This document shows, piece by piece, positions 1-51,678 of a DNA stretch of 51,678 nucleotides. Position 1 is the stretch's first letter. Every line of letters begins with the position of its first letter. This stretch comes from a virus. Its lineage: Duplodnaviria > Caudoviricetes. The position numbers and the translations under genes were made by a program. Where the stretch lies: IMG/VR virus record IMGVR_UViG_3300021062_000021, positions 1 through 51,678 of that record; one strand, 5' to 3'. Under the pieces are notes generated by a model. That model did not search any database, was not told where the DNA came from, and saw only the letters and a program-made list of their open reading frames with translations.

Positions 1-14
1 GGATCGTCTTCATG

Positions 15-140
15 GTTTGCCTATAGAGAATTAGTCGATTCGACGTCCAGGGGCCTCGTTCGCTGGCGGCAGACTCATCTTGTGGGGTGCCGCCATGAGC
101 AACTCGAACCAGCCCCATAGGACGCTTATGGGAACAGCCA
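15..140. repeat. Terminal direct repeat, left copy (126 bp), indicating a circular or complete genome
   Basis: GTTTGCCTATAGAGAA...GGAACAGCCA is identical to 51553-51678. Confidence 0.95.
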
Positions 141-375
141 CCGGCCAGAGGGCAAAGTGCACGAACACAAGCTCCTTGTGCATCAACTCACAGGCCCAGT
201 GATAGCAGTGGTAGCCCTCCCGGCCGCCGTGCTGTTCTTTCCGGTGGACACCGATTCTCCATGCCCGAAACGAGGCGGCGAGTAACCCGACGAACAGATA
301 GCCAATAATCGCCAGCGTCACAATCATTCGTCTCTCCTCATTCGTCAGGTCAGACCTTCTCTTTTCCGGTGCCAC
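31..375 (-). CDS. Small membrane protein (true start may be downstream, MIVTLAII)
   Basis: Two hydrophobic segments, including a WP motif common in small phage membrane proteins. Confidence 0.6.
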   Translation of the reverse strand: MAPEKRRSDLTNEERRMIVTLAIIGYLFVGLLAASFRAWRIGVHRKEQHGGREGYHCYHWACELMHKELVFVHFALWPVAVPISVLWGWFELLMAAPHKMSLPPANEAPGRRID

Positions 376-622
376 CGCAGGCCACGCAAGCCTTCGGGGC
401 TGGCGGGGACAGCTTGTTCACGACGCCCATCAGCTTCTCCGCATCTACTCCGCACATCAGAAGGGCCTCATGGGCCACACCCCCAGTCTCGAACATCAGC
501 GCAATGAGGACATGCTCCGTCCCAAGCATCTCCGATCCGCGCTCTCTGGCGATCCTGTAGGCGTCCCGCATCACCTTGTCCATCCTTGGGGACTGACTCA
601 TCTGACTCATTTCAATCCTCAC
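350..622 (-). CDS. Stand-alone Clp N-terminal (Clp_N) domain protein with C-terminal CxxCxGxG
   Basis: AYRIARERGSEMLGTEHVLIALM..GGVAHEAL matches the ClpA/B/C N-domain repeat. Confidence 0.75.
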   Translation of the reverse strand: MRIEMSQMSQSPRMDKVMRDAYRIARERGSEMLGTEHVLIALMFETGGVAHEALLMCGVDAEKLMGVVNKLSPPAPKACVACGGTGKEKV

Positions 623-623
623 A

Positions 624-773
624 TCAACGCATCAACACGAAACGGTCCTTGTGCCCGCAGCACTCAAGGCAATGGAGCGAGGCCCAGTCCCCGTTCCACT
701 CGTCGGCGCAGGTGCCGAGATTAACGTCGTCGTGGTCGCAATCACAGCACCCATGCGGGGCGGCGTAACCCAT
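624..773 (-). CDS. 49-aa Cys-rich peptide
   Basis: Manual translation MGYAAPHGCCDCDH...CLECCGHKDRFVLMR fills the gap in the operon. Confidence 0.5.
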   Translation of the reverse strand: MGYAAPHGCCDCDHDDVNLGTCADEWNGDWASLHCLECCGHKDRFVLMR

Positions 774-794
774 GCGTCAATCCCTACTAGTTAC

Positions 795-1040
795 TAGCAC
801 ACTTTGTAGCCGTGGCGGGATTCCAACCCCGCTCCCTACGTCCGGACAGGATGCCGCCCGGCTTATTCGGGCGGTCTGAGCTAACACGATCCATTCCGGA
901 GCCTCCAAGCCCAGGTACAAACCTCGGCCTCAGTTTCCCCAACCACCGCGTAACCCCTCCTTGGGCTCTACCCGTGTCTCTGTCAGAGGGACGGAGTTGG
1001 CTTCTCCCTTGGCCGCTCCTCACGGCTACAAAGTGTGCTA
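795..1040 (-). ncRNA. 246-nt structured tRNA/tmRNA-like RNA closed by a 20-bp stem
   Basis: Perfect inverted repeat 795-814/1021-1040; T-arm-like GCGGG-GTTGGAAT-CCCGC stacked on the closing stem; several internal hairpins. Confidence 0.65.
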
Positions 1041-1113
1041 TGCCCCCGGCAGGACTCGAACCTGCATTTGTCTCCTTAGAACGGAGCTGCCGTTCCAGTT
1101 CGGCCACGGGGGC
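1041..1113 (-). tRNA. tRNA-Arg(TCT), no encoded CCA
   Basis: Cloverleaf GCCCCCG/CGGGGGC, D arm GCCG/CGGC, anticodon loop GTTCTAA, T arm GCAGG-TTCGAGT-CCTGC. Confidence 0.88.
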
Positions 1114-1147
1114 GTTCATTCGTCTATCCTCGTTCCGCTGATCTCTG

Positions 1148-1747
1148 TTAGACCAATGAACGTCGCAGGTCCGCGACCCACTTGTTTCGGGCGGCGGTCC
1201 GCTCGTTCTCCTTTCTGACCTCTTCGGTGTACCTCTCGATCCTGTCGTTCAATTCCTCAATCTGGTCCGCTCTCCACTGCTCGCCGGTTCTGATGCTGGC
1301 CTTGTCGAGGTAGTAGGTCCCCGGCTGAGCGTCGAAGCGCATCGTCTCGTCAAGCTGCTGGATCATGAAGTCCTTGAGTCCCTGATGGTCCGGCGTTGGA
1401 GGCTGCCAGTCGGCCACCTGCGAACGCATCGCCAGTAGACGGTCCCGGACGGCCCTGCACTCGTCTACGTGCTTCTGGTGGGCAGCCAGGAGCCTCGAAC
1501 GCTCCTCCCGCTCCTCCTCGTTGCAACGCTGCCATGTCAGCGACGTGACCCGGGCAAGCTCGGCCTTTGCCTTCACCAGTTCCTTCTCGTAGAAGTCGGA
1601 GGGCTTAAACTCTTCGGGGATCGGGGCGTCCAGGGCGTCGTCCCGCATCATGACTAGGGCGCCGAAGTTTCTGGCGCACCGAAGGGCGAAGGTCTTGAAG
1701 TCCGTCACCTTGCCATCGACCACGTCCGCCGTGTATCCCGTGGGCAT
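1148..1747 (-). CDS. Conserved phage hypothetical protein (MPTGYT-start, coiled-coil)
   Basis: 199-aa ORF with GGAGG RBS; N-terminus MPTGYT..F..FAL.CAR.FGA resembles a common phage family. Confidence 0.8.
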   Translation of the reverse strand: MPTGYTADVVDGKVTDFKTFALRCARNFGALVMMRDDALDAPIPEEFKPSDFYEKELVKAKAELARVTSLTWQRCNEEEREERSRLLAAHQKHVDECRAVRDRLLAMRSQVADWQPPTPDHQGLKDFMIQQLDETMRFDAQPGTYYLDKASIRTGEQWRADQIEELNDRIERYTEEVRKENERTAARNKWVADLRRSLV

Positions 1748-1888
1748 CCTGTCCTCCGAAAAAGTGTCTAAGTCGAGCCGGTTGTTCTACGAGAGATACT
1801 TTTCCAACTCAGCCCGCCGCTCGGGCGTCAGCCCCAGCTTCAGGAACTCCTCCTTGCTGTCGAAGACTTCGACAGCCCCGCCACACTG

Positions 1889-2125
1889 TCAGCCGTGGCC
1901 GCTGGAATCCGACCATTCGGAGGCGTGGACGTACTTGCCGTTCTTGAGGCGGAAGATCACCTCCGACGAGGTGTCGTCGTAATTTGACCGATCGCCAGTC
2001 TCGTCGGAGTAAAGCACCACCTCGATGTCGGCCTCAGTGAAGTCGTACTCGATCCTGTGATCGCTGCAATCGGCGGCGGCACCAACAACGGCCATGGCGC
2101 CAGCCGGGGTCAGTTCTTCGCTCAC
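1889..2125 (-). CDS. Hypothetical acidic protein
   Basis: ORF overlaps the neighbouring stop in the operon. Confidence 0.55.
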   Translation of the reverse strand: MSEELTPAGAMAVVGAAADCSDHRIEYDFTEADIEVVLYSDETGDRSNYDDTSSEVIFRLKNGKYVHASEWSDSSGHG

Positions 2126-2412
2126 TTGGCCCCCTTAGACGAATCGCTGGAATTGTCGCTGTCGGTATCGACGCCGGGAAGGCGCGGCGGGATCGCGTTG
2201 AGGATCTCCTCGAGAGCCCGCATCCCGTTAACCCTGACCTTCCAGGCCGCCGAGCCAGCCTCATACCCGCCGAACGTGTGGGTGCAGGCGTACCGCTTGC
2301 AGCCCTTGTCGCACGTCGAGCCCATGAACTCGTGATCTTCCCTGAGATCCTCGAGCAACTCCCGCAGGTGGTGCGCCAGTACATCCCGGATTTCGACCTT
2401 TGCGTTTGTCAT
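2122..2412 (-). CDS. Hypothetical protein
   Basis: ATGA-coupled operon ORF. Confidence 0.6.
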   Translation of the reverse strand: MTNAKVEIRDVLAHHLRELLEDLREDHEFMGSTCDKGCKRYACTHTFGGYEAGSAAWKVRVNGMRALEEILNAIPPRLPGVDTDSDNSSDSSKGAK

Positions 2413-2678
2413 GAATCACGCTTCGGATACCACGCGCCCGTATAGGGCGTGGTGCTCCGCTCAAGTGCCTTGGTCAAATCATTCACCAGCCGAACCCGAT
2501 CCTCGGAGAGCGACAGCGCCACGGCGGTAATCGCGTACTCCCAGGGCACCTTGCCCATCAGGTGCATCTGGAGGGCGTGGAACAGGTACGGGCACTTCTT
2601 AGCCCGCTCCTTGATCTCATCCATGTTGGACTTATGGAGCAGCTCCCAGTCCGGTCCGTCTTCATTCGTTTTTGTCAC
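2409..2678 (-). CDS. Hypothetical protein
   Basis: Operon ORF. Confidence 0.6.
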   Translation of the reverse strand: MTKTNEDGPDWELLHKSNMDEIKERAKKCPYLFHALQMHLMGKVPWEYAITAVALSLSEDRVRLVNDLTKALERSTTPYTGAWYPKRDS

Positions 2679-2685
2679 GGTTCAT

Positions 2686-2964
2686 CTACTCCCGGTCGTC
2701 TCCGACTTCGGGCATCTCGAACTCGATGGGGGCCACCGATGATTTGTCCTTGTCGAACTGTCTGGCCCACTCGTCAGCCGCTCGCGGAAGCCGGAAGGCC
2801 CGCTCCCCGATGTAGACCATGGGCATCTCAACGATGACCTCGACGTGCCCCATATCGTGAAGGGCGCAGGCAATCGCGCAACTCTCGTCACGCTCGGGCT
2901 CCCCCTCGTCGATATGCTTCTGCTCGACCTTGACCTTCATAGTGACTCTCTCCGAATAGCTCAT
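2686..2964 (-). CDS. Hypothetical protein, likely paralog of 4531-5016 (start approximate)
   Basis: KVKVEQKHID...SCAIACA...FD motif. Confidence 0.65.
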   Translation of the reverse strand: MSYSERVTMKVKVEQKHIDEGEPERDESCAIACALHDMGHVEVIVEMPMVYIGERAFRLPRAADEWARQFDKDKSSVAPIEFEMPEVGDDRE

Positions 2965-3332
2965 CACTCTGCCATGTAACAATCGCGGCAAGTCTCGAAC
3001 GTGTCCTGCTTGATTAGTCCGCACACGTCGCACTTGTGGCCGGGGCCGTCGTCGGCCAACATTCCATGCACGTCCTTTGTCTTGGGCTCATGGAACCGCT
3101 TTAAGGCGGTAGGCCGAAGAGCCTTGTACGAGATATTGATCGCCCGGAACCGGATCTCCACCAACTCCTCAACGTTCGCCCCGGCAGGAAGCGCATTGAT
3201 CTCCTCCAGAGCCTTCCGATATTCATCGTTCTGAAGAAGGGCAGCGGACAGTTTGGCGTTGACCTCTTGCCACTCCGTCCAGCAAGCCGCGTCGGGGGAG
3301 CAGTCGCCGCCGTGCTTCACACAGTAACTCAT
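2964..3332 (-). CDS. Hypothetical Zn-finger/coiled-coil protein
   Basis: CxxC pairs and YRKALEEI. Confidence 0.6.
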   Translation of the reverse strand: MSYCVKHGGDCSPDAACWTEWQEVNAKLSAALLQNDEYRKALEEINALPAGANVEELVEIRFRAINISYKALRPTALKRFHEPKTKDVHGMLADDGPGHKCDVCGLIKQDTFETCRDCYMAE

Positions 3333-3333
3333 G

Positions 3334-3570
3334 CTATTGCCCGTCCTTGTACCCGTTGTATTCCTTCACCTTGATCTTCCGCAGTTCAGCGATGATCTTT
3401 CGTTCTGCCGCGTCCATCCATTCGCGCAGTTGCTTGTTCGTCGGCGTCTTGCCGGGCGTGACGCCCTGGATCTCATCCTCCCATGCGCGGGAGAACAGCC
3501 CGGCGAGGGTATCCCGCTCGATCCAGTCCAACCGGCGCATGGCTTTCTCGGCTCTCGTCATTTTCGCCAT
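3334..3570 (-). CDS. Hypothetical protein
   Basis: Operon ORF. Confidence 0.6.
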   Translation of the reverse strand: MAKMTRAEKAMRRLDWIERDTLAGLFSRAWEDEIQGVTPGKTPTNKQLREWMDAAERKIIAELRKIKVKEYNGYKDGQ

Positions 3571-3572
3571 AG

Positions 3573-3839
3573 CTAAGAACTCTGTACTTCCTCTTTGGCC
3601 GTGAAGACCGGGTGGGACTCAACGAACACGGTGTACTTCCGCGTCTTCCCATCCAGGTCGATCACGAAGACTTCGCAGTCGGAGCAGTAGTCGAAGTTGC
3701 CGTGATTCCGCTCGACGAACTTCTCCGCCGCATCGCCAGCGTCGTAAGCCTCGACAGTCGTGGGATCGTCCCTCCCGTTCCACCCTTCCGTCCAGACCTT
3801 GAATGCCGCGCTCATACTGTGGCCTTTCTTATTGGTCAT
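3573..3839 (-). CDS. Hypothetical protein
   Basis: Operon ORF coupled to the methyltransferase stop. Confidence 0.6.
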   Translation of the reverse strand: MTNKKGHSMSAAFKVWTEGWNGRDDPTTVEAYDAGDAAEKFVERNHGNFDYCSDCEVFVIDLDGKTRKYTVFVESHPVFTAKEEVQSS

Positions 3840-4288
3840 CCGACCTTCGCTTTACTCTCGGCGGGTGGCCGATACACGACCACCGCAGAGGGGAAGGGGG
3901 CCGAGTTCGTCGCGTCCCCGAACTTCAGCCGCCCCCTTACGAACCTGATTTCCGCGCCTACCCCGATGCACAGGTCTTGGAACCAGGCCGTATCGACGCG
4001 GGCCGGGACCAAGCACACCACGGTTGCCCCTTTCTGGCTCTCCTCGTAGGCTTTCGCCATCCACTTAGGCAGGTCTCCCCCATAAGGCGGGTTCATCCAG
4101 CAAACCGCTGGCGCCCACCGCTGCATGAGCCCGTTCGAGTTCATGTCAAAGAACCGATCGCACTTGTGGTTCTTCTCGTCGGCGCAGACGTCAAGCTGGA
4201 AGCCGAACTCCTTATCGAGTTCCTTGAAGAACCCGAGTGGAGTAGGCCAGTCGCAGGACTGGCTCTTGAACATGGCTTCCTTACTCAT
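3836..4288 (-). CDS. Phage DNA N6-adenine methyltransferase (phage Dam-like family)
   Basis: W.TP..F..LD.EF.F.LDVCA, WMNPPYG, VCLVPARVDTAWF, GRLKFG..NSAPFPS. Confidence 0.92.
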   Translation of the reverse strand: MSKEAMFKSQSCDWPTPLGFFKELDKEFGFQLDVCADEKNHKCDRFFDMNSNGLMQRWAPAVCWMNPPYGGDLPKWMAKAYEESQKGATVVCLVPARVDTAWFQDLCIGVGAEIRFVRGRLKFGDATNSAPFPSAVVVYRPPAESKAKVG

Positions 4289-4310
4289 CCGTCAAAGCCC
4301 TTTCAGTCGA

Positions 4311-4517
4311 TCAGCGAACCAATAACCCAAGGTGCTTACACTTCTCGTAAGCTTGTTCTCTCTGGGAGTCCCTGTTCCCGTCGAAGTCCCCAAGGCCAAC
4401 CTTGTCGTAGAGGCTGACCGTACACCAACCCGTTTCATGTGGGCGAAGGTGCTGGAGACAGTAGACCCACGTTCCAAGTTCGTGGTCATCGGTCGCCTTT
4501 GTTTGGTTCACGATCAA
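4311..4517 (-). CDS. Hypothetical protein (WVYC.QH.RPHETGWC)
   Basis: Operon ORF with Cys/His motif. Confidence 0.55.
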   Translation of the reverse strand: MIVNQTKATDDHELGTWVYCLQHLRPHETGWCTVSLYDKVGLGDFDGNRDSQREQAYEKCKHLGLLVR

Positions 4518-4530
4518 ACCTCGCTTTCGT

Positions 4531-5016
4531 CTACTCGTCTTTCCCGACGTAGACCGTCTGGCTCCTAAGGCCGTCCGTCAGGTGGTACAGGACCGGCTTC
4601 CGGTACTTCTTCAGACCGCGAGGCTTCGTGTGATTGCCACCCGTCTTGTTCTTGCGATCCAGGCGCTCCCTATCGCTCACGGGGGAAAGCTGATACTCGC
4701 CTGGGCGGAAGTCTCCGGTACGGTCGAAGCACACGATTTCCCGAGTGATACTCTCGGGGACGCGGTAGCGGACGGCGAGGTTTCCCTTCACCAGAAAGGC
4801 CATGCGGGGGAAGACGAGGGCGGAATCGCACACTCCCTCGCGTTCACAGGCCCGTGCCATCGCGCAAGAATCGTGGGTCTTCACTTTGGCCTTTTCCACG
4901 TCGGACTTCTTGACCGTGATCTTGATGGGCTTGTTTGCGTCAGCCACCCGGTCAACCTCGGGGAAGTAGTGCTGGACGCGCCGCACGATCAGGGGAAGCC
5001 TCTGAGTGTCGCTCAT
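4531..5016 (-). CDS. Hypothetical protein, likely paralog of 2686-2964
   Basis: ITVKKSDVEK...SCAMARAC...FD motif; GGAGAG RBS. Confidence 0.7.
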   Translation of the reverse strand: MSDTQRLPLIVRRVQHYFPEVDRVADANKPIKITVKKSDVEKAKVKTHDSCAMARACEREGVCDSALVFPRMAFLVKGNLAVRYRVPESITREIVCFDRTGDFRPGEYQLSPVSDRERLDRKNKTGGNHTKPRGLKKYRKPVLYHLTDGLRSQTVYVGKDE

Positions 5017-5053
5017 GTCTCTCTCCTATAAAAAGTGTGTTAGAAAATTCGGT

Positions 5054-5443
5054 TCATCCGACCTGTTCTTTATTCAGAACCTTGAGGCGCGCTTCCGCGA
5101 CATCAAGTAGCCTCACGGCCTCTATCAACTGGGCGTTGTCGGCGTGGGAGAGATTCTTGTTGGCCTCTAGGTGCTTCGCAGACGCGACGTACGCCTCTGC
5201 CGCCAGCACAACGGCGTTCCTAGCCCGATTGACCGCGTATTGGGCGTTTCTGAACTCTTCCTCGCTCTTCCAGCGGGCGCTACGCGCTTCGTCCCTCGCC
5301 TTCACGGAGGAGGGGGCGTGTTGCTTGCACCAGCCCTTGCCCTCCTCGGTGACGCTTGCCTTCCGTGTGCATTGCGATAGGTGGTAGGTGCCGAACATCC
5401 CGGTGTGCGAACACCTAGCCGGGTCACGCTTCGTCACGTTCAT
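5054..5443 (-). CDS. Hypothetical Zn-finger protein (C..C..WCKQH)
   Basis: Operon ORF. Confidence 0.65.
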   Translation of the reverse strand: MNVTKRDPARCSHTGMFGTYHLSQCTRKASVTEEGKGWCKQHAPSSVKARDEARSARWKSEEEFRNAQYAVNRARNAVVLAAEAYVASAKHLEANKNLSHADNAQLIEAVRLLDVAEARLKVLNKEQVG

Positions 5444-5446
5444 AAA

Positions 5447-5770
5447 TCATCCCTTCGACGCTTCGCTCTTTACGGGCGCGGACCCCAAGACCCGCTCAGC
5501 CATGCAACCGGCGCAGCCCTCTAGGCGCGGCTCGTCTCCCTTGGGGTGGACAAGTTGGCGGATCTCCTCAAGGGCCTTGCGGTAACGCTCTGCTGCCCAG
5601 CCAGCCAACGCACGGCCCAAGGAAGGTCCAGAACGTCGGATCTCGTCCACCTTCGCGAGAGCGGCCGATTCTGCGCGTTGGCAGCGGCGGTTAAGCTCCG
5701 ACACCTTCTCCTTCAGCCGCGCATTCTCGGCTAGAAGCTCCATCGTTTCTTGCTCAGTGAGAGGCGTCAT
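5447..5770 (-). CDS. Hypothetical coiled-coil protein
   Basis: LNRRCQRAESA and RYRKALEEI segments. Confidence 0.65.
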   Translation of the reverse strand: MTPLTEQETMELLAENARLKEKVSELNRRCQRAESAALAKVDEIRRSGPSLGRALAGWAAERYRKALEEIRQLVHPKGDEPRLEGCAGCMAERVLGSAPVKSEASKG

Positions 5771-5785
5771 AGATCTCCACGTCGA

Positions 5786-5923
5786 TCAAAGACACTTCCC
5801 GCACCGCTCGCATGTAAACCGGTACATCGACTGCCAGCCGTTGAGCCCAGGGTAGCCCCCGACCCACTCCTCGAAACCGATGTGGCCCCGGAACCAGCAG
5901 ACGACTCTTTTGATGAGGTTCAT
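5786..5923 (-). CDS. 45-aa DUF1660-like Zn-finger peptide
   Basis: Manual translation MNLIKRVVCWFRGH...CERCGKCL. Confidence 0.55.
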   Translation of the reverse strand: MNLIKRVVCWFRGHIGFEEWVGGYPGLNGWQSMYRFTCERCGKCL

Positions 5924-5926
5924 AGG

Positions 5927-6133
5927 TTACTTAAACGAAAGCTCTTTCCCGTGGTGCATCACGCGCATCTTCACGCGGTCTATCCCGGCCTCTTCGTGCT
6001 GGTAACTCATGGTGTAGAGGGCGAACGCCTTCGCGTCCTTCTGATACCTGAAGGCTGCGACCGGCGCCCACTCTGTCCAGTTTCCGAGGCCATCAGTTGA
6101 TTGGCTCTCGACGATGTATTCCATGGCTCTCAC
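5927..6133 (-). CDS. Hypothetical protein
   Basis: AGGAGG RBS, operon ORF. Confidence 0.6.
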   Translation of the reverse strand: MRAMEYIVESQSTDGLGNWTEWAPVAAFRYQKDAKAFALYTMSYQHEEAGIDRVKMRVMHHGKELSFK

Positions 6134-6442
6134 TATCCTCCTTCGGCGTAATCCGCCGCCAACGGTTCCTCCGCAGTCGAGTTAATAACCTTTGGTCGTT
6201 ATTTTCTTGGGCCTATCCGCGCTTCTTGAGCATCTCGTTCTGCTGTTCAACGATAGCCAGTGCTTCCTCAGCTCTGCGCATCCAATCTGCCAACTTCTGA
6301 ACGACTGTGGAGAACAGCAACTCTAGGCACTTGTCGCACCCAGCCGCCATGTTGATAGCCGTCTCGTTCTTGGCAAACTTCAACTGAGCGCGGCAAGCGT
6401 CACAGGCTGGTATGCTTCTGGCCTGTTTTAGATCGTCCACGG

Positions 6443-6640
6443 CTACGCCCACTCCACTTCGACAACCTCTTCCAACGTCCCATCGTCCACAACCGAGGCG
6501 AGCGCCAGCTTCAGTTCGATGGCCTCTTCCTCGGTCATCTTGGCGACCAGCTCCCCGTTGGCGAAGAGGTTGATGAAGAACTTCCCTTCCGGGCCCTTCT
6601 TCGAACGCACAACCAGAATCTTCATAGTTCCTCCGTTCAT
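6443..6640 (-). CDS. Hypothetical protein
   Basis: GGAGG RBS before MKILVV. Confidence 0.55.
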   Translation of the reverse strand: MNGGTMKILVVRSKKGPEGKFFINLFANGELVAKMTEEEAIELKLALASVVDDGTLEEVVEVEWA

Positions 6641-6998
6641 TTGATGTGGCTCCTTCTTGCCAATCGTCTAATTCTGGGACATCCAGAAAATCCACTTGCC
6701 GCTGCCGACGTAGAACCAACTGCACCATTTACCCTTTGGCCACATAGGTACCCCTACTTGTCTTCGCCGATGATTTCGTTCGCAACGTTCTGGGCATTGA
6801 ACACGCGCTGGACTTTGACCTTGCACTCCTCGGCATCTGTGAAGATGTCGGCGGCGCAAGCATCCGACAGTTCCCGGAGGGCGGCGTGGGCGCACTCGAG
6901 ACATTTGGATTGATGCCGCTGAAGCTCCCCCTGGCTCTGCCTCTTGATCCCACACAGCGCGTTATAGGTCGTCATAGTGTCCTTGTCCTTCCTGCTCT

Positions 6999-7256
6999 TC
7001 AGACCTTCGCCGTTTTCTTGTCGCGCAACACGTTCAGGAGCCGCTCTGCGAGGCTGGCGAAATGCTCGGCGCTCGCCTTCCGGTCGGCGGCGTTTGACAT
7101 CCGGCAGGTCCCGTAGGAGGCGACTTCCTCCAGAATCGAGGCAAGTTCTTCGGCCGCGCCTCCGCGACCAGCCATGAGCGTGAAGTAGCAATCCATGTGA
7201 CCGTTCACGGCATCGTCACCACACACCCGGCATTCGTACTCGTTCTTCGCGCTCAT
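6999..7256 (-). CDS. Zn-finger hypothetical protein, first gene of the leftward operon
   Basis: GGAGG RBS; CRVC...H.DC. Confidence 0.65.
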   Translation of the reverse strand: MSAKNEYECRVCGDDAVNGHMDCYFTLMAGRGGAAEELASILEEVASYGTCRMSNAADRKASAEHFASLAERLLNVLRDKKTAKV

Positions 7257-7304
7257 CTCGTCCTCCGTTCTTTCGTCCTTGTCTTTATCTCAATCGCTAC
7301 CTAC

Positions 7305-7400
7305 ACAGACTATACGCCATCCGTATGAAAAAGTTTCAGAAAATCGCATACGGATTGCGAATATTTGTCAAAAAGTCTGGTTTTGAGCGTATAACTAGTG
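7305..7400. promoter_or_regulatory. Divergent promoter region with inverted operator ATCCGTATG / CATACGGAT
   Basis: 9-bp inverted repeat at 7319-7327 and 7347-7355; rightward TTGTCA(7365)..TATAAC(7390); leftward TATAGT -10 near 7310. Confidence 0.6.
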
Positions 7401-7401
7401 C

Positions 7402-7572
7402 ATGAGCAAAAAGGATCAGAAGATGGAAGACTCCCGCGAGAAGTGGTCCACGGTGGCGCTCCCCAGGGACATGGTGGAGCGGCTCCGGTCGGAGGCGAAG
7501 GCCCAAGACAGGAGCTTGTCCTGGTGGCTGCGCCATATCGTTGAGCAGCACTTCGTCAGCAGGGGCAAATAG
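7402..7572 (+). CDS. Ribbon-helix-helix (Arc/CopG-like) regulator, probably leaderless
   Basis: Manual translation MSKKDQKMEDSREKWSTVALPRDMVERLRSEAKAQDRSLSWWLRHIVEQHF; ATG 6 nt after the -10 box. Confidence 0.8.
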   Translation: MSKKDQKMEDSREKWSTVALPRDMVERLRSEAKAQDRSLSWWLRHIVEQHFVSRGK

Positions 7573-7575
7573 AAA

Positions 7576-7618
7576 GCGGGAACCGGAGGGCGAGGGAAAA
7601 TTAACCCTCCGGTCCCGC
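7576..7618. terminator. Hairpin between convergent genes
   Basis: GCGGGAACCGGAGGG / CCCTCCGGTCCCGC. Confidence 0.55.
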
Positions 7619-7860
7619 ACATGAGGAGACTTGGTATTCACTGGATCGCCCACACCAGGAAGACCACCAGGGCGACCATGAGCCCGAGCGCCAGCAGGAT
7701 CATCGGGACCCGCTCGGGATCGCGGTATCCCGGGCCGTAGTACGTGCGGTTAGGATCGAACTTCCTCACTGCTTCCTCCGTCTCTCCACAAGGCACAAAA
7801 TCGCCCACGTCAGGATTCCGCCAAGGATGCCTATGACGATGGGAAGCAGCCTTTCGACGC

Positions 7861-8079
7861 TCACGCTTCCACCCATTCGTCAGGCTTTGAAGATGGCTCC
7901 GCGCTACCCTCGCCAGCTTGCGCCGGCTGCTCTCGCGGTGGAACCATCAATATTTGCGCCGACCTCGCCCAGCCTCGCCCCTCGCATTCACGGCAGGTAA
8001 ACAGGAAGTTCGGGAAGTTCTTCCAGTTGAGCAGGAGCCCAACCCCGTCACAGATCCTGCAGACAACGGGAATAGGCAT
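7861..8079 (-). CDS. DnaJ-type CxxCxGxG Zn-finger small protein
   Basis: CRICDGVG ... CRECEGRG. Confidence 0.6.
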   Translation of the reverse strand: MPIPVVCRICDGVGLLLNWKNFPNFLFTCRECEGRGWARSAQILMVPPREQPAQAGEGSAEPSSKPDEWVEA

Positions 8080-8312
8080 CAGGCCACCAGCCAGTACCGA
8101 TAGACCTTGGATCCCGTCTCCGTGGTCTCCTGGTACTCGCAGGAGATCGACACGCCGTTGTGGCGTAGGGCGCTGACCTCAGTAGCCGGATTGAGAGCTC
8201 CCGAAGCGTCCGAAATCTCCTTCGTAGTCGCTCCCCTCGGGCCTCGCTCCCGGAGGAGGGCAAGGATCGCCTGGAGTCTCCTGGACTTTTCCAGCTTCGC
8301 AACGTGCATCAT
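8079..8312 (-). CDS. Winged helix-turn-helix protein
   Basis: ILALLRE.G..GATT.EI...VSALRHNGVSI...Y.Y.L. Confidence 0.75.
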   Translation of the reverse strand: MMHVAKLEKSRRLQAILALLRERGPRGATTKEISDASGALNPATEVSALRHNGVSISCEYQETTETGSKVYRYWLVA

Positions 8313-8413
8313 GGCCTCTCGTCTCCTTGCAGTTCAGGTGTCGGATTTCGTGATACGACCCGATCCCCTTTTCCGACAGGATCAGGTCCCCCTTGCGAAT
8401 AGGCCGCGAACAC

Positions 8414-8809
8414 TCAAGACACGTCCCTGACCAAATTGCTTTTCGTAACCGCATCTGTTCCCCTCTCAATCCCCACACTGACGGAAGCTCTCTCCGCTTC
8501 CGCGCCCTCGAACGACATGTAATGCAGCTCCATGACCCTGCGATCCTGGCTCCAGAGAGAATCAAGGATGCCTTTCAGGAAGTTGTCCCCGTCGAGCCGG
8601 GCCTTCCGTTTCCACGTAACGGCGATGCTGAGAACGGCTCTGGAATCAGCCGGGAGACTCTCCGGGATGCCGGCGAGATTGGCGAAAAGACGGACGGCCC
8701 GCTTCCAGTCGACGTAGCGCTTGTAGCGAGGATCGACCCATTTCTGGCGTTGGGTAGTCCTGACGTACCCCTGGAGGGGCCCGTCTACCTGAAACGTGTA
8801 GGTCTGCAT
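8414..8809 (-). CDS. rusA: RusA-family Holliday junction resolvase
   Basis: D.DN.LKGILDSL..(Q)DRRV motif. Confidence 0.85.
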   Translation of the reverse strand: MQTYTFQVDGPLQGYVRTTQRQKWVDPRYKRYVDWKRAVRLFANLAGIPESLPADSRAVLSIAVTWKRKARLDGDNFLKGILDSLWSQDRRVMELHYMSFEGAEAERASVSVGIERGTDAVTKSNLVRDVS

Positions 8810-8931
8810 TTCTCGCTCTCTCCTATCTCGGGGCTTGCGGCTCACCCTCCGCGAAGCCCCACGCCATCCCCGGTCTCACGGCCCTGACTGCTACCCCTCT
8901 CCAGATCCCCCGGGCCGGCTCCTGTTTGCGG

Positions 8932-9306
8932 CTACCCTAGCCGCTTCACGTCCATCCGAGTCGACTCCTCCCCGGTCTTCGTGTACTTCTCCCGGTCGGC
9001 GTCCGAAGGCTTTCCGCAAAGGCCGGTAGCCCACGCCTTCCAGTCGAAGGTTTCGCGTCCCTTGACCTTGGTGAAGAAGACCGCAAACTTGCCGGCCTTC
9101 GCCTGGTCCATGCCCCGGCAGACCTTGAGAATGTGCTTCCGCTTTTCCTCCAGCAGCCCCTCTAGCGCCTCGATCTCGGCCTTCATCTCGTGATAGGCCC
9201 GAAGATCCTCTTCCTTGAGCTCGGAGGACATGAAGAAGTCCAAAACCTGCTTGGCGCCTGGAGCATCGACTTCATCCTCGCTCATCTCTTCCCATTCGTC
9301 CTGCAT
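8932..9306 (-). CDS. Recombination-module hypothetical protein (resembles the C-terminal region of YqaJ-like proteins)
   Basis: GGAGG RBS; coiled coil followed by GRETFDWK. Confidence 0.6.
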   Translation of the reverse strand: MQDEWEEMSEDEVDAPGAKQVLDFFMSSELKEEDLRAYHEMKAEIEALEGLLEEKRKHILKVCRGMDQAKAGKFAVFFTKVKGRETFDWKAWATGLCGKPSDADREKYTKTGEESTRMDVKRLG

Positions 9307-9317
9307 GGCTGACCTCC

Positions 9318-9827
9318 TTACTCCTCCATCCCGTCGATGCCTTCCAGGGTGTACTGGTTCTGGCCTTGGTACTCGCTGACCGAATAGGTGATGGGAACCT
9401 GCTGATTCTTGCGCTCCTGGAGGTATGCGGCCTTCTTGGGGTTCCAGACGACGAGCCAGTTGTCGGCTCTGAGGGTGGGGAAGTGGCACTTGACCCCCAG
9501 CTTCCACCACTGCTTCTTGCCGTTCGTCCCGGTCTTCGGCTCCTTCGCCCAGGCCTTGACCGTCACAACATCGGCCTTGAGATCGGGACCGCTGCCTTCG
9601 GCCTGCTGAGGCTCGGGCTGAGGAGCGGGCTTCGGAGGAGGCGTGTAGGGTCCAGCCCCCTGGATCTTCTCCACGGGAGCGGCGGCTGGCACATGGCCGA
9701 AGCCCTTGATCAGATTTTCAACGATGGCGACTGCGGTAGCGGGATCCTCCGCGACCTTGGCGACCAGGAGATCCTTCGCGTAAGCCACCTTCATGGACAG
9801 GGGGAAGCCGTTGCCGTTCGTTTCCAT
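9318..9827 (-). CDS. Possible ssDNA-binding/OB-fold protein
   Basis: GGAG RBS; Pro-rich linker, beta-rich C-domain, acidic tail; lies in the recombination module. Confidence 0.45.
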   Translation of the reverse strand: METNGNGFPLSMKVAYAKDLLVAKVAEDPATAVAIVENLIKGFGHVPAAAPVEKIQGAGPYTPPPKPAPQPEPQQAEGSGPDLKADVVTVKAWAKEPKTGTNGKKQWWKLGVKCHFPTLRADNWLVVWNPKKAAYLQERKNQQVPITYSVSEYQGQNQYTLEGIDGMEE

Positions 9828-10008
9828 GGGCTATCTCCAAAGAATAAAGTTGGGGATCAGAAGGACAACCAAGAGGGGGAGGACCCCCGCCATGCGACGG
9901 AGGCCCTCCCGGTGAGGGTGGAACAAAGAATAAATCAGGCCGGTAGCGCGAGCAGAGGTAGCCACCGCTCCCACCGAAGCCGTGACTTCTACGGGCCTGA
10001 CAAAGTTC

Positions 10009-10275
10009 CTAGCAGACACAGCGACCTCCGCAACGGCAGGGGGCGAAGTCTTCCGAGTCAACCTCGCCGGTTCCGTTGCACATCTCGCAGACGGTGTTGA
10101 TGTCCCCACACTGGCAGGGAGCGAAGGTGCAGTCCTCGCAGTAGCAGTCAGGGCAGCGACATCCCTTTCCGCAATCCGGCGCTCCGCAGACTCGACCCGT
10201 GTTCTCACAGGTCTTGCAGACGGGCTGCTTGGTCACGCGGATCCCGTCTTCGCAGGCGCGGCAAGCCTCACGCAT
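10009..10275 (-). CDS. Very Cys-rich protein (19 Cys in 88 aa)
   Basis: AGGAGGT RBS; multiple CxxC/CxC motifs. Confidence 0.7.
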   Translation of the reverse strand: MREACRACEDGIRVTKQPVCKTCENTGRVCGAPDCGKGCRCPDCYCEDCTFAPCQCGDINTVCEMCNGTGEVDSEDFAPCRCGGRCVC

Positions 10276-10442
10276 GGCTCACCTCCTGCGAGGCGAAGTA
10301 ATCGGCCTCCTGCTTGCAGATGTCGCAGTAGTCGATGTGCTCGACGTTGCCGCGACCGTACTTCACCATGAAGCCACACCAGCGGCAGATGACCATCGGA
10401 GGCTCGATCCAGGTCTCGAGCGGGGGGGTAGCGGGGGTGAGG

Positions 10443-10637
10443 TTATCCACGGAGCACCCCCTGGATTTCCTGAATGATGCGGGTGATCCGAGGATCAGCC
10501 GGTAGGTGAAGGAGATCATTCTTGACCTCCCAGAGAGCCTTCCGATACCTCGCCAGCTCCGAGATCAAAATGGAATTCGCGACATCGCTTGCGGGGATCT
10601 CCTTCCCGCAGGCCTCGCACTTCGCCAGCGCCGACAT
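10443..10637 (-). CDS. Zn-finger hypothetical protein
   Basis: AGGAGG RBS; CEAC; RYRKALWEV. Confidence 0.65.
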   Translation of the reverse strand: MSALAKCEACGKEIPASDVANSILISELARYRKALWEVKNDLLHLPADPRITRIIQEIQGVLRG

Positions 10638-10694
10638 CCACCCTCCTGCGGCGCGTCAGGCCCTTTAAAACCGATTAAGGGGCGTGACGAGCCT

Positions 10695-10805
10695 AAAATA
10701 AAAGCCCGCTGTTGCCTACAGACACCGCGCCCTGTGGCATGTGATGAGCAGCCGAAGACACGGCGGCTGCAGGCACCATCGGGCTTCCAAATCGGCTGCT
10801 CATCT
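10695..10805 (-). promoter_or_regulatory. Attenuator-like leader with two interleaved inverted repeats and a U-tract
   Basis: GATGAGCAGCCGA(10744)/TCGGCTGCTCATC(10792) interleaved with AAGCCCG..TGCCT.CAG(10702)/CTG.AGGCA..CGGGCTT(10768). Confidence 0.6.
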
Positions 10806-10811
10806 AACCGG

Positions 10812-10839
10812 AGTATACGACGCTCAAATCCAAATGCAA
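10812..10839 (-). promoter_or_regulatory. Leftward sigma70-type early promoter
   Basis: TTGCAT-16 nt-TATACT on the minus strand. Confidence 0.65.
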
Positions 10840-10932
10840 GGGAAAATCGTATTCGCTTGTGAACATTACACTTCTGAAATATTTGGACAAGCGTACTAAA
10901 AAAGATAAAACGCTGTTCAACGAAGTTGCGCG

Positions 10933-10962
10933 AGTACCCATACGTGTTTGATTATGGGTACG
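10933..10962. other. dif/loxP-like tyrosine-recombinase core site (attP or dimer-resolution site)
   Basis: AGTACCCATAC-GTGTTTGA-TTATGGGTACG: 11-bp inverted arms with an 8-bp asymmetric spacer, upstream of the recombinase. Confidence 0.65.
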
Positions 10963-11137
10963 AATCCGCTTGACGCCCGGGGACAGCGTGGGGTAAGAGA
11001 AGCGTTGCAGAGGTAGTATTCAAGTCACGCCGCTCCCTCCCGCTACGTGGGGAGGGTATATGACCCGACATGTCATCCCTCTCCTGTTCAATTCTACGTA
11101 GACCGGAGAGGGGTGGGGGACAGGGGAGGTAGGGCCC

Positions 11138-12052
11138 CTGTCGTCCCTGGTCGAGCTCCGCAAAGTTGCGGAAGAGTTTCTGGGAAGTCTGCTCGTCCAG
11201 GGATATTCTCGCGTCACCGTCTGGAATTACCGAAAGTACATTGAGAATTTCACGCTGCATCTCAGCACCGAAGGCCGAGATCTCAACCAGGTCGATCATG
11301 GCTGTCTGCTTCGCTGGATGCAGGCGATTCGGTTAAAAGGAGTCGGGGAGACATCGCTTCAGGGAAACAAGTCCGCAGTCTCGAGTTGGTACGAATGGCT
11401 TGTTAGGATTGGTCGCGTCGACCGCAATCCCATCAAGATGCTTGCCCCCATTAAGCTCAAGAAGACCATCCCGAAGCCGATCCCCGAAGAAGAGACCGCA
11501 AGCCTCCTGTCGAAGGCCGGCGAAGTGGAGTCGAAAGAGACGCTGAGAAACGTCGCCATCATGGAGCTTCTCTACTCGACGGGGCTCCGACGTGCAGAAC
11601 TGTGCGCTCTCGATCTATCCGATTTGAAGCTCGAAAGCGAGACACCTCATATCCTGGTCCGGTTGGCAAAGGGGAACCGCGAGGCTATCGCTCTCGTCAC
11701 CGAGAAGGCAAAGGCCGCGATTAAAGCTTATCTCCCGTGGCGGGATAGGGTCTGCCGTCGCACGGAGCGCCCGATGACCTTCCAGGCGTTATTCGTGACG
11801 AAGAAAGGCGCCCGAATGACCGGGGGCGACGTCTACCGCATGGTTCGAAAGCTGGCCGAAAAACTCCTGGGCCACAAAGTCACCCCTCACCAGTTCAGGC
11901 ACAGCTTCGGTACGGATCTCCTTAATCATGGCGTGGACCTCATGAGCATCAAGGAGCTCATGCGCCATGCGACACTCTCGAGCACGGAGAAGTATTTAGC
12001 CGTATCAAAAGAGCGCCTCAAGGCTCAGTTCATGCGTCATCCCAGAGCTTGA
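11138..12052 (+). CDS. XerC/XerD-like tyrosine recombinase (probable CTG start)
   Basis: GLRRAEL, KG, HQFRHSF, MRH..LSSTEKY and terminal HPRA; the frame stays open upstream of 11318 and encodes the N-terminal core-binding domain (GYSRVTVWNY). Confidence 0.92.
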   Translation: MSSLVELRKVAEEFLGSLLVQGYSRVTVWNYRKYIENFTLHLSTEGRDLNQVDHGCLLRWMQAIRLKGVGETSLQGNKSAVSSWYEWLVRIGRVDRNPIKMLAPIKLKKTIPKPIPEEETASLLSKAGEVESKETLRNVAIMELLYSTGLRRAELCALDLSDLKLESETPHILVRLAKGNREAIALVTEKAKAAIKAYLPWRDRVCRRTERPMTFQALFVTKKGARMTGGDVYRMVRKLAEKLLGHKVTPHQFRHSFGTDLLNHGVDLMSIKELMRHATLSSTEKYLAVSKERLKAQFMRHPRA

Positions 12053-12345
12053 GTACCAGAGATATGCCAACGAACCTTATTGACAGCCCTTGTTACCTGT
12101 TCAAGATGGTCAGGATTTACGCACCCCTTGTTGCAACAGATATGGTCGATCATCATGTGCGGCATAATTGGCCCAATGAATGCCAAGTAACTGAACCTAT
12201 GGGCAGTCGTAGAGATCCCACGGTAGTGGGCGGATCCATAGCCGTTTCGCTGAATGGTCTTCCAGACCCAGCATCCATCAGGCTGTGGAGTAGAGCTCTC
12301 TCTCACAAAGTCCCTCATCCCGTCTTGTAGACATCTCTGAATCAT
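12037..12345 (-). CDS. HNH endonuclease (phage HNH_3 type)
   Basis: CWVW..NGYG..AHRFSY..G.I..IDHICCNKGCVNPDHL. Confidence 0.9.
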   Translation of the reverse strand: MIQRCLQDGMRDFVRESSTPQPDGCWVWKTIQRNGYGSAHYRGISTTAHRFSYLAFIGPIMPHMMIDHICCNKGCVNPDHLEQVTRAVNKVRWHISGTQALG

Positions 12346-12372
12346 ATGTTCTTTCTGTAATGTGATTCCCTA

Positions 12373-12790
12373 GACTCCGCTTCAGGTATGAGAGATGTTC
12401 TTCTTGCGTCTCTGAATCGCTATCGGGTGTGAGAGACACTCTCTTTGAGCCTAGGGCGGGGGTTAGGCGTCAGCCGTCCTTGCTCTCGGAGAGTGCCTTT
12501 CATACCCGAAGCGAGTCCGTACGGTGAAGGGTCTGGGGCAGGCACATAGGCCCGTCTAATTGGGCTCCCAGGTCTCCAGAGACGTCTTCCCGAGATCCTC
12601 GTAAGCTGGCTGCTTCTTGAGGGGCTTTGCGTGGGTGGCGGCTTCGCCGGCCTGACGCTCGGGCTTTGGGTAGAGCATCTCCGGTGGGCCGGTGGCTATC
12701 TCTGCTGAAGGGTATTCTATCCTGAACTCTCAGCGTGTCAAGGCTTTCTGAACGCCAGACATCACGCCAAGCTCAAGAGCCCAAAAGCGA
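12373..12790 (+). ncRNA. Putative large structured ncRNA (~420 nt)
   Basis: No ORF; many nested long-range helices with G-U pairs mostly on the + strand. Confidence 0.6.
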
Positions 12791-12849
12791 CACGGCAAAA
12801 AAGAGTAGCAATTTCGGAATTATCGCTGATTGTTTCAACCCTCTCTCCA

Positions 12850-12876
12850 GATCCCCCAGGGCAATCCGGGGGATCC
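12850..12876. terminator. GC-rich hairpin
   Basis: GATCCCCC / GGGGGATC just downstream of the 12882 stop. Confidence 0.45.
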
Positions 12877-12881
12877 CCTGC

Positions 12882-13430
12882 CTACATCTCAGGGTAGTCG
12901 TGTGCTCCAACGTAGCTATGCGTAATGACAGGATTCACGGTTGGGAATACACATCTCATGCTTTTTTCGTTCCAGCAGTAGGATGGGGGAAGGTGATAGA
13001 TATGCGCATTCCGCATCGAAGAAAGCGCTTGCCGGAAATTTATTGAATCGTCTTCTCTGGTAGGGTTGTCAGCTACGATCTTCGCCCACGTCTCTGCGTA
13101 GCGCCGACCACGCTTCCCATTGAACCAGAGCGTACCGCCGATCGGGACTTGCGGACTATGGAAGAACGCGGCCATGTCAGCGTCAATGGACTCAAAGAGA
13201 GATGGATATTCCAGGTATCGTGTGTCAGCATCCTGCCACAGTATCGGCTCGTTGTACTTGTCGATACACTCAAGCACAAAGGCAGATTTTTGATTACAGT
13301 TTCGCCACCAGCTTCCTAGGTCTGGACGGGGTGAGATTGCGCATCTTAACCCTACTCTTTCAGCAGACGCTTTTAGCGCCTCTGCATTGTCTTGGTATTT
13401 CTTGCTCGTATAGAAGCTGACAACGATCAC
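12882..13430 (-). CDS. Nucleotide-diphospho-sugar transferase (GT-A), paralog of 19176-19865
   Basis: VVSFYT..Y, K..F, ILWQDAD (DxD), LPPSYCW; probable GTG start. Confidence 0.8.
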   Translation of the reverse strand: MIVVSFYTSKKYQDNAEALKASAERVGLRCAISPRPDLGSWWRNCNQKSAFVLECIDKYNEPILWQDADTRYLEYPSLFESIDADMAAFFHSPQVPIGGTLWFNGKRGRRYAETWAKIVADNPTREDDSINFRQALSSMRNAHIYHLPPSYCWNEKSMRCVFPTVNPVITHSYVGAHDYPEM

Positions 13431-13459
13431 ATTCGAATTGTATTCCTTTCGGCATTGAC

Positions 13460-13488
13460 TTGACAACCGTATTTGGGTGCGGTACCGT
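13460..13488 (+). promoter_or_regulatory. sigma70-type promoter
   Basis: TTGACA-17-TACCGT. Confidence 0.55.
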
Positions 13489-13527
13489 TCTCATTACCTG
13501 GAGCCCGGGGGACAGAAGGAGGGCTCT

Positions 13528-13881
13528 ATGCGTCAACAAAAAACCCCACACCAACAGATGGCGGCCGGCTTCTGGGTCACTTGCGGCGTGCTAGTCGCTC
13601 TAAGTATAGCCTTCGCGTTATACCAGACGAGCAGTGGGAATGCAACGCCTCATACTGTTTACTACCCAAGTGTGAGCAAAGCAAACGCAGAGGCCAAGCG
13701 AGAATTCAAGGCATGGAGTGGTATCGGATTTCTTCATTACCACTTTGACAAGAGATGCACTGTTCTTGAGAAAATAGGACCGGATTTCGTCAGCAAGGGA
13801 GTGGCATTTGGGAAACCAAAAAGACAGCAATTCGACGGGATGGATATGGAGCCATGCGAAATATGCGTCGGTAGAAAATAA
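13528..13881 (+). CDS. Membrane-anchored protein with C-terminal YH...C / PCEIC Zn site (moron-like)
   Basis: AGGAGG RBS; TM segment; own promoter, with a hairpin after the stop. Confidence 0.65.
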   Translation: MRQQKTPHQQMAAGFWVTCGVLVALSIAFALYQTSSGNATPHTVYYPSVSKANAEAKREFKAWSGIGFLHYHFDKRCTVLEKIGPDFVSKGVAFGKPKRQQFDGMDMEPCEICVGRK

Positions 13882-13930
13882 CCCCACAGTCTGGAGATTG
13901 TGGGGTAAGGCTTGGGATGGGAACAGTAGC

Positions 13931-13959
13931 TTGACAGCATCATACACTTCGACTACTCT
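13931..13959 (+). promoter_or_regulatory. Promoter of the packaging operon
   Basis: TTGACA-17-TACTCT. Confidence 0.7.
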
Positions 13960-13983
13960 TTAATCAAGGCTTGGGAGGATACA

Positions 13984-14145
13984 ATGGCAGGACAGAAGCG
14001 GTCTTATTCTCTGGATCCCGTGATTCTTAGAATGCGGAATGCGAAGAAGATCGTAAGGGCTTTGGAGAAACTCGTAAAGCTGGAAACTTGGATTCGTAAA
14101 GAAGTAACCCGATTGGGGATCATGAAGCATGGGAGAAGCGGCTAG
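13984..14145 (+). CDS. 53-aa basic protein
   Basis: GGGAGG RBS; manual translation MAGQKRSYSLDP... Confidence 0.6.
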   Translation: MAGQKRSYSLDPVILRMRNAKKIVRALEKLVKLETWIRKEVTRLGIMKHGRSG

Positions 14146-14560
14146 GCAGATTCCTGAGAACACGCCAAAAAACACGCCTCCACAGCTTCTCGCCACTGTC
14201 TGGAAAAAGGGTGATCCTTCACCAAATCCAGGCGGCAGACCAAAGGGATTGGCCTCCTACATCCGGGATCAAACCCTTGATGGCCGTGAGCTCGCCGACT
14301 TCCTGATCAAAGTAGTTCGAGGCGAAGAGCGGGTCTTTTGCAAGATGACCGATCGTCTCAAAGCCGTTGAAATGCTCATGGACCGTGCTTTCGGCCGCGT
14401 TCAGGGCCCTCCTGCTGATGCAGACCCCAAACTCAAGCCTGTCCTGGACTTGGACAAGCTGAGCGAGCAGGAGCTCCAATTCCTAGAGAATGTTCGACTT
14501 GGACTCATTGCCATCAGCGACCGCGTTAGAAGCGCAGAGGCTCAAGCGGAACCTCAGTGA
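14129..14560 (+). CDS. terS: Terminase small subunit (DUF5681-like)
   Basis: WKKGDPSPNPGGRPKG motif; directly upstream of terL. Confidence 0.75.
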   Translation: MGEAARQIPENTPKNTPPQLLATVWKKGDPSPNPGGRPKGLASYIRDQTLDGRELADFLIKVVRGEERVFCKMTDRLKAVEMLMDRAFGRVQGPPADADPKLKPVLDLDKLSEQELQFLENVRLGLIAISDRVRSAEAQAEPQ

Positions 14561-16097
14561 TTTCGTCCGCGCCGCGTGGCATCTCGTAGAGCCAGCAACG
14601 CCGCTGGTATGGAATTGGCACCTAGAGGCTATCTGCCTTCACCTTCAAGCAGTCACCGAAGGCAGGATTCGAAAGCTCATCATCAACGTCCCTCCGCGCA
14701 CAGGCAAGTCAACGGTCGTATCGGTGCTCTGGCCGGCGTGGGAGTGGGCTAGGAATCCATCGGTCCGCTTGATGTTCGCCAGCTATGCTCAGCAGCTCTC
14801 CCTTCGGGATAGCGTGCGGCGTCGTCTTGTCATCCAGTCCGAATGGTTTAAGGAAAGGTGGCCGCATGTCACGCTCTCCGGGGACCAGAACGTCAAGCAT
14901 GAGTTTCAGAATACAAGCCTTGGTTATATGGTGGCTACTTCAACTGGCGGAACCGTTACTGGGCGTGGCGGTGATCGACTTGTACTCGATGATCCAAACG
15001 ATGCCACACAGATGGAGTCGGAGGTTCAAAGGGAGTCTGCTCTTACATGGTTCGATCTGCAATGGTCAACTCGTGGTAACAATCCCCAGACCTACTGTGA
15101 GGTTATCATTCAGCAGCGCACCCATGAGCAGGACATTACAGGGCATGCGTTACGACAAGGGGGGTGGGTGCACCTCAAGCTCCCAATGGAGTACGAGGGT
15201 AACCCTTGTGAAACCTCTATCGGCTGGCGTGATCCTCGGTCCAAGGCCGGGGAGCTTCTAGACGAAAAGCGCTTTACCAAGCCCGTTGTCGAGAACCTCA
15301 AGAAGCGCCTTGGTCCATACGGGTCATCTGGGCAGCTTCAACAGAATCCATCGCCGGCCGAAGGCGGCATCATTAAAAGAGCGTGGCTAAAGCCGTATAC
15401 CCAGGATAAGGATGGCATTACGCTTCCCGGGAACGGCCCAGATGACGACGTTTACAAGGTGCGCCCCTTTGATTGCCTGCGCTTTGCCACAGTGGATCTG
15501 GCCGTCACCAAGAAGGACACAGAGAAGGCGGATCCTGACTACACGGTGATCGCGGCTTGGCTCGTATTCCTATCCCACCGCGGGCCGCTTCTGGTGCTGT
15601 TGGACCTCTTCAGGGATCGCGTGGAAGGCCCTGACATCGGCAAACAGATCAAAGCCATGCATGACCATTGGAAGTTCAAGTTCATTGCCGTGGAGCAGAT
15701 TGCGGGCTTCATCGCCCTTGGGCAGCAGTTCAAGCGGGATCGTCTCCCAATAAGAGATATTGGGACCAAGGAAGACAGCTTCCTCAAGCTCGAGAATGAC
15801 AAGATCTCTAGGGCCTATGGCGCTACCCCATTGATGGCTGATGGGCGCTTTTACGTTCCAACATATGCGCCGTGGCTTGGGGAGTACATCAAGGAGTTGA
15901 CGGTGTTCCCGAACTATGGTCACGATGACCAAGTTGACGTTACGTCGTCAGCGGCAGCGATAGCCGAGAAGGTGCGTCCAGGGGATCTAGCAATGGCAAA
16001 TGCTCCTTCTCAATCTCATCAGCAGCGTTATAATGCTAGTGACAATGTGCCTAGCAGCGGCAATCCGTACGATGTGATGCGCCTTAATGCGCCGTAG
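14490..16097 (+). CDS. terL: Terminase large subunit
   Basis: INVPPRTGKS Walker A, LVLDDP Walker B, VDLA and HDDQVD nuclease motifs. Confidence 0.95.
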   Translation: MFDLDSLPSATALEAQRLKRNLSDFVRAAWHLVEPATPLVWNWHLEAICLHLQAVTEGRIRKLIINVPPRTGKSTVVSVLWPAWEWARNPSVRLMFASYAQQLSLRDSVRRRLVIQSEWFKERWPHVTLSGDQNVKHEFQNTSLGYMVATSTGGTVTGRGGDRLVLDDPNDATQMESEVQRESALTWFDLQWSTRGNNPQTYCEVIIQQRTHEQDITGHALRQGGWVHLKLPMEYEGNPCETSIGWRDPRSKAGELLDEKRFTKPVVENLKKRLGPYGSSGQLQQNPSPAEGGIIKRAWLKPYTQDKDGITLPGNGPDDDVYKVRPFDCLRFATVDLAVTKKDTEKADPDYTVIAAWLVFLSHRGPLLVLLDLFRDRVEGPDIGKQIKAMHDHWKFKFIAVEQIAGFIALGQQFKRDRLPIRDIGTKEDSFLKLENDKISRAYGATPLMADGRFYVPTYAPWLGEYIKELTVFPNYGHDDQVDVTSSAAAIAEKVRPGDLAMANAPSQSHQQRYNASDNVPSSGNPYDVMRLNAP

Positions 16098-16105
16098 GGG
16101 GACAG

Positions 16106-17575
16106 ATGGGAACCCAGACAGCACAAAACCCTCTCCTCATCAGGAGCATTTCAGATTCGCTCTACGACTATGCGCTTTCATCTGCATACCGTAGCCCGTT
16201 CGTCTATGACCCCAGCTTTGCCCTCTACCGCACCCCGGATGTCTGGGAGATCGTGCGAAACGATGTGAGCTTTACCGCCAGCTTTGAGCGGTACTGCAAC
16301 AACGTGACAAAGCCTTGGCACGTCGAACCCCCAAAGAACAGCAAGGCAAAGACCAAGAACGGCAATACCTCCGACTACAAGAAGGATCAGCAGCTCTCGG
16401 GGATCGTGGAAGACGCCATCGGCCAGATCTTCGGCTTTGATGATTCCCGGTGGATTCTCAGCGAAGCGGCATTCATCGCCAGACGCTACGCATTCATCGA
16501 AAGCGATCGGCGTAGTATCAGCCTGGACGGCACCCAGGAAATGGATTGGATTATCCCGACCTTTATCAAAGACGTGGACCGCAGACGGTTCCGGTGGGTG
16601 CCGACGACTACGCAAAGCACGTCCGTTGCCGATCAGAAGCGGACCACGCATCTATCCTTCTTCAACAGCATTTCCAATCAGTGGGAGGACGTGTCCGCAC
16701 CCTTCCGAAATGCCCTGATCGAATACATCTGGTACAACACGGAAGACCGCGTGGGCTACGGGCGTGGGTGGCAAGAGCCCATCTACTTTGCCCATTACAT
16801 GAAGACCGGGACGATCCAGAAGGTGGCTGACGGCATTGACCGATGGTCCAAGGGGATCTGGTTGGTGAAGCTGGATGGCCTACGGAACTCCTCCACGGAC
16901 AAGACGAATGCGGACCTTCTCGCTGGCGCAAAGACCATGATTCAGACCATGCGAAGCGAGAATATCGGCGTCATGGAGAGCGTGGACGATATCCAAGTTG
17001 TGGAGTCCACCGGGACGGGTCACGAAATGGGCATGTCCTTCATCGACTACTGGGATAACGGGGTAGAGCGTCTCGTAAACGGTTCGACCAGGCCCGCTGG
17101 CCTTGGTGGTCAGAAGACTGGAGCTCGCGCCCAGAGCGAGACGGAAGAAGAAACCAGCGAGGCACACTATCAGCCGGCACGCGATAGGGTTGATGCTGTG
17201 CTCAACCGGGATCTGGTGGGGTGGTTCCTGTCTCAGCCGCTCAATCAGCAGAATATTAGGAAACTGGGGCTTGAGAAGGCCAAGCGGCCCGTTTACCATA
17301 CTAGGCAGGAGAAGAAGCAGACGATTGCGGATGTGGTGCAAAGCGCTGAGCTTTTCCTTGATCGTGGACTTCCACTCGAAGAACAAGAGCTTTACGAGCG
17401 TTGCGGCGGCTGGAGCGTGCCCAGCGAGGATAGCAAGACGGTAACCGGTCAGATGATGATGAAGCAGGGAGATATGATCGGGGACTTCGGGAACGCCGAA
17501 GAGATCAATACCAAGGCAGAGAAAGCCGCCGCTGCCGATCGCAAGGCGAAGCAGAAGCCTCCTGCGAAGAAATAG
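16106..17575 (+). CDS. Portal protein (Mu gp29/DUF935-like)
   Basis: Position after terL, 489 aa, GYGRG and LNRDLV segments. Confidence 0.8.
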   Translation: MGTQTAQNPLLIRSISDSLYDYALSSAYRSPFVYDPSFALYRTPDVWEIVRNDVSFTASFERYCNNVTKPWHVEPPKNSKAKTKNGNTSDYKKDQQLSGIVEDAIGQIFGFDDSRWILSEAAFIARRYAFIESDRRSISLDGTQEMDWIIPTFIKDVDRRRFRWVPTTTQSTSVADQKRTTHLSFFNSISNQWEDVSAPFRNALIEYIWYNTEDRVGYGRGWQEPIYFAHYMKTGTIQKVADGIDRWSKGIWLVKLDGLRNSSTDKTNADLLAGAKTMIQTMRSENIGVMESVDDIQVVESTGTGHEMGMSFIDYWDNGVERLVNGSTRPAGLGGQKTGARAQSETEEETSEAHYQPARDRVDAVLNRDLVGWFLSQPLNQQNIRKLGLEKAKRPVYHTRQEKKQTIADVVQSAELFLDRGLPLEEQELYERCGGWSVPSEDSKTVTGQMMMKQGDMIGDFGNAEEINTKAEKAAAADRKAKQKPPAKK

Positions 17576-17770
17576 ATGCCCGACACTTTCAAAATCGGCG
17601 GCATCGAGCATCGCAAGGGCGAGAAGTGCAAGTCCTGCTTCAATGGCTTCCCGTACAACTGCACTCGCTGTGATGGGTATATCCATGGCCATCAACTTCA
17701 ACATGGCGCTTCCATGGCCGTCGAAAGCGCTTGCGATATTTGTGGCGAGAAGTGGGCTCAAAAGGGTTGA
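17576..17770 (+). CDS. Small Zn-finger protein
   Basis: CKSC, CTRC, CDIC. Confidence 0.6.
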   Translation: MPDTFKIGGIEHRKGEKCKSCFNGFPYNCTRCDGYIHGHQLQHGASMAVESACDICGEKWAQKG

Positions 17771-17795
17771 CAATTCGCATTTGTGCGAATAGGAT
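17767..17795 (+). promoter_or_regulatory. Strong sigma70 promoter with a palindromic operator in the spacer
   Basis: TTGACA-17-TAGGAT; ATTCGCA-TTTG-TGCGAAT. Confidence 0.75.
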
Positions 17796-17826
17796 TCTTT
17801 AAGTAACTGAACGTTCTTTCACGACA

Positions 17827-17923
17827 CTCGCCCCGGCTGATCCCCGGGTTGAGAATACTGACGCGCCAATAATAGCGGCATTCGGGTGCCCGACACATCC
17901 GAGTGCCGCTTTTTTATTGGTGC
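17827..17923 (+). terminator. Leader RNA: CTGATCC-loop hairpin plus long intrinsic-terminator hairpin
   Basis: CTCGCCCCGG/CCGGGTTGAG; AGCGGCATTCGGGTG/CATCCGAGTGCCGCT followed by a T-tract. Confidence 0.7.
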
Positions 17924-18049
17924 AGCGAGGACGGAGGACGAGCACCATGGCCAGAGGCGCGGCACACGAAGCGTCAAGTAAGACTCGTCCTCGTATTTGC
18001 CGCCTCTGCCTCGCCTCTGTTCACGGTGCTTGAGACTTCAGGAGGATAG

Positions 18050-18400
18050 ATGACCCACGAACATAAGGACAAGGAACCAGAGGATCTCGCCATTGAAGCC
18101 TACATGGACCAGCTCACGAAGAGCGTTGAAGCGCCCACCAACGACGAACGCAAAGCCCGATACTACCAGCGGTATGAGTTCATCAAGGGGGAGGCAAAGC
18201 GGTTGCAGATGGACCGCGAAGAGATCGAAGCGGGGAGCTCCAAGCAGAAGGAGCAGCTTCTTTCGAGCGTAAGAACCGCCTTTACGGAGAACTACAGGTC
18301 CAGGAAGAACATCGTCACGGAACTCCGCAAGCTGGGGGAGAAGATCACGGATCCTTTTATCCCAGAGAACTCCGTCTTCACACCGGAGCCGAAGGCGTGA
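18050..18400 (+). CDS. Hypothetical coiled-coil protein
   Basis: AGGAGG RBS. Confidence 0.7.
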   Translation: MTHEHKDKEPEDLAIEAYMDQLTKSVEAPTNDERKARYYQRYEFIKGEAKRLQMDREEIEAGSSKQKEQLLSSVRTAFTENYRSRKNIVTELRKLGEKITDPFIPENSVFTPEPKA

Positions 18401-19182
18401 TGCAGCTACGGGAGGGAGCCTGGGCCAGCGAGGCGTGCTACATCATCGGCGGTGGAGCATCTCTCAAGGGCTTTGACTTCTCTCGTCTCAAGAACAAGAA
18501 GAACAAGATCGCTATCAACCGTGCCTGGAAAGACGTCTACGACGCGGATATCTGGTTCTCAGAAGACCATAGGGTAATCACAGATCTCTGGGGAGCAGAT
18601 CCGATGTTTCAGGCATTCAAGGGTCTGAAAGTTCTGCACGCCCTATCACCTCAGTGTGCCGATGAGGCCCTCGCAGTGGATCCGACGCTGACCGTGATTC
18701 GTCGCAAGCGGGAGGACAAGTATTGGAGTCGCCACTTTCGAGATGGCCTTTCGATGTCCAGTTGTAGCGGAGTAGGGGCCATCAATATCGCCTATCTGCT
18801 GGGGGCCGAGCCGATCTACCTACTTGGCTTTGACTGCCGCACGGATGGCAACTACGTCCAGAATTACCACGATGACTACAAGCAAAAGGGATGGGACTGG
18901 ATGGTAGGTGGCAACAAAGCGGATGACTTCAAGAGCGATATGGAGCTCTGGGTGGCGATACACACTAGGGACCGCAAGATCATCAACCTCGTCAATCCGG
19001 CGCTTGAATCGGCCATCGAGTGTTGGCCCAAGGAGTTTCTGAATTGGGGGCTGTGCGACAAACACGAAGGCATGTATCGGGATATGTCGGGTGCCATTAT
19101 CTGTAAGCACTGCGGATACATGCCGACCGGTAATGTCCCGCCTCAAATGGTCATTGAGGCTGATAGGAATCTCGGATGCTGA
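18397..19182 (+). CDS. DUF115/MptE-like (Maf/sialyltransferase-like fold) putative glycosyltransferase
   Basis: YIIGGGASL, IAINRA, SGVGAINIAYLLGAEPIYLLGFD. Confidence 0.75.
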   Translation: MMQLREGAWASEACYIIGGGASLKGFDFSRLKNKKNKIAINRAWKDVYDADIWFSEDHRVITDLWGADPMFQAFKGLKVLHALSPQCADEALAVDPTLTVIRRKREDKYWSRHFRDGLSMSSCSGVGAINIAYLLGAEPIYLLGFDCRTDGNYVQNYHDDYKQKGWDWMVGGNKADDFKSDMELWVAIHTRDRKIINLVNPALESAIECWPKEFLNWGLCDKHEGMYRDMSGAIICKHCGYMPTGNVPPQMVIEADRNLGC

Positions 19183-19865
19183 AAGTCGTCGCCTTCTATA
19201 CGAACGACTTCTACTACGGCAAGTCCATCGACCTATCCCATTCACTGAATCGCTGTGGGGTCACTTATGAAATCAAGAAAGTCCAAGGCCCGCAAACATG
19301 GGCGGAAGCCGTCAGCTACAAGCCACGCTTCATCCTCGATCAAATGCTCTCGAGTTCCTGTGAGCGCATCCTTTACACCGACGTGGACAGCAAGCTGCTC
19401 CGAAACCTCCCGGCCAGTGACCTTAACGGTGACGTTTCGTTGGTCCGGTGGCAAAGGTCCCCGCATCACGAAGAAGAGGCGCTGACCGGAACGCTGTGCT
19501 TCAGGAACACCATGGAGGTCCGCGCCTTCATCCTTGAGTGGGCAGAGGCTACTGAGAAATACAGGCACTCCTTCACTCCAGAGCAGCACAGCCTTAAGGA
19601 AGTCATGGCCACCAGCAAGCTGAACTTTCAATTCCTCCCGCCTGAGTGGTGCTTCATCTTCGATGACATGAGGGAGATGTATCCAGATGCCCAGCCGATC
19701 TTTGAGCACTACCAAGCGAGCCGGGAATACCGGTCGCTTGAAGAAAGGAAGGCGAAGGGTAAGGCGGAAGTGCCCGACATGCAAGGGGAAGGGTTTTCTC
19801 CTAGATCAATGGGAAATCCGGCCGAATGGTCCAACTCGAGAGGGACCAGAGGGGCTTCTAGGTGA
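19176..19865 (+). CDS. Nucleotide-diphospho-sugar transferase (GT-A)
   Basis: VVAFYT, YKPRFI, ILYTDVD, LPPEWCFIFD, HYQASR. Confidence 0.8.
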   Translation: MLKVVAFYTNDFYYGKSIDLSHSLNRCGVTYEIKKVQGPQTWAEAVSYKPRFILDQMLSSSCERILYTDVDSKLLRNLPASDLNGDVSLVRWQRSPHHEEEALTGTLCFRNTMEVRAFILEWAEATEKYRHSFTPEQHSLKEVMATSKLNFQFLPPEWCFIFDDMREMYPDAQPIFEHYQASREYRSLEERKAKGKAEVPDMQGEGFSPRSMGNPAEWSNSRGTRGASR

Positions 19866-20575
19866 GTACATCTTTTGGTAGCTACACCGCAAACAGCAGC
19901 CTCAATTGCTGGGTGGTTTTCCCAAGTGCCATTACGACCAGGGCAAACGCCGCTGTTGATGCATGGGCCGCTCAGGGCTATCACACGCTGGTTTATCAGG
20001 ACATGGGAGCCCAGCCCTGCGTTGCTGATGTTGTCCGCTTCGGGAACTTCCCCGGCTACTACAAGATCATCAACCACTTGGTTGAAGATGCTCTCTGCGA
20101 GGGTGCGGACGTCATTACTTGCGCTGGGGACGATATGCTCCCTGATCCGCAGGCCACCGCCCAAGACATCGGCCAGTACTACCTGAAAGTCTTTCCTAGA
20201 GGCGAAGGAGTTCTCCAGGCTTGCGGGGATAGACAAGGCATGGATAGCCGAGGCGTGCCGGCTGCGGAGCGTATCTGCGGAAGCCCCACGTTCGGGAGGG
20301 AATGGATTTTCCGCAGTTACGAGGGAAGGGGCCCGCTTTGGTCTGGATACCACAGCTTCTACGCTGATGAGGATCTGAAGGAAGTTGCCGAGAAGCTTGG
20401 CCTCCTCTGCATGGCTAGGCAATTCACGTTCCTTCATAAGCACTGGTCTTGGGGGCACATGTCCCGGCAGAGCTACCAGCAAAGAAACAGCGATAGCTAC
20501 TGGGACAAGGACGCTGCTCTCTTCTCAAGTCGCAAAGCAAGCGGCTTTCCCGACAGTGGATTGCTCTCGATATGA
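19862..20575 (+). CDS. GT2-like glycosyltransferase
   Basis: CAGDDMLP; YADEDL; H.HW C-terminal motif. Confidence 0.7.
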   Translation: MSTSFGSYTANSSLNCWVVFPSAITTRANAAVDAWAAQGYHTLVYQDMGAQPCVADVVRFGNFPGYYKIINHLVEDALCEGADVITCAGDDMLPDPQATAQDIGQYYLKVFPRGEGVLQACGDRQGMDSRGVPAAERICGSPTFGREWIFRSYEGRGPLWSGYHSFYADEDLKEVAEKLGLLCMARQFTFLHKHWSWGHMSRQSYQQRNSDSYWDKDAALFSSRKASGFPDSGLLSI

Positions 20576-21327
20576 ACACGGCGCTTTCCGTCTTCTGGCC
20601 GATCTCCAACAACTTCGGGGATCTGATCGGCAAGTACATCGTTGAGAAGATGACTGGACGCAAGGTTGTCTACGCCGAGTCTCAGGCTGACTATGAGCAT
20701 TACATCTTTGGCGGGTCTGTTCTGAATCACGGGGGGCCTAAGTCCATTGTCTGGGGCGCTGGCCTTGGAACCCTTACTGATGGCGTCAACACTGCAATGA
20801 GGATCTGCGCTGTTCGTGGACCTTACAGCCGCGGACGGGCAATGGCGTGCGGTGCTTATGCACCGAAGGTCTACGGGGATCCAGGAATGCTCCTGCCCAG
20901 ATTCTACCAACCTACCTCTAAGCGCCAACATGCGATTGGCGTTGTGCCGCATTACGTTGATCAGTTCAGGGCCTACGACAGATACGACGGCCTAAAGATC
21001 ATCGACGTCTTCCAGCCTATTGAAGCCGTCATTGAAGAAATCAATTCCTGCGAACGCATTTTCTCGAGCTCGCTTCACGGCATTGTGGTTGCCCATGCCT
21101 ACGGGATTCCCGCTACATGGGTGAAGATCAGCGATAGCATCGGTGGTGACGGCACGAAGTTCAGGGATTACTTCGCCAGCGTTGGAATGGACGTGCCGCA
21201 ACCGATCGACATCCGCAATTCCATCAATATTCCCAGCATTTCAAGCGAAGTTCCCACGATCAATACAGACGCTTTCTGGGGAACTTGCCCGATTCCTGCT
21301 GAGTTCAGGAAGCCTGAATACAGATGA
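20572..21327 (+). CDS. Polysaccharide pyruvyl transferase family protein
   Basis: NNFGDL, GGSVL, VRGPYS, GDPG, SSSLHGIVVAHAYGIP, KFRDY. Confidence 0.9.
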   Translation: MNTALSVFWPISNNFGDLIGKYIVEKMTGRKVVYAESQADYEHYIFGGSVLNHGGPKSIVWGAGLGTLTDGVNTAMRICAVRGPYSRGRAMACGAYAPKVYGDPGMLLPRFYQPTSKRQHAIGVVPHYVDQFRAYDRYDGLKIIDVFQPIEAVIEEINSCERIFSSSLHGIVVAHAYGIPATWVKISDSIGGDGTKFRDYFASVGMDVPQPIDIRNSINIPSISSEVPTINTDAFWGTCPIPAEFRKPEYR

Positions 21328-21818
21328 GTATCAGCCGCGAAGTCTTGTCGAAGTACATCACGCCTGGATGTGTGTTCATTGAGACTGGGACGCGCTGGGG
21401 AGACACAGCCATCAAAGCGGCAGAACTGGGGGCCGGAACGGTTCACACATGTGAAATTGATCCAATGATGGCTGGTATAGCGAAGTCGCATATCGCTGAT
21501 GCTGTACCAGGTAAGAAGGTGTTCGTTTATGACATTCCCTCCACCAAACTTCTCTGCAACTCCTATCCAGGCTTCGAAAGTACCACGGTGATTTATCTGG
21601 ATGCCCATACCGATGCATCATCGGAGGTGCTTATGGAGCTTCACTGGATATTTACGTGGCAAGTGAAGCCAGCGGTCATCTTGATTGATGATATGCGGTG
21701 CATGCAAGGTTGGGGCATTGACGTGGATACCCTATGTGTAAAGCTCTGTGAGATGGGCTACACCTTGAAGAGAGAGAATGGCGTTGCCCCAGAAGACATT
21801 CTGGTGGCCCAGCGATGA
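21324..21818 (+). CDS. Class I SAM-dependent methyltransferase
   Basis: FIETGT..G, YLDAH, ILIDDMR. Confidence 0.8.
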   Translation: MSISREVLSKYITPGCVFIETGTRWGDTAIKAAELGAGTVHTCEIDPMMAGIAKSHIADAVPGKKVFVYDIPSTKLLCNSYPGFESTTVIYLDAHTDASSEVLMELHWIFTWQVKPAVILIDDMRCMQGWGIDVDTLCVKLCEMGYTLKRENGVAPEDILVAQR

Positions 21819-22696
21819 ACGTTGTTGCCTACTCCTACTTCCGCCACCAGAACTCTGCTTACGAGTCGGAGCGTGCCGGCGCGGGCCGTGGACGCTTCTT
21901 CGTGAACTACATCCGCGCTATCGTTCGTGGGCACCATGCGGTCTATCCAGACTGGGCGATGTGGATCTACCACGACGATCGCGTAACCGAATACGAGAAC
22001 TGGCCCATTCTCAAGAAGTGGGAGGAAGCGGGGCTGTTCAGGCTGATCTACATGGGGAAGGCAAACCGCCTATGCGAATCCATGCTATGGCGGATGCTGC
22101 CGATTTGGACTACTTCCGTGGAGCGGTTGATCTGCCGTGACGTGGACTCCCTCTCGACACCCAGGGAGCGCAAGGCCATTGACCGCTGGGTGCACTCTGG
22201 AAAGGCGGTTTCATCGCTCCACGATAGCGTTTCACACAGCGGTGACATCCTCATGGGCGGAATGGTGGCATTTCGGACCGAGTGGGTGAGTTATCGCATT
22301 CATTCATGGCAGGAGATGATTAAGAGGGCTGAAGGATTCGGCATCGATCTGGATCAGCACGGCTCCGACCAGCAGCTTCTAAACGCTTTGATCTACCCTG
22401 CCGCCGCTGCTGCTGGCGAGATCGTGAGTGAGGATAAGGCAAGTCTGGGCCCGCGGGATCACCCGATCGATCAGCTTACCGCGCACATCGGCGGGGCCTA
22501 TCACGTTGACCCTTGCGTGAAGTGGTTTAGCGAGAATAGGTCTTACTGCCCGAGATTGGATGACATCGAATCATGTGAGGCATGGCCAAAAGCCGTAGCC
22601 CTAGGAAAGCAGTGGCCATCCTTGGTGGACAGGATTAAGGAGCATATGGAACTTGGGAATAGTGGGGATATTCTTCCGCCAGTTAGTGGGGGCTAA
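21815..22696 (+). CDS. Putative glycosyltransferase-like protein
   Basis: MLWRML, ICRDVDS..T.RE, H...LMGGM, DQQLL. Confidence 0.6.
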   Translation: MNVVAYSYFRHQNSAYESERAGAGRGRFFVNYIRAIVRGHHAVYPDWAMWIYHDDRVTEYENWPILKKWEEAGLFRLIYMGKANRLCESMLWRMLPIWTTSVERLICRDVDSLSTPRERKAIDRWVHSGKAVSSLHDSVSHSGDILMGGMVAFRTEWVSYRIHSWQEMIKRAEGFGIDLDQHGSDQQLLNALIYPAAAAAGEIVSEDKASLGPRDHPIDQLTAHIGGAYHVDPCVKWFSENRSYCPRLDDIESCEAWPKAVALGKQWPSLVDRIKEHMELGNSGDILPPVSGG

Positions 22697-22698
22697 AC

Positions 22699-23538
22699 TT
22701 GAACTACGCCATCATCGCCACGAACCAGAGTCAGTCCTATGACTTCTTCGCACCAATCACTACGCTGTTCTGGAAGGAAGTCGTTGGCTTCGGAACGATC
22801 TGCTTCCTGACAGATACCGAGAAGGAATGGGCGAATCCTGCGGCATCGCTCGTCAAGGCCAAGACTGCGGAGGCGGGGGCTAAGGTGTTCCACATCGGTA
22901 CGCTAGAGGGCTACCAGAACGCTCAGGCCGCTCAGTCCTCCAGGCAGCACGCCGCTGCCCTAGACTTCCCGGAAGATGATGTCTTCGTTACCGGGGACAT
23001 CGACATGTGGAGCCTGGACCGAGAATGGTTCAGGCAGCACGACCCAGCTAAGTGGGACTTCACGAGCTGGTACGCCAATGCCTACGGGTGGCCCCATCCT
23101 CCCTTCCATCCAACACCGTACATCGCAGCAACGGTCAAGAAGTGGCGGGAGGTGGTTGGGCTTGAGGTCCGCGGCGAGATTCTGACTCAAATGCAGGCCA
23201 ACTTCGATCGCACTTTGACGCGGGACGCTTCGACGTGGCTTTCGTGGTGGCATGACGAACTCTTCTTCAATTCGAAGCTTAAGGCATGGGACGGCTATCC
23301 GGATCGGGTGCAGATGATTACCCGAGAAGGCCAGCCGCCCCATGACCGTATTGACCGATGCGCTTGGCCTACCAGTTTCGATTGGTCCAGGAAGTGGGTT
23401 GATACCCATCTGATTCGCCCTGCGGCAACTCAGGAAAACTGGCCTCGGGTTCGGCCGCTTGTGGAGCACTACATTCCGCAACATCTCGCGTGGGTTGATG
23501 AATACGTGTCGCTCTATCAGAGGGCTAAGTATGGCTAA
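22699..23538 (+). CDS. Putative glycosyltransferase-like protein
   Basis: Y.FF.P.T..W, Q.SR, VTGDIDM (DxD), WHDE, RIDR, DTH..RP. Confidence 0.6.
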   Translation: MNYAIIATNQSQSYDFFAPITTLFWKEVVGFGTICFLTDTEKEWANPAASLVKAKTAEAGAKVFHIGTLEGYQNAQAAQSSRQHAAALDFPEDDVFVTGDIDMWSLDREWFRQHDPAKWDFTSWYANAYGWPHPPFHPTPYIAATVKKWREVVGLEVRGEILTQMQANFDRTLTRDASTWLSWWHDELFFNSKLKAWDGYPDRVQMITREGQPPHDRIDRCAWPTSFDWSRKWVDTHLIRPAATQENWPRVRPLVEHYIPQHLAWVDEYVSLYQRAKYG

Positions 23539-23770
23539 AGTCGGGGACATCGTTCTGTACAAGCCGCACAAGGAAGATCCGAAGTTCAAGAACGTCGGGC
23601 ATCGTCCGATCCTGCCGGCCGTGGTGGTTAAGGTCTGGGATGCCGTGGAGGATCTCCAGGTTCTTCCCACGATGGATGTGAACGTGCTTCAGGACGCGCA
23701 GACGCCTTTGACCTTCGTCCCGTTCGTGAAGCATGGGAACGAAGTTGGGCAGTGGAGTGAACGTGCCTAA
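23531..23770 (+). CDS. Small hypothetical protein (VGDIVLY..PAVV)
   Basis: Coupled ORF, SH3-like small phage family. Confidence 0.6.
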   Translation: MAKVGDIVLYKPHKEDPKFKNVGHRPILPAVVVKVWDAVEDLQVLPTMDVNVLQDAQTPLTFVPFVKHGNEVGQWSERA

Positions 23771-24395
23771 CGTACAGAAAGAACCTGGGATCTGGGTCTT
23801 GGACATCATGGGCGGATGCCCCATGGTGGTCGATCCGCAGAAGCCGCACCTGGGCGGCAACATGGACGGCGGCGATAGTGCCACGGACTTCTCTGGCGAC
23901 TTGTTCCCGTGGCTTATAAAGACCTTTTCCATTACGAGTGTGCTGGATGTTGGGTGTGCCCAAGGACACGCCCTCCATGCATTCAAGTCGCTCGGCGTCA
24001 GCCAGCTCCTAGGGATCGAGGGGTTGGCCTACAACGCCAAGCACTGCAAGGTGCCGGTCATCGTCCATGACCTGACCACTGGACCTCTCACCGTAGAGGG
24101 CTATGACTTCGTGTGGTGCTCAGACGTTGCGGAGCACATCGAAGAAAAGTACGTCGGCAATCTCCTTCAGACTCTAGCCAGCGGCAAGATCGTGGCGATG
24201 GCTCAGGGTGGCCCTGAGATGGGTCATAGTGGCTGGCACCACGTCAACAATCAGCCGGAAGCCTATTGGATCGAGAAGATGAAGTCTGTTGGGCTGATCA
24301 CGGACGAGGCTCTTACCGCAGAAGCCCGCAAGCAATCCTCTCGTGGGATCTGGCCTGAATACGGTCGTATCTACAGAAATATCAGGAAGACATGA
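23763..24395 (+). CDS. SAM-dependent methyltransferase
   Basis: VLDVGCAQG, HDLT, DVAEHI, GWHHVNNQ...YW. Confidence 0.85.
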   Translation: MPNVQKEPGIWVLDIMGGCPMVVDPQKPHLGGNMDGGDSATDFSGDLFPWLIKTFSITSVLDVGCAQGHALHAFKSLGVSQLLGIEGLAYNAKHCKVPVIVHDLTTGPLTVEGYDFVWCSDVAEHIEEKYVGNLLQTLASGKIVAMAQGGPEMGHSGWHHVNNQPEAYWIEKMKSVGLITDEALTAEARKQSSRGIWPEYGRIYRNIRKT

Positions 24396-24886
24396 ACAGG
24401 CAAGACCTAGGCTATGGCAGCCACGTTCCAATCCTTGCCGCCGCCGTGGCACGTACGAGCGGCCCTGTTATTGAGCTCGGTACTGGGTGGTGGTCAACTC
24501 CCATGCTCCATATGCTCTGCAAGGGCCGGTATCTGCTGAGCTTGGAGACGGAGCCTGGGTGGCTGGCAAACTTTCAGTTCATGCAGTCTCCAAACCACAT
24601 CGTCAGGCAAGTTGATGACTGGTGGAAGGAAAAGGACATTGACGAAAAGGAATGGGCTGTTGCCTTCGTAGACAGCCACCCTGGGGAGATGCGCCCTGGT
24701 CTTGCACTTCGCCTGAAGGAGCGGACGCGGTTTATTGTGGCCCACGATACCGAAGCGGACATCCCGCCTTCAGGGGGGAATTACGGCTGGGCCAATCTCA
24801 AGGGACGCTTCAAGTACGAGGTCATCTACAAAGAGGTTCGGCCTTGGACCACGATCTACTCAGACCATGAGGAGTTCAAGCTCTAG
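24392..24886 (+). CDS. SAM-dependent methyltransferase
   Basis: GPVIELGTG..ST, FVD, IVAHDTE. Confidence 0.75.
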   Translation: MNRQDLGYGSHVPILAAAVARTSGPVIELGTGWWSTPMLHMLCKGRYLLSLETEPGWLANFQFMQSPNHIVRQVDDWWKEKDIDEKEWAVAFVDSHPGEMRPGLALRLKERTRFIVAHDTEADIPPSGGNYGWANLKGRFKYEVIYKEVRPWTTIYSDHEEFKL

Positions 24887-25587
24887 TGCGTGATCGGGCT
24901 ATCGTCTCCTGCTGCTACTCCCCGCAGAACTTCGGGTATTACAACTCCTACGCTGATCGCTTGGAGCGAAGCCTAGACGAGTTCGGGAAGGATGCCGATC
25001 GGATCATCTGGCGGAAAGAGTGGCCTCCCGGTTGTCCTCCCCATGAGGCGTTCCCATATGCCTTTAAGTTCTACGCCGTTAAGGACGCTTTCGAGAGGGG
25101 CTATCGATACGTGATGTGGCTGGATGCTGGAACGCAGGCCATTGCACCTATCGAATCCCTGTGGGAGCGCATTACGGACTACGGCTACGTGCTTCTCATG
25201 GGCACCGACCCTCTTGGCAGGTGGATCAGCGACTATGCACTACAGCACTTCGGATATACGAGGGAGAAAGCCAAGGAGATGAGGCTGGCTGGCGGTTGCC
25301 TTGTCGGGCTCGACTCCAAAAACCTCAAGGCGGGGGAGTTCTACGCCACTTGGGGAGAGATCGTTAGGGACAGGAAACTCCTGATGGGAGCGAATCGCAA
25401 GCCCATGCAGTGCGGGAATGTGATGCGTTCTCTGATGCTCTCGGATGCTGACGATTCTGTTATCTCCACCGATCCAACTGTTGAGGGGCATAGATCGGAT
25501 GAGTCCTGCTTCTCCCTTGTAATGGACAAGCTGCGAATGGAGCCGATTACATACGACCAGTGGAGCAGAGTTTGCAAGACCTACTGA
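24886..25587 (+). CDS. Putative glycosyltransferase (GT34/GT-A-like)
   Basis: PYAFKFYA, YVMWLDA, GHRSDES. Confidence 0.65.
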   Translation: MRDRAIVSCCYSPQNFGYYNSYADRLERSLDEFGKDADRIIWRKEWPPGCPPHEAFPYAFKFYAVKDAFERGYRYVMWLDAGTQAIAPIESLWERITDYGYVLLMGTDPLGRWISDYALQHFGYTREKAKEMRLAGGCLVGLDSKNLKAGEFYATWGEIVRDRKLLMGANRKPMQCGNVMRSLMLSDADDSVISTDPTVEGHRSDESCFSLVMDKLRMEPITYDQWSRVCKTY

Positions 25588-25588
25588 C

Positions 25589-26170
25589 ATGAACATTCAG
25601 ATTATCGACAACCACAGCGTAGCGGTGGATCTCCTCAAGGGTGGTCCAGTGCTAGATGCCGGGGCCAGAGGATTCAGGTTCGCTAGGTGGTTCGCGGAAC
25701 GTGGGCATAGAGTCGTTGCATTAGACCCAGCTCCAGACATGTCCGACCCAAAGATAGATAGAGTGCATTTCTATAACGTTGGGTTAGTTGCAACGGAAGA
25801 GCGGGATGGGACTTGGTATCACGTCGAATGCGATGACAAAGAGGCCAGCTACATAACAAGGGCCAGAACCAACTGCCTTGCTGGCGTTGTGGACATTCGA
25901 TCCTTCCAGCTTGGACAATGGGACTTGGTTAAGCTCAACATCGAAGGCTCAGAATACGACATCCTAGACAACTGGCCCGGTCCGATCGCCAACCAAATCG
26001 TCTTCAGCTTCCACGAGCACACGGACCGCAAGCGGGGCCGTGAAGAGTGCGACCGCATCATCGATAAGCTGCGCCAGTGGTACGACATTCACAATCAAGT
26101 CTGGGAACCTAGGTACTGCACCTACGCGAACTACTGGGACGTCCTTGCCATCAAGAAGGGGTTAGCATGA
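25589..26170 (+). CDS. FkbM-family methyltransferase
   Basis: VLDAG, DLVKLNIEGSEY, QI..SFH. Confidence 0.8.
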   Translation: MNIQIIDNHSVAVDLLKGGPVLDAGARGFRFARWFAERGHRVVALDPAPDMSDPKIDRVHFYNVGLVATEERDGTWYHVECDDKEASYITRARTNCLAGVVDIRSFQLGQWDLVKLNIEGSEYDILDNWPGPIANQIVFSFHEHTDRKRGREECDRIIDKLRQWYDIHNQVWEPRYCTYANYWDVLAIKKGLA

Positions 26171-27099
26171 GGGCATTCGTAACTGGAGTAACCGGGTTCT
26201 TGGGGTCGCACCTTGCGGCCACTCTCGAATGCCCAACGATAGGCTTGGTGCGCGACAGGTTCAGCTACATCTCTGCGGGGATGATGGGAGAGCCAACCAC
26301 ATCAAACGCTACCTTGTGCTTTGGGGATCTCTCGGATATCGCTGCCTTGGAGCGGATTCTAGCGGAGCATCGCATCGATACCGTCTTCCATCTTGCTGCA
26401 CAGACAGAAATTGGTGTCGGAGCTGCCGATCCAATCGGCACATTTGATGCGAATATCCGTGGGACGTGGAACATTCTCGAGGCGTGCCGACGGCAGAAAG
26501 TGGCTCGCATTGTTATTGCGTCCTCGGACAAAGCGTACGGGCGAAGCCTCCCGCCATACCGGGAAGATATGCCGCTCCTTCCTGATCGCCCTTACGAGAC
26601 GTCCAAGGCGTGCGTAGACCTTCTGGCCAAGACCTACGCTGATACCTACCAGATGAGCGTTGCCACTACGAGGTGTGTGAATCTTTACGGCCCTGGTTGC
26701 ATGACGCTCTCCACGCTGATCCCAAACACCATTCGCAGGGTCCTGAAGGGCCAGCGTCCCATCATGCGCAACGGTGGGGTTATGAGGAGGGATTGGCTCT
26801 ATGTAGGTGATGCAGTGGACGCCTACATCAAGCTTGCAGAAAGCAAGTACGTCGGGCCAATGAACTTCGGTAGCGGCGTAGGCGTGTCCGTCAAGGACAT
26901 CATTGCCAATATCCTTGAGTTGATGGGCTCTGACCTTAAGCCGATCGATGAAGTAGACAAGCACGGCGAGATTGTTGACCAGTGGGCTGATTCCAGCCTC
27001 GCCAAGAAAGTCTTGGAGTGGACGCCTTCTCACACGCTGGCTCAAGGTCTCAGGAAAACGGTGGATTGGTACACGGCTTATTTTGTAGGTGCGAAGTGA
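26167..27099 (+). CDS. NAD-dependent sugar-nucleotide epimerase/dehydratase (CDP-glucose 4,6-dehydratase-like)
   Basis: VTGVTGFLG, HLAAQ, ASSDKAYG, YETSK, NLYGPG, RDWLYV.D. Confidence 0.92.
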   Translation: MRAFVTGVTGFLGSHLAATLECPTIGLVRDRFSYISAGMMGEPTTSNATLCFGDLSDIAALERILAEHRIDTVFHLAAQTEIGVGAADPIGTFDANIRGTWNILEACRRQKVARIVIASSDKAYGRSLPPYREDMPLLPDRPYETSKACVDLLAKTYADTYQMSVATTRCVNLYGPGCMTLSTLIPNTIRRVLKGQRPIMRNGGVMRRDWLYVGDAVDAYIKLAESKYVGPMNFGSGVGVSVKDIIANILELMGSDLKPIDEVDKHGEIVDQWADSSLAKKVLEWTPSHTLAQGLRKTVDWYTAYFVGAK

Positions 27100-27953
27100 A
27101 GTTAATCGGTTTGATGCTCGCCCGGAATGAAGAGTGGGTTATCGGCTGTTCTCTCCGTGCCGCCCTCAAGTGGTGCGATAAGGTCGTGGTAATCGATCAC
27201 GCAAGTACGGACGGTACCAGCAAGATCATTCTGGATGCTGCCTTTGAGTATGACGGCAGGGTCATTCTGCACAAGTGGCCAGAGACAGAACACTGGGACG
27301 AAATGTTTGTGCGCCAGATGAGTTTGGAGCTTGGCCGTGCTGCCGGCGGAACGCATTTTGCCATTGTCGATTGTGACGAGGTTCTGACGGCCAACGTTAT
27401 CCCGAATATCCGCGAAGAGTTCGAATGGCTTTACGATGGGCAGTGTCTAGAGGTCCCGATGCTGGCGATGCGGGATCTGGATCACTATCAAGACGATTCA
27501 TCCGTCTGGTCCCGTGCTTGGTTGACTCTGGGGTTCAAGGATCGAGCTAACCTCTCATGGAGGCCGCAGGAGGATGGGTACCACTTCCATTCTAGACCGC
27601 CGCACGGAGCCTTGGAGTCTCGCCGTCGACACCTTGCCGATAAGAGCCAAGGTGGGGCAATGCATCTCCAGTGGTGCAACCAGCGCCGCATCAAGGCAAA
27701 ACACGCCCACTACGCCGCAACGGAATGGATCCGTTGGCCTAGCCATCGTGGAATGGACGGCATCAATAGCACGTATTCCATGGCCCTAGAGCAGCCAGAG
27801 CACGTTACTGAGGCCCCAGCGTTCTGGTGGGTTGGCCTAAATCGTGATCTCATTAAAACTGATGGGGTGCCTTGGCATGAGGAAGACCTGAAGCGCCTGA
27901 TCGATAAACATGGCCGTGCGTTCTTCGATGGGATCGATCTGAAGGGGTACTAG
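27096..27953 (+). CDS. Glycosyltransferase family 2
   Basis: ARNEE, IDHASTDGT, VDCDE. Confidence 0.85.
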   Translation: MKLIGLMLARNEEWVIGCSLRAALKWCDKVVVIDHASTDGTSKIILDAAFEYDGRVILHKWPETEHWDEMFVRQMSLELGRAAGGTHFAIVDCDEVLTANVIPNIREEFEWLYDGQCLEVPMLAMRDLDHYQDDSSVWSRAWLTLGFKDRANLSWRPQEDGYHFHSRPPHGALESRRRHLADKSQGGAMHLQWCNQRRIKAKHAHYAATEWIRWPSHRGMDGINSTYSMALEQPEHVTEAPAFWWVGLNRDLIKTDGVPWHEEDLKRLIDKHGRAFFDGIDLKGY

Positions 27954-28739
27954 ATGGGCGGAACTATAGTCACGGATCTGGTCGGAAAGCTGGATGTATC
28001 GAAGATCAAGCCATTGCGGGATTACATTCTCTTTGAGGTCATGGATCGCAATCGCTCCGCTGGTGGTCTAATCATTCCAGGCAAGGAGAAGACGGAGTGT
28101 CTCTACGGCAGGGTGATCGCTACCGGCCCTGGAGAGGAGAGTCCGCGGACTGGCGAAGTGTTTCCGATGGACATCAAGCCCGGTGACATTATTGTTTCCG
28201 TGCAGTACATGGGCGAGAAGATCCAGACAATCGGAAAGAAATACCGCCTTCTTCGTGAACACGGGGTCTGGGCAAAGATCAAGATCGACTACCGTAAGGA
28301 AGGCGATTGGGACATCACAGACATTGAGCCGTACCGAAATCACATTCTCGTCAGAATGGACTCCGACGAAAAGAATCTGAAAGGGAACGTCTATCTACCG
28401 GCCAACCCTCAAGTGATGTTCCGGATGGCGACTCTTGTTAAGTCTGGTCCTGGGCTTAGGGATCCCAAGACTGGCGTTGTGTCCAGCATGGGGGTGAATG
28501 CGGGTGACAGGGTAGTCATCCTGCGCTTTGCAGGGTGCATAATTCGCGTGAAAGGCATTGAGCATCGTCTCGCCAGCGGAGAAGATGTTGAGGGTGTCAT
28601 GGATGCTGGGAGCGTTGTAGATGTCTTCGCGGATCCAACCGCGCATCCTAAACCAGTAGATGACTACGAGGTCGTTCCTGAGTCTCATCTTGACGACCTT
28701 ACCGAGAAGATCCTTAAGGATTCAGGGGGAATGAAATGA
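27954..28739 (+). CDS. groES: Tandem two-domain GroES/Cpn10 co-chaperonin
   Basis: KPLRDYIL..SAGGLIIP..GRVIATGPG..IKPGD, repeated as EPYRNHIL..GNVYLP..LVKSGPG..VNAGDRV. Confidence 0.85.
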   Translation: MGGTIVTDLVGKLDVSKIKPLRDYILFEVMDRNRSAGGLIIPGKEKTECLYGRVIATGPGEESPRTGEVFPMDIKPGDIIVSVQYMGEKIQTIGKKYRLLREHGVWAKIKIDYRKEGDWDITDIEPYRNHILVRMDSDEKNLKGNVYLPANPQVMFRMATLVKSGPGLRDPKTGVVSSMGVNAGDRVVILRFAGCIIRVKGIEHRLASGEDVEGVMDAGSVVDVFADPTAHPKPVDDYEVVPESHLDDLTEKILKDSGGMK

Positions 28740-29014
28740 AATGGTACTTCACGCCCAGCTTGGGGCACTATGGCGCGGCGATCGAGATTGACGACGATGG
28801 GCACGCTGGACGCATGGCGTTCGCGTCCATCAGCCCACAAGGGCTGTCGTTCGTCAAGTGGGCACCCCTGGAAGACAAGATGTGTGGGCCAAAGGGCTTT
28901 ATCAACATGAACAGCCTCATTTTGTACGAGGCGCTACCTGACCAGGTGGCCAAACTTAACAGCATGTTCAGTGTCATTATCCCCGTCAATGGCAAGCCGA
29001 GGCTACTCCCATGA
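28736..29014 (+). CDS. Hypothetical protein
   Basis: ATGA-coupled ORF. Confidence 0.6.
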   Translation: MKWYFTPSLGHYGAAIEIDDDGHAGRMAFASISPQGLSFVKWAPLEDKMCGPKGFINMNSLILYEALPDQVAKLNSMFSVIIPVNGKPRLLP

Positions 29015-29877
29015 TGGCTGCTCACAAGGAATTGGATCGCTTTCTAGATAAGAAGGCGACTCTGTTTTCAGATGCACTGCTGAATATCGTTCGAGCGTAC
29101 TACGGGGTTGGGAAGAGTATTCCAGAGGCCAGAAAGGATCTTGCCGAACTCATCAGCGACACCATGATCCTAGCCGACCTCAACGGACGGAAGCGCCTCT
29201 GGATGGAGTACGACTATGTAAAGGACCACATTGCTAGGTTTGGAGAGCTGCCAGACAGCACCCCTTTGGCCCCCAACCTAACGTTTAGGGAGGCTGTTCA
29301 GGATCTAGTTACAAGGGAGCCTCGCCTCATCAAGAGCGCCAGCGCGGTAGCTGAGAAGTACTCCGTAGAGCACATCTTCGCAATGGCCCGTAGCGCAGAG
29401 CTTCATATTACAGAGCGTGCACAGAAGGCCATTGAGACGTTCTTGGTCAACAACACGTCCGCAGAGGCGCTGTCCAAGACCATTCAGGAGATTGGCCCCT
29501 TTAGCCAAGCTTACGCTGATACGGTTTACCGCACCAACGTGGCCACGGCTTATAACGATGGGCGCATGGACCAAGCGTCCGATCCAGAACTGGAAGACAT
29601 CATCGTTGGCTTCCGGTACGAAGGCATTGCCGATGCCCGCACCAGGCACAATCACAGGATTGGATTTGGAACGATCGCACCGAAAGACGATCCTATTTGG
29701 GCCAAGTACAAGCCGCCCAATGGCTACAACTGTCGTTGTGGGCTTGAGTTCGTAAGTCGCTTTGAGGCTGAACGACTTGGGCTTATGGACAATGGGAAGA
29801 TGAAGCCCCGATACTCTGCGCCCCCCAGCCAGCTTAACCCTGATCCTGGGTTCAAGTCGGAGAGTGTGTTTTCGTGA
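29011..29877 (+). CDS. Head morphogenesis protein (Mu gpF / SPP1 gp7-like)
   Basis: TVYRTNVATAYN.GR, D.RTR..H, PPNGYNCRC. Confidence 0.92.
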   Translation: MMAAHKELDRFLDKKATLFSDALLNIVRAYYGVGKSIPEARKDLAELISDTMILADLNGRKRLWMEYDYVKDHIARFGELPDSTPLAPNLTFREAVQDLVTREPRLIKSASAVAEKYSVEHIFAMARSAELHITERAQKAIETFLVNNTSAEALSKTIQEIGPFSQAYADTVYRTNVATAYNDGRMDQASDPELEDIIVGFRYEGIADARTRHNHRIGFGTIAPKDDPIWAKYKPPNGYNCRCGLEFVSRFEAERLGLMDNGKMKPRYSAPPSQLNPDPGFKSESVFS

Positions 29878-30053
29878 GTAGCAAGAGCGCAAAGATTAGG
29901 ATGACAATCGTTCTTGAGAACACTCTTTACTTTGCCTTCCATGAGAAGACGCAAGAAGCTGGGGCGACTCACAACGGCATCGTGAGAAAGCTCATCAAGG
30001 CGTGGGTTGCCCCGGTCGATCCAACAATACCACCTCCACCTAAGCGAAAATAG
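29874..30053 (+). CDS. Ribbon-helix-helix-like regulator (59 aa, not in the ORF track)
   Basis: Manual translation MSSKSAKIRMTIVLENTLYFAFHEKTQEAGATHNGIVRKLIKAWV... Confidence 0.6.
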   Translation: MSSKSAKIRMTIVLENTLYFAFHEKTQEAGATHNGIVRKLIKAWVAPVDPTIPPPPKRK

Positions 30054-30134
30054 CGTTGCGCACTTTTGCGCGGAAGTCCATATCACGCTTTCGACATATT
30101 CCAATTGACCTAATCCGCCCCTACTCTATAGGGG

Positions 30135-31382
30135 ATGACAACGGTTACCAAACCTCCGATGCAGGGTGGCGGATATAAGGCTATCGACTGCTGCGACGGT
30201 TGGGTAATCGTGCGGGACGTGCCTGTCATGTCAACCGTCCCCAAGGGCGTTAAGAATGCGCCTGAGCCGATCGGGGAAGAGTGGATGTCCGATGCGGTAA
30301 AGTTCGGGCAGGAACTCTACACCAAAGGAAAGACGGCATATCCAATCCACATCGGCCACAATGACGACCTCGGATTGACGCAGCCGGAATTCGCTGGCTT
30401 CTTCAAGCCGTCCAGAGTTGGGACCGCGCTTGTCGAAGGTAAAGAGCAGCCCGCGGTGTTCGCTGATTGGAAGATCAAGAAGGACGTGTTTGAGAGGTTC
30501 TCCAAAGGAGAGCTTCCTTACGTGTCACCGGAGGTTCGAAACTGGAACAAGCGTAGGATCTCCAGCCTTGCGCTTCTGAGCAGCCAGCCTCCCCATTTCA
30601 GCTTTCCGCTTCAGACGGTCTCGGAGGTTGCTGAGGACCCCTACGCCGTCTTTTCTGCGGATCTTCCAAAAGAGTTCAAGGTGGCGAAGTTCGATGGCAT
30701 GGACCGGGTGACGTTCGATCCCACCGTCGAGGATGCCCCTGAAATTGAAAACAAGGAGACCACAATGGCCGACAAGCCCAAGGAAGACCTTCAGGCCGGC
30801 AAGCCGAACAACGCCCCGGTTGAACAGGATGCGGCTGGCAAGCCCGCCGCTCCCGCTGCCGCCCCTCTTGGCACCAAGATGAGTGAAGACCCGGTCCTTG
30901 CCGCCAAGTTCGCGGCCATGGCTGACGAGTCGGCTGCTCTCAAGCGCCGCCTTGACGAACGAGATGCGGCTGACAAGGCCAAGGAACTTACGGCGAAGGC
31001 CCTGGAGGATCTGAGGGGGTACCAGATTGGCGAGACGACCAAGGCCCAGATCGCCAAGTTTGCGGCTCAGGGTGAAGACAAGCTGAAGGATTTCGTCGCC
31101 ACGATCAAGGAAGTGGCCGCAAAGGACTCGCCCCGCACCTTTAGCGATGCGGAGCGTATGAACGTTTCTGCCAGCGATCCAGCGGTTGCCAAGTTCGCAC
31201 AGATGGGACCGGACAAGCTCGAGGCGGCTACTCGCTTCGCGGCCGACTACCGTACCCTCAAGAGCCATCCCGCAGGCCGCGGAATGCAGATCACCGAAGA
31301 GCAGTATGTGAAGTTCCAGATGGACGCGCTTGAGAACCCTGAAGGCAATCACTGGGGCATCAACATCGGAACCAAGAACTAG
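30135..31382 (+). CDS. Prohead protease/scaffold (Mu gpI-like)
   Basis: HIGH, PYVSPE, LALL..PP.F protease motifs followed by an Ala/Lys-rich helical C-half; upstream TTGACC-16-TATAGG. Confidence 0.8.
   Translation: MTTVTKPPMQGGGYKAIDCCDGWVIVRDVPVMSTVPKGVKNAPEPIGEEWMSDAVKFGQELYTKGKTAYPIHIGHNDDLGLTQPEFAGFFKPSRVGTALVEGKEQPAVFADWKIKKDVFERFSKGELPYVSPEVRNWNKRRISSLALLSSQPPHFSFPLQTVSEVAEDPYAVFSADLPKEFKVAKFDGMDRVTFDPTVEDAPEIENKETTMADKPKEDLQAGKPNNAPVEQDAAGKPAAPAAAPLGTKMSEDPVLAAKFAAMADESAALKRRLDERDAADKAKELTAKALEDLRGYQIGETTKAQIAKFAAQGEDKLKDFVATIKEVAAKDSPRTFSDAERMNVSASDPAVAKFAQMGPDKLEAATRFAADYRTLKSHPAGRGMQITEEQYVKFQMDALENPEGNHWGINIGTKN
30765..31382 (+). CDS. Nested in-frame scaffolding protein (Mu gpZ-like)
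   Basis: Internal AAGGAG RBS followed by in-frame ATG (MADKPKEDL). Confidence 0.6.
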   Translation: MADKPKEDLQAGKPNNAPVEQDAAGKPAAPAAAPLGTKMSEDPVLAAKFAAMADESAALKRRLDERDAADKAKELTAKALEDLRGYQIGETTKAQIAKFAAQGEDKLKDFVATIKEVAAKDSPRTFSDAERMNVSASDPAVAKFAQMGPDKLEAATRFAADYRTLKSHPAGRGMQITEEQYVKFQMDALENPEGNHWGINIGTKN

Positions 31383-31395
31383 GAGGTAGATCACA

Positions 31396-31881
31396 ATGGC
31401 CGCACTTACTCAGGCCGTCTCGAATAGGAATTGGGCTTCCATTCATAGCTGGGTCCAGAACTATCGAGTTCTGAACGGCTCGACCATCTACGTTGGCGCG
31501 TTTGTTGGCTTGCTGAACGGCACATCGACGGCCCAGCGTGGTTATGCGAAGCCTTACGCGGACCAGAACAGCATCAAGTATCTTGGTCTTGCGATCGGCT
31601 CTCCGTTCAACCTTTCAATGTCGCTTACGATCGTTGGCGACACGAGCGCAACCCTCCCGCCTGCGGTGACGGTTGAGGCCGGCCCTGGAATCCTGAAGTC
31701 CTACACCGTGACTGGCGCGTCGGCGTTCACGGACGTCGGCCGTCAGGTCTACCTCCGCAACGACAACGACATGAACCTGACCCAGATCCTTTCGCCGCGC
31801 ATCGGTCGCGTGGAGTACTGGTACACCAGCACCACGGTTGACGTCTTCGTGTACGGCAATCTGGCGGCTGAGGTTATCTAG
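31396..31881 (+). CDS. Capsid cement/decoration protein
   Basis: Between protease and capsid; TIYVGAFV, DVGRQVY..ND, RIGRV. Confidence 0.7.
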   Translation: MAALTQAVSNRNWASIHSWVQNYRVLNGSTIYVGAFVGLLNGTSTAQRGYAKPYADQNSIKYLGLAIGSPFNLSMSLTIVGDTSATLPPAVTVEAGPGILKSYTVTGASAFTDVGRQVYLRNDNDMNLTQILSPRIGRVEYWYTSTTVDVFVYGNLAAEVI

Positions 31882-31904
31882 GAACCTAAGAAGGAGAATA
31901 GACC

Positions 31905-32897
31905 ATGCCCTCTCCCGTCAATATCGGAGCGCTGCTTACCGCAGGACTCCGCGCCGACTACTCGCAGGCGTTCACCCCGCGATATCAGGGCGTCATGGCC
32001 CGTATCGGTTCGGTCGTCGGTGAAGTTACCTCCGACAAGCTGACTGAGATCTACGGGGCGTTGAAGTCGCCCATCTACCCGGTCCGTTGGGATGCGGGCA
32101 CCGAGATGCCGTCCAAGGATGTCCTCTCGGTCCAGATCTCCGTCACGAACCGGGACTGGGGCCGGCGAGTCTACCTCCCCCGCAACTGGGAGGATGATCA
32201 GACGAAGACGGCGTGGCAGGTGGCCCGCGGCCTTGGTGCGAACTGGGCCACGCTTCCTGAGCGCCTCTTCTATCAGTTCATCCAGGCTGGCACGGATGCG
32301 GATCTGCTGCCGGTCATTACCACCTCCTATGACGGTTCGGCGCTGTATGTCTCGACGGCCCGCGAAGGTGCGTCGAGCGGTAACATCGTGACGCAGACGG
32401 GATCGGCCACCGTCCAGCAGATCATCACCGACTTCTTCTCGATGGATACTCGGTACAACGACATCCAGAATTCGGAGTCGCAGCCGTTCTGGGATCCTTC
32501 GGACCTCAACCACTACACACTCTTCTACGGCACGAGCATCAACCTGGTCATGATGCAGGCTGCGAAGCAGATGGTGGTGATGAACAAGATTGACGGGACC
32601 TCCACCACGAACATCTCGACTGCGGCCGGCGTCAACAACACGCTGCTCGCTTCGGGCAAGACCGTTAGCTGGCAGATGTCCCAGCGCATTACGAACACCG
32701 CCATCTACTCGTTCCTGACGGGCATCCCGAACGAGTACCGCGCTGTGGCTCGCCAACTCCGCAAGGGTCTGAACGAGGCTGTTGGCAATTGGGAGACCAG
32801 CGACCATACCCGCTCGACGGGTCAGCCTTACGTCCAGTACGACAACCGCGAAACGGTGTTCTCGTTCCTCTGGCAGTCCACGGTCAAGATTGTCTAG
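31905..32897 (+). CDS. Major capsid protein (Mu gpT-like)
   Basis: Position, 330 aa, VTNRDW..EDDQ, SYDG..LY...; strong codon bias. Confidence 0.8.
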   Translation: MPSPVNIGALLTAGLRADYSQAFTPRYQGVMARIGSVVGEVTSDKLTEIYGALKSPIYPVRWDAGTEMPSKDVLSVQISVTNRDWGRRVYLPRNWEDDQTKTAWQVARGLGANWATLPERLFYQFIQAGTDADLLPVITTSYDGSALYVSTAREGASSGNIVTQTGSATVQQIITDFFSMDTRYNDIQNSESQPFWDPSDLNHYTLFYGTSINLVMMQAAKQMVVMNKIDGTSTTNISTAAGVNNTLLASGKTVSWQMSQRITNTAIYSFLTGIPNEYRAVARQLRKGLNEAVGNWETSDHTRSTGQPYVQYDNRETVFSFLWQSTVKIV

Positions 32898-32936
32898 TTC
32901 GGTTTCCGTTTCAGCCATTCAGAAAGGAGAAGGGCA

Positions 32937-33659
32937 ATGGGTCGGACAAAGAGATTGACCACAGAGCAGCGTCATCCGGACGCGACAGCGGTGGAGGAAG
33001 TTGTCCCCGTGTCGCTTTATTGGTTTGGCATGCTTCCGGCCCAGGGCACCTTCAAGCTGAAGAAACCGACTCGGGAAAAGGACCCGCAGACCAACGACTA
33101 CTTCACCTATGTCAACGTTACCACCCAAGAGCTTTGGGAAGGTGATGTTAACCAGTGGGTTGGCCGCTGTCCTTGGAAGCAGTCGCTTTCGGTGAATGGC
33201 CTTTCCTTCGACGCTTTCACCGAAACGCTTATGCGGCAGGTGGGGGCTTCTGCTGGAGCTGACGGCCTCAACAAGATCTCATGGCCTGGTGCCGTTGCGG
33301 AGCTCGATGAAGAGCGCTTCAGGCACGTCATCAGTGAGTGCTACCGGAACGTGATCCGGATCAAGGATGGGGTTGGGAAGGAGATCCACGTCAGCCAGCC
33401 CAAGTCCTATCAGATGCTTCCCAATGGCGAAGAGAGGTACGTTCCGGAGGGCTTCAACCCTAGGACGGACACGTTCTTTGCCCATTACGTCTATATCGTG
33501 AAGCTCGAAGCCGATCCTACCGAGTACGACTCCAGCACCTACTACCGCCTTGCCGCGGCGTGGAATGAGTTCTTCAACCAGCCGCCCAAGTCGGTTGCAG
33601 AAATGTACCCGCTCAAGGACGGCAAGATTCAGTTCTCCAAAGGGTCCGAGGAGGCTTAA
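32937..33659 (+). CDS. Hypothetical protein (structural region)
   Basis: AAGGAG RBS, long ORF. Confidence 0.7.
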   Translation: MGRTKRLTTEQRHPDATAVEEVVPVSLYWFGMLPAQGTFKLKKPTREKDPQTNDYFTYVNVTTQELWEGDVNQWVGRCPWKQSLSVNGLSFDAFTETLMRQVGASAGADGLNKISWPGAVAELDEERFRHVISECYRNVIRIKDGVGKEIHVSQPKSYQMLPNGEERYVPEGFNPRTDTFFAHYVYIVKLEADPTEYDSSTYYRLAAAWNEFFNQPPKSVAEMYPLKDGKIQFSKGSEEA

Positions 33660-33690
33660 TCTCCCCGGCCCTATAAAGGGGGGTTAGCCT

Positions 33691-35028
33691 TTGGCGACTC
33701 CAAGTAGAGCGGCCATCTACTCTCAGATCCAGGCTGTTGTGGATCTACTGGAGGAGTGGCGGAAGTTCGGTCGGGTTAACGCTAAGAACCTGATCGCCAT
33801 GTTCAACTCCATCCAGACCATCTCTGCCGGCGACTATGTGCCTAACATCGAGGCGGCTCTTGCGGCCTATCGTCAGAATGCGGCGGTCAACATCTCCCCT
33901 GCGTTTGTGGCGGCGCTCCTTCGCCCGCTGCTTCAGACGCTCTGCAAAAGCGTCATTGGTCGTGGAGACCCCAATAACGACGCTTCGATGAACTTTGAAA
34001 TCTACAAGTATTTTCAGGCAAATGGCCAGCGGGTCCAGAGTCGCAATCTGACTTACGGAACGCCTGTAGCTGCCGCTGCTAACGTTGGCAACAACCAGAT
34101 TATCCGTATCGCTCGGGATCAGTACAACTTCCCGATCGAGAATACCTTCTTGGATGCGAAGCGGATTCTCTGCGTTGCAGACGCCCAGACGGGAACGCAG
34201 CGCGGGAATGAAATCTTCACGGTGCAGGGGCAGACTCCTGCGATTGATGACCTTGAGCGGTCCGGGTCCGGCTTCTCCGGATTCCTCCAGGCGAAGACCA
34301 CGGATGACTCCCTCCTTTTCAACGCAAGCTGGACCTATTTCAGTGGGACGGCGGCGGCTCCTACCGCAGTGACCAACTGGACGTCTACGGACTTGAACGG
34401 CGTGTCCATTACGCCCTCGAGCTCGTATATGACGTTCGACTCCACCAACTACTTCCGGTCCGCTCCTAGCGATGCATCGGCCACGTCTTACGCAATCAAG
34501 CTGGTTGCTTCGCAGAGGCTTTCCCAAGCTCTTTCTGTGCGTGGCACGAAGTTACGTGTAGACCGCCCTTATCTGCTGGCGGTGGCATGGAATTCCGCGG
34601 TCTACAGCGGGCAGGGAGCGCTAACGTTCCGCATGGGGAACACCAACCGCACCGTAACGATCACTGGCGCTGCTGGCTGGAATATGACCCTGGTGCCGGT
34701 TCCGGTGGGTCAGTTCGCCCAGCAGTCCTGCTGGCCGCGGCTGTTCGAGACGGACAACATGAGTATCAGCATCGACTTCAACCGCACTAGCGGAAGCGTG
34801 CTGATTGATGATGTGCTGTTCCTGGAAGGCCAGTTCACGGATGGCACTTTCGCTTGGTGCATCCCGTCCAGCACAACGACTGGCTGGGTGCCGAACAAGA
34901 TCAACGATGTCTACAACTACGCCGACTTCGCGGCCAGTGACTCCAAGATCCAGAAATGGCTCTGGTGGGGCTTTGGAACGTATTGGCCTCACAGCTTTGG
35001 AAGCTCGATTACGTTGGCAGATCCTTAG
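33691..35028 (+). CDS. Putative virion structural protein (445 aa)
   Basis: Long ORF, beta-rich C-half. Confidence 0.65.
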   Translation: MATPSRAAIYSQIQAVVDLLEEWRKFGRVNAKNLIAMFNSIQTISAGDYVPNIEAALAAYRQNAAVNISPAFVAALLRPLLQTLCKSVIGRGDPNNDASMNFEIYKYFQANGQRVQSRNLTYGTPVAAAANVGNNQIIRIARDQYNFPIENTFLDAKRILCVADAQTGTQRGNEIFTVQGQTPAIDDLERSGSGFSGFLQAKTTDDSLLFNASWTYFSGTAAAPTAVTNWTSTDLNGVSITPSSSYMTFDSTNYFRSAPSDASATSYAIKLVASQRLSQALSVRGTKLRVDRPYLLAVAWNSAVYSGQGALTFRMGNTNRTVTITGAAGWNMTLVPVPVGQFAQQSCWPRLFETDNMSISIDFNRTSGSVLIDDVLFLEGQFTDGTFAWCIPSSTTTGWVPNKINDVYNYADFAASDSKIQKWLWWGFGTYWPHSFGSSITLADP

Positions 35029-35037
35029 AGGGGAACT

Positions 35038-35373
35038 ATGTCTGTAGATGGCCTGCTGATCCAGAGTGCAACCTTCAATGGCTCTGCCCCTGGAGCTAAC
35101 ACCAACATTCTTTCGACGTCGCTGACGCCGAAGATGGGCGGCGCATTCAGGGTTACGGTGGCCCTCGCTACCGCCAGCGTGTTCAACGTTATCATTACAC
35201 AAAGTGGAACGTCTCTGACGCTTGGCCTCAATGCCAGCGTTGCCCTGAATGCAGGTGATCTGTACACCTTCGTCTTTGGGGTCACGCCCTCGAGCACCTA
35301 CAACTTTCAGGTTGAGACGAACTCGGTCATTCGGATTCTCCAGATTGATGAAGTCTCTGGAGGTACGACCTAA
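35038..35373 (+). CDS. Small beta-rich virion protein
   Basis: Ser/Thr-rich ORF. Confidence 0.6.
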   Translation: MSVDGLLIQSATFNGSAPGANTNILSTSLTPKMGGAFRVTVALATASVFNVIITQSGTSLTLGLNASVALNAGDLYTFVFGVTPSSTYNFQVETNSVIRILQIDEVSGGTT

Positions 35374-36449
35374 TGGGATTCTCTCCAGCTCAGGGTGATA
35401 GTGGCGCACTAAGCAAAAGCATTGTAGACCAGAAAGGTGACCTCATCGTCGCCACGGCGGCCGATACGGTGACCCGCCTTGCAGTGGGGTCCAATGATCA
35501 GGTACTCACGGCGGATAGCGCCCAGGCCGCTGGAGTGAAGTGGGCGTCGGCGTCCTCCGGTGGCGTGGATGACGTGTACTTCGGCAGTGGGCGCGACGGT
35601 GCCGTGACCATCAGCAGCAACACGACGCTTTCGCGGACAATGTTCTACAGTTCACTCACCATCGATAACGGGTTCACTCTTACCCCGGGTGGTTTTCGCA
35701 TCTTTGTATCTGGAACCCTAACGAATAACGGCACCATCGCGGAGGTTGGCAACAACGGCAATAACGCGACCTCTTCATCTGGGGCGTCGGGCGGGAACTC
35801 CATCACTGCCGTCGAAACGGGATCCTCAAACGGCGCATCGAACGGTGGCTCTGGCGGCACCGGCGCAGGCAACGCTTCAGCGACCCTGACGCTAGGCAAT
35901 AGACTTGGCGGGGGATTCGCTGCTGGTGGAGCGGGCGGAACCGGCTCGGGTGGCGCTGGTGGGGCAGGAAGCGCTACCACGGGGACGGACGCCCTGTTGG
36001 GGATGGACTACCTCTCGATCATCACCCCTATTTCAGCCCTAAACGCCGTCCACACCCCCGGTTCCTCCGGTGGTGGTGGAGGTGGTGGCGATGGGACCGC
36101 TGGCGGTGGCGGTGGCGGTGGCGGGTCAGCTAGTCGGGGCATCATGATCTTCGCCAGCACATTGACCAACAATGGCACGATCTCCTCGACCGGCGGCAAC
36201 GGCGGAAACGGCTTTGCTGCCGCAGCCGGGAATCGCGGCGGTGGCGGTGGTGGTGGAGGCGGTCCTGGCGCCATGATCTACCTCGTCTACAAAAACATCA
36301 CGCTTGGGACGGTGACATCGACAGGGGGGAGCGGTGGGACTGGTGGCGCTGGTTCCGGCTCCGGCACAGCTGGAGCGAACGGTTCCGCAGGCAACGCTGG
36401 TCGCATCATACGTGTGAACCTGACAACCGATACTGTGACGGTGAGCTAA
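35373..36449 (+). CDS. Glycine-rich fibre-like virion protein
   Basis: KGDLIVATAADTVTRLAVG.NDQVLTADS...GVKW fibre motif, then poly-Gly repeats. Confidence 0.75.
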   Translation: MGFSPAQGDSGALSKSIVDQKGDLIVATAADTVTRLAVGSNDQVLTADSAQAAGVKWASASSGGVDDVYFGSGRDGAVTISSNTTLSRTMFYSSLTIDNGFTLTPGGFRIFVSGTLTNNGTIAEVGNNGNNATSSSGASGGNSITAVETGSSNGASNGGSGGTGAGNASATLTLGNRLGGGFAAGGAGGTGSGGAGGAGSATTGTDALLGMDYLSIITPISALNAVHTPGSSGGGGGGGDGTAGGGGGGGGSASRGIMIFASTLTNNGTISSTGGNGGNGFAAAAGNRGGGGGGGGGPGAMIYLVYKNITLGTVTSTGGSGGTGGAGSGSGTAGANGSAGNAGRIIRVNLTTDTVTVS

Positions 36450-36703
36450 TGGCTATTCACAACATCAAGTGTATCGGCGGCTGCGGAAAGACGTGCGGCT
36501 CCGTGGAAACGTCGTCCACGGGCGGGAAGTATCGCGGGGATGCCTACTACGGCTTTCGCTGTCCCGCCTGCGCCGCAGTGGCGGAAGCGGAAGCTGAATC
36601 CAAGCGCCAGATGATTGAGAACACCAAGGCGAAGTTCATTGCTGGCGACGTGTTGTCGAAAGAGGAGCGGGAACAGCTTGCGGAAAAGTTGTTCGGGAAT
36701 TAG
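36449..36703 (+). CDS. Zn-finger small protein (possible fibre chaperone)
   Basis: CIGGC, CPAC. Confidence 0.55.
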   Translation: MAIHNIKCIGGCGKTCGSVETSSTGGKYRGDAYYGFRCPACAAVAEAEAESKRQMIENTKAKFIAGDVLSKEEREQLAEKLFGN

Positions 36704-36716
36704 CAGGGCGTAGGTT

Positions 36717-37160
36717 ATGGCAACCTTTCTTTCTGCGTACCAGGCGAGGTTCAGCACGCAACTGCGGACGAACTGGAGCAATCCGCAGAACAGCTCTGCT
36801 ACTTCGCCTAATACGACTCTGGAAGGCTTGTCCGACACCGATGTTGTTGGCGAGTTCAAGAAGCGTGGCATTACCCCCGATAGTACAGACGATCGGCATG
36901 TTACCACGGCCATGAGCGGCATGATTGCGCGTCTCATGTTCTACACCCAATGCCCTGGTTGGGGAGAGGCGTGGGGGTCTTTCAAGGATGACCTTGAACT
37001 GCTGGCGCAGTCCACTAGCCGGGATCGGATCATGCCGACGACAGATTCCGTGCTTGTGCCAAGCGAAGATACGCCGGGGTCTCTCCCGACCTTTGATAAA
37101 GAGAATTTCCAGAACTATCAGACGAATCCACCAGATGGCCCTAACCCTCTGTTCCAGTAA
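36717..37160 (+). CDS. Head-tail adaptor (Mu gp36-like position)
   Basis: Size, position before gpG, helical pattern. Confidence 0.5.
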   Translation: MATFLSAYQARFSTQLRTNWSNPQNSSATSPNTTLEGLSDTDVVGEFKKRGITPDSTDDRHVTTAMSGMIARLMFYTQCPGWGEAWGSFKDDLELLAQSTSRDRIMPTTDSVLVPSEDTPGSLPTFDKENFQNYQTNPPDGPNPLFQ

Positions 37161-37172
37161 CATGGAGGATTC

Positions 37173-37880
37173 GTGCCCATTGATCCTAGGTTCTCAGACA
37201 TCCTAGCCCAGATCAATCTCCTGCGGGCGCAGCTTCAAGACCCGAATAAGCCACTTCTTTCTGGGAAGACTCTCATGAAGTGGATTGGGGCTTTGGGTGT
37301 CGCCTCCTCTCAGAAGGCATTCCGAGAGCAGGCGCTTGGGGACATTCAATGGGAGCCGCGGTACCCGGGACAGGAGTCGCCTAAGCTGAACATTGCCGGC
37401 GCTTTGATGGACTGGAAGGCTGGGAGAAAGGCTCCGAAGCCGAATCGCTTTCAGGATCGTCCAGCCCTCATTGACGAGGGTATGCGTGGCGGTATTCAAG
37501 GAAGTCTGACCTTTACGGTAACGGGGCCTCTAAGTGTCACTTGGGGGTCTGGGAAGCCCTACGCAGAGAGGCAGCATAAGGGTGGCGTGACCGTCATTGC
37601 CTATGACGATGCGACCAGGAAGCGCATCAGCGAATGGCTCTATACGAGACCGCCACAAAAAAGAAAGGCCACCAAGGGGAAGCTGAGGACTAACAAGGTC
37701 CAAGCTGGATTTGGAAATACCTATCAGCGTGGCGACTATGAGAAGCATGTAGCTCCCCTGATCTACAGCTCGGAATGGAAGCAGCGCATCATTGCCCGTC
37801 CGTTCGTTGGCATCACCGATGAGTTGGCGGGAGATATCCAAAGCGCAATCAAGCTCTACTTCAAGAAGGTGCAAGCATAA
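37173..37880 (+). CDS. Virion morphogenesis protein (Mu gpG-like neck/tail completion)
   Basis: F.EQ...W.P, YA..Q..GG, I.ARPFVGI. Confidence 0.8.
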   Translation: MPIDPRFSDILAQINLLRAQLQDPNKPLLSGKTLMKWIGALGVASSQKAFREQALGDIQWEPRYPGQESPKLNIAGALMDWKAGRKAPKPNRFQDRPALIDEGMRGGIQGSLTFTVTGPLSVTWGSGKPYAERQHKGGVTVIAYDDATRKRISEWLYTRPPQKRKATKGKLRTNKVQAGFGNTYQRGDYEKHVAPLIYSSEWKQRIIARPFVGITDELAGDIQSAIKLYFKKVQA

Positions 37881-38363
37881 ATGGCCGCTCCGAATAGCAG
37901 CCTGATTATCAGGGTACCCTCCACGATCGTCTTCAACGGGACGACGCTCGGGGAATGTATGCAGATTGAGTTCACCCCTGAGGTTCAGATTCGGCCCGTC
38001 TGGGCCGAAGAGATGGCCTCCTACGTGGACGCCTTCTACTGCGGAGAGAAGGTCACTGCGCGGTTCGTCTTGCGGTATCCTGATGCAGACGCTTTCTCGG
38101 CTATCTGCCCGAATGCCAGCGGCACCACGTTCTCCTTCAATGCCACTGGCGCAAGTCGCGGCGGAAAGTCCCTATATACGAGCTCCGGTACGTTGGTCAT
38201 CACCCCGCGTTACTCCAGCCATCCAGATGTGACGATCAACCAGGCCATGCTCTGCATCAGTGAAAACGCACGGCTCCTCTATTCGTGGAGCAAGGAATGG
38301 GGCCTTGCGTGTGTAGTCTACGGCTCGATTAACGGCTCTGGTGCTGTCTACACGGTGGGGTAA
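37881..38363 (+). CDS. Putative tail tube protein
   Basis: LG...IEFTPE, GEKVT, GTLVI.P pattern; 160 aa. Confidence 0.5.
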   Translation: MAAPNSSLIIRVPSTIVFNGTTLGECMQIEFTPEVQIRPVWAEEMASYVDAFYCGEKVTARFVLRYPDADAFSAICPNASGTTFSFNATGASRGGKSLYTSSGTLVITPRYSSHPDVTINQAMLCISENARLLYSWSKEWGLACVVYGSINGSGAVYTVG

Positions 38364-38599
38364 TGGAAGAGAAGCGGAAAGTGCGGATCGATTGGTTCTT
38401 AGCCGACGTCGCCAATGTAGAGATCGAGGTTACTGAAGAACTATTAACGGCACTCGTTGGCAATGCCATTGAATACATCATGGTCAACGGGACAATGCCT
38501 TGGGACAAGTGGAGTCTGCTGAGCAAGTGTTCAAGAGACGCTTTCGTTGCTGCTGCAAAGCAGTTGAAGCTACGTGATACACTGGACATATCTGAATGA
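38363..38599 (+). CDS. Hypothetical protein (possible tail assembly chaperone)
   Basis: Coupled ORF. Confidence 0.5.
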   Translation: MEEKRKVRIDWFLADVANVEIEVTEELLTALVGNAIEYIMVNGTMPWDKWSLLSKCSRDAFVAAAKQLKLRDTLDISE

Positions 38600-39102
38600 C
38601 CGAAAGCCAGTTGCTAACAGCCATCAAGGCGGAACTCGTCGCCCAGACGTGGACGGGGGGTGCCAATGTCGTATTCCCTACGGGTTGCGTGGCGATTACG
38701 GCGAATGTTGATCTGGCGATGGAAGCGGCACTCCAGACGATGAGGACGCCATTTGGTCTGCTCCAGCCGATGTCTACGACCTCGGATCCGGAGTTCGATG
38801 AAGACCCCAACTTCGTTGCCTTTAATCTCCTGTGCCGCCTTATCGTCATGGTGCCTGGAGATGCCGTTGGCGAAAACGCTCTCATGGGGGCGAACAAGAC
38901 CGGAGGCTCCACCGTCAGTCAGGGCCGTGGCATCTTTGAGGTTGAGCAGGAAGTATTCAATGCCATGGGCAGGCTGAATGGGCTTGAGAACGTAACCCTT
39001 CAGTGTCGCCAAAAGGGTGGCGTCCAAGCCCAGATCATTGGGCAGAACGTCTACGTTGCTTACCGGGATCTCCAGTTTGAAGCCTTGGGGACGATGGTAT
39101 GA
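38596..39102 (+). CDS. Putative tail terminator-like protein
   Basis: LL.AIK.EL N-terminus, 168 aa. Confidence 0.45.
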   Translation: MTESQLLTAIKAELVAQTWTGGANVVFPTGCVAITANVDLAMEAALQTMRTPFGLLQPMSTTSDPEFDEDPNFVAFNLLCRLIVMVPGDAVGENALMGANKTGGSTVSQGRGIFEVEQEVFNAMGRLNGLENVTLQCRQKGGVQAQIIGQNVYVAYRDLQFEALGTMV

Positions 39103-39842
39103 GCACCCGCCTTGAAGGCGTCCAGATCCCGGTAGAACTCGATACGAGCAAAGCAGAACGCCAGCTAGATCAACTCGAGGCAAAGCTCGGGAAGGACAGC
39201 AAGAAGGCCGTTGACCTTAATCGCACTCTGGCCCAGAACACCGTCTTGCAGAAGGGAAGCGGAGCCGGCGGCAAGTCTGATACGACTGGCGTTAGCGGTA
39301 CCCCTAGATCGCAGCAATCCAAAGATGCGGTTGGCCAGATCCCAGCCTTTCTCCAAGGTAGTACTCCTGTTTCTGGGGTGGTTGGGAAGCTACGCGGCCT
39401 TGCAGCGGGTTCCGCAACGCTCGCGCCGTTGGCGAGGGGTGCGGCAGGAGCCGCCGCCCTATATGCCGGGACAAGGGCAGTTGCGATGGGCGCGCCATTG
39501 GCTCTAGAGGCCGGCCGTGCATTTGCCGGCCTCTCTCCTGATGACCCTCTTTTTAAGGCTGTCCAGGCCCAACTCGACAACCTGAAGAATTCATTCAACT
39601 ACATTGAGTCCTACGTAAAGTCGGCAATCACTGGAGTCGGCAAGACCTACGACATGGCTACGGCCATGGCTCGCGTCAACGGCAAGGTGCCCAATATCCA
39701 AATCGGATACGGGATCTACAAAGATGCCGACATGCAGGAGGATATGCTTCGCAAGAAGTTTGAGCATTTCAAGTCAATGGAGGTTGCCACGGCAGTTGGT
39801 AACTCCATGGCCGAAATGTTCAAGGGAGGACTTAACCGCTAA
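39099..39842 (+). CDS. Short tape-measure-like helical protein
   Basis: I.VELDTS.A...L..LE start typical of TMPs; Ala/Gly-rich. Confidence 0.45.
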   Translation: MSTRLEGVQIPVELDTSKAERQLDQLEAKLGKDSKKAVDLNRTLAQNTVLQKGSGAGGKSDTTGVSGTPRSQQSKDAVGQIPAFLQGSTPVSGVVGKLRGLAAGSATLAPLARGAAGAAALYAGTRAVAMGAPLALEAGRAFAGLSPDDPLFKAVQAQLDNLKNSFNYIESYVKSAITGVGKTYDMATAMARVNGKVPNIQIGYGIYKDADMQEDMLRKKFEHFKSMEVATAVGNSMAEMFKGGLNR

Positions 39843-41341
39843 TGCCTGTTACTAGAGAGCTCCAAGTTGTCTATGGCGGTGTTACGTTCGGCGGCTCCAC
39901 GGCCCGTCAGATCGACGGATGGACCGTCGTTGAGAAAGACTACACTACTGCCGTTTTCGAGTTCTCCTTTATCACGAGCGCCACTTCCGCCGCAGCATTC
40001 GCTACGGAGTGCACGACCGTTGAGGACGCTCTACGGAAGCCAAGGCAGGATCTTACCGTCACGTTGGGTGCATCTACGCTCCTGTCTCTCAAACAGAGCG
40101 ACAACACCGGCTTAGATGCAAACCCGTCGATCATCAAGCAAGGCGACATTGGGGATACTGGGCGTAGCAGGTTCTACCGAGCTCGTATCGAATTCGGTCT
40201 GCCCGCGAACAACCTGAATCTCGGCTTCAGGCGCTTTTCCACAGTGAACGTGGACTACAGCCCTGAGCGCCAGAGGACGGTAACGATTACTGGGACCTAC
40301 ACTGCCAATAGCACCGATGGGACAACTGGCAGCTTCGCTACCTATTTGGCCAACTCTCCAACGTACTTCTCCTCTGTTCTGACTGGCATCGACAATGCCG
40401 CCTCTTGGGAGAGGATCGGAGAGCCACAGGTTGAGCGCAACGAAACGGACAAGGTAACCAACTTTACCGTCGTCTACAAAGAGATCATCTTTGCTCAGTC
40501 TCTTGCTGGCACCGATGACAGTGCTCTGGTGGATCCCACGTTCACGATTACAAGAAACCGCATTGCTCCTGGGGATAGCGATGCATCTTCCATCAGCTTT
40601 GGCTCTGGAAGCATCACGAGCGGCATTGCGGACTTCTCCGGTGGACCTAACCATGCGACGGTCGTAGGAGCTCCCCCGACCATCACCACTGGGAGCGGCA
40701 CTCTTCGGCCTACGGTTATCACGGTGAATTACACTACCGGCATCGACAAGACCGTTATCGTCGGCCTACAGAACATGATCGACAAGTGGACGAATACGAT
40801 TCGCCCCTTCATTATCGCTCAGGTCAGCATCGCGGCGGCTGGTGGCGTTGTCCTGGTCGAAGAGGCTCCAAACTTCGGCGATCTGTACAGGAACCGTTTT
40901 AGCGCATCGATGACGTTCCACAACTACACCGGATCCATTCTAAGCCAGCGAGTGACGGTTGCCGACCAGACTGTAGAGGGGAAGTCCCTGCGGTATGTGT
41001 GGTCTGGTGATCCGTTCAACTACTACGAATACACTGCTGGTAAGGTCCGCATCAAGACCATTACGGAAGAGCGGGAAGAGATTACGGGTATCTCGGACAC
41101 GAACCAGTATGTAGACACCTTGGTCCGGAGCAACCCTGTTCCTGTCGGGATCTCCAACCCAGACAAATGGACTGTTCTTGATCGTACTCCGAAGGCCGCT
41201 GTCTTAAGAAAAGGGCTCACTGGTGGAGATCAGCCGTACGTTGCTGAAACCGTCATCGTCACGGTAATGCAGTTCCGGAACAAAAAAGCCCCTTCTACCG
41301 CCAATGCTGGTGGAGTTACAGGAGGGGTGGCTACGCTATGA
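39842..41341 (+). CDS. Tail/baseplate protein (Thr/Ser-rich)
   Basis: 499-aa ORF in the tail region. Confidence 0.6.
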   Translation: MPVTRELQVVYGGVTFGGSTARQIDGWTVVEKDYTTAVFEFSFITSATSAAAFATECTTVEDALRKPRQDLTVTLGASTLLSLKQSDNTGLDANPSIIKQGDIGDTGRSRFYRARIEFGLPANNLNLGFRRFSTVNVDYSPERQRTVTITGTYTANSTDGTTGSFATYLANSPTYFSSVLTGIDNAASWERIGEPQVERNETDKVTNFTVVYKEIIFAQSLAGTDDSALVDPTFTITRNRIAPGDSDASSISFGSGSITSGIADFSGGPNHATVVGAPPTITTGSGTLRPTVITVNYTTGIDKTVIVGLQNMIDKWTNTIRPFIIAQVSIAAAGGVVLVEEAPNFGDLYRNRFSASMTFHNYTGSILSQRVTVADQTVEGKSLRYVWSGDPFNYYEYTAGKVRIKTITEEREEITGISDTNQYVDTLVRSNPVPVGISNPDKWTVLDRTPKAAVLRKGLTGGDQPYVAETVIVTVMQFRNKKAPSTANAGGVTGGVATL

Positions 41342-43539
41342 CGAGGGCGCTTCTCGGCGGAATCCCGCTCCTGAATGCCTCTGACGTGACCTGGCCCTTG
41401 AGAGAGGGGGTTAAGCCAGTCATACAGGCATTCACCATGGCCCCAGATGATGCCCTAGCCATCTCATCCAAGTCTGGGCCGATTGATCTACTAATCGAAC
41501 CTGACGAGGGAAATCCTGTTCAGGTTAACAACCTATGGATTCTGAACATTCTGCCTGGAGAGGATAAGTTTCTATCCCAGGTGGTAGTGGCCGATCGTCG
41601 TTGGATGTGGTCCTACACGCATATCCTTCGGCGCTTCAACATGCGCCGGAACGTTGGCACCAAGAGACTGATTGCCAATGATCAGATTGCGGCGGTAAAC
41701 CCCACTGCGTTTCAAATCTCCTACTGGCCATGGAGTCTCAATGACGGCCAGATCTGGGTAACCAGCTCCATGGTTCGGGAGGTTCTCTACGCCGTCAGTG
41801 AGGCCGAATTCAGCAAGACTGGATCCCGATTCAGCTACAAGATTGACGAACGCATTGGAGACCAGATCAAGGCTTTGCCGATCGAGGATCTTACCCTAGA
41901 TGATCCAGGTGACCAGGCCGTCATGCGAGCTCTATCCTATCTCCCCGAAGGGATGCTCTACGTCGATTATGACGGCACGGTCGTAATCACGTCGAAGGCA
42001 ACTGGAGACGAGAAGGGAGTCATTCAGGCCCTTCTCCCAGAGATCGCTGGGGAAGGTCACACCGATCTTGTGCAGAACAAGTTCATCCGGCCCCGGGCGG
42101 TTGAGGTTCTATATACCAGGGAAATCGAAACGCTCTGGGACTTCGTAGAGAATACGTCCGAAGTTAACACCACCATTACCGCAGCCGGCGATGCCCGTGT
42201 TATGGATAACGTACTTCCATCTGCCGACTACAAGTTGACCACTGCTGATGGAGTACCAGAGAGCAGAAGCCCGATCGTCCAGGGAACCTACATCACCTAC
42301 GGAGAGGCTTTTAACTGGTGGGGCAACATGCCCAGCATCTCCCTCAACGGTGGTGGTGCCAAGCTGGACCACAGCATCATGCAGAGGGCTCTTGTCCCTG
42401 GGATGGACCTTGCCGCCGCTCTGCTCAAGGCTGGGAGCCAGCCTGACAACAACGGAACGATTAAGCCATGGGTTGGGCGTATTACGGCAGCACTGTCTTG
42501 CTACCGGACCCTGTTCCGTCTGTCCCCTCTCTACATGAACAGGATCTTTTCTATCCGGGCCTACAGAGTTACTACAATTGATCCGCAGGCTGGCACTAGG
42601 GCCCCTGCGCCAGCTTACGGTGATTATTGCTGGCTCTACACACAGCAAACGCTTCTTAAGCAAGTAAGAACCGCTAACACATCGGATGGGTCACCGGATT
42701 GGATCATCAACAAAACCGCATATCCATCTAACGGTAGGCTTGATAGCACAGCAGAAGTAAGCCCGTGCGAGGTGACCGTTGTTGACCAAGACCAGGGAAT
42801 CATCCGCCTGACGTACATGCCGAATCCGATCTACGGCATGAACGAGACTATGCTTCCATCGCAGGTACAGCTTGGGACTCTTCCGACTGCGGACATTACT
42901 AACCGTACACGTCCGATATCCTTCGATAGCGTGACGTCCAGCAGACAATCCCCGCGACTCTCCCCTGCATTTAAACTGAAGGTTCTCCTTACCGCCATCC
43001 CAGCAGCCCCTAATTCGTCGCAGCAGCTACATAAGATCACTGTTCAGCCTAACGACGTGGCCCAGTTGATGCCGAACTCTCAGACCGCTGGACTCAATGA
43101 AGCTGAGGGCCCTGTGATGCAGATTAGGGTTGGGCCTGGAATCGAGGTAGCCCGTGTAGCATGGAATGACGATGCGGCGGCGGAAATTGACAAATGTTTC
43201 GGGATCGGAGAAGGGGAGCCGAATCTGTCTGGTCTCGTCATTAACGAGGGCGCTCCATCTGACCTCCAAAATGGCGCATCGCTTAACGCCATCGCCAAAG
43301 CGGAAGCCGCTAGATTGTACGCATCGCTTTCTGATCACTTCCAAGGTAGAATGGCTGGCTATATGAACGGTGGTATCCGTCCTGCTGGCTGGATTCCAGA
43401 GGTGCGGCACAATCTCGCACCTGACGGCGTAGCCACTACCGCGGTCATGCTTCCTGAGCAGCTTCCGCAATGGAACATCTTTAGTTTCCTCGATAGCGCG
43501 TCGAGACAGGCCATCATGCGCCTGGTCCAGCCGCAATGA
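41338..43539 (+). CDS. Tail hub/baseplate-like protein
   Basis: 733-aa ORF; LYVDYDGTVVI segment. Confidence 0.55.
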   Translation: MTRALLGGIPLLNASDVTWPLREGVKPVIQAFTMAPDDALAISSKSGPIDLLIEPDEGNPVQVNNLWILNILPGEDKFLSQVVVADRRWMWSYTHILRRFNMRRNVGTKRLIANDQIAAVNPTAFQISYWPWSLNDGQIWVTSSMVREVLYAVSEAEFSKTGSRFSYKIDERIGDQIKALPIEDLTLDDPGDQAVMRALSYLPEGMLYVDYDGTVVITSKATGDEKGVIQALLPEIAGEGHTDLVQNKFIRPRAVEVLYTREIETLWDFVENTSEVNTTITAAGDARVMDNVLPSADYKLTTADGVPESRSPIVQGTYITYGEAFNWWGNMPSISLNGGGAKLDHSIMQRALVPGMDLAAALLKAGSQPDNNGTIKPWVGRITAALSCYRTLFRLSPLYMNRIFSIRAYRVTTIDPQAGTRAPAPAYGDYCWLYTQQTLLKQVRTANTSDGSPDWIINKTAYPSNGRLDSTAEVSPCEVTVVDQDQGIIRLTYMPNPIYGMNETMLPSQVQLGTLPTADITNRTRPISFDSVTSSRQSPRLSPAFKLKVLLTAIPAAPNSSQQLHKITVQPNDVAQLMPNSQTAGLNEAEGPVMQIRVGPGIEVARVAWNDDAAAEIDKCFGIGEGEPNLSGLVINEGAPSDLQNGASLNAIAKAEAARLYASLSDHFQGRMAGYMNGGIRPAGWIPEVRHNLAPDGVATTAVMLPEQLPQWNIFSFLDSASRQAIMRLVQPQ

Positions 43540-46500
43540 GCTTTACCGAGACGTGGGGCCGCCCAGGTGTCGGAATCCTGCCGCTCCAGCATCAAGATTA
43601 CGATGCTCAAGGCTGGGATCTGGCAATGCGGGCATCCAAGCACGCTGTTCGCATTAAAGGACGGCTTGACACCGGCGAAGGGCTTGGGGAGTGGGACTAC
43701 GACCTTCCTACTGCTGGGGACCTTACTCAGTGGCTTTGCTGGCCTAATGCTCAAGGAGGCCGGCAGATCCCTGGTTGGGCTCAGGTATGGCCTGCCACGA
43801 CTGTGGGAGGCGGCTCTGGCGGCGTCCAGACACCCGGAGGCGGCGGGAATAGGCCACCCGTTCCTACTGGAGATGGCAGTCGGCCTAGTGTGCCCACCGG
43901 CGACACTAGCGGGAGCATCCAGCCTCCAGCAGATCCTTCGCAACCTTATGAGCCTATGCCCACTGGCCTTAATGGCTCTTCTGCCTCCCAGTCTGTTTCT
44001 CAGAGCAGTTACTACGCCAATCGTGCAGGCGGTGGAGGTGGAGGGGGTGGTGGCGGCTTCATCCCTCCTGCCCCGAACGTCGGTGGAGCTCCACCCGGGA
44101 ACGTGGCGGCAGGCCCCCGCGGATCGGCCAACCCAAACGGCAACTATAACGGACGGCTGAATGTTGGCTTTGGAAGCAATCCAGCCACCATCAATGGTCA
44201 GTCCATCTTCAATAGCGGATTTGCTGGCTTCTCCTTCAATGGGAGCAGCAGTCTTTCTTCCCTCTCTGGGCTTCAAGGTGTTGGCACTGGAAGCGCCTTC
44301 GCACGGTTTACGTTCGGAGGAAGTTCTAGCCTCTCCTCTCTGACAGGTATCCAAGGCGTCGGCTTCAATAGCGGCTTTGCAAGGTTCGTAGACCCTCAGC
44401 CTCGGGGATTGACGACCGCACCTTACCAGAATCCGAACTTCGCTCCATGGCAGAACCCGAACAACGATCCACGCGGACCGAACCCTCCTGGGCCTGGTCC
44501 TGGAGGTGCGGGAGGAGGGGGCGGTGCTGCTGGTGCAGGCGGTGATCCTGGGCTTCCTGGGGATCCCGGCTCGCCTACTCCTCACGCCTGCGGAGTGTTC
44601 AACGGAAGTCATCAGATCCTTCCGCTCATTGGGGAGGATATGGCTCCGGACTCTCGATATGCCGCCCTGTCCCCGAAGTCTCCGCAGGGGGATGGTATTC
44701 CCGCCTTTGCGAAGGGAATCTTTGGGTTGGTGGTCAGTGCCACCAATGAAGAGAAGCAAATTGAATACTTCTTCCCGTCTTGGACAGGCCAGCTCATCTC
44801 AGTCAACCAGGCTGGTGATCCAAGGATGGGAACATTGGTGTGCGACCTCACCTCGGGCTTCTCCGTAGACGCATCTCGGACGTCTCCGCTCCAGAGCATG
44901 ATTAGGGTCATTAAGAAGCCTCTGGGCGCTGAAAACGCTTTGGCTTGGAACATCGACAAGACAGGATGCGGCGACACCAGAGGCGGATTTGTTGGCGAAC
45001 GCCCAGAGGGGGGTGGGGAAGAGGACTACGCTTTCGGCCTTGCCAGCTATTCGGACGGTGGCCCGCTCTGCGTTGGCAGCAAGACGGACAAGCATCGCAA
45101 GGGCCTTGACGACGACAAGCATGTCATCAACTCCCTGCACATCAAGACTGCGGCACTCTTTAGACTAAACGACGTTGAAGACGGACCGCTACGTTTTGAG
45201 AGGCCATACAAGATTGGCACGGAGTTTGAACAGCCCGTAGCTGTCCACCTTGCGTGGACTGGAGAAGATTGGGCTTGGTACACGACAAGCCCGCTCAGAT
45301 ACGTAACCGTAACCCACACCATTACTCCTCAGCTTCCATCGCTGAGCGAGCCTACGGGTTACCCAAAAGTCAACCTAACTCCAGTTTCACCAACTTCGCA
45401 CCCATCTGTACCAAGCATTGATCCTCGGACGCTATCCCCAGGCGAGATTACTAGCGGATCTGTCGGGGCTGCGCCCATCCAGTCTGCGGTCTCGAATATG
45501 CCGTTGACGGCTCCTGCGATGGTCGCGCAAGCACAGAATTACAGACCTGGACAACTAAATACTGGCATGTTCGCTGGGAACTCCGAGGCTGGAAGCGCGA
45601 AAGGTGCGGCAAGCAATCCCGTGTCTGCGGTAATGAGCGCCTTCGGTGCTCAGGGCGGCACGCCGGCGGCTGGGGGGAGCGCTCCGGTTGCTGGCACTGG
45701 AGCTCAGGGCGATCCGTGGGTTTATACCAACCCGCCCGTTGGCCAATCCTTTGGATCGAATGCCCCGTCAAACTTTCCGTCTGGCACTTCTAGTGGCGGC
45801 TGGGTAATCCACCCTCCGGAGACAGATCTGCGCGATGCAGCCCCACACGGAATGGTTCCGCCGAACAAGACGCTGTCCACGACCTATCTAATCACGGCTC
45901 CAAATGCGTGGTTCGGTGCTGGTACTCCAGAGCTTGTCACTGGCTCTATCCGAAGTGGCTACTCTTGGGGGATGGACTCTTCGACGGGAGACCTGTTATT
46001 CCGGTCTCATAGCTTTTCTGAGCCAGCCGTCAACGCCGTCCGCTTTACCAACACTGCGCAGACCATCCAGTGGTATGCAACGAAGTCCTTCTATGGAGAA
46101 CTAAGCCACTCTAATACCGGCAACAGAACATATACGTTCCCCGATCGTACTGGGCCTGTTGGCCTCATGCTTACCGGCACTGGAAGTCCGGATGGATCTG
46201 TCTCTGCACCAGAGTCCACGATGTACTGGGACACGTCCGGGAACGCGCTTTACGTGAACAATGACGGCGCTACGGCTTGGACGGCAATCGCGGGTGGAGG
46301 CGGCGGCACGGTCACAGGCAGCGGCGCTGCTGGACGTGTCGCATACTGGACGAGTGCCTCAAACATCTCCAGCGATGCTGGCTTGACGTATGACGCAGCG
46401 AACGACTCGCTGACAATCACGAGTGCATCTGCTCCATTGCAGATCAACGTCTCCGGGGCTACTGGCGTAGTGGGATATGCGTCAACTGCGGCGGCGAGTG

Positions 46501-47972
46501 CCAGTAATGTGCTCGATATTAGTACGTCATTTGTCAGCAGTCTGGGTGGGTCCACCACCACTGCTGTTATGGAGTGGGGGGTTACGGCGAACACCGCGCA
46601 GACGGGCATCTGGACGATGAACGTTATCAGCGCTGGGGCAATTGCGGCGCGACTCAAGATTCAGGGCGCACAAGTTCTTGTCAACAGCGGAAGTGTTACC
46701 GCTCCAGGTCTTGGATGGATCTCCGACGGCGAGAGCGGATGGTATCTCATCGGCACCGACAACATTGGGGCGTCGATCAACCAAACGCTGGTGTACGACT
46801 GGAACGCCACGCGACTCAAGTTCGCGGAGAGTTATTACGTCGGGATCGGCACGGACACTCGCAGCTTCACCACCGATCTGTTGGTGATGAAGCACACGAC
46901 GGCGTCCGTCACCACCGGGATGTTGACCGACCTCAACACCGGATACGCCGCATACACCGCGAAGTCGAACGACGGAAACCACATGCAGTTCGGCATCGTG
47001 AACAACGCCTACGTCTCTCCAAGCACTCCCATTACAGCCGGATCAGCAATCTGCGGCCTATCGAACGCCACGCTTCCAGGCGTTGCCCGAGACTTATGGA
47101 TCTACAATGACCTGGCGGGCCCCATCGTCTTCGCCACCAACCAAGTGCCCAGGGCGAGAATCCTGTCCACCGGCTTGTTCGGCATCAACACCGCTAACCC
47201 CAGACGATTCCTCGACGTCCTCGACACGGGCGGCCCGCAGATGCGCTTGACGTACACCGACAACTCTGTCTACTCAGATCATCAAGTCAATAGCAACGGA
47301 AACTACACGATCACACCGACTGGAACCACGGTCTTTATTAACAAGGACGGCGGCTCAACGGTCGGCGGGTTGACTGAGGGCCAGCTTCACCTTCTCGCAA
47401 GCACCACGACAGATGATCTGATCGAAGCCATCACGTTCTCGGCGCACTCCTCAACTGGCGCTGCCAACTACACCCGAGCTCAAGCTGGCATCTATGTCCA
47501 AGGTGGGAACTCATACGGCACGAGGATGTACTTCGGGACATCCAACCTTTTTGCTAACGGCGCGGTAACGCGACTCCAGATCGACCAAAACGGTGGACTC
47601 ATTACCACCCCCGCTGCAAGCGGACATTCGGTATTCAACGAAGATGGCGTAGACGCCGATCTCCGCGTGGAAGGGGACACTAATACCAGCCTTCTTCACG
47701 TCGATGCCTCTGCCGATACGGTGCAGATCAACTCTGCTACAACAGCCGACAGCGCCAAGTTCTACGTCAACGGCAAAATCAGCACGTCTGGAGAGCTTGA
47801 GGTCAATGGAGACTTCAACCATGACGGCTCTAACTTTGCAGTCTTTAACACCGCTGGAGCTGGGCAGGGGGCCCATATCGTAGACGCCGATGGGACGTTG
47901 GCCGACATTACCACCAAATTCAACACCCTCTTGGCCCGGATCGAAGGGTGGGGTTTTAACGCGAACGCATAA
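43536..47972 (+). CDS. Large tail fibre/spike protein with Gly/Pro/Ser low-complexity N-region
   Basis: GSPDGSVSAP...YWD, GTVTGSG..GRVAYWT, FGINTANP, VFNEDG.DADLRVEGD fibre motifs. Confidence 0.8.
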   Translation: MSFTETWGRPGVGILPLQHQDYDAQGWDLAMRASKHAVRIKGRLDTGEGLGEWDYDLPTAGDLTQWLCWPNAQGGRQIPGWAQVWPATTVGGGSGGVQTPGGGGNRPPVPTGDGSRPSVPTGDTSGSIQPPADPSQPYEPMPTGLNGSSASQSVSQSSYYANRAGGGGGGGGGGFIPPAPNVGGAPPGNVAAGPRGSANPNGNYNGRLNVGFGSNPATINGQSIFNSGFAGFSFNGSSSLSSLSGLQGVGTGSAFARFTFGGSSSLSSLTGIQGVGFNSGFARFVDPQPRGLTTAPYQNPNFAPWQNPNNDPRGPNPPGPGPGGAGGGGGAAGAGGDPGLPGDPGSPTPHACGVFNGSHQILPLIGEDMAPDSRYAALSPKSPQGDGIPAFAKGIFGLVVSATNEEKQIEYFFPSWTGQLISVNQAGDPRMGTLVCDLTSGFSVDASRTSPLQSMIRVIKKPLGAENALAWNIDKTGCGDTRGGFVGERPEGGGEEDYAFGLASYSDGGPLCVGSKTDKHRKGLDDDKHVINSLHIKTAALFRLNDVEDGPLRFERPYKIGTEFEQPVAVHLAWTGEDWAWYTTSPLRYVTVTHTITPQLPSLSEPTGYPKVNLTPVSPTSHPSVPSIDPRTLSPGEITSGSVGAAPIQSAVSNMPLTAPAMVAQAQNYRPGQLNTGMFAGNSEAGSAKGAASNPVSAVMSAFGAQGGTPAAGGSAPVAGTGAQGDPWVYTNPPVGQSFGSNAPSNFPSGTSSGGWVIHPPETDLRDAAPHGMVPPNKTLSTTYLITAPNAWFGAGTPELVTGSIRSGYSWGMDSSTGDLLFRSHSFSEPAVNAVRFTNTAQTIQWYATKSFYGELSHSNTGNRTYTFPDRTGPVGLMLTGTGSPDGSVSAPESTMYWDTSGNALYVNNDGATAWTAIAGGGGGTVTGSGAAGRVAYWTSASNISSDAGLTYDAANDSLTITSASAPLQINVSGATGVVGYASTAAASASNVLDISTSFVSSLGGSTTTAVMEWGVTANTAQTGIWTMNVISAGAIAARLKIQGAQVLVNSGSVTAPGLGWISDGESGWYLIGTDNIGASINQTLVYDWNATRLKFAESYYVGIGTDTRSFTTDLLVMKHTTASVTTGMLTDLNTGYAAYTAKSNDGNHMQFGIVNNAYVSPSTPITAGSAICGLSNATLPGVARDLWIYNDLAGPIVFATNQVPRARILSTGLFGINTANPRRFLDVLDTGGPQMRLTYTDNSVYSDHQVNSNGNYTITPTGTTVFINKDGGSTVGGLTEGQLHLLASTTTDDLIEAITFSAHSSTGAANYTRAQAGIYVQGGNSYGTRMYFGTSNLFANGAVTRLQIDQNGGLITTPAASGHSVFNEDGVDADLRVEGDTNTSLLHVDASADTVQINSATTADSAKFYVNGKISTSGELEVNGDFNHDGSNFAVFNTAGAGQGAHIVDADGTLADITTKFNTLLARIEGWGFNANA

Positions 47973-48013
47973 TTGCTCATGTGGAATGTGGATAGTTAAG
48001 GGGGGATGCAGAA

Positions 48014-48244
48014 ATGGGCGAGTCTGACGACAAGCTTACCAAAGTGTCAAACGGGAAGGGAGATATGTTCGATCGCGTAATCAAGGCGATCAAAGAGGTT
48101 GGTGTTCCTACGGTTGCCCTAGCTGCATTCATCGCCTACTTCTGGTTTGTGGGCGTCAAGACGAACGAGCACCTCTCCCAAGGAACAAAGGTCATTGAGC
48201 GGGCTGTTTCGGTACTTGAGCGGCTCGAAAAAAAATTACCGTAG
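48014..48244 (+). CDS. Holin-like single-TM protein
   Basis: IKEVGVPTVALAAFIAYFWFV followed by a coiled coil. Confidence 0.55.
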   Translation: MGESDDKLTKVSNGKGDMFDRVIKAIKEVGVPTVALAAFIAYFWFVGVKTNEHLSQGTKVIERAVSVLERLEKKLP

Positions 48245-48284
48245 TGGTTCAAATTATAAACACTTTTGAGTGAGGGGGGCTCCT

Positions 48285-48479
48285 ATGCGCTGGCTCTGCA
48301 TCGGTTCGCTAGTCTTCATCCTGTGTGGATGCTCTTGGTTTGAGAAGCAGAACATTGACATCTGCGTGGACTACAAGGGCCGACATGTTTGCGTAGGCCG
48401 CAAGGATGGGGTGTGGGTGTTCTCGGCGGATCTCAATAAGAGCGAACAAGATGAGATCATTGCGAGTCTGGGCCAGTAG
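48285..48479 (+). CDS. Small lipoprotein (spanin-like)
   Basis: MRWLCIGSLVFILCGC lipobox. Confidence 0.6.
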   Translation: MRWLCIGSLVFILCGCSWFEKQNIDICVDYKGRHVCVGRKDGVWVFSADLNKSEQDEIIASLGQ

Positions 48480-48654
48480 CTTCCTGATCTTCCTATTTGG
48501 GTGTACTCTTGCACCATCTGAAGAGGACCGCCGGCGGCTGGACGACCTTAACCTACAGCTACGGCAGATGAATGTGAAGCTGGAGGAGTACAAGGACCGT
48601 ATCGACCGGCTGAACCGGGCGCTGGAGGCGTTGACGAAGATTCAATCACGTTAA
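48451..48654 (+). CDS. Coiled-coil lipoprotein (spanin-like)
   Basis: MRSLRVWASSFLIFLFGC lipobox and heptad repeats. Confidence 0.6.
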   Translation: MRSLRVWASSFLIFLFGCTLAPSEEDRRRLDDLNLQLRQMNVKLEEYKDRIDRLNRALEALTKIQSR

Positions 48655-48676
48655 CCTGTATGAACGCCCCTCATTG

Positions 48677-48702
48677 ACGGCCCCCTGTCGGGGCCGTTTT
48701 GT
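48677..48702 (+). terminator. Intrinsic terminator at the convergence of late and early arms
   Basis: GACGGCCCC-CTGTC-GGGGCCGTT-TT. Confidence 0.65.
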
Positions 48703-48723
48703 TATTGGCGCTGTCAGCTTGCG

Positions 48724-49308
48724 CTACCGAATTGGATTTATCATTGGTTCGCCAGAGCCGTGGAATTCGCCAGTAGATCCAGGTGTCCAGTAGTCAGCGA
48801 GTTCCCCTCCATACATAAGAGCGTAATTGAAGTGTAGATGTGGTCGCTTTTGTCCTCCGCTATTCCCCATGCGGCCTATCACCGTGTTCGGGGTCACCAA
48901 CTGTCCTTGCGAAACCTCAAAAGAGTCCAAATGGCAATAGATTGTATGGATCTTCATATCCTTGGCGCGGATGACGATCACATTACCCGACGAAATGTTT
49001 GGGTAGAGAAATGCCTGCCCACTGTGGGCAGCAAATACCCGCGTGCCCTTTGCGTTTTCAATGTCAAGGCCGCGGTGAAAGTTGGAGCCTCCTGGGTGGT
49101 ACTTCAGCGTTCCATCTTCGTCATACCAATGGCCGGCGTGGTCCACCGATTTGGTCCCATAGAAGTCCTGAGTAATCTTGCCAGTAGTCGGCCAGTAGAA
49201 TCCATCTAGGTCCGAGACTTCTACGTGTGTGTCTCCGTAATTGGTGGGTTTGTCTTCGCACCCAGAGCAACCGGCCAATAGGATCAGTAGTGGTGCCAAT
49301 CGAATCAT
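48724..49308 (-). CDS. M23 family peptidase lipoprotein
   Basis: LLAGC lipobox, FHRGLDI (HxxxD), YCHL, PHLHF (HxH). Confidence 0.9.
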   Translation of the reverse strand: MIRLAPLLILLAGCSGCEDKPTNYGDTHVEVSDLDGFYWPTTGKITQDFYGTKSVDHAGHWYDEDGTLKYHPGGSNFHRGLDIENAKGTRVFAAHSGQAFLYPNISSGNVIVIRAKDMKIHTIYCHLDSFEVSQGQLVTPNTVIGRMGNSGGQKRPHLHFNYALMYGGELADYWTPGSTGEFHGSGEPMINPIR

Positions 49309-49371
49309 TGATCTAGCTGAGAATGTCATAGGAACCCCAGATCCACAAGGGCGATCGCTGTTCTGCGTTTG

Positions 49372-49569
49372 CTATCGTGGGAATCTACTGTCACACCAGA
49401 GGCATTTCTTGCCAAGGACCCCTTCGTGGGGATCACCCGGAATGTTGGAGTTCACTTCAAAGACTACCAGAGCGAACTTTGAGCACTTAGGGCACTGTTC
49501 GCTTGAAGAAAACCTGATATCCAATTCCCGACGTGGATTCTTGGTCGGGTCTAGTTCATCGTTTATCAT
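49372..49569 (-). CDS. Zn-finger small protein
   Basis: CPKC, CLWC. Confidence 0.55.
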   Translation of the reverse strand: MINDELDPTKNPRRELDIRFSSSEQCPKCSKFALVVFEVNSNIPGDPHEGVLGKKCLWCDSRFPR

Positions 49570-49572
49570 TGT

Positions 49573-49797
49573 TCACTTGCTCGTGTTCTGTTTAATATAT
49601 CTCAGCTCCCGAAGTAGTATATTCCCTATCCTACAAATTGCTGCCAGCGGCGAAGTACCATCAGGAACATCCCAGCAGATTGCGCATCGATACGGCATAT
49701 CCGTATCCACGGGTCTAGAGATATTGCCCTCAAAGCCGCATCTATAACACGGCCCGACAGTCATTTGCTTGTCACCGGCAACCCATTCTTTGGCCAT
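49573..49797 (-). CDS. Zn-finger small protein
   Basis: GGAGGT RBS; CYRC, CAIC. Confidence 0.6.
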   Translation of the reverse strand: MAKEWVAGDKQMTVGPCYRCGFEGNISRPVDTDMPYRCAICWDVPDGTSPLAAICRIGNILLRELRYIKQNTSK

Positions 49798-50058
49798 TTT
49801 CTACCTCCGGTTTAACCCTATAACCACAGGCAGGCGATTGTCAAAGCAATCTTCTGACTCGTTTCCTGTTGTTTACAGAGCCGTGATGGGCCTCGCATTC
49901 GTCCACCGCCGACTCGTTATTCAGCGAACCTCTCTTCGCACTTCCAGCAGAAACCCAGCTTGGCCTCCATCGGCTCATGGCATCCAGGGCAATGCCGCCG
50001 CGCCAACTCGCCGCACAGGACGCAGATCGGCTGCCAAGAGTCTTGAATAAACTGGTGC

Positions 50059-50241
50059 TTACACATTCGGCTTGTCCTTAATCTCGGTTTCCTGAATACC
50101 GGCGCCGTTCGTAGCGCCATGAACGATGACCGTACCCCGCCGGAAGTGGCCCTCGCCGTGACATGTAGGGCACGGATCGAAGTGGCACGGACAGCAGCAT
50201 TCTTTTTCGCCAACACACTTGCCCTCACAGTAGCCGCACAT
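50059..50241 (-). CDS. Cys-rich CxxCxGxG small protein
   Basis: CGYC, CCCPC, CPTCHGEG. Confidence 0.55.
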   Translation of the reverse strand: MCGYCEGKCVGEKECCCPCHFDPCPTCHGEGHFRRGTVIVHGATNGAGIQETEIKDKPNV

Positions 50242-50460
50242 ACACGTTCCTCGGATAGTTACCTGTACTCTTTCCCCGGCTCCATCTCAAAGCCGTCGAC
50301 CATCTTCCAGTCGCGGTAGAGGTCTAGGCCAAGGGCGTGGCCGTCGTCGTCGAAGTAGAACACAAGCGTCCCGCCGCTGACGATCTCTCCCTTGTCGTTC
50401 CGCTCAACGTGGCCGCGCATCACGATCATCGCGATTCCCTTGAAGTATGGCTGTCAAAAG

Positions 50461-50567
50461 GACTACCGGAGGGATTCGAACCCTCAAGGCCCTTGGGGTG
50501 TGCCAGCGGCATAACCTCAGGCCCAGGACACGCTGACCCTGCGTTTGCCAATTCCGCCACGGTAGTC
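50461..50567 (-). ncRNA. tRNA-like RNA with expanded, non-canonical anticodon arm (107 nt)
   Basis: GACTACCG/CGGTAGTC acceptor, Leu-type D arm GCG-GAATTGGCAAA-CGC, T arm GAGGG-TTCGAAT-CCCTC. Confidence 0.8.
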
Positions 50568-50684
50568 TTACTTTCTCCCGCGTCTACGGTCGCAGCATCG
50601 CCCGTAGACGTTCTTCTTGCTGCTCGACCGCCGGAGCCTCCGGCCACACCACCCACACTTGGAATACTTCATCGTTGTTCTCAT

Positions 50685-51185
50685 CTACGCTAGACGTAAC
50701 TGCGAACGCCACTCGTTCCAGGCGTTCGTGATGGCCCCCGTCCCCGGGAACATATCCACCAGTTCGTCATCCGGCTGAGCTCCAACCATCTCGAACGCCC
50801 ACCGCGCCACAGCCCACGGCTTCGCCCCGGTCAGTCCCTTCTTGAGCGTGATCGACTCCGCGATCCAGTCCCGCATGACGCAGCGATGGGTAACGACGGG
50901 CTTCCGGCAAGCCTTGACGATGACCGGCTCCCAGGCGTAGGCCACGCTCACGTTGCGCTTGAAGGCTGCAAACGGCTTCACCCACGCCATGACCCGTACA
51001 CCCTTCGGAAAGAGCGGCAGAACGGCAGCTAGGGCCGTACTCGACGTATGGAGGACGTACCCGTCATACTCCCTCTCAAGCCGCTCTGCCATCTGGCGGT
51101 GATCGACCTCCCCGCCGTAGTCGGGATGGTCCTTGTACAGCTTCGCGCAGCCGGGGTAGGGCGGGTCAGCGTAGGCGATTTTCAT
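50685..51185 (-). CDS. Compact DNA amino-methyltransferase-like protein
   Basis: AYADPPY, WVK, AWEPVI, KP, VDMFPGTGA. Confidence 0.8.
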   Translation of the reverse strand: MKIAYADPPYPGCAKLYKDHPDYGGEVDHRQMAERLEREYDGYVLHTSSTALAAVLPLFPKGVRVMAWVKPFAAFKRNVSVAYAWEPVIVKACRKPVVTHRCVMRDWIAESITLKKGLTGAKPWAVARWAFEMVGAQPDDELVDMFPGTGAITNAWNEWRSQLRLA

Positions 51186-51308
51186 TAGTCGAACTCCATC
51201 GCCACGAGCCACGACCAGAAGAACTCCCGGCGCTCCCCCCTGGCTCGCTTGTAGAGCGGGAGAATGTCGGTCCACCACTCCAGCATTTCGCGCTTGTTCA
51301 TGGTCACG

Positions 51309-51551
51309 TTAACCTCCCCTGTAAAAGCAGCAACAATGGTGGGAACAGCAGTGCCGGATTGCATGGCAGCACTTACACTCAGTTCCCCGGTGCAGATCGT
51401 CCATACACTTCTCGGTGTTTTGGTAGGCTTCAATGGCATCTGCCAACCCAAGAGAGACAGACGCCGGGTTCTTCCTAAGCTGATAGGCCGCACGGTGGAA
51501 GACGTCTAGAAGTAACTCCACCTGCTGCCTCGTGTAAGTTTCGTCGCTCAT
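51309..51551 (-). CDS. Hypothetical protein with Cys/His-rich C-terminus (MSDETYTRQQ)
   Basis: ATG at 51551; CKCCH..HCCSHHCCC. Confidence 0.55.
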   Translation of the reverse strand: MSDETYTRQQVELLLDVFHRAAYQLRKNPASVSLGLADAIEAYQNTEKCMDDLHRGTECKCCHAIRHCCSHHCCCFYRGG

Positions 51552-51552
51552 C

Positions 51553-51678
51553 GTTTGCCTATAGAGAATTAGTCGATTCGACGTCCAGGGGCCTCGTTCG
51601 CTGGCGGCAGACTCATCTTGTGGGGTGCCGCCATGAGCAACTCGAACCAGCCCCATAGGACGCTTATGGGAACAGCCA
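51553..51678. repeat. Terminal direct repeat, right copy
   Basis: Identical to 15-140. Confidence 0.95.

What the first reader, a model, noticed from the sequence alone, without database searches (positions are those of the whole stretch)
795..1040. 246-nt tRNA/tmRNA-mimic RNA fused directly to the 3' end of tRNA-Arg
Seen: a perfect 20-bp inverted repeat (TAGCACACTTTGTAGCCGTG) closes the element, which begins at the base right after the tRNA discriminator. On the minus strand a T-arm (GCGGG-GTTGGAAT-CCCGC) stacks directly on the closing stem, as in tRNA and tmRNA. The interior holds further stems (CCGCCCG/CGGGCGG, AGCCCA.GG/CCTGGGCT, GGAG..GGC/GCC..CTCC, TCCGGA x2). There is no CCA, no canonical anticodon arm and no obvious tag ORF. 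Inference: a processed phage ncRNA released by tRNA maturation, possibly a decoy for tRNA-targeting defence nucleases or a Y-RNA-like scaffold.
Basis: partly seen in the sequence, partly recalled or inferred. Interest (0 to 1): 0.75.

Follow-up and report, generated by a model that had tools for sequence, protein, structure and literature searches.

The report
Stem-closed RNA-like cassette after phage tRNA
A 246-base cassette closed by a perfect 20-base-pair stem sits flush against a phage tRNA gene and is most likely a rare, undescribed structured RNA rather than a tRNA mimic or a jumping element, though this cannot yet be proven.

Summary
A perfect 20-bp inverted repeat (795-814 / 1021-1040) encloses 206 bp and starts at the base after the discriminator of tRNA-Arg(TCT) (1041-1113, minus). 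Simulated sequences reach only 11-15 bp.

The element is single-copy in this 51.7-kb temperate soil phage. It matches no Rfam family. ARAGORN calls no tRNA or tmRNA in it at default thresholds. The phage's closest relatives (TerL 72%) lack it.

Its arm sequence is not a repeat family in 185,579 reference genomes, which argues against a MITE. A translated-ORF proxy search found two distant relatives (P0002, P0003). These share three internal blocks, including the T-arm-like hairpin, which is invariant. The outer closing stem differs between them. That is the reverse of what a MITE or an invertible switch should show. The ORF itself is not gene-like.

My best reading (about 0.45) is a new, rare structured RNA co-transcribed with the tRNA and bounded by a processing or protective stem. 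The specific tRNA/tmRNA-mimic claim is not supported: the loop has 8 nt, the folding model gives the hairpin P = 0.0003, and no model matches.

I could not fetch the relatives' DNA, so covariation is untested. No expression data were available.

The parts
795..1040 (-). Whole 246-nt cassette. It is read as RNA on the minus strand; RNA nt i corresponds to window position 1041-i.
   Evidence: Single copy in the 51,678-bp record.
1041..1113 (-). tRNA-Arg(TCT). Its discriminator is at 1041 and no CCA is encoded.
   Evidence: ARAGORN. Rfam RF00005, 56 bits.
1021..1040 (-). 5' arm of the closing stem (RNA nt 1-20).
   Evidence: pair I3: 20/20 complementary. Mean pair probability 0.97.
795..814 (-). 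3' arm of the closing stem (RNA nt 227-246). Only its inner ~6 nt look conserved in the relatives, judging from the translations.
   Evidence: In A1 the window reads TATKCASN where P0002 reads MASLFL... and P0003 reads MGLFL...
1000..1020 (-). Conserved block A (RNA nt 21-41, translated RSxQGRS).
   Evidence: Window versus P0002 in A1 and BLASTP.
895..939 (-). Conserved block B (RNA nt 102-146, translated GKLRxRFVPGxGGxG). It forms the apical part of the long central hairpin (RNA nt 85-163, window 956-878).
854..874 (-). 7-bp GC hairpin CCGCCCG-AAUAAGC-CGGGCGG (RNA nt 167-187).
   Evidence: P = 1.00. The translation DRPNKPGG is identical in P0003. In P0002 a 2-residue insertion falls in the loop.
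814..846 (-). Conserved block C (RNA nt 195-227, translated S-RRERGWNPA). It contains the T-arm-like hairpin GCGGG-GUUGGAAU-CCCGC at window 832-815.
   Evidence: R67-A75 are invariant in 3 of 3 sequences. The hairpin has P = 0.0003 in the ensemble and costs +4.7 kcal/mol if forced.
787..1023 (-). 78-aa ORF (P0001) that a gene caller placed over the element. I judge it spurious and used it only as a search proxy.
   Evidence: GC1/2/3 is 0.60/0.65/0.58 against 0.58/0.47/0.66 for genes, and the coding score is -0.095.
774..794 (-). 21-nt spacer between the cassette and the next ORF. It carries stop codons and a GGGA stretch 8 nt before the ATG.
   Evidence: Read directly.
624..773 (-). Downstream 49-aa Cys/His-rich ORF, next in the same transcription direction.
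   Evidence: No Pfam or PHROG match.
1148..1747 (-). Upstream 199-aa gene (phrog_8905, function unknown). It ends 34 nt before the tRNA.

Best explanation
The cassette is a non-coding RNA element belonging to a rare, undescribed family.

Proposed mechanism:
1. It is transcribed on the minus strand as part of the leftward early operon: 199-aa gene, then tRNA-Arg, then the cassette, then small ORFs.
2. Cutting the tRNA at its 3' end creates the cassette's 5' end.
3. The 20-bp terminal helix pairs both ends of the cassette. It then either shields the RNA from exonucleases or serves as a double-strand RNase (RNase III-type) site that excises the core and separates the tRNA from the downstream mRNA.
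4. The conserved core does the work, most likely by binding a protein. The core comprises three blocks, including an invariant GC hairpin with loop GUUGGAAU next to the terminal helix.

What is shown: the anatomy, its statistical significance, single-copy status, non-coding character, and the existence of two relatives with a conserved core and divergent outer stem.

What is inferred: transcription, processing, stability and any function in trans.
For: Anatomy and placement:
- The 20/20 inverted repeat far exceeds chance.
- It is flush with the tRNA 3' end.
- Among 236 phage tRNAs in 59 fetched sequences, only this one (1 of 236) has an arm of >=15 bp starting within 8 nt of the 3' end.
- All flanking genes are co-oriented. 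Of the 6 terminator-like sites found in 1-3000, only one is on the minus strand (2106-2089); none is between 1148 and 624.

Family evidence:
- phmmer with the translated element against 1,835,955,588 representatives gave 3 hits at E <= 0.001. One is the window's own P0001; the others are P0002 (53% identity over residues 7-78) and P0003 (82% over residues 49-76) (confirmed).
- In A1 the blocks RSxQGRS, GKLRxRFVPGxGGxG and RRERGWNPA are kept, while the part that translates the outer 3' arm is not.
- The three gaps between the window and P0002 fall in or next to predicted loops or internal loops (this mapping is my inference).

Non-coding character:
- GC2 is 0.65, outside the gene range of 0.38-0.56. 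GC3 is 0.58 against 0.73-0.82 in neighbouring genes. The coding score is -0.095 against mostly 0.1-0.38 for genes.
- BLASTP gives 37/75 identities but only 44/75 positives.
- The GUG start lies inside the perfect stem and has no upstream ribosome-binding site.

Against a mobile-DNA origin:
- Single copy.
- The 20-mer arm gave 0 hits in viral contigs.
- The 18-mer arm gave 2 single hits in 185,579 species genomes, and both lie inside protein-coding sequence that reads HGYKVC.
- No DDE_3 transposase in the phage.
Against: - No nucleotide sequence of any relative could be fetched, so no covariation test was possible.
- The family has only 3 members among about 15 billion predicted proteins.
- Without the closing stem, the interior folds only modestly better than shuffles: z = -2.49, with 4 of 200 shuffles as good.
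- The fold is ill-defined. The MFE structure has frequency 0.0003 and the ensemble diversity is 33.
- The strand asymmetry in energy is matched by the shuffles, so it reflects base composition.
- A 20/20 Watson-Crick stem with no G-U pair or mismatch is more typical of DNA-level repeats such as transposon ends or recombination sites.
- Both ends are TA, which fits a TA target duplication.
- Without the cassette, the tRNA would sit about 23 nt from the next ORF, so the cassette looks like an insertion.
- P0002 is recorded on 2 contigs, which could mean more than one copy.
- There are no loops of the common stable tetraloop classes and no match to any described RNA family.
Confidence: 0.45

Rival explanations
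1. A MITE-like or foldback selfish DNA element. Under this reading it inserted at a TA dinucleotide right after the tRNA, is carried passively, and is transcribed only because of where it sits.
For: - Perfect 20-bp terminal inverted repeats around a ~250-bp element.
- TA at both ends, compatible with a TA duplication.
- The cassette interrupts an otherwise compact spacing: 34 nt before the tRNA, and about 23 nt after it if the cassette is removed.
- Imperfect complementarity continues inside the arms. The two interior halves score 3 against a shuffle mean of -13.7, sd 8.5.
- The closest phage relatives lack it.
- P0002 is recorded on 2 contigs.
- MITEs do occur in viral genomes, though rarely: 0.01% of those surveyed (PMC11602168, passages read).
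Against: - Single copy in the phage.
- The 20-mer arm gave no hit in viral contigs. The 18-mer arm gave only 2 single hits in 185,579 species genomes, both inside coding sequence.
- No IS630-type DDE_3 transposase in the phage.
- In the three family members the internal blocks are conserved and the outer arm is not. This is the reverse of the usual MITE pattern (the expected MITE pattern is from my own knowledge).
- TA is its own complement, so it cannot be told apart from a 2-bp extension of the repeat.
- Only 3 family members were found among about 15 billion predicted proteins.
Confidence: 0.2
2. A purely cis-acting processing cassette, comparable to the intervening sequences of 23S rRNA. 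The long stem is cut by RNase III to separate the tRNA from the downstream mRNA, and the excised core is discarded.
For: - A perfect 20-bp duplex joins both ends of the cassette between a tRNA and an mRNA.
- rRNA intervening sequences are bordered by terminal inverted repeats that form long stems (28 bp in one studied case). RNase III excises them and the excised RNA is rapidly degraded (PMC4990558, passages read).
- Correia elements can bind RNase III and be cleaved or protected by it (PMC2649163, abstract only).
Against: - A mere cleavage site would not need 206 nt of interior, nor three internal blocks conserved at 80-100% at the translated level in distant relatives while the outer stem diverges.
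- The host and its RNase III specificity are unknown.
Confidence: 0.12
3. An invertible DNA switch (inverton). A recombinase flips the 206-bp core between the 20-bp repeats to change expression of the flanking genes.
For: - The anatomy, perfect 20-bp inverted repeats around ~200 bp in an intergenic position, matches what I recall of invertible promoters.
- The phage encodes a tyrosine recombinase at 11483-12013.
- Possible viral invertons have been suggested (PMC13501310, title and start of abstract only).
Against: - No sigma-70-like promoter on either strand in 1-3000.
- The interior is GC-rich: 0.631 against 0.565 for the window.
- The only recombinase found is about 10 kb away and looks like the phage integrase.
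- The conserved-core, divergent-arm pattern in relatives does not fit a switch.
Confidence: 0.08
4. One reading: a tRNA/tmRNA/Y-RNA mimic. The acceptor-like and T-arm-like helices would be recognised by tRNA enzymes or by tRNA-targeting defence nucleases.
For: - The T-arm-like hairpin abuts the 3' strand of the terminal helix with no spacer, as in tRNA.
- It is the only fully invariant block in 3 of 3 family members, and the ~6 nt of the stem next to it also look conserved.
- A cloverleaf-like four-way junction is reachable at +4.7 kcal/mol.
Against: - No Rfam hit of any tRNA, tmRNA or Y-RNA kind on the element at E <= 10.
- ARAGORN finds no tRNA at default thresholds and no tmRNA at default or 80% thresholds.
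- The relaxed tRNA call has no D-arm and A at position 33, and came together with two other calls that no default run makes, in 700 nt.
- The loop has 8 nt.
- There is no CCA, the terminal stem is 20 bp rather than 7, and ARAGORN calls no tmRNA, hence no tag reading frame.
- The hairpin has probability 0.0003 in the ensemble.
- No TROVE gene.
Confidence: 0.07
5. A real gene for a small Arg/Gly-rich basic protein of 78-83 aa.
For: - The same reading frame is open and was called as a gene in the window and in the P0002 record. The alignment gaps are in frame.
Against: - Codon-position GC and codon usage are unlike the phage's genes.
- Substitutions are mostly radical: 44/75 positives against 37/75 identities.
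- The start codon is inside a perfect 20-bp stem with no ribosome-binding site.
- P0003 shares only 28 residues and then diverges.
- By my estimate, open frames of this length arise by chance about 10% of the time per frame at this GC content.
Confidence: 0.04

Closest known systems
Phage T4 RNAC and RNAD, small RNAs from the T4 tRNA region
   Same: These are small RNAs transcribed from a phage tRNA gene region, with unknown biological role (PMC3014915, one passage read).
   Different: I made no sequence or structure comparison. This cassette is longer than I recall those RNAs to be. A perfect 20-bp stem closes it, and it starts at the very base after the tRNA.
Intervening sequences (IVS) of bacterial 23S rRNA
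   Same: A cassette bordered by terminal inverted repeats that form a long stem within a stable-RNA transcript. [quoted passage not shown]
   Different: IVSs sit inside rRNA helices, whereas this element follows a tRNA. RNase III cleavage here is only inferred.
Correia repeat-enclosed elements and other bacterial MITEs
   Same: Short inverted-repeat-bounded elements in intergenic DNA. They are co-transcribed and can bind and be cut by RNase III (PMC2649163, abstract). TA ends are possible here too.
   Different: Those elements are multi-copy, and as I recall their ends are the conserved part. This one is single-copy, its arm is not repeated in the reference genomes searched, and its relatives conserve the core rather than the outer arm.
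Theta (minimal HDV-like) ribozymes next to phage tRNAs
   Same: They are RNA elements found adjacent to viral tRNAs, and a role in tRNA 3'-trailer processing has been proposed (PMC10879173, passages read).
   Different: The HDV fold, as I recall it, needs the first ~7 nt to pair with a nearby internal segment. Here the only complement of the first 20 nt is the last 20 nt. No HDV-type Rfam hit was found. The published descriptor is in a supplement I could not open.
tmRNA and bacterial Y-RNA-like YrlA
   Same: A terminal helix formed by the 5' and 3' ends, with a T-arm-like hairpin directly next to its 3' strand.
   Different: No model match. There is no CCA, and ARAGORN calls no tmRNA, hence no tag frame. 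The loop has 8 nt, the stem is 20 bp, and the phage has no Ro/TROVE gene.
GOLLD and ROOL large phage RNAs
   Same: Structured phage RNAs that, as I recall, often lie near tRNA genes.
   Different: They are much larger. No Rfam match was found at E <= 10.

Membership tests
tRNA (Rfam RF00005 / ARAGORN) | Cloverleaf that scores above the family threshold | tested here: not met
   The only hit is the true tRNA at 1041-1113. Nothing matched on 795-1040 at E <= 10. The relaxed ARAGORN call at 806-891 lacks a D-arm and came with other calls that no default run makes.
tRNA-like T-arm | 5-bp stem with a 7-nt loop of the UUCRANY type (recalled) | tested here: not met
   The stem GCGGG/CCCGC is present, but the loop GUUGGAAU has 8 nt and carries G where C56 would be. 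Pair probability is 0.0003.
tmRNA | tRNA-like domain with a 7-bp acceptor stem and CCA, plus a tag reading frame | tested here: not met
   ARAGORN tmRNA mode found 0 genes at default and at 80% thresholds. No tmRNA family in Rfam matched at E <= 10. No CCA follows the stem.
Y RNA / YrlA with Ro (Rsr) | Model match, and a Ro/TROVE protein partner | tested here: not met
   No Rfam match. PF05731 TROVE gave 0 matches in the phage, with the control ringing in 2 of 14 genomes. A host-encoded Ro cannot be excluded.
MITE | Terminal inverted repeats of at least 10-15 bp | tested here: met
   20-bp perfect arms.
MITE | Target-site duplication flanking the repeats | tested here: inconclusive
   The only candidate is TA/TA, if the repeat is taken as 18 bp. 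TA is palindromic, so it equally extends the repeat.
MITE | Several copies, or a repeat family, in the phage or in cellular genomes | tested here: not met
   One copy in the phage. 0 hits for the 20-mer in viral contigs. 2 single hits in coding sequence for the 18-mer in 185,579 species genomes. The host genome may be unsampled.
MITE | Ends conserved among family members | tested here: not met
   Judged at the translated level only. The outer 3' arm differs in P0002 and P0003 while the core blocks are kept.
Inverton | Both orientations present in a population | not testable with these tools
   Only assembled contigs could be laid. They show one orientation, and contigs drop rare variants.
Inverton | Promoter inside the invertible segment and a recombinase nearby | tested here: not met
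   0 sigma-70-like promoters in 1-3000. The only recombinase found is at 11483-12013. The host's promoter type is unknown.
HDV-like / theta ribozyme | Nested double-pseudoknot fold that starts at the cleavage site | tested here: not met
   The first 20 nt pair only with the last 20 nt. No Rfam HDV-type match. The theta descriptor itself was not available because supplements are closed.
Retron msr-msd | Reverse transcriptase gene next to the inverted-repeat-bounded RNA | tested here: not met
   PF00078 RVT_1 gave 0 matches in the phage.
Structured ncRNA in general | Compensatory base changes across homologues | not testable with these tools
   Only the translations of two relatives are available. 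Their DNA could not be fetched.

The most novel reading that the evidence does not exclude
The cassette founds a new class of phage RNA that is made from a tRNA precursor. Its invariant hairpin, stacked on the conserved inner 6-7 bp of the terminal helix, forms an acceptor/T-arm-like minihelix. Host tRNA enzymes (RNase P, RNase Z, CCA-adding enzyme) or tRNA-directed defence nucleases would recognise this minihelix. The RNA would then act as a decoy or scaffold during infection.
Probability: 0.1. Interest if true: 0.75.

Novelty: new variant of a known kind. Interest (0 to 1): 0.42.

Why it matters
If the RNA reading is right, this is an undescribed structured RNA family that phages attach directly to a tRNA gene. 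Few such phage RNAs are known, and their functions are mostly unknown (T4 RNAC/RNAD, GOLLD, ROOL, theta ribozymes).

It would also offer a clean test case for how a tRNA 3' end and a neighbouring RNA are matured from one precursor.

If it proves instead to be a single-copy foldback insertion, it is an ordinary curiosity.

Tried and rejected
DNA-level homologue searches that found nothing:
- Phages collection, blastn with 501 bp: no match.
- Viral contigs, 20-mer arm: 0 hits.
- Viral contigs, 19-mer hairpin: one hit, L010. L010 is a levivirus-like RNA phage contig. A combined hairpin-plus-arm pattern again found only L010. Among 80 replicase relatives, only L010 itself (1 of 80) carries that hairpin sequence in its 3' end. 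I treat the hit as chance.
- Genome contigs, 18-mer arm: 2 single hits, both in coding sequence.

Synteny-based searches:
- Relatives of the 199-aa neighbour: 7 loci in viral contigs and 7 in metagenome contigs, at <=42% identity apart from a 24-residue fragment. None carries the element.
- TerL relatives: 0 of 5 records hold the element, 0 of 4 hold the 199-aa gene, and 1 of 4 has any tRNA.
- 31 viral loci with the identical 25-nt tRNA 3' half: 0 of 31 have the element downstream.

Protein-proxy searches:
- Minus-strand ORF: only the window's own call among 14 candidates.
- Plus-strand ORF: 0 of 13 candidates.
- Peptide scan of viral contigs with A1: 22 pattern matches, 0 confirmed.
- tblastn of P0002 against phages and plasmids: none.
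- Profile A1 against the genomes holding L011 and L012: 0 of 2.
- Profile A1 against 401 genomes of the phylum of G006: 2 weak hits, both spurious because they show no nucleotide similarity.

Sequencing runs:
- No RNA holder was listed. The 2 listed runs are DNA runs from soil metagenomes and may be the source of the window.
- Their contigs bridge the element unchanged and list no joint at the arms. Contigs cannot show rare inversions or excisions, so this says nothing about an inverton.

Readings I considered and rejected:
- Theta/HDV-like ribozyme, because the topology does not fit.
- Retron, because there is no RT.
- Intrinsic terminator, because no U-run follows the stem.
- attP, because the integrase is 10 kb away.
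- Relaxed ARAGORN 'tRNA-Leu' call, because it is of the quality of the other calls that appear only at relaxed thresholds.

Supplements of PMC10879173 (the theta descriptor) and PMC11602168 (the MITE lists) could bear on the ribozyme and MITE tests but are closed.
Full report
**What the window is.** The window is a complete IMG/VR virus record of 51,678 bp. Its ends repeat: 10-140 matches 51548-51678. The only listed sequencing runs that hold it are soil metagenomes. It encodes a tyrosine integrase at 11483-12013. Its large terminase is at most 38% identical to any cultured phage. Genes in roughly 1-10,000 run on the minus strand.

**Checking the observation.**
- ARAGORN and Rfam both place tRNA-Arg(TCT) at 1041-1113 on the minus strand.
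- The arms 795-814 and 1021-1040 are 20/20 complementary with 206 nt between them.
- This is the longest perfect inverted repeat with span <=540 in the window. In 100 Markov-1 simulations the longest arm was 11-15 bp.
- The element therefore begins at the first base after the discriminator.
- It ends 21 nt before the next minus-strand ORF (624-773). The upstream gene (1148-1747) ends 34 nt before the tRNA.
Only the window's (1 of 236) has an arm of >=15 bp. The next longest is 14 bp, in simple 41-nt hairpins.

**Folding.**
- The whole element folds at -125.3 kcal/mol on the minus strand (z = -6.25) and -113.5 on the plus strand (z = -7.36).
- Without the arms the interior gives z = -2.49 (minus; 4 of 200 shuffles as good) and -1.73 (plus).
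- The 12-14 kcal/mol strand difference also appears in the shuffles, so it reflects base composition.
- In the minus-strand ensemble the terminal helix continues as a rod: GGGA/UCCC, CCAACUCCG/CGGGGUUGG (P = 1.00) and UCCC/GGGA. The rod leads into a junction that carries a small hairpin, a long hairpin (nt 85-163) and the 7-bp hairpin CCGCCCG/CGGGCGG (P = 1.00).
It has P = 0.0003 and costs 4.7 kcal/mol when forced, which produces a cloverleaf-like four-way junction.

**Known RNA families.** Rfam 15 gives nothing on the element at gathering thresholds. At E <= 10 the only hit is a 20-nt hairpin match to Yfr1 with E = 1-2. ARAGORN finds no tmRNA at default or 80% thresholds. Its relaxed tRNA call at 806-891 lacks a D-arm and came with two other calls that no default run makes, in 700 nt. 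The phage has no TROVE, RVT_1 or DDE_3 domain.

**Is it a mobile repeat?**
- It is single-copy in the phage.
- The 20-mer arm is absent from viral contigs.
- The 18-mer arm occurs twice in 185,579 species genomes. Each is a single occurrence inside a protein-coding region that reads HGYKVC. I estimate about 17 chance hits for a random 18-mer in that collection.
- The TA at both ends could be a target duplication but equally just extends the repeat.
- Removing the cassette would leave the tRNA about 23 nt from the next ORF, so it does look like an insertion.
- MITEs were found in only 0.01% of the viral genomes surveyed (PMC11602168, passages).

**Relatives by context.**
- Relatives of the 199-aa neighbour do not carry the element: 7 viral and 7 metagenome loci, at <=42% identity apart from a 24-residue fragment.
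- The phage's closest relatives by terminase (72% identity, about 50 kb) lack the element, the 199-aa gene and any tRNA.
- None of 31 viral loci with an identical 25-nt tRNA 3' half has it downstream.

**Relatives by proxy.**
- A gene caller had placed a 78-aa ORF (P0001) over the element, so I searched with its translation.
- phmmer against 1.84 billion representatives returned P0001 plus two others. P0002 has 83 aa, comes from an NCBI source, sits on 2 contigs, and is 53% identical over residues 7-78 (E = 8.9e-6). P0003 has 86 aa, comes from a Logan contig, and is 82% identical over residues 49-76 (E = 6.7e-5). A profile search confirmed both.
- The alignment (A1) shows an invariant RRERGWNPA. 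This translates RNA nt 201-227, which is exactly the T-arm-like hairpin and its flanks.
- It also shows the conserved blocks RSxQGRS (nt 21-41) and GKLRxRFVPGxGGxG (nt 102-146).
- The region that translates the outer 3' arm is unrelated: TATKCASN versus MASLFL... versus MGLFL....
- The first two codons after the hairpin differ by one or two bases, so the inner ~6 nt of the arm seem to be kept.
- P0002's 2-residue insertion falls in the loop of the 7-bp hairpin. Its other two gaps fall next to internal loops of the long hairpin (my mapping).
- The 5' strand of the rod helix (SQLR in the window, SRCR in P0002) changes while its invariant partner does not. This slightly favours the hairpin over the rod, but the point is an inference from amino acids only.

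**Coding or not.** The ORF has GC1/2/3 of 0.60/0.65/0.58. Pooled genes give 0.58/0.47/0.66, and neighbouring genes have GC3 of 0.73-0.82. Its codon-usage score is -0.095 per codon, against mostly 0.1-0.38 for genes and -0.18 to -0.65 for most off-frame controls. P0001 versus P0002 gives 37/75 identities and 44/75 positives. The start codon lies inside the perfect stem. I conclude that the ORFs are translations of a conserved non-coding element.

**Interpretation.**
- A conserved core with a divergent outer closing stem is what structured RNAs show. It is the opposite of what I would expect for transposon ends or recombination sites.
- The element also abuts the tRNA, sits in a co-oriented operon, has no minus-strand terminator nearby and is non-coding.
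- I therefore favour a rare, undescribed structured RNA made from the tRNA-containing transcript (confidence about 0.45).
- The terminal helix would either protect both ends or be cut by an RNase III-type enzyme. rRNA intervening sequences (PMC4990558) and Correia elements (PMC2649163 abstract) are precedents for the latter.
- T4's RNAC and RNAD show that phage tRNA regions do yield small RNAs of unknown role (PMC3014915).
- Theta ribozymes show that phages place RNA devices right after tRNAs (PMC10879173). An HDV-type fold is excluded here, because the first 20 nt pair only with the last 20 nt.

**Limits.**
Covariation is therefore untested.
- The perfection of the stem and the TA ends keep the MITE reading (0.2) and the inverton reading (0.08) alive.
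- The tRNA/tmRNA-mimic idea fails every model test. It stays at about 0.07-0.1 only because its hairpin is the invariant block.
- No expression evidence was available.

Noticed in passing
L010:1-95 (minus strand): L010 is a 3,884-nt levivirus-like ssRNA phage contig. It encodes a maturation-like protein, a coat-like protein and a replicase with YGDD. Its 70-nt 3' UTR holds the same 20-nt hairpin as the window element and, 23 nt further on, CAAAGTGCTA, which resembles the window's arm end. Only L010 itself, 1 of 80 replicase relatives, has this hairpin sequence, so the match is probably chance.
   Followed up: yes
window 1787-2671; L017: A near-identical phage variant in the source sample swaps this ~885-bp stretch for ~980 bp of unrelated sequence. 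The evidence is joint 1786->2672 in run X1, and L017, which matches 1676-1786 and 2672-2771 at 100% but nothing in between.
   Followed up: partly
window 1148-1747; L005:3001-3962; L007-L009: The 199-aa phrog_8905 gene (function unknown) recurs next to tRNA genes. In L005 its relative is followed by two tRNA-Leu genes. A 52-residue similarity also lies inside 8-10-gene tRNA arrays in L007-L009 and L018-L019.
   Followed up: no
window 350-622 (-): A 90-aa protein that consists of a single Clp_N repeat (PF02861, E = 3.3e-10). It lies two genes downstream of the cassette. A standalone Clp N-domain in a phage might interfere with a host Clp protease.
   Followed up: no
window 624-773 (-): A 49-aa Cys/His-rich ORF immediately after the cassette, with no family match.
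   Followed up: no
window 11483-12013 (+); 10-140 and 51548-51678: A tyrosine integrase (PF00589, E = 5.1e-34) marks the phage as temperate. The record's ends repeat 131 bp at 99% identity.
   Followed up: no
G001, G002, G003 (records behind L021, L023, L022): The closest phage relatives (TerL 57-72%) have no tRNA gene at all and no phrog_8905 gene. The tRNA-plus-cassette module therefore sits in a mosaic, lineage-specific part of the early region.
   Followed up: partly
L005:3640-3725: By eye, a tRNA 3'-half-like sequence (T-arm and acceptor strand) lies after a sigma-70-like promoter and upstream of the two tRNA-Leu genes. ARAGORN does not call it.
   Followed up: no

Follow-up and report, generated by a model that had tools for sequence, protein, structure and literature searches.

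A tailed phage found in soil metagenomes carries, beside the place where its integrase gene and an HNH endonuclease gene converge, a non-coding gap with extensive base pairing, and the question raised by this locus is what that pairing serves. The original prediction was a single, densely base-paired element of about 420 nt (12373–12790), read either as a large non-coding RNA, such as a ribozyme or scaffold, or as a ColE1 RNAII-like primer that would define an origin. The window analyzed here is the whole IMG/VR virus record of 51,678 bases, which has a completeness rating of 100%, and near-identical copies of the phage record are carried by two soil metagenome runs, from which it may stem.

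Genome setting and the non-coding gap

Minus-strand genes predominate up to about 11.3 kb, the genes of the left arm including a methyltransferase, RusA and a RecE-like exonuclease, and the packaging and structural genes lie on the plus strand from 13.5 kb on. Between the two arms, the order is integrase gene (+), HNH gene (−), a gap of 536 nt and a gene for a 194-aa protein (−), as follows:

11102–12052, plus strand: XerC/D-like tyrosine integrase (Pfam Phage_integrase, 4e-32), convergent with the HNH gene
12037–12345, minus strand: HNH endonuclease gene, 102 aa, nuclease core only (Pfam HNH_3, 5.1e-11)
12346–12881: non-coding gap of 536 nt, between the HNH gene (12345 to 12037, minus strand) and the 194-aa ORF (13466 to 12882, minus strand)
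12849–12876, minus strand: short G+C-rich hairpin just past the stop of the 194-aa gene
12882–13466, minus strand: conserved 194-aa gene, right border of the gap, with 28 relatives at 45–99% identity

The stretch had been described as free of open reading frames, and this holds, since all ORFs contained in the gap (ATG, GTG or TTG start) have at most 41 aa. The longest stop-to-stop frame reaches 91 aa and has no relative among proteins of 50–160 aa; the idea of a decayed gene was rejected on the search of that single frame. No replication initiator, helicase or primase and no Rep or relaxase gene was found among the 39 ORFs scanned against PHROGs, a set that leaves most of the right arm outside. 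Elsewhere in the window, a tRNA-Arg gene (anticodon TCT; 1041–1113, minus strand) is the sole Rfam match, and the gap after the portal gene (17767–18040) contains a 10-of-12 promoter-like site, followed by very stable hairpins (z to −6.1) and a T-run.

A stable hairpin of about 190 nt

The whole gap folds better than shuffled sequence (z −3.99 on the plus strand and −3.43 on the minus strand, 0 of 100 shuffles as good on each). Because this signal comes from one part of the gap, the finding is a hairpin of about 190 nt, not a domain of 420 nt. A strongly structured non-coding element beside the HNH and recombinase genes is real, and its main hairpin favors the plus strand, but the structure beyond chance spans about 190 nt, or about 260 nt when an outer helix described below is counted, and does not form one 420-nt element. 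The predicted stability above shuffled controls was likewise found for 12360–12548, but not for 12549–12800, where three of the helices named in the original prediction lie and where folding is at chance level (plus strand: z −0.94, 28 of 200 shuffles as good; minus strand: z −1.83, 8 of 200). The features concerned are:

12360–12548, both strands, stabler on the plus strand: long imperfect hairpin of about 190 nt, found by folding against shuffles
12382–12411 and 12423–12452: duplicated 5′ arm of the hairpin, direct copies that are 70% identical (repeat D1)

As plus-strand RNA, the hairpin reaches −101.1 kcal/mol (z −7.28, 0 of 200 dinucleotide shuffles as good), while as minus-strand RNA it reaches −71.1 kcal/mol (z −4.63) and as plus-strand single-stranded DNA its z-score is −5.47, each against 200 dinucleotide shuffles. 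It occurs as a single copy in the phage, and when both genome strands were scanned in full with RNALfold, it had the best z-score (−8.36) among 575 local folds with z ≤ −3. The plus-strand fold contains 9 G-U pairs among 72 and a single A-C mismatch, compared with 1 G-U pair among 65 in the minus-strand fold (9 versus 1, two-sided binomial p about 0.02), which confirms for the hairpin the earlier claim that G-U pairs favor the plus strand. As a control for this strand measure, a long-stem terminator at about 10704–10790 is stabler on the minus strand, the strand bearing its T-run. Strand-biased mutation, instead of selection, could be an alternative cause of the G-U asymmetry.

The hairpin contains two inverted repeats, I1 (28 nt, 79%) and I2 (17 nt, 88%), and two mutually exclusive folds are available to it, since either copy of the duplicated 5′ arm can pair with 12497–12509. 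The motif GGTRTGARAG occurs exactly three times in the window, every copy lying within the hairpin, and with one mismatch allowed its genome-wide count is at chance level. No intrinsic terminator was flagged at 12360–12548 on either strand, and the hairpin flanks carry no T-run. Regarded simply as complementarity, six of the seven nested or crossing helices originally named pair fully base by base, with 0–2 G-T pairs each, and the seventh (22 nt against 21 nt) pairs only with a bulge.

A promoter-like site and a predicted outer helix at the HNH start

The original prediction missed a strong minus-strand promoter-like site in the gap, which points at the HNH gene. This site and the features between it and the HNH start are:

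12714–12741, minus strand: sigma-70-type promoter-like site, TTGACA-16 nt-TAGAAT, 11/12 match, reading leftwards to the hairpin and the HNH gene
12588–12707, minus strand: 5′ part of the putative HNH leader, folding like shuffles; the second domain originally proposed lay here and rightwards
12575–12587: outer helix, strand a, pairing with 12329–12341 and closing the hairpin domain
12329–12341: outer helix, strand a′, corresponding to codons 2–6 of the HNH gene

The site at 12741–12714 is the only sigma-70 match of at least 11/12 on either strand of the genome, scored with a consensus that may not be the host’s, and a mean of 0.13 such sites is expected from 30 mononucleotide shuffles. Three of the four sites with at least 10/12 lie in intergenic gaps and face the next gene. 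In a scan for the sigma-70 type only, no other site of at least 9/12 was found between 12714 and 12345, and none on the plus strand in 10300–13600. Because the strong minus-strand site points at the HNH gene, the region is probably also transcribed as HNH leader, and a transcript from this site would carry a leader of about 360 nt, including the hairpin, into the HNH gene. Within this putative leader, a 40-aa ORF (12678 to 12556) has a GGAG abutting its ATG.

In the predicted fold of the minus-strand RNA from 12707 to 12290, an outer helix of 13 pairs forms, 2 of them G-U, with an unpaired probability of at most 0.10. It would cover positions +5 to +17 of the HNH message with a pairing probability of about 1, and the AUG, together with the preceding purine-rich Shine-Dalgarno stretch, is predicted to be unpaired between the outer helix and the hairpin base. 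Including this helix, the paired rod extends over 12329–12587. The duplex between leader and start region has −25.9 kcal/mol, compared with −14.9 ± 2.4 in 1000 dinucleotide shuffles (p 0.001); p rises to 0.012 when the entire leader is shuffled, and the plus-strand equivalent of the duplex has −23.2 kcal/mol. A crossing 9-bp pairing, 12406–12414 with 12577–12585, had been proposed as a pseudoknot or alternative fold; it exists, but 12575–12587 pairs better with 12329–12341 inside the HNH gene. The segment 12577–12585 has two possible partners because a 10-nt repeat at 12334–12343 recurs at 12409–12418.

Distribution of the hairpin and a variant from a second soil study

No match to the gap was found in Rfam 15 (4227 models, including group I and II introns, 6S, HEARO, GOLLD, ROOL, tRNA and tmRNA). 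The best match in 12200–13000 at E ≤ 10 was a vertebrate lncRNA model inside the HNH gene, with 24.5 bits against a gathering score of 38. Judged by these models, the element lies outside every described RNA family tested.

Searches by blastn with the gap returned nothing from INPHARED phages or PLSDB plasmids. A search for one exact 17-mer was negative in IMG/VR, where homologues were to be collected, and so was a search for one exact 20-mer in GTDB genomes. The large hairpin was absent from 21 loci of relatives (TerL and 194-aa-gene loci) searched by blastn and tblastx, and from the whole records of five related phages (best E 0.15). Phages with a 57–82% identical terminase share structural genes with this phage and nothing from 10–14 kb, and none of 10 loci of the 194-aa gene family, taken from IMG/VR, JGI metagenomes and GTDB genomes, contains the large hairpin. 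A two-arm pattern matched five IMG/VR loci, which were rejected as chance matches because they are nearly identical to one another (one single-base difference among themselves in an aligned 600-nt stretch) and unrelated to the window between and around both 10-mers.

A variant, X3, was found in a third soil run from another study, as a contig of 240 nt with a depth of 2.3 that covers 12353–12607. Compared with the window, 11 letters differ and 24 are deleted. All 24 deletions and three of the five located substitutions fall in 12445–12493, the hairpin tip; the remaining six substitutions have no assigned position and are probably near the contig ends. The hairpin shape has therefore been kept while the tip sequence was exchanged. 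With the located changes applied by coordinates, the variant forms a 165-nt hairpin of the same architecture with −83.8 kcal/mol, and its tip is a shorter palindrome that is almost perfectly paired. The palindromic tip of this one variant is equally compatible with an origin at the DNA level and at the RNA level. In X3, the stop of the 40-aa leader ORF is also altered, by differences at 12558 and 12559.

The genes around the hairpin

The HNH gene overlaps the 3′ end of the integrase gene by 16 nt. PHROG HNH endonuclease families match it down to 1.6e-24, with their profiles covered only in part, and these matches, together with HNH_3 and the position of the gene between other genes, characterize it as a free-standing homing-type nuclease. 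The protein stops just past the conserved core, and three relatives extend 35–90 aa further; the relatives are 80–376 aa long, and the 102-aa gene is the second-shortest in the family sample. This sample comprised 75 loci, 74 of which have an HNH ORF. No gap-like DNA was found by blastn at any of the 75 loci, and in the 450 nt upstream of the 74 ORFs a local fold with z ≤ −6 was present at one locus and one with z ≤ −7 at none (0/74), so a conserved cassette of HNH gene and hairpin was rejected. The HNH family occupies many differing contexts: an integrase-like ORF is found within 2 kb in at least 5 of the 74 loci by an ad hoc profile, with which a constant place beside an integrase was also rejected, and an integrase lies directly downstream in 4 of the 74.

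Two further candidates involving HNH genes were discarded. For an HNH-bearing group I intron, no intron model matched, and the flanks are the complete 194-aa gene and the opposite-strand integrase gene. The omega-RNA of IscB and IsrB (HEARO) is a structured RNA upstream of a RuvC-containing nuclease of 350–500 aa; here the protein has only 102 aa with HNH_3 alone, and there is no Rfam match.

The integrase frame is open from 11102, with no ATG, GTG or TTG before 11318, and the integrase of a relative locus (L018) aligns from 11228 on in the same frame, with a XerC/D-like match that spans both domains. Judged from this alignment, the true integrase start is to be placed upstream of the listed ATG at 11318; it may use a rare codon, or the N-terminus may be damaged, as no common start codon precedes 11318. 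The 115-aa minus-strand ORF at 10952–11299 is probably spurious. Used as an IMG/VR query, the integrase found no relative. The second non-coding stretch, upstream of the integrase (10640–10950), contains the long-stem hairpin and T-run terminator on the minus strand at about 10704–10790, and 11030–11225, over the integrase 5′ end, is strongly folded (z −3.8 on the plus and −4.2 on the minus strand).

No tRNA or tmRNA fragment that would mark attP was found in 12200–13000 or 10400–11400 at E ≤ 10, nor by ARAGORN. The positive control for this search was a relative locus (L002, on the same record as L034), where a tmRNA fragment at 3601–3683 scores 61.4 bits, above the gathering score. This fragment lies about 270 nt upstream of an HNH gene, with an integrase directly after, and the locus looks like an attP–HNH–integrase arrangement.

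The 194-aa protein has no Pfam or PHROG family, and a profile search of PDB sequences was empty. D79 and D81, in a D-A-D context, are invariant in the family alignment, and a nucleotide-sugar transferase can be offered as a guess only. Close relatives of the protein (P0002–P0010, 65–82% identity), compared as proteins only, come from contigs of 1.2 to 52 kb. In relatives, the gene follows a tail-fibre-like gene and is sometimes duplicated (L018–L020). The short hairpin at 12849–12876 has no T-run directly after it and was unflagged by the terminator scan; it is probably the 3′ end or terminator structure of the 194-aa mRNA, separate from the large hairpin. The segment 12828–12879 is 76% identical over 55 nt (E 1e-4) to the same position after the homologous gene of L014, and stable local folds of 50–150 nt begin 6 to about 80 nt past the homologous gene in 5 of 10 relative loci (L013, L017, L018, L019 and L020). 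Past its homologous gene, L014 also has an 11-of-12 promoter-like site (444–472) that points back into that gene, and a stable 92-nt hairpin (594–685, RNALfold z −5.9) just before the likely ATG of the next ORF; for this ORF as an HNH nuclease there is no Pfam support.

A proposed control hairpin in the HNH leader

The hairpin most likely acts as a local RNA control structure. The reading ranked first, tentatively and with a probability of roughly 0.3, is that the gap is a composite regulatory spacer whose hairpin acts in cis at the RNA level, within the 5′ leader of the HNH transcript. It starts from three direct observations: a hairpin of high stability, a promoter-like site, and more complementarity between leader and start region than in shuffles. 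The 194-aa gene would end in its own small hairpin (12876–12849), and the sigma-70-type promoter at 12741–12714 would start a minus-strand transcript near 12707, so that about 360 nt of leader precede the HNH gene. The hairpin, read as 12548–12360, may then act as a clamp that brings 12587–12575 beside HNH codons 2–6 (12341–12329). With the start codon in a short loop between two strong helices, ribosome loading on the nuclease gene would be held down, and an enzyme such as RNase III could lift the block of the start region by cutting the long duplex.

Such control has published precedents. In the passages of PMC2988022 on this subject, several homing endonuclease genes of T-even phages (I-TevI, segB and mobE) are held down by stable RNA structures at their start, and in another of them, seg43(25) of Aeromonas phage 25, a very stable hairpin lies just upstream of an exposed ribosome binding site. 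RNase III cleavage that frees an occluded ribosome binding site is described in part of PMC5371410. The present locus resembles the T-even systems, as far as these passages describe them, in a stable RNA structure beside the start of a free-standing nuclease gene, with a promoter upstream, here a promoter-like site. It differs in several respects. In the known systems, short structures lie over the ribosome binding site, whereas here the structure has about 190 nt and the predicted block lies at +5 to +17, with Shine-Dalgarno region and AUG exposed. The T-even type includes a second promoter, within the structure, whose transcripts can be translated, whereas here no sigma-70-like site of at least 9/12 lies between 12714 and 12345. 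Moreover, the hairpin here favors the opposite strand, and there is no sequence relationship.

Besides these precedents, the genome’s only 11/12 sigma-70 match lies upstream of the HNH gene on its strand, the duplex between leader and start region exceeds that of shuffles (p 0.001), with a small advantage for the minus strand, the 13 pairs over +5 to +17 are predicted to form with a probability of about 1, and the hairpin is far beyond chance on the minus strand too (z −4.63). On the other hand, the hairpin favors the plus strand (9 versus 1 G-U pairs, 30 kcal/mol), whereas selection on a minus-strand RNA should give the reverse; the Shine-Dalgarno region and AUG are predicted to be unpaired; 190 nt is much bigger than the known occluding structures; the promoter consensus is assumed and may not be the host’s; and the HNH relatives have no such leader (0/74 with z ≤ −7, and 0/75 loci resembling the gap).

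Alternative readings of the hairpin

The strand preference of the hairpin argues for a possible reading that ranks a close second, in which the same hairpin works on the plus strand, serving the integrase mRNA as its 3′ trailer or opposing the HNH leader as an antisense RNA. It would form an end or an RNase III-sensitive structure setting the stability of integrase mRNA, and the HNH gene would be a later insertion between the integrase gene and the hairpin. The physical evidence for the hairpin itself is better here than for the HNH leader: the fold is 30 kcal/mol better on the plus strand (z −7.28 against −4.63), G-U pairs stand at 9 to 1 (binomial p about 0.02), and the control terminator at about 10704–10790 is stabler on its T-run strand. 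In addition, the hairpin is the first strong structure past the integrase stop (12052), 308 nt downstream, and the HNH gene is truncated and comes from a family whose varied contexts are as expected of a mobile insertion. Nevertheless, no plus-strand promoter-like site of at least 9/12 was found in 10300–13600, no U-run follows the hairpin on the plus strand, the minus strand gives the slightly better outer helix, and the G-U excess could come from strand-biased mutation.

The model for this trailer is phage lambda, in which the sib/tI hairpin sets the stability of the int mRNA; this retroregulation of int was reportedly described by Plunkett and Echols in 1989. Like sib/tI, the present hairpin is a strong one downstream of the integrase gene and on the integrase strand, in the non-coding region where attP is expected, with a duplex long enough for RNase III. 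It differs in being several times longer and in having an antisense HNH gene between it and the integrase gene, which is XerC/D-like and not lambda-like. In the lambda system, the stretch from int to the hairpin contains attP, and RNase III cuts read-through transcripts; here no attP was identified. The leader and trailer readings are not exclusive, since the integrase and HNH genes converge and both strands may be transcribed across the hairpin. Overall, hairpins of post-transcriptional control appear to be the closest match in how the element works, though it greatly exceeds the known ones in size and has an unusual two-strand geometry.

The narrow distribution of the hairpin bears on a somewhat doubtful third explanation, that it is a decaying, functionless inverted duplication, produced around the mobile HNH gene and the integrase by template switching or break repair, which has yet to disappear. 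None of the phage relatives examined (five whole records; the TerL and 194-aa-gene loci) contains it, the INPHARED, PLSDB, IMG/VR and GTDB searches did not find it, its arms are only 79–88% complementary, and the palindromic tip of X3 is what template switching would make. Yet no other local fold of the genome is as stable as this hairpin, a second soil study also contains it with a differing tip that still pairs, and neutral decay does not predict the G-U asymmetry. Long palindromes are costly to replicate, and the persistence of this one suggests use.

The X3 variant is also relevant to an unlikely DNA-level function, that of a folded single-stranded or cruciform site, acting as a lagging-strand priming signal like plasmid single-strand origins or as a recombination substrate of the integrase. 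Integron attC, CTX phage attP(+) and plasmid single-strand origins are imperfect palindromes, about 60–300 nt in length, that function in just one of the two strands; the base of the stem is conserved and the tip varies. XerC/D-type or IntI tyrosine recombinases act on two of the three kinds, and in folded recombination sites of this type the core boxes, with the attC motif GTTRRRY, lie at the stem base. The present hairpin is likewise an imperfect, strand-asymmetric palindrome whose lower stem is kept while the tip varies, and it folds well as single-stranded DNA (z −5.47) beside a short integrase, both of whose domains match the XerC/D-like integrase of L018, in a phage for which the 39 PHROG-scanned ORFs gave no replication initiator, helicase or primase. 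However, the replicon is a 51.7-kb tailed dsDNA phage, which is not known to have an obligatory single-stranded stage, and the 39 scanned ORFs include no Rep or relaxase gene. Furthermore, no signature motif of such sites is found at the stem base, GTTRRRY occurring by eye only once (12462–12468), within the apical loop; a tRNA or tmRNA fragment such as marks attP in L002 is also missing. That the hairpin is specifically a folded single-strand recombination site for the adjacent integrase, in the manner of attC or CTX attP(+), would account for the asymmetry of pairing between the strands, the retention of the lower stem and the exchange of the tip, and is very improbable.

The free-standing ribozyme or scaffold RNA, or RNAII-like primer defining an origin, of the original prediction is very improbable: strong plus-strand structure, the lack of a recognized replication protein among the scanned ORFs and a cumulative GC-skew minimum within about 2 kb speak for it, but no Rfam match approached any gathering score, half of the proposed element is no better folded than shuffled sequence, neither a plus-strand promoter nor a terminator was found, related phages that would need the same origin lack the element, and the skew minimum, at about 10–11 kb and away from the element, coincides with the switch point of gene orientation. 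Like ColE1 RNAII/RNAI, the locus is a structured non-coding region of several hundred nucleotides with a G-run; it differs in having no plus-strand promoter, no Rfam match (antisense RNA families included), an unstructured right half and no counterpart in related phages. A ribozyme or scaffold RNA likewise finds no support, as no family matches and the phage’s relatives do not conserve the element. The element lacks the defining features of a group I intron, a HEARO RNA, an intrinsic terminator, a tRNA- or tmRNA-type attP and an RNAII system.

Implications

This is a real and striking structure, but one limited to a single phage lineage, and it settles no open question; it provides no evidence for a new ribozyme or replication origin, and the function of the hairpin is a predicted one. 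It illustrates that even a genome’s most stable fold need not be a conserved RNA gene but can be an accessory feature of one lineage, and that an RNA element and a DNA palindrome cannot be told apart by stability alone when homologues are missing. If the hairpin does control the HNH gene from its leader, a mobile nuclease gene at the junction with an integrase would be controlled by an unusually large RNA clamp. The restraint of homing endonucleases by hairpins, familiar from T4, would then extend to temperate soil phages, and each strand of a single palindrome may serve one of two convergent genes.
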